A stretch of 63,689 bases of DNA, filler included, from Octopus bimaculoides (lineage: Eukaryota), in the NCBI RefSeq assembly GCF_001194135.2. It is 5 parts of 5 records of this genome, joined end to end, with 100 filler letters (N's around TTAATTAATTAA, not from the genome) between each part and the next. Parts side by side here need not be neighbours in the genome. Positions count along the whole stretch, not along the records: positions 11,489 to 37,603 come from NC_068986.1; 4 more parts are not named here. One strand, written 5' to 3'. How positions within the stretch are numbered: the first letter of the stretch is position 1; every line of letters begins with the position of its first letter. This document shows, one piece after another, positions 1-63,689 of the stretch. A model generated the notes under the pieces. The model ran no database searches and was not told where the DNA came from. It saw nothing but the letters and a program-made list of their open reading frames with translations. The translations under genes and the position numbers were made by a program.

Positions 1-25559: not shown

Positions 25560-27259
25560 GTTTCAAATTATGGCACAAGTTCAGCTGAGTTTGCTGGGAG
25601 GAGAAGACGTACAACGACCTTAGTGCTTGGCTGGCACTTATTTTATTCGATCTCGAAAGGTTGAAAGACAAATGTAATCTCAGCGGTATTTGAACTCAGA
25701 AAGTTAATCCTTTAGAAGTACAACACGCATAAATAATCTTTTCTAGTGAAGGCACAAGGCCTGAAATTTTTGGGGAGGGGACTAGTCGATTACATCGATC
25801 TCGAAAAGATGAGAGGGAAATTCGACCTCGGCGGAATTTGAGCCCGGAACGTATCAGAAAACGATATACCACAATCATTTTTCTCGGTGTGCTAACAATT
25901 CTGCCAGTTCACCGAATAAAATGTTGAATGCAACAATTAGTAATTATTAAAATCTTTTCTACTATTAAAGGCACAAAACCTGAGATTTGTGGGGAGACTA
26001 ACAGTCGATTACATCGACCCCAGTGTTTCAGTGGTACTTAATTTAGCGATCCCGAAAGGATGAAAGGCAAAGTGGACCTAGGCTGAATTTGAACCGAGAA
26101 CATGAAGAGACATGGAACGCTGGTAACTATTTAACCAGGTGTGCTAACGACTCTTTTCTACTCTAGGCACAAAGTCCGAAATTTTTTAGGGGGAGGAAGC
26201 CAGTCGATTAGATCGACCCCAAAAGATGAAAGGCAAAGTCAACTTCTGCGGAATTTGAACTCAGAACGTAAAGACAGACGAAATACCTATTTCTTTACTG
26301 CCCACAAAGGGCTATACACAGAGGGGACAAACAAAGACAGACAAACGATTAACTCGATTATATCAACCCCAGTGCGTAACTGGTACTTATTTAATCGACC
26401 CCGAAAGGATGAAAGGCAAAGTCGACCTCAGCGTAATTTGAACTCAGAACGTAACGACAGACGAAATACCGTTAAGTATTTTTCCCGGCGTACTAAAAAT
26501 TCTGCCAGCTCGCCGCCTGAACAGAGCTAAATAATACAATGTGCTTGCAAATGGTATTCCACTTACAATGACGCTATTTCTAATCGCATTTTATATCTAT
26601 GCGTTATATTTTCTTTCGTAAAAACTGATCTGTTCTTTTCTTCAAGATGTATGTTACAAATTTTAAAATGAAGTAAAATATAATAACTGCACATAATTCT
26701 TCAAAAATAGTTCCGAATTTCCCATTTTTCATGCTTTCAATACCTGTAAAAGTAGTATTAATGATATAAACAGTAATGATGGATAACGTTGTTTTGCAGC
26801 GCGTTTATTTGAGCAATTATTTCGATGAATTCCTATTAAAGAAGAAAATAAATAAATGAATATACATATATATATATAAGAAATAAATAAATTGTAAAAA
26901 CTACCAGAAAGAAATGGCTGCAAAATCAAAAACAACATTTACAAAAGACTCCTTTCCACAGAGTTTACTGTGTTAACAACGAAATTGTTATCGTGAATTC
27001 TTTTGTACTCTAGGCCCAAAGCTCGAAATTTTGGGGGAAGGGACCAGTTGGTTAGATCAACCCCAGTGCGCAACTGGTACTTAATTTATGGAGCCCGAAA
27101 GGATGAAAGGCAAAGTCGATCTCGGCGAAATTTGAACTCAGAACACAAAGAAAGACGAAATACTGCTAAGCATTTCGTCCGGTGAGCTAAGGTTTCTGCC
27201 AGCTCACCGCCTTTAAGACAGACGAAATACCGCTAAACATTTCGCACGACGCGTTAACG
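25560..27259 (-). mobile_element. Cluster of at least six co-oriented family A SINEs or fragments
   Basis: TTTGAACTCAG (B box, reverse) or variants near 25690, 25838, 26088, 26257, 26438 and 27132; a partial copy at 27214-27259 runs into the gap. Confidence 0.8.
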
Positions 27260-28069
27260 NNNNNNNNNNNNNNNNNNNNNNNNNNNNNNNNNNNNNNNNN
27301 NNNNNNNNNNNNNNNNNNNNNNNNNNNNNNNNNNNNNNNNNNNNNNNNNNNNNNNNNNNNNNNNNNNNNNNNNNNNNNNNNNNNNNNNNNNNNNNNNNNN
27401 NNNNNNNNNNNNNNNNNNNNNNNNNNNNNNNNNNNNNNNNNNNNNNNNNNNNNNNNNNNNNNNNNNNNNNNNNNNNNNNNNNNNNNNNNNNNNNNNNNNN
27501 NNNNNNNNNNNNNNNNNNNNNNNNNNNNNNNNNNNNNNNNNNNNNNNNNNNNNNNNNNNNNNNNNNNNNNNNNNNNNNNNNNNNNNNNNNNNNNNNNNNN
27601 NNNNNNNNNNNNNNNNNNNNNNNNNNNNNNNNNNNNNNNNNNNNNNNNNNNNNNNNNNNNNNNNNNNNNNNNNNNNNNNNNNNNNNNNNNNNNNNNNNNN
27701 NNNNNNNNNNNNNNNNNNNNNNNNNNNNNNNNNNNNNNNNNNNNNNNNNNNNNNNNNNNNNNNNNNNNNNNNNNNNNNNNNNNNNNNNNNNNNNNNNNNN
27801 NNNNNNNNNNNNNNNNNNNNNNNNNNNNNNNNNNNNNNNNNNNNNNNNNNNNNNNNNNNNNNNNNNNNNNNNNNNNNNNNNNNNNNNNNNNNNNNNNNNN
27901 NNNNNNNNNNNNNNNNNNNNNNNNNNNNNNNNNNNNNNNNNNNNNNNNNNNNNNNNNNNNNNNNNNNNNNNNNNNNNNNNNNNNNNNNNNNNNNNNNNNN
28001 NNNNNNNNNNNNNNNNNNNNNNNNNNNNNNNNNNNNNNNNNNNNNNNNNNNNNNNNNNNNNNNNNNNNN

Positions 28070-28110
<41 letters not shown>

Positions 28111-28246
28111 GTGACGAATTGTGCGAGTATTTGAAGTACCGACGCTGCCTAACTAGTTATAATGTGATATAACTCACAAAATGAATGGCATTTGTCACTG
28201 AGCGGGGTTAAAATCATCTGCTTGAAAACAATATAGATGTTACATT

Positions 28247-28252
28247 TTTATT
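28247..28252 (-). promoter_or_regulatory. Possible polyadenylation signal for the GPCR
   Basis: AATAAA on minus about 400 nt after the stop; weak evidence in AT-rich DNA. Confidence 0.2.
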
Positions 28253-28647
28253 TCAAAAACCTTTATATGTGGAGGCTACAAGGATTACAAGAAACAATCG
28301 AAGACATCCTGTAAACGGAATAAAGTGTAGAATGTTTGTAAGCCAAATCATTCATCAATTAGTAAGTGAGATTTTTGACTACGCGGAATTTTTCATCAAG
28401 AACAAGTTATAGGTTTCTTGCCTTTGACTAAAAACATCGTGCAGAAACATTTAGGTACGATAAAATAATTCGGTCTCTCACATCACACTTCATAGTAGCA
28501 ATGTGATTACAATATTATAATCCGTTTAAAAGCAATTCCTATCTATTTGCATATTAAGTCAATAATAATCAAATAATAAAATGATTTTACTGCTTCGCCA
28601 TTATGTAATTTCTGCAAATGAATATTCTCATGAAAGATTTAAATGAC

Positions 28648-29526
28648 TTAAATTGCTGATTTAGCGACAACATTGTTTTCGCATATTCGTTTGAAAGAAT
28701 CGTCTGCTAAAAGGTTTGCCACAAGTGTTATGAATGTGAAATTCCATCTTTTATAAACAAACGCATTTAGAAAATGATGACAAAACACAGTGAACATATA
28801 CAACGTAAATGCCTTATTTGCGAACATTTCTACGTATTGGGTATATAACAATGTTACGCTTGATGTGATGATGTTCTTTATGAGTACAAAACATAATGAT
28901 GACTTACTTATCTGCCAAACGTCTACACAACAGCAAAATTTACAAATGGTTTTATAAAAGACATAAATACTGCAACAAGACATTAATATATCTGGAACAA
29001 CTAAAATTGTTGTAATAAAAATACTTGTTTCTTGTGTTTTATACTCTTGAAAGCAGACAGATAATTGCTCCGATATATCCAAGCATGAAAAGATGCTAGC
29101 TGCGACGGAAAAAATAATGATAGTTAATATAAATGTGATGGTAGGCTTCATCGCGCAAATTTTGCTATGTTTCAATGGAAAATATACACTCAGAAATGTT
29201 TGAAAGGATATAACAGTTGCTATCCATATGGAACTGATTCTAGAAACGTTCCATATGAAAGTAAATATTTTACATGTCTTCTGATTAAAATAGAAAAAAA
29301 TATTGAAGTCACTCAAATAGAAAATCTCTAATAAACAAGCAAACATGACCACTGAATCTACCACGTTTAGTGTCATCACATATAGTGGTAGTTGAGATTT
29401 GGAATTTCTCTTTTTCAAATTAGTGATAAAACACCAAATATTCATAAATATCCCAATGACGAACAATACAGCAAATACGATGGTTGCAACATTCGTAAAT
29501 CTGAAAACTCCCTGCTTATTAAACAT
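28648..29526 (-). CDS. Divergent class A (rhodopsin-like) 7TM GPCR, single coding exon, 292 aa; orphan or chemosensory-type
   Basis: Uninterrupted 292-codon ORF in AT-rich DNA with seven hydrophobic segments. TM1 GIFMN (N1.50), TM2 LNVVD (D2.50), TM3 CKIF..SSIW..ISFQTFLSVYFPLK (C3.25 and S-x-W..R-like..V-x-x-P pattern), ECL2 Cys, TM5 Pro (VVPD), TM7 NAFVY. In-frame TAA lies just upstream of the ATG. Confidence 0.88.
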   Translation of the reverse strand: MFNKQGVFRFTNVATIVFAVLFVIGIFMNIWCFITNLKKRNSKSQLPLYVMTLNVVDSVVMFACLLEIFYLSDFNIFFYFNQKTCKIFTFIWNVSRISSIWIATVISFQTFLSVYFPLKHSKICAMKPTITFILTIIIFSVAASIFSCLDISEQLSVCFQEYKTQETSIFITTILVVPDILMSCCSIYVFYKTICKFCCCVDVWQISKSSLCFVLIKNIITSSVTLLYTQYVEMFANKAFTLYMFTVFCHHFLNAFVYKRWNFTFITLVANLLADDSFKRICENNVVAKSAI

Positions 29527-29528
29527 TT

Positions 29529-29634
29529 CTTATAAATGAAAACTACTTAATTTCAACTCTTAATAAGCTGTTATATCAAATATTATTGAACAAATAATGC
29601 ACGTCTTGCGTAATATTGTTTTGTATTTACTTAC
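29529..29634 (-). other. Candidate 106-nt 5'UTR intron of the GPCR gene
   Basis: Minus strand has GTAAGT at 29634-29629 and TTTTCATTTATAAG|AA-ATG, with the acceptor 2 nt before the start codon. The spliced junction would still put TAA in frame, so the upstream exon would be non-coding. Confidence 0.4.
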
Positions 29635-30722
29635 AGAATGTACCAAAGAAAATCTCCGTAAATATCCAGTTAGTGAAAATGGTGGTAATTTATGTAATGT
29701 TTTGTAACTTGTATGCTAAAGGGACAATAATAGTTCTGTGTTTTTTTTCCTTTAAATAATCTCCAAGTCGATTTTTGCAAAATGTATCACAATTTTATAT
29801 CGTTACTCTTGATTCAACTTTCGTAGAGATATTAGGCAAGTGTTCTTGCTACAGCGCTGTTTTTATGCATGACGGTTCTCCATTTTAAGAACTATGAAAA
29901 GAAACTATATATATTCACTGGTTTTGTATAACCGTATAATTACATACGATAATATTTATTAGCAATCGCCTTCGACGGATTGACAATGCGTAAGAGAAAT
30001 CAATAAGTGGAACAGGTGTTTCTTAAAGCAAATAGAACAAAACAGGTATAAATAATCCAGTATATCTTTGGATATTTTATGACGAGAAAGTAGCTTCCAA
30101 ACAAAATCACTGACATCAGCACTGAAATAATCTACGTTCATATAAACACCCATCACAAATGAGGTTGCATTTTTGATGATAATGATGACGACGATACATT
30201 TAAATTCATCTCTATATTCATCTGTATGTCAATATTAGATAAGAAAGTAAACAAATGTTATTCTTATAGTGGGTGGTGCTAGATTTACTTTTTCCTGTTA
30301 TTATTTGTATTGGATTAGAAATTCTCTTTGTTATATCTAATCTAATTGATTAGAGTTTAACACAAGCGAACTATGTGGACAATATGACATATACATACAT
30401 ACATATATACATACATACACACACAGAGACACACACACAGACACACACACACACATACACATATATATTTATAAAACAGTGAGAGAGGCCGTTCGACAAG
30501 CAGACAGAGTAGTTCGTTTCATTTCTAAATTACTGAATTTTCATTAACATTTATATAAGAATAAATACGTGTGAGGGACTTTTCTGTTACGACGTCTCAC
30601 TAAATCAGTGATCGATAAGTGCTTTTAATAATACAATTTCACTCTAAACCAGGATGAGCCCAATATGAAATGCATGTGACTATTAAAGAAACAAAGTGGT
30701 TTGGACGACAGATGCTCAAAGC

Positions 30723-30800
<78 letters not shown>

Positions 30801-30803
<3 letters not shown>

Positions 30804-30957
30804 TGGCTGTGTGGCTGTATGTTGCTTACCAACAACATAGACCTGGATTCAGTCCCAACGTGGGGCACCTTGGGCTAGTGTTTTCTACTGTCACCTTGGA
30901 ACAACCAAAGCCTTGTGAGTAGATTTCTTAGACAGAAGCTGAAAGAATCCCGTCTTA
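30801..30957 (+). mobile_element. SINE family B, 5' half
   Basis: GAGTGGCTGTGTGG..CACCTTGGGCTAGTG..GAAAGAATCCCGTC. Confidence 0.75.
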
Positions 30958-31279
30958 TATATATGTATATACTAGCAGTGGCACCAGGCGTTGCTGGGGA
31001 ATGAAATTGTTGCTTATATACTTGAAGAAAAAACGGCAAAATATGCTGTATAGAAATTTGAGGACATTCTGTAGATGGACTCTCAGATGAATGATGGCTG
31101 GGCGCCTCTCATGAATGGGGAAAATTGAAGATGTGCCAAAAAGCCTCATTGGTACTTGGAAACTTTTACGAAAATTAAAATGGGGATTAAATGAAAAAAA
31201 TGATTTACGTGAATATCCTCACAAGAGTAATTGAAATAAATGGCGATTGTGGAAACCCCCACGCACGCACGCACGCGCG

Positions 31280-31573
31280 CACGCATACACACGTGTGTCT
31301 TTGTAAATATGTTTCTATACATTTATGTATGTGTGTGTTTGTAAGAGACAGAGTGTGAGTGAGAGAGAAAGGTTTGTTGTCATGTATACGTACATGCATA
31401 AACGTACATACATCTTTGGATGTATGCATATGACAACACAGCCCTTGACTCACTCACACTCTGTCTCTTACAAACACGCACGCATGCACATACACACGTG
31501 TGTCTTTGTAAATATTTTTGTATACATTTATGTATGTGTGTGTTTGTAAGAGACAATGTGACTGAGTCAAGGG
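31280..31573. repeat. Direct/inverted/direct local triplication
   Basis: 31335-31363 is a perfect 29-bp inverted repeat of 31449-31477; a third forward copy lies at 31540-31573; a ~70-bp direct repeat spans 31280-31350 and 31487-31556. Confidence 0.85.
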
Positions 31574-31914
31574 GTGTGTGTGTGCGTGTGTATGTGTGTG
31601 AGACAGAGTGAGAGAGCGGTGTGTATGTAGTATTTAATCTCTCTCTCATACACACGAACACACACACATACAAAATAGCTTTTTGCCATTGTCACGTCAA
31701 TACCGGAAGTTGACATTGAGGAACCTTTTTAAAGAAGTGAATTTTAATTATAAAGCAATATTATTCATTTTTAAGTAAAAAATCAAATGAAGAGCCTAAG
31801 ATTTATCCGAGGTCAAATTATTCACGCATCACAAGTATGGAAGCATTTGGTGAAGTCGATTTCACGTGAAAAACGATTACACACACATCTCTGTTTTATA
31901 TATAGTATAGATAT

Positions 31915-32100
31915 GTTTGTGTGTCTGTGCTTGTCTCCCCACCATCACTTGACAACCGATGTTGATGTGTTTAAGTCTCCGTAATATAACGGTTAACCAA
32001 AAGAGACTGATAGAACAAGTACTAGGTTTGCAAAAGTTTAAGTCCTTGAGTCGATTTGTTTGACTAAAGGCGGTACTCCAGCAGGAAACAAATAAAAGAA
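31915..32100 (+). mobile_element. SINE family B, 3' half
   Basis: TTGACAACCGATG..GACTAAAGGCGGTACTCCAGCA. Confidence 0.7.
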
Positions 32101-32949
32101 TAAATACATATATTTATATAATGTCACTATGTATGGCACTTAAATTCTAGCGCATTTCCCCAATACCCACAGCTCCATAAACAGCTTTCCCGCTTGGCTT
32201 CTAACGCTTCAAATTCCTTTTTCACTTCACTGGTTATCTTCCTTTCTTGATCGTTCTCTGGCGACTTTCTTTATTCTGATGAATGTCAAACATTCAAAAG
32301 GTTACGACACTTTGTCTTACCAATAAATCTTTAAACTAATACCATACTTCACCAAACGCTATTCCCCGCTGTATTACTTTTTTATTATTTGGTGTACTTA
32401 TATCACTCACGCATACACACACAGACGCACATATAGAAGTGAAACGCACACACGCAGGCATACACCGGTTTGTTTCCTAATACCTAATGATGTTAAGCTG
32501 TCGATATTTTGTGAACCGTGCCAGTCGCCTTAAACTTACTGACGAGCTATCGAAATAATACACATTCATAAAACTAATAAGATATCAAGCGCACACAAGA
32601 TATCATGCTTAGCCATAAGAAACTTTTCACATAAACCAGGTGTCAAAAGCACCTGTTTTTTTTTTGGCGTTCTGGTATCTTTTATATTGTATACGCTTCA
32701 GTCATTGGTGTGCGGCCATGCAGGGACACTGCCGTGAAGAATTTTAGTCGAACGAATTGAGACCTCAGTATTTTTGTCATAAGCTTGGTACTTATTCAAT
32801 CGGTAAAGTACGTTGCAATTTTGTTCCTCAACAGAGTTTAGTAGCATTAAATTTGAATCCTATAGAAATCTACGATTTGGCTTTATTTTATATTAGTTTC
32901 AATGTCTGGTATAAAGCCAATAATATCGTGACAGGAGGTAAGTCAATTA

Positions 32950-33283
32950 CATTGATACCAAGCGCCCAACTAGAACTGTTTTATCGACATCGAAAGGATT
33001 AACGGCAAAGTCGGCATCGACGAAATTTGAACCCAACGTAGAGACGGACGAAATACAACTAAACATTTCGCCCGTCGAATATCATCCCGCTCCCTTGGCT
33101 TTATTTATACTGGCACAACGCCAGCAAAATCGGGAGACGAGATAAGACGATGAGTAATCGACTCGGAAATTATGAAAAGCAAAGCCGACCTCGGCGACAT
33201 ATCGAACTGAGAATGCAAAGAAGGTCGAAGTGCCGATAAGCATTCTCTTCAGTGTATGAAAGACTATCGTAGCTTGCCGCCTT
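32950..33283 (-). mobile_element. Two degraded family A SINE copies
   Basis: GGCAAAGTCGGCATCGACGAAATTTGAAC and GCAAAGCCGACCTCGGCG..AGCTTGCCGCCTT. Confidence 0.6.
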
Positions 33284-33761
33284 ATGGGGTGAAATTTATA
33301 TTATGAACTTTAAGACTGTAGAATAAGGTAAATTACTTCCCACTCATCTCTCAATGGGTGGTGCCGTGTCATGGCGATTTAATGAGTTACAAAAAGGTAC
33401 CCAGCCTCCCTTAACAGCCGTATCACAATATCAAATGAATTTTGGTGTAGAGAGCAGCTTCTTTCTGTAGATAACATCTCAAAATACGACCGGATGTTTA
33501 TAATTTGAACGTTTGATCGTATATGTTTTCAGTCCCAATTATCTAAAGAGAGATTTCAAAAAGAAAAGCCTATTTTATCGAATTAGAGATCTATACCGTT
33601 AAAAAAACTGGAAAGAAAACAAGGAAATGTATCATATGTCATTGAATTGTATCGGGAAGCCATAGCGATGACGGAACAATTTTCGATTGTCGATAAGTAC
33701 TACATTACCAATATAAAATCTTTAAGAGACACACATTCAGTATAGCCTACTACATAGCAAA

Positions 33762-33804
<43 letters not shown>

Positions 33805-33824
33805 GTAGAAATTAATACTATTGA

Positions 33825-34446
33825 ATAACACCAATTTGAACCAGAGATCAGCATACGTAAAAGAAACGTCCGTGGATTGTGACTTATATTTGAATATAAA
33901 TAAGAGGAGAGACCACTAAATGATCTTTTGTATGCTAAAAATAGACGTCAAACTGTTCTCCCACGAAATATGTGTTCTTAAATTCGCAAGACGCTAGCTG
34001 TTTACCAGCTAGACAAATGAAACGAAATAAACATAGCACTTAATTCCCTACCTTAAGGTTTCGCCATGAATAATTTAATCATTGTCTGTGGCTCCTCAGT
34101 GAAATCGGTGCTGATGCATAACAATGGAACGGGACACCACCCATCTCTATGAGAGGATACGCGTGTATAGAATTTCTCTATCACGTATCGTAACTTCGAT
34201 TCAGACGCCCTCGTAATAGCGTGCTAAGCCAGAAAAAAATTGCAAAGAATAAAATTCATCAATGAATCAATTGGCTAGGGAACACAAATATTTAGATTTA
34301 AACAATTAATATTATCAAATGATACCAATTTGAACCAGTGGCCAGCATACGTAAACAACGTCCGAGGACTGTGAATTATATTAAAACATAAATAAGAGGA
34401 GAAACCAGTAAGTGGATCCATTCTATGCTGAAGATAGACGTCAAAC
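33825..34446 (+). repeat. Pair of diverged ~125-bp direct repeats (33825-33950 and 34320-34446) next to (TA)n; possible Penelope-like terminus
   Basis: Shared ACCAATTTGAACCAG..CAGCATACGTAAA..ATAAATAAGAGGAGA..ATAGACGTCAAAC. Confidence 0.7.
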
Positions 34447-36235
34447 CATTCAAAATTTACAACCACACCGGTAACCTTATCTTTCTATTTTCCGCTTCTA
34501 TTCATCTCACACTAACATCTCGCGTAATATGTAGCATAGATGATATTGTGTACATCAAAGCCCTTTCCGATGGAAACAGCTTCTATTTGTCTATCATATT
34601 TACCCAGTCTGAGCGACCCATACTTTTTCAACTCTATGCCCAAATAATCTGCCTAGAACACAAAATTACCGACCATGCCTATGAAATTTAAATGTCGATG
34701 GCATGCTATAATTTACAGAAAAAAATTTAATGCATATGTCTCACCGACGTAAAAAGCTTACACAGTCCACCATTCTTCGTTTAATCAAAACAAAACAACC
34801 TTCCGACCCCGCTCAACCTTCCGTACATGAAATATATAGAATCCCATTTAATACATTGCACATTTTGATACACCTATGACCTACGTGCTTAGACGAAAAG
34901 ATACGAAGTGTCTACCTGTAACAGACAATGTTATGTAAACAAGATAGACATGTTATTCCGACGCAGTCTAGATAAAACTTTTTTTATTTTTTTTTTATAA
35001 GCTGATGTAATTTACGCCATTTGCAACCATGGAAACTTTGATAAAGTTATGATGAACACCATTTTAAATTTCCATAATATCATTAAAAACACATAGAATC
35101 ATTGTGTCTAGTCAGATGTAAAATAGTATTCGATATATTTGTTCGCAACCGATCATCTTAAGATTAAATTTTCAGAATAGATATGTTTGAAATATTAATC
35201 ACATAGAAAAAAAAAAAAAGAACGCAAATCAATAGTAAAGAAATATAACATACACTATCATATGAACATTTACAATTTCGTTAATTTATATTCATTTATT
35301 TTAATAAATTCATTTATAATTCTGCAATGCCTCCCGCATATTTTAATTAATTGTAATATGAAAATCTAAATGTTTTCACGGATTTCAATTAATTGATTTC
35401 ACATTATTCATTATTTAATTACAAACAGCATTATACATTTAAATTCGTATGGAAGTGTTCATCATATATATATAAAAGATAAATGTACGTCTGTCTGCGC
35501 TGATATTTATATGTTAATATTTTTTCTCAATGGTATTTCATAGACGGTATATATATATTTTTTAACGACAGCTATAACTTTTAAAATGAATTTATTTGGG
35601 CATTTCTATAGCATGACATTTAGCTCAAAGATCAAGTCGTATCTGTTTATGACATGGTAATTTTTACACTAACTTGGTTATTGCTCAACAAAATTTTCAA
35701 ACATAGTCCGAAATAATAGTTTTTCTCTGCATTTACAAAAAGAAACTCTATATATATTCTTTAATGCCAATATTCAGTAAGCCCGGAGTCAAACATATAA
35801 GCAACATAGATGTAGGGAACAACGAAATATGGTCGTGTAAAAAGAAAAGGTTCTTTTATATGAACGCTAAACTGATCAGACTATATATGTATATATATAT
35901 AAAGGAGAAAAATTATGGTAAATAAACAAACGACATAAGGTCTACTGAATGTAAAACGAACGGCCGACAAACAGAAGGGCCGTAATTCTTCATCAGTTAT
36001 CGACCAATTGGAAATGTGCAGTTTCGCACCTTTAACGATAAAACTGAATGCTTCCCCATTTGGCGTTCCCCGGAAAAAAAGTTTTCTTGCGGAGCATTAG
36101 AGACGAGACAAAACAAAAGAAAACAAAACAACCAAAACAGCACGGAGCATGATCTAGAACCGTGGACAAGGACGACCAAAATACAGCCTTCGGGTCAAGG
36201 AGACGAAAATAGTGTGTAACGCTTAGAAAATGTCA

Positions 36236-36277
<42 letters not shown>

Positions 36278-36909
36278 NNNNNNNNNNNNNNNNNNNNNNN
36301 NNNNNNNNNNNNNNNNNNNNNNNNNNNNNNNNNNNNNNNNNNNNNNNNNNNNNNNNNNNNNNNNNNNNNNNNNNNNNNNNNNNNNNNNNNNNNNNNNNNN
36401 NNNNNNNNNNNNNNNNNNNNNNNNNNNNNNNNNNNNNNNNNNNNNNNNNNNNNNNNNNNNNNNNNNNNNNNNNNNNNNNNNNNNNNNNNNNNNNNNNNNN
36501 NNNNNNNNNNNNNNNNNNNNNNNNNNNNNNNNNNNNNNNNNNNNNNNNNNNNNNNNNNNNNNNNNNNNNNNNNNNNNNNNNNNNNNNNNNNNNNNNNNNN
36601 NNNNNNNNNNNNNNNNNNNNNNNNNNNNNNNNNNNNNNNNNNNNNNNNNNNNNNNNNNNNNNNNNNNNNNNNNNNNNNNNNNNNNNNNNNNNNNNNNNNN
36701 NNNNNNNNNNNNNNNNNNNNNNNNNNNNNNNNNNNNNNNNNNNNNNNNNNNNNNNNNNNNNNNNNNNNNNNNNNNNNNNNNNNNNNNNNNNNNNNNNNNN
36801 NNNNNNNNNNNNNNNNNNNNNNNNNNNNNNNNNNNNNNNNNNNNNNNNNNNNNNNNNNNNNNNNNNNNNNNNNNNNNNNNNNNNNNNNNNNNNNNNNNNN
36901 NNNNNNNNN

Positions 36910-37537
36910 CAAAGTTTGGCACCAATCCTTCCAGTATTTTCCATATGTATATTATTACATATCTCTCCCGCCTGCGCTCCAGGGAGTAGAGACCTAGTGC
37001 CTTCAGTCGCTCCCTGTAGTTCATCTGTTGGACTGTGGCGATCTTTTTTGTATAGTGCCGCTGAATTGCCTCGAGTTCTGCTGTCCGCTTAACACTGTGT
37101 GGTGACCACAACTGAGAGCAATAGTCTAGGCGGCTCAGAACAAATGTCTTCCACAAAGTCAACATGACTTTTTGATCCCTTGTACGGAATGTCCTCAGTA
37201 TCCACCCTGCCAGTTGTCTGCACTTTGCTGTCAACTTGATAAAGTGCATGTGACATGATGCATCACTACACATATTGATGCCCAGATCTCTTACTGTTTG
37301 TGGTTCTGGGATTGCAGTACCTCCAGGCCCTGTGTATGCTAGTTGGGAGGTACTTGTGGTCTTGTAGCGCAGTACTTGAAATTTTTTTGTATTGGACTGC
37401 ATATTATTTTGATCTGCCCACTCATATATTGCATTTAGGCCATTCTGCAGGCTTACAGTATCATCAGGATTCTTTATTGCATTAGATATCTTTGTGTTAT
37501 CAGCATAGCTAGTGACAGTGGCACTCCGAGTGACCGT
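36910..37537 (-). mobile_element. LINE reverse transcriptase C-terminal fragment, CR1/L2 group
   Basis: SYADNTK (YADD box), VRDLG, SRLDYCSQLWSP, RLKALGLYSLERRRER..WKILEG; about 200 open codons ending in the gap. Confidence 0.9.
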
Positions 37538-37603
37538 ATATATATTTACATTTATATATATATATGTATATATACACATATATATACATATATGTATATA
37601 TAT

Positions 37604-37703
37604 NNNNNNNNNNNNNNNNNNNNNNNNNNNNNNNNNNNNNNNNNNNNTTAATTAATTAANNNNNNNNNNNNNNNNNNNNNNNNNNNNNNNNNNNNNNNNN
37701 NNN
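37604..37703. other. Scaffolding spacer N44-TTAATTAATTAA-N44
   Basis: Same 100-bp structure. Confidence 0.95.
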
Positions 37704-37873
37704 TTATTTAATCGACCCTGAAAGTATGAAAGGCAAAGTCGACCTCGACGGAATTTGAACTCAGAACATAGCCGCAGACGAAATACCGCTAAGCATTTCG
37801 CCCGCCGTGCTAACGTTTCTGCCAGCTCACTGCCTCAATGCCAATCATAACAATAGTAGCAGCAGTAGCAGTA

Positions 37874-37929
<56 letters not shown>

Positions 37930-38142
37930 CTTTTCTACTCTAGGCACAAGGCCTGAAATTTTGGGGGAGGAGACGAGAAGATTACATCAATCCCAATGTT
38001 TCACTGGTATTTAATTTATCAACCCTGAGAGGATGAAAGGCAAGGTCAACCTTAGCAGAATTTGAACTCAGAATGTAAGGACAGATGAAATGCCACTAAG
38101 CATTTCGCCCAGTGTGCTAATGATTCTGCCAGCTTGCCATCT
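37704..38142 (-). mobile_element. Two family A SINEs separated by (AAT)n; the first is CpG-rich, the second CpG-decayed
   Basis: Copies at 37704-37835 and 37930-38142. Confidence 0.85.

Positions 38143-63689: not shown

What the first reader, a model, noticed from the sequence alone, without database searches (positions are those of the whole stretch)
28648..29526. Intact but motif-stripped class A GPCR: candidate lineage-specific chemoreceptor
Seen: a 292-aa intronless ORF with 7 TMs, only about 10 residues before TM1 and no N-terminal N-x-S/T. ECL2 and ICL3 are very short. DRY reads FQTF (no R3.50), W4.50 and CWxP are absent, and NPxxY reads NAFVY. N1.50, D2.50, the C3.25/ECL2 Cys pair and P5.50 are kept. 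Established: the TM3 S-x-W..R..V-x-x-P pattern typifies lophotrochozoan FMRFamide-receptor-like/srw-like orphan GPCRs, some of them chemosensory. Inference: an intact frame in DNA where everything else has decayed implies selection. Loss of the Arg suggests atypical or G-protein-independent signalling.
Basis: partly seen in the sequence, partly recalled or inferred. Interest (0 to 1): 0.75.

Follow-up and report, generated by a model that had tools for sequence, protein, structure and literature searches.

The report
Unannotated orphan octopod GPCR lacking DRY arginine
This is a real, selection-maintained, single-exon gene for a small orphan rhodopsin-class receptor from a tiny octopus-type family, and its one truly lineage-specific oddity is loss of the arginine that normally couples such receptors to G proteins; a chemosensory role is not shown.

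Summary
Window 28648-29526, on the minus strand, is a complete 292-aa single-exon ORF.

The gene is under selection. An orthologous locus in a second species is 77% identical across ORF and flanks and keeps the same start and stop. The ORF has one in-frame indel against about 16 expected. It has no stops against about 8.7 expected. NG86 dN/dS is 0.46, against 0.79 for simulated neutrality.

"Motif-stripped" overstates the case:
- Absence of W4.50, W6.48 and P7.50 is inherited from the wider lophotrochozoan FMRFamide-receptor-like/Srw-like group.
- P6.50 was lost in a four-cluster family whose one named member is from Octopus bimaculoides.
- Only Arg3.50 was lost in this lineage. It reads T here and A in the ortholog, and R in the sister paralogs and in 26/26 outgroups.

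The chemoreceptor reading is untested and partly contradicted. The gene is single-copy, has a 1:1 ortholog, and is not part of an expansion. The only expression datum concerns the 28%-identical O. bimaculoides paralog, which is skin-specific.

Verdict: an unannotated new member of a known kind. Interest is modest.

The parts
28648..29526 (-). Complete single-exon CDS of a 292-aa orphan class A-type 7TM receptor. The stop codon is 28648-28650 and the ATG is 29524-29526.
   Evidence: ORF list. Start and stop positions are conserved in the species-X ortholog, and an in-frame TAA lies two codons upstream. AF2 7TM model. Foldseek matches are all class A GPCRs. The exact protein is absent from a collection of about 15 billion proteins, so no gene model with this exact product is on record there.
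29194..29202 (-). Codons CAA ACA TTT = Q109-T110-F111, the position of D/E-R-Y at the cytoplasmic end of TM3. Arg3.50 is replaced by Thr.
   Evidence: phmmer and profile alignments to BLT1 place SFQTF on SLDRY. In the 30-sequence alignment this column is R in 26/26 outgroups and in both sister paralogs. The ortholog reads GAA GCA TCA = E-A-S.
28753..28767 (-). N254-A-F-V-Y258, the TM7 equivalent of NPxxY. N7.49 and Y7.53 are kept and position 7.50 is Ala.
   Evidence: N254 and Y258 are invariant across 30 sequences. Position 7.50 is Phe in 25/26 outgroups and A or V in the family.
28828..28917 (-). TM6 (residues 204-233), with neither Trp6.48 nor Pro6.50.
   Evidence: AF2 helix limits. The sequence KSSLCFVLIKNIITSSVTLLY has no W or P. 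A TM6 Pro is invariant in the 26 outgroups and absent in all four family members.
29413..29493 (-). TM1 (residues 12-38), including N29 = N1.50.
29182..29283 (-). TM3 (residues 82-115), with C85 = C3.25 and the S99-x-W101 ... V-x-x-P117 pattern.
28939..29079 (-). ECL2 (residues 150-164, with C158) and TM5 (residues 165-196, with P178 = P5.50).
28651..28704 (-). C-terminal tail (residues 275-292), 83% identical to the ortholog. It ends ...AKSAI. The A-x-S-A-[I/Y] ending is shared with the 28%-identical paralogs.
   Evidence: Regional identity. Invariant A288, S290 and A291 in the four-sequence alignment. Its reading as a class I PDZ ligand is inference only.
28070..30421 (-). Block orthologous to the species-X contigs L001-L004 (gene plus about 895 nt upstream and about 580 nt downstream). 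It is bounded by microsatellites and an assembly gap.
   Evidence: blastn and MAFFT give 77% identity overall. The flanks are 74-77% identical with 24 indel events. The ORF is 78% identical with one 3-nt indel.

Best explanation
Window 28648-29526 (minus strand) is a functional, single-exon gene for a small (292 aa) orphan seven-helix receptor.

Placement. It belongs to a very small family. Four protein clusters form two paralogous lineages. The one member that carries a species name is from Octopus bimaculoides, so an octopod restriction is inferred from that. The family descends from the lophotrochozoan FMRFamide-receptor-like/Srw-like branch of class A GPCRs.

Shown:
- The fold is that of a class A GPCR, and the residues N1.50, D2.50, the C3.25-ECL2 cysteine pair and P5.50 are kept.
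- Start, stop and frame are preserved in an ortholog separated by dS of about 0.47.
- The protein is under moderate purifying selection, strongest in TM1-TM3 and the C-terminal tail.
- Arg3.50 is absent in both orthologs and present in the sister paralogs and all outgroups examined.

Inferred:
- The arginine was lost once, before the two species split, and the protein has been maintained without it since.
- The protein sits in the plasma membrane with the N-terminus outside.
- It binds a small ligand in the TM pocket. This rests on the tiny N-terminus and short loops.
- It has weak, constitutive or non-canonical coupling rather than ordinary agonist-driven G-protein activation, because it lacks R3.50, P6.50 and P/F7.50.
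- Output may run through another partner, possibly via the conserved C-terminal ...SAI tail.
- It probably acts in a peripheral tissue, by analogy with the paralog's skin-only expression.

Rough confidence: real selected receptor gene, about 0.85. Atypical coupling, about 0.4.
For: Gene and fold:
- The ORF is real and far beyond chance.
- AF2 gives pLDDT 79.5 and pTM 0.79 with seven helices. The top 50 Foldseek PDB matches are all class A GPCRs.
- The family profile matches BLT1 at E = 5e-11.
- hhalign of the family against 26 lophotrochozoan orphan receptors gives probability 99.6% and E = 7e-24 over TM1-TM5.

Family size:
- Exhaustive phmmer over 1.84e9 representatives finds only P0001 (64% identity) and P0002 (29%) as full-length relatives.
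- A profile search adds only P0104.

Selection, from the ortholog comparison:
- One in-frame indel in 879 nt against 24 events in 1302 nt of flank. The Poisson P is 1.6e-6.
- 8.7 stops are expected under neutral substitution and none is seen.
- NG86 omega is 0.46. Simulated neutral omega is 0.79 +/- 0.15, and 1 of 500 simulations is as low.
- Omega is 0.26 for residues 1-115, and the tail is 83% identical.
- Among the four species-X contigs there are 3 SNPs in the ORF against 20 in the flanks, Fisher p = 0.009.

Arginine loss:
- Position 3.50 is R in 26/26 outgroups and in P0002 and P0104. It is T (ACA) here and A (GCA) in the ortholog, one step apart.

Paralog expression:
- A0A0L8IB86 has Tau = 1 and is expressed in skin only (PMC6408891 Table S2).
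Against: - There is no expression evidence for this gene. The Logan contigs look genomic, being bounded by microsatellites with no poly(A).
- No gene model with exactly this product is on record in the protein collection.
- Constraint is weak over TM4-TM7, where omega is 0.6-0.7. That is not clearly below the simulated neutral value.
- ORF nucleotide identity (78%) barely exceeds that of the flanks (74-77%).
- The window protein falls below Pfam's 7tm_1 gathering score.
- TM6-TM7 homology is not significant on its own (E = 0.019).
- Some DRY-less class A receptors still signal, often constitutively (PMC10941346), so loss of the arginine does not prove loss of G-protein coupling.
- The C-terminal PDZ idea, the ligand size and the tissue are inference only.
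- The source species is not identified.
Confidence: 0.5

Rival explanations
1. It is a conventional small-peptide receptor, for example for an RFamide-type peptide like its distant relatives. It still activates a heterotrimeric G protein despite lacking Arg3.50, and another basic residue or an altered interface compensates.
For: Its closest outside relatives are FMRFamide-receptor-like/Srw-like peptide-receptor-type GPCRs. The structural neighbours are mostly peptide receptors such as opioid, NMU, NPY, neurotensin and SSTR. It has 1:1 orthology, and ECL1 (5/5 residues) and TM2 (81%) are well conserved, which fits a fixed endogenous ligand. DRY-less receptors that still signal are known (PMC10941346).
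Against: All 26 outgroups and both sister paralogs keep the arginine. Positions 3.49-3.51 are not even conserved between the two orthologs (QTF against EAS), so this site is unconstrained rather than re-purposed. An omega of 0.46 is higher than I would expect for a conserved neuropeptide receptor, although that comparison rests on my own knowledge and was not computed here. P6.50 and the residue at 7.50 have also changed.
Confidence: 0.22
2. It is a lineage-specific chemoreceptor that detects external small molecules in skin, suckers or the olfactory organ.
For: It is small and intronless, with a minimal N-terminus and short loops. It evolves fast (omega 0.46). The family appears restricted to octopus-type species. 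The O. bimaculoides paralog is expressed only in skin. Related outgroup receptors hit nematode chemoreceptor Pfam models.
Against: There is no tandem array and no paralog elsewhere in the 26-kb piece. Only two paralogous lineages exist in huge databases. A clean 1:1 ortholog exists, whereas lophotrochozoan chemosensory-type expansions lack 1:1 orthologs and keep DRY and NPxxY (PMC11886862). The paralog shows zero expression in sucker. The extracellular half is no more variable than the cytoplasmic half (62% against 62%). The window protein has no Srw or Srsx hit.
Confidence: 0.15
3. It is a gene in the course of dying. Constraint relaxed after G-protein coupling was lost, and the open frame is a leftover with no present function.
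For: TM4-TM7 evolves at omega 0.6-0.7. ORF nucleotide identity is close to that of the flanks. The DRY site drifts freely between orthologs. The window protein scores lower against 7tm_1 than its ortholog does (18.7 against 37 bits). All three SNPs in the species-X ORF are non-synonymous. The exact product is not on record in the protein collection.
Against: Two lineages have both kept 292-293 codons open, with the same start and stop, across dS of about 0.47. The joint chance is about 1.6e-4 for stops times about 1.6e-6 for indels. Whole-gene omega is below simulated neutrality, with 1 of 500 simulations as low. SNP density in the ORF is a quarter of that in the flanks. The C-terminal tail and TM2 are strongly conserved.
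Confidence: 0.07

Closest known systems
Octopus bimaculoides A0A0L8IB86 (Ocbimv22023137m; P0002), named 'G-protein coupled receptors family 1 profile domain-containing protein', and its species-X ortholog P0104
   Same: Same small family, and the only full-length relatives outside the direct ortholog (E = 5e-17). It is 291 aa and single-exon, with an 876-nt gene span. It shares the minimal N-terminus, the lack of Trp and Pro in TM6, an N-x-F-x-Y motif in TM7, and a C-terminus ending S-A-[I/Y].
   Different: Only 26-28% identical. It keeps E-R-T at the DRY position. It passes Pfam's 7tm_1 gathering score (38.5 bits). Its ortholog pair is 81% identical against 64% here, so it may evolve more slowly if both pairs span the same species split, which is not established. 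It has a published expression record, skin only.
Lophotrochozoan FMRFamide-receptor-like/Srw-like orphan class A receptors (e.g. Batillaria KAG5707147.1 = P0106; Lineus XP_064626810.1 = P0046)
   Same: Profile-profile probability is 99.6% and E = 7e-24 over TM1-TM5. It shares TM3 S-x-W ... V-x-x-P, the ICL2 Cys, no W4.50, no W6.48, and no Pro at 7.50.
   Different: Those receptors are 350-450 aa or longer, with long N-termini and a long ICL3. They keep R3.50 (26/26), P6.50 (invariant) and F7.50 (25/26). They hit Pfam Srw and Srx, which the window protein does not.
Vertebrate class A receptors without a canonical DRY (GPR20, GPR141 and GPR151 named in PMC10941346; atypical chemokine receptors and C5aR2 from my own knowledge)
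   Same: A class A fold with the DRY arginine or the whole motif altered. This is associated in the literature with constitutive, biased or absent G-protein signalling.
   Different: There is no specific sequence relationship. This is an analogy about mechanism only, and none of the signalling properties was tested here.
Leukotriene B4 receptor 1 (PDB 7VKT, 7K15), the best solved structure by sequence
   Same: E = 5e-11 with the family profile. It aligns over TM1-TM5, including N1.50, D2.50, C3.25 and the ECL2 Cys.
   Different: Alignment covers TM1-TM5 only, with no detectable similarity in TM6-TM7. BLT1 has DRY and NPxxY. There is no orthology.

Membership tests
Class A (rhodopsin-like) GPCR, Pfam PF00001 | Seven-helix bundle with the class A fold | tested here: met
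   AF2 gives pLDDT 79.5 and seven helices. The top 50 Foldseek PDB matches are all class A GPCRs, aligned over 262-319 columns with query-normalised TM-scores of 0.55-0.75.
Class A (rhodopsin-like) GPCR, Pfam PF00001 | Score at or above the Pfam 7tm_1 gathering cut-off (30.5 bits) | tested here: not met
   The window protein scores 18.7 bits, E = 1.3e-3, over residues 29-192 only. The ortholog P0001 scores 37.0 bits, P0002 38.5 bits and P0104 30.9 bits, so all three pass.
Class A (rhodopsin-like) GPCR, Pfam PF00001 | N1.50, D2.50, C3.25-ECL2 disulfide cysteines, P5.50 | tested here: met
   N29, D57, C85, C158 and P178 are aligned to these positions. They are invariant or nearly so in the 30-sequence alignment.
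Class A (rhodopsin-like) GPCR, Pfam PF00001 | E/D-R-Y with Arg3.50 | tested here: not met
   The motif reads Q109-T110-F111, and E-A-S in the ortholog.
Class A (rhodopsin-like) GPCR, Pfam PF00001 | CWxP in TM6 and NPxxY in TM7 | tested here: not met
   TM6 has no W or P. TM7 reads N-A-F-V-Y, so N7.49 and Y7.53 are kept and P7.50 is absent.
Lophotrochozoan FMRFamide-receptor-like/Srw-like group of class A | Significant profile similarity to members of the group | tested here: met
   hhalign of the family (A3) against 26 group members (A4) gives probability 99.6% and E = 6.9e-24 over 185 columns, TM1-TM5. The C-terminal halves alone are not significant.
Lophotrochozoan FMRFamide-receptor-like/Srw-like group of class A | TM3/ICL2 signature S-x-W ... 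[DE]-R-[FY] ... V-x-x-P ... C | tested here: inconclusive
   S99, W101, V114, P117 and C124 are present, but the central Arg is missing. 61 of the 63 pattern-bearing neighbours have Arg.
Lophotrochozoan FMRFamide-receptor-like/Srw-like group of class A | TM7 N-x-x-x-N-F-x-x-Y and a conserved TM6 Pro | tested here: not met
   Position 7.50 is Ala here and Phe in 25/26 neighbours. The TM6 Pro is invariant in the neighbours and absent here.
Lophotrochozoan FMRFamide-receptor-like/Srw-like group of class A | Hit to Pfam Srw (PF10324), Srx or Srsx | tested here: not met
   There is no such hit at E up to 10 for the window protein. The neighbours hit Srw and Srx. P0002 and P0104 have only sub-threshold Srbc hits.
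Lineage-specific chemosensory GPCR expansion | Many recent paralogs, usually in tandem arrays | tested here: not met
   There is no second copy in the 26-kb piece. Only two paralogous lineages are found among 1.84e9 representatives and 5.8e9 clusters. The paralog is listed in group 0, not expanded, in PMC6408891 Table S2.
Lineage-specific chemosensory GPCR expansion | No 1:1 orthologs between species | tested here: not met
   A 1:1 ortholog exists with collinear flanks, 77% identical over about 2.3 kb.
Lineage-specific chemosensory GPCR expansion | Expression in chemosensory cells and a response to external chemicals | not testable with these tools
   The only available datum concerns the paralog, which is expressed in skin only with zero in sucker.
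Atypical, decoy or biased class A receptors | Altered DRY plus no G-protein activation, with arrestin or scavenging activity | not testable with these tools
   The altered DRY is shown. The signalling behaviour needs cell assays.
Pseudogene or decaying ORF | Stops or frameshifts, omega not different from neutral | tested here: not met
   There are no stops or frameshifts in either species. Omega is 0.46 against a neutral 0.79 +/- 0.15. The indel deficit has P = 1.6e-6.

The most novel reading that the evidence does not exclude
An octopus-type seven-helix protein has given up agonist-driven G-protein activation. It lacks R3.50, P6.50 and P/F7.50 and has been kept that way by selection since before the two species split. 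It now works in a peripheral tissue such as skin as a non-canonical receptor. It might be constitutive, arrestin- or scaffold-coupled through its conserved ...SAI C-terminus, or a ligand-binding or accessory subunit for another sensory pathway.
Probability: 0.25. Interest if true: 0.55.

Novelty: new member of a known kind. Interest (0 to 1): 0.3.

Why it matters
The result adds a gene for which no model with this exact product is on record. It also defines a very small orphan receptor family whose one named member is from Octopus bimaculoides.

It gives a dated natural experiment. A class A receptor lost Arg3.50, while its sister paralog keeps it, and stayed under selection afterwards. Comparing the two paralogs in the same cells could show what a DRY-less invertebrate GPCR still does.

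It also corrects a tempting over-reading. Most of the "missing motifs" are the normal state of the FMRFamide-receptor-like/Srw-like branch, so motif absence judged against vertebrate consensus should not be taken as a sign of exotic function in lophotrochozoan receptors.

The practical weight is modest. Orphan, fast-evolving class A GPCRs are common in molluscs.

Tried and rejected
1. I tested whether the cytoplasmic face is relaxed while the ligand side is constrained. The extracellular and intracellular halves are equally conserved (85/137 each), so I rejected it. The real gradient is TM1-TM3 plus the tail (conserved) against TM5-TM7 (variable).

2. AF2 with only the four family sequences gave pLDDT 46, too weak to use. 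A 30-sequence alignment was needed.

3. I tried three routes to identify the source species and species X. Text searches for the SRA run numbers found nothing relevant. The third homology search, on the reverse-transcriptase fragment, gave only 62-65% identical unnamed hits. tRNA and Rfam scans were empty. The octopod origin is therefore inferred only from the O. bimaculoides paralog.

4. I looked for tandem paralogs in the piece with tblastn, using the window protein, P0001, P0002, P0104 and two outgroups. None was found.

5. A profile comparison of the C-terminal halves alone (TM6-H8) was not significant (E = 0.019, probability 1.2%). The TM7 numbering therefore rests on the MAFFT alignment, where N254 and Y258 are invariant.

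6. I considered using the Logan contigs as transcript evidence and rejected it. They begin or end in microsatellites or other non-coding sequence, none ends in a poly(A) run, and they carry long non-coding flanks.

7. An opsin reading, prompted by the paralog's skin expression, fails. Position 7.43 is F248, not Lys (sequence inspection).

8. The repeat search over the piece was dominated by N runs and microsatellites. Nothing in it relates to the gene.
Full report
**What is there.**

The finding's coordinates hold a 292-aa ORF, but it lies on the minus strand (28648-29526). The ATG is at 29524-29526 and the TAA stop at 28648-28650. An in-frame TAA sits two codons upstream of the ATG, so the frame cannot extend 5' without splicing.

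The piece is AT-rich, with about 30% G+C around the gene. A 292-codon open frame has a probability near 5e-10 per start, or about 2e-5 over the whole piece on both strands.

The rest of the 26-kb piece has no other convincing gene. It holds:
- microsatellites and four assembly gaps;
- a DDE_3 transposase remnant at 21235-21732;
- a reverse-transcriptase remnant at 36913-37579;
- SINE-like repeats.

No tRNA or Rfam family was found.

**Is it a 7TM class A receptor?**

Pfam matches only 7tm_1 weakly: 18.7 bits, E = 1.3e-3, residues 29-192, below the 30.5-bit cut-off.

phmmer against PDB sequences gives class A GPCRs only. The best is BLT1 at E = 9e-7, aligned over TM1-TM5. A profile of the four family sequences raises this to E = 5e-11.

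AlphaFold2 with four sequences was poor (pLDDT 46). With a 30-sequence alignment it gave pLDDT 79.5 and pTM 0.79. The helices are at 12-38, 46-78, 82-115, 126-149, 165-196, 204-233 and 238-274. The top 50 Foldseek matches in the PDB are all class A GPCRs, aligned over their full length with query-normalised TM-scores of 0.55-0.75.

- N29 = N1.50, D57 = D2.50, C85 = C3.25, C158 in ECL2, and P178 = P5.50 are kept.
- Q109-T110-F111 lies on D-R-Y.
- TM4 has no Trp.
- TM6 has no Trp or Pro.
- N254-A-F-V-Y258 lies on NPxxY.
- The N-terminus is 11 residues with no sequon.
- ECL2 is 15 residues and ICL3 is 7.

**Relatives.**

The word-indexed search of 5.8 billion clusters found one relative, P0001 (290 aa, 64% identical).

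An exhaustive phmmer over 1.84 billion representatives found only two full-length relatives. These are P0001 (E = 2e-110) and P0002 (291 aa, 29% identical, E = 5e-17). Everything else has E above 1e-7 and, with rare exceptions such as P0046, matches no further than TM5. A profile search added only P0104.

- P0002 is UniRef A0A0L8IB86 from Octopus bimaculoides.
- P0001, with three near-identical variants, and P0104 come from Logan assemblies of the run series SRR11869384-94. I call the source "species X".
- P0104 is 81% identical to P0002.

Species X therefore has one ortholog of the window gene and one of the O. bimaculoides gene. The family consists of two paralogous lineages. The window's exact protein is not in the collection of about 15 billion proteins, so no gene model with this exact product is on record there.

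I could not identify either source species. An octopod origin is inferred from the paralog.

**Orthology and selection.**

The four species-X contigs (L001-L004) are one locus. They are 99.2-99.6% identical to each other. They align collinearly with window 28070-30421 at 77% identity. Start and stop codons are at identical positions.

| Region | Aligned nt | Identity | Indel events |
|---|---|---|---|
| 5' flank | 819 | 76.9% | 13 |
| 3' flank | 483 | 73.7% | 11 |
| ORF | 879 | 78.0% | 1 (3 nt, in frame) |

At the flank rate, 16.2 indels are expected in the ORF. P(at most 1) is 1.6e-6.

I placed the observed 193 substitutions at random, using the flank-derived spectrum. This gives 8.7 stop codons on average and none of 2000 trials without a stop. 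The Poisson estimate of P(no stop) is about 1.6e-4.

NG86 gives dN 0.22, dS 0.47 and omega 0.46. The same simulation, conditioned on no stops, gives a neutral omega of 0.79 +/- 0.15. One of 500 trials was as low as observed.

Constraint is uneven:
- residues 1-115: omega 0.26, with TM2 at 0.15;
- residues 116-199: omega 0.62;
- residues 200-292: omega 0.67;
- the last 18 residues are 83% identical.

Among the four species-X contigs, SNP density in the ORF is a quarter of that in the flanks (3 against 20, Fisher p = 0.009).

The amino-acid constraint is moderate.

**What "motif-stripped" really means.**

I aligned the family with 26 of its nearest full-length outside hits. These are lophotrochozoan orphan receptors. 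All nine that I scanned hit Pfam 7tm_1, and all nine also hit Srw, eight of them above Srw's cut-off.

The losses fall into three layers:
- **Group level.** The outgroups already lack W4.50 and W6.48, and 25 of 26 have N-F-x-x-Y rather than NPxxY. These "losses" are the normal state of this branch.
- **Family level.** The TM6 proline is invariant in the outgroups and missing in all four family members. F7.50 has become A or V.
- **Lineage level.** Arg3.50 is present in 26/26 outgroups and in P0002 and P0104 (E-R-T). It is T (ACA) in the window and A (GCA) in the ortholog.

The two codons are one step apart and several steps from CGG. The simplest reading is a single loss before the species split, followed by continued maintenance of the gene. 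That reading is inference.

The neighbouring positions differ between the orthologs (QTF against EAS), so the site now drifts.

Profile-profile comparison of the family with the 26 outgroups is strong over TM1-TM5, with probability 99.6% and E = 7e-24. It is not significant for TM6-H8 alone.

63 of 98 carry it, 61 of them with Arg.

**Function.**

Nothing here tests ligand or signalling.

Arguments against a chemoreceptor repertoire gene:
- it is single-copy;
- the family has two lineages;
- a 1:1 ortholog exists;
- the published octopus GPCR census puts the paralog in the non-expanded group (PMC6408891 Table S2);
- lophotrochozoan chemosensory-type expansions are described as tandem, lacking 1:1 orthologs, and retaining DRY and NPxxY (PMC11886862).

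Arguments that leave it open:
- the gene is small, intronless and fast-evolving;
- the paralog Ocbimv22023137m has Tau = 1 with all expression in skin and none in sucker or nervous tissue, across 12 O. bimaculoides tissues.

That datum concerns a 28%-identical paralog, not this gene.

Loss of R3.50 together with P6.50 makes ordinary agonist-driven G-protein activation unlikely but does not exclude signalling. DRY-less receptors with constitutive activity are documented (PMC10941346).

The C-terminus A-x-S-A-[I/Y] is conserved across both paralog lineages. It could be a PDZ ligand, which is inference.

The hypothesis that the cytoplasmic face is selectively relaxed was tested and rejected.

The Logan contigs are bounded by microsatellites and lack poly(A). 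They are probably genomic and give no expression evidence.

**Verdict.**

This is a new member, with no matching gene model on record, of a known kind: a divergent orphan class A GPCR of the FMRFamide-receptor-like/Srw-like branch. Its one lineage-specific feature of interest is loss of Arg3.50 under continued selection.

Interest is modest, at 0.3.

Noticed in passing
O. bimaculoides Scaffold3495:29071-29946 (-) (paralog P0002; not in the window): The only annotated family member, A0A0L8IB86 (Ocbimv22023137m), spans 876 nt and so is a single exon. In Table S2 of PMC6408891 it has Tau = 1, with all its expression in skin and none in the other 11 tissues, including sucker.
   Followed up: partly
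window 28651-28665 (-), residues 288-292; also the C-termini of P0001, P0002 and P0104: The C-terminus A-x-S-A-[I/Y]-COOH is conserved across paralogs that are only 28% identical. It resembles a class I PDZ-binding ending. This was not tested.
   Followed up: no
window 28927-28935 (-), residues C198-C200: A Cys-Cys-Cys cluster lies at the junction of TM5 and ICL3. It is shared by the window protein and its species-X ortholog but not by the paralogs. It may be a palmitoylation site.
   Followed up: no
window 25650-27200: Five or six diverged copies (65-90% identical) of a SINE-like unit lie just beyond the assembly gap downstream of the gene. The unit contains ...GGCACAAGGCCTGAAATTTTTGGGGAGGGG... 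and ...CCCGAAAGGATGAAAGGCAAAGTCGACCTCAGCG.AATTTGAACTCAGAACG... (families D8, D9 and D11).
   Followed up: no
window 14915-14970, 19902-20175, 27260-28069, 36278-36909: All four N gaps in the piece abut (TA)n runs, so the assembly broke at TA microsatellites. The 27260-28069 gap starts about 580 nt downstream of the gene's stop, so the 3' end of the gene's transcription unit cannot be fully read.
   Followed up: no
window 21235-21732 (+): A 165-aa ORF has a sub-threshold DDE_3 (Tc1/mariner-type transposase) match at E = 5.6e-5. It looks like a decayed transposon remnant.
   Followed up: partly
window 36913-37579 (-): This is a reverse-transcriptase (LINE-type) remnant cut by the N gap. More than 1100 database relatives were found, the best only 62-65% identical and none named to a useful species.
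   Followed up: partly
window 23068-23372: Long ATC/GAT-type trinucleotide tracts create a spurious 156-aa poly-Asp/poly-Met ORF.
   Followed up: no
L001-L004 (species-X ortholog contigs): The 23 variable sites among the four runs each show only two alleles, in mosaic combinations. This fits either one heterozygous individual sequenced several times or a small population. All three variants inside the ORF are non-synonymous.
   Followed up: partly
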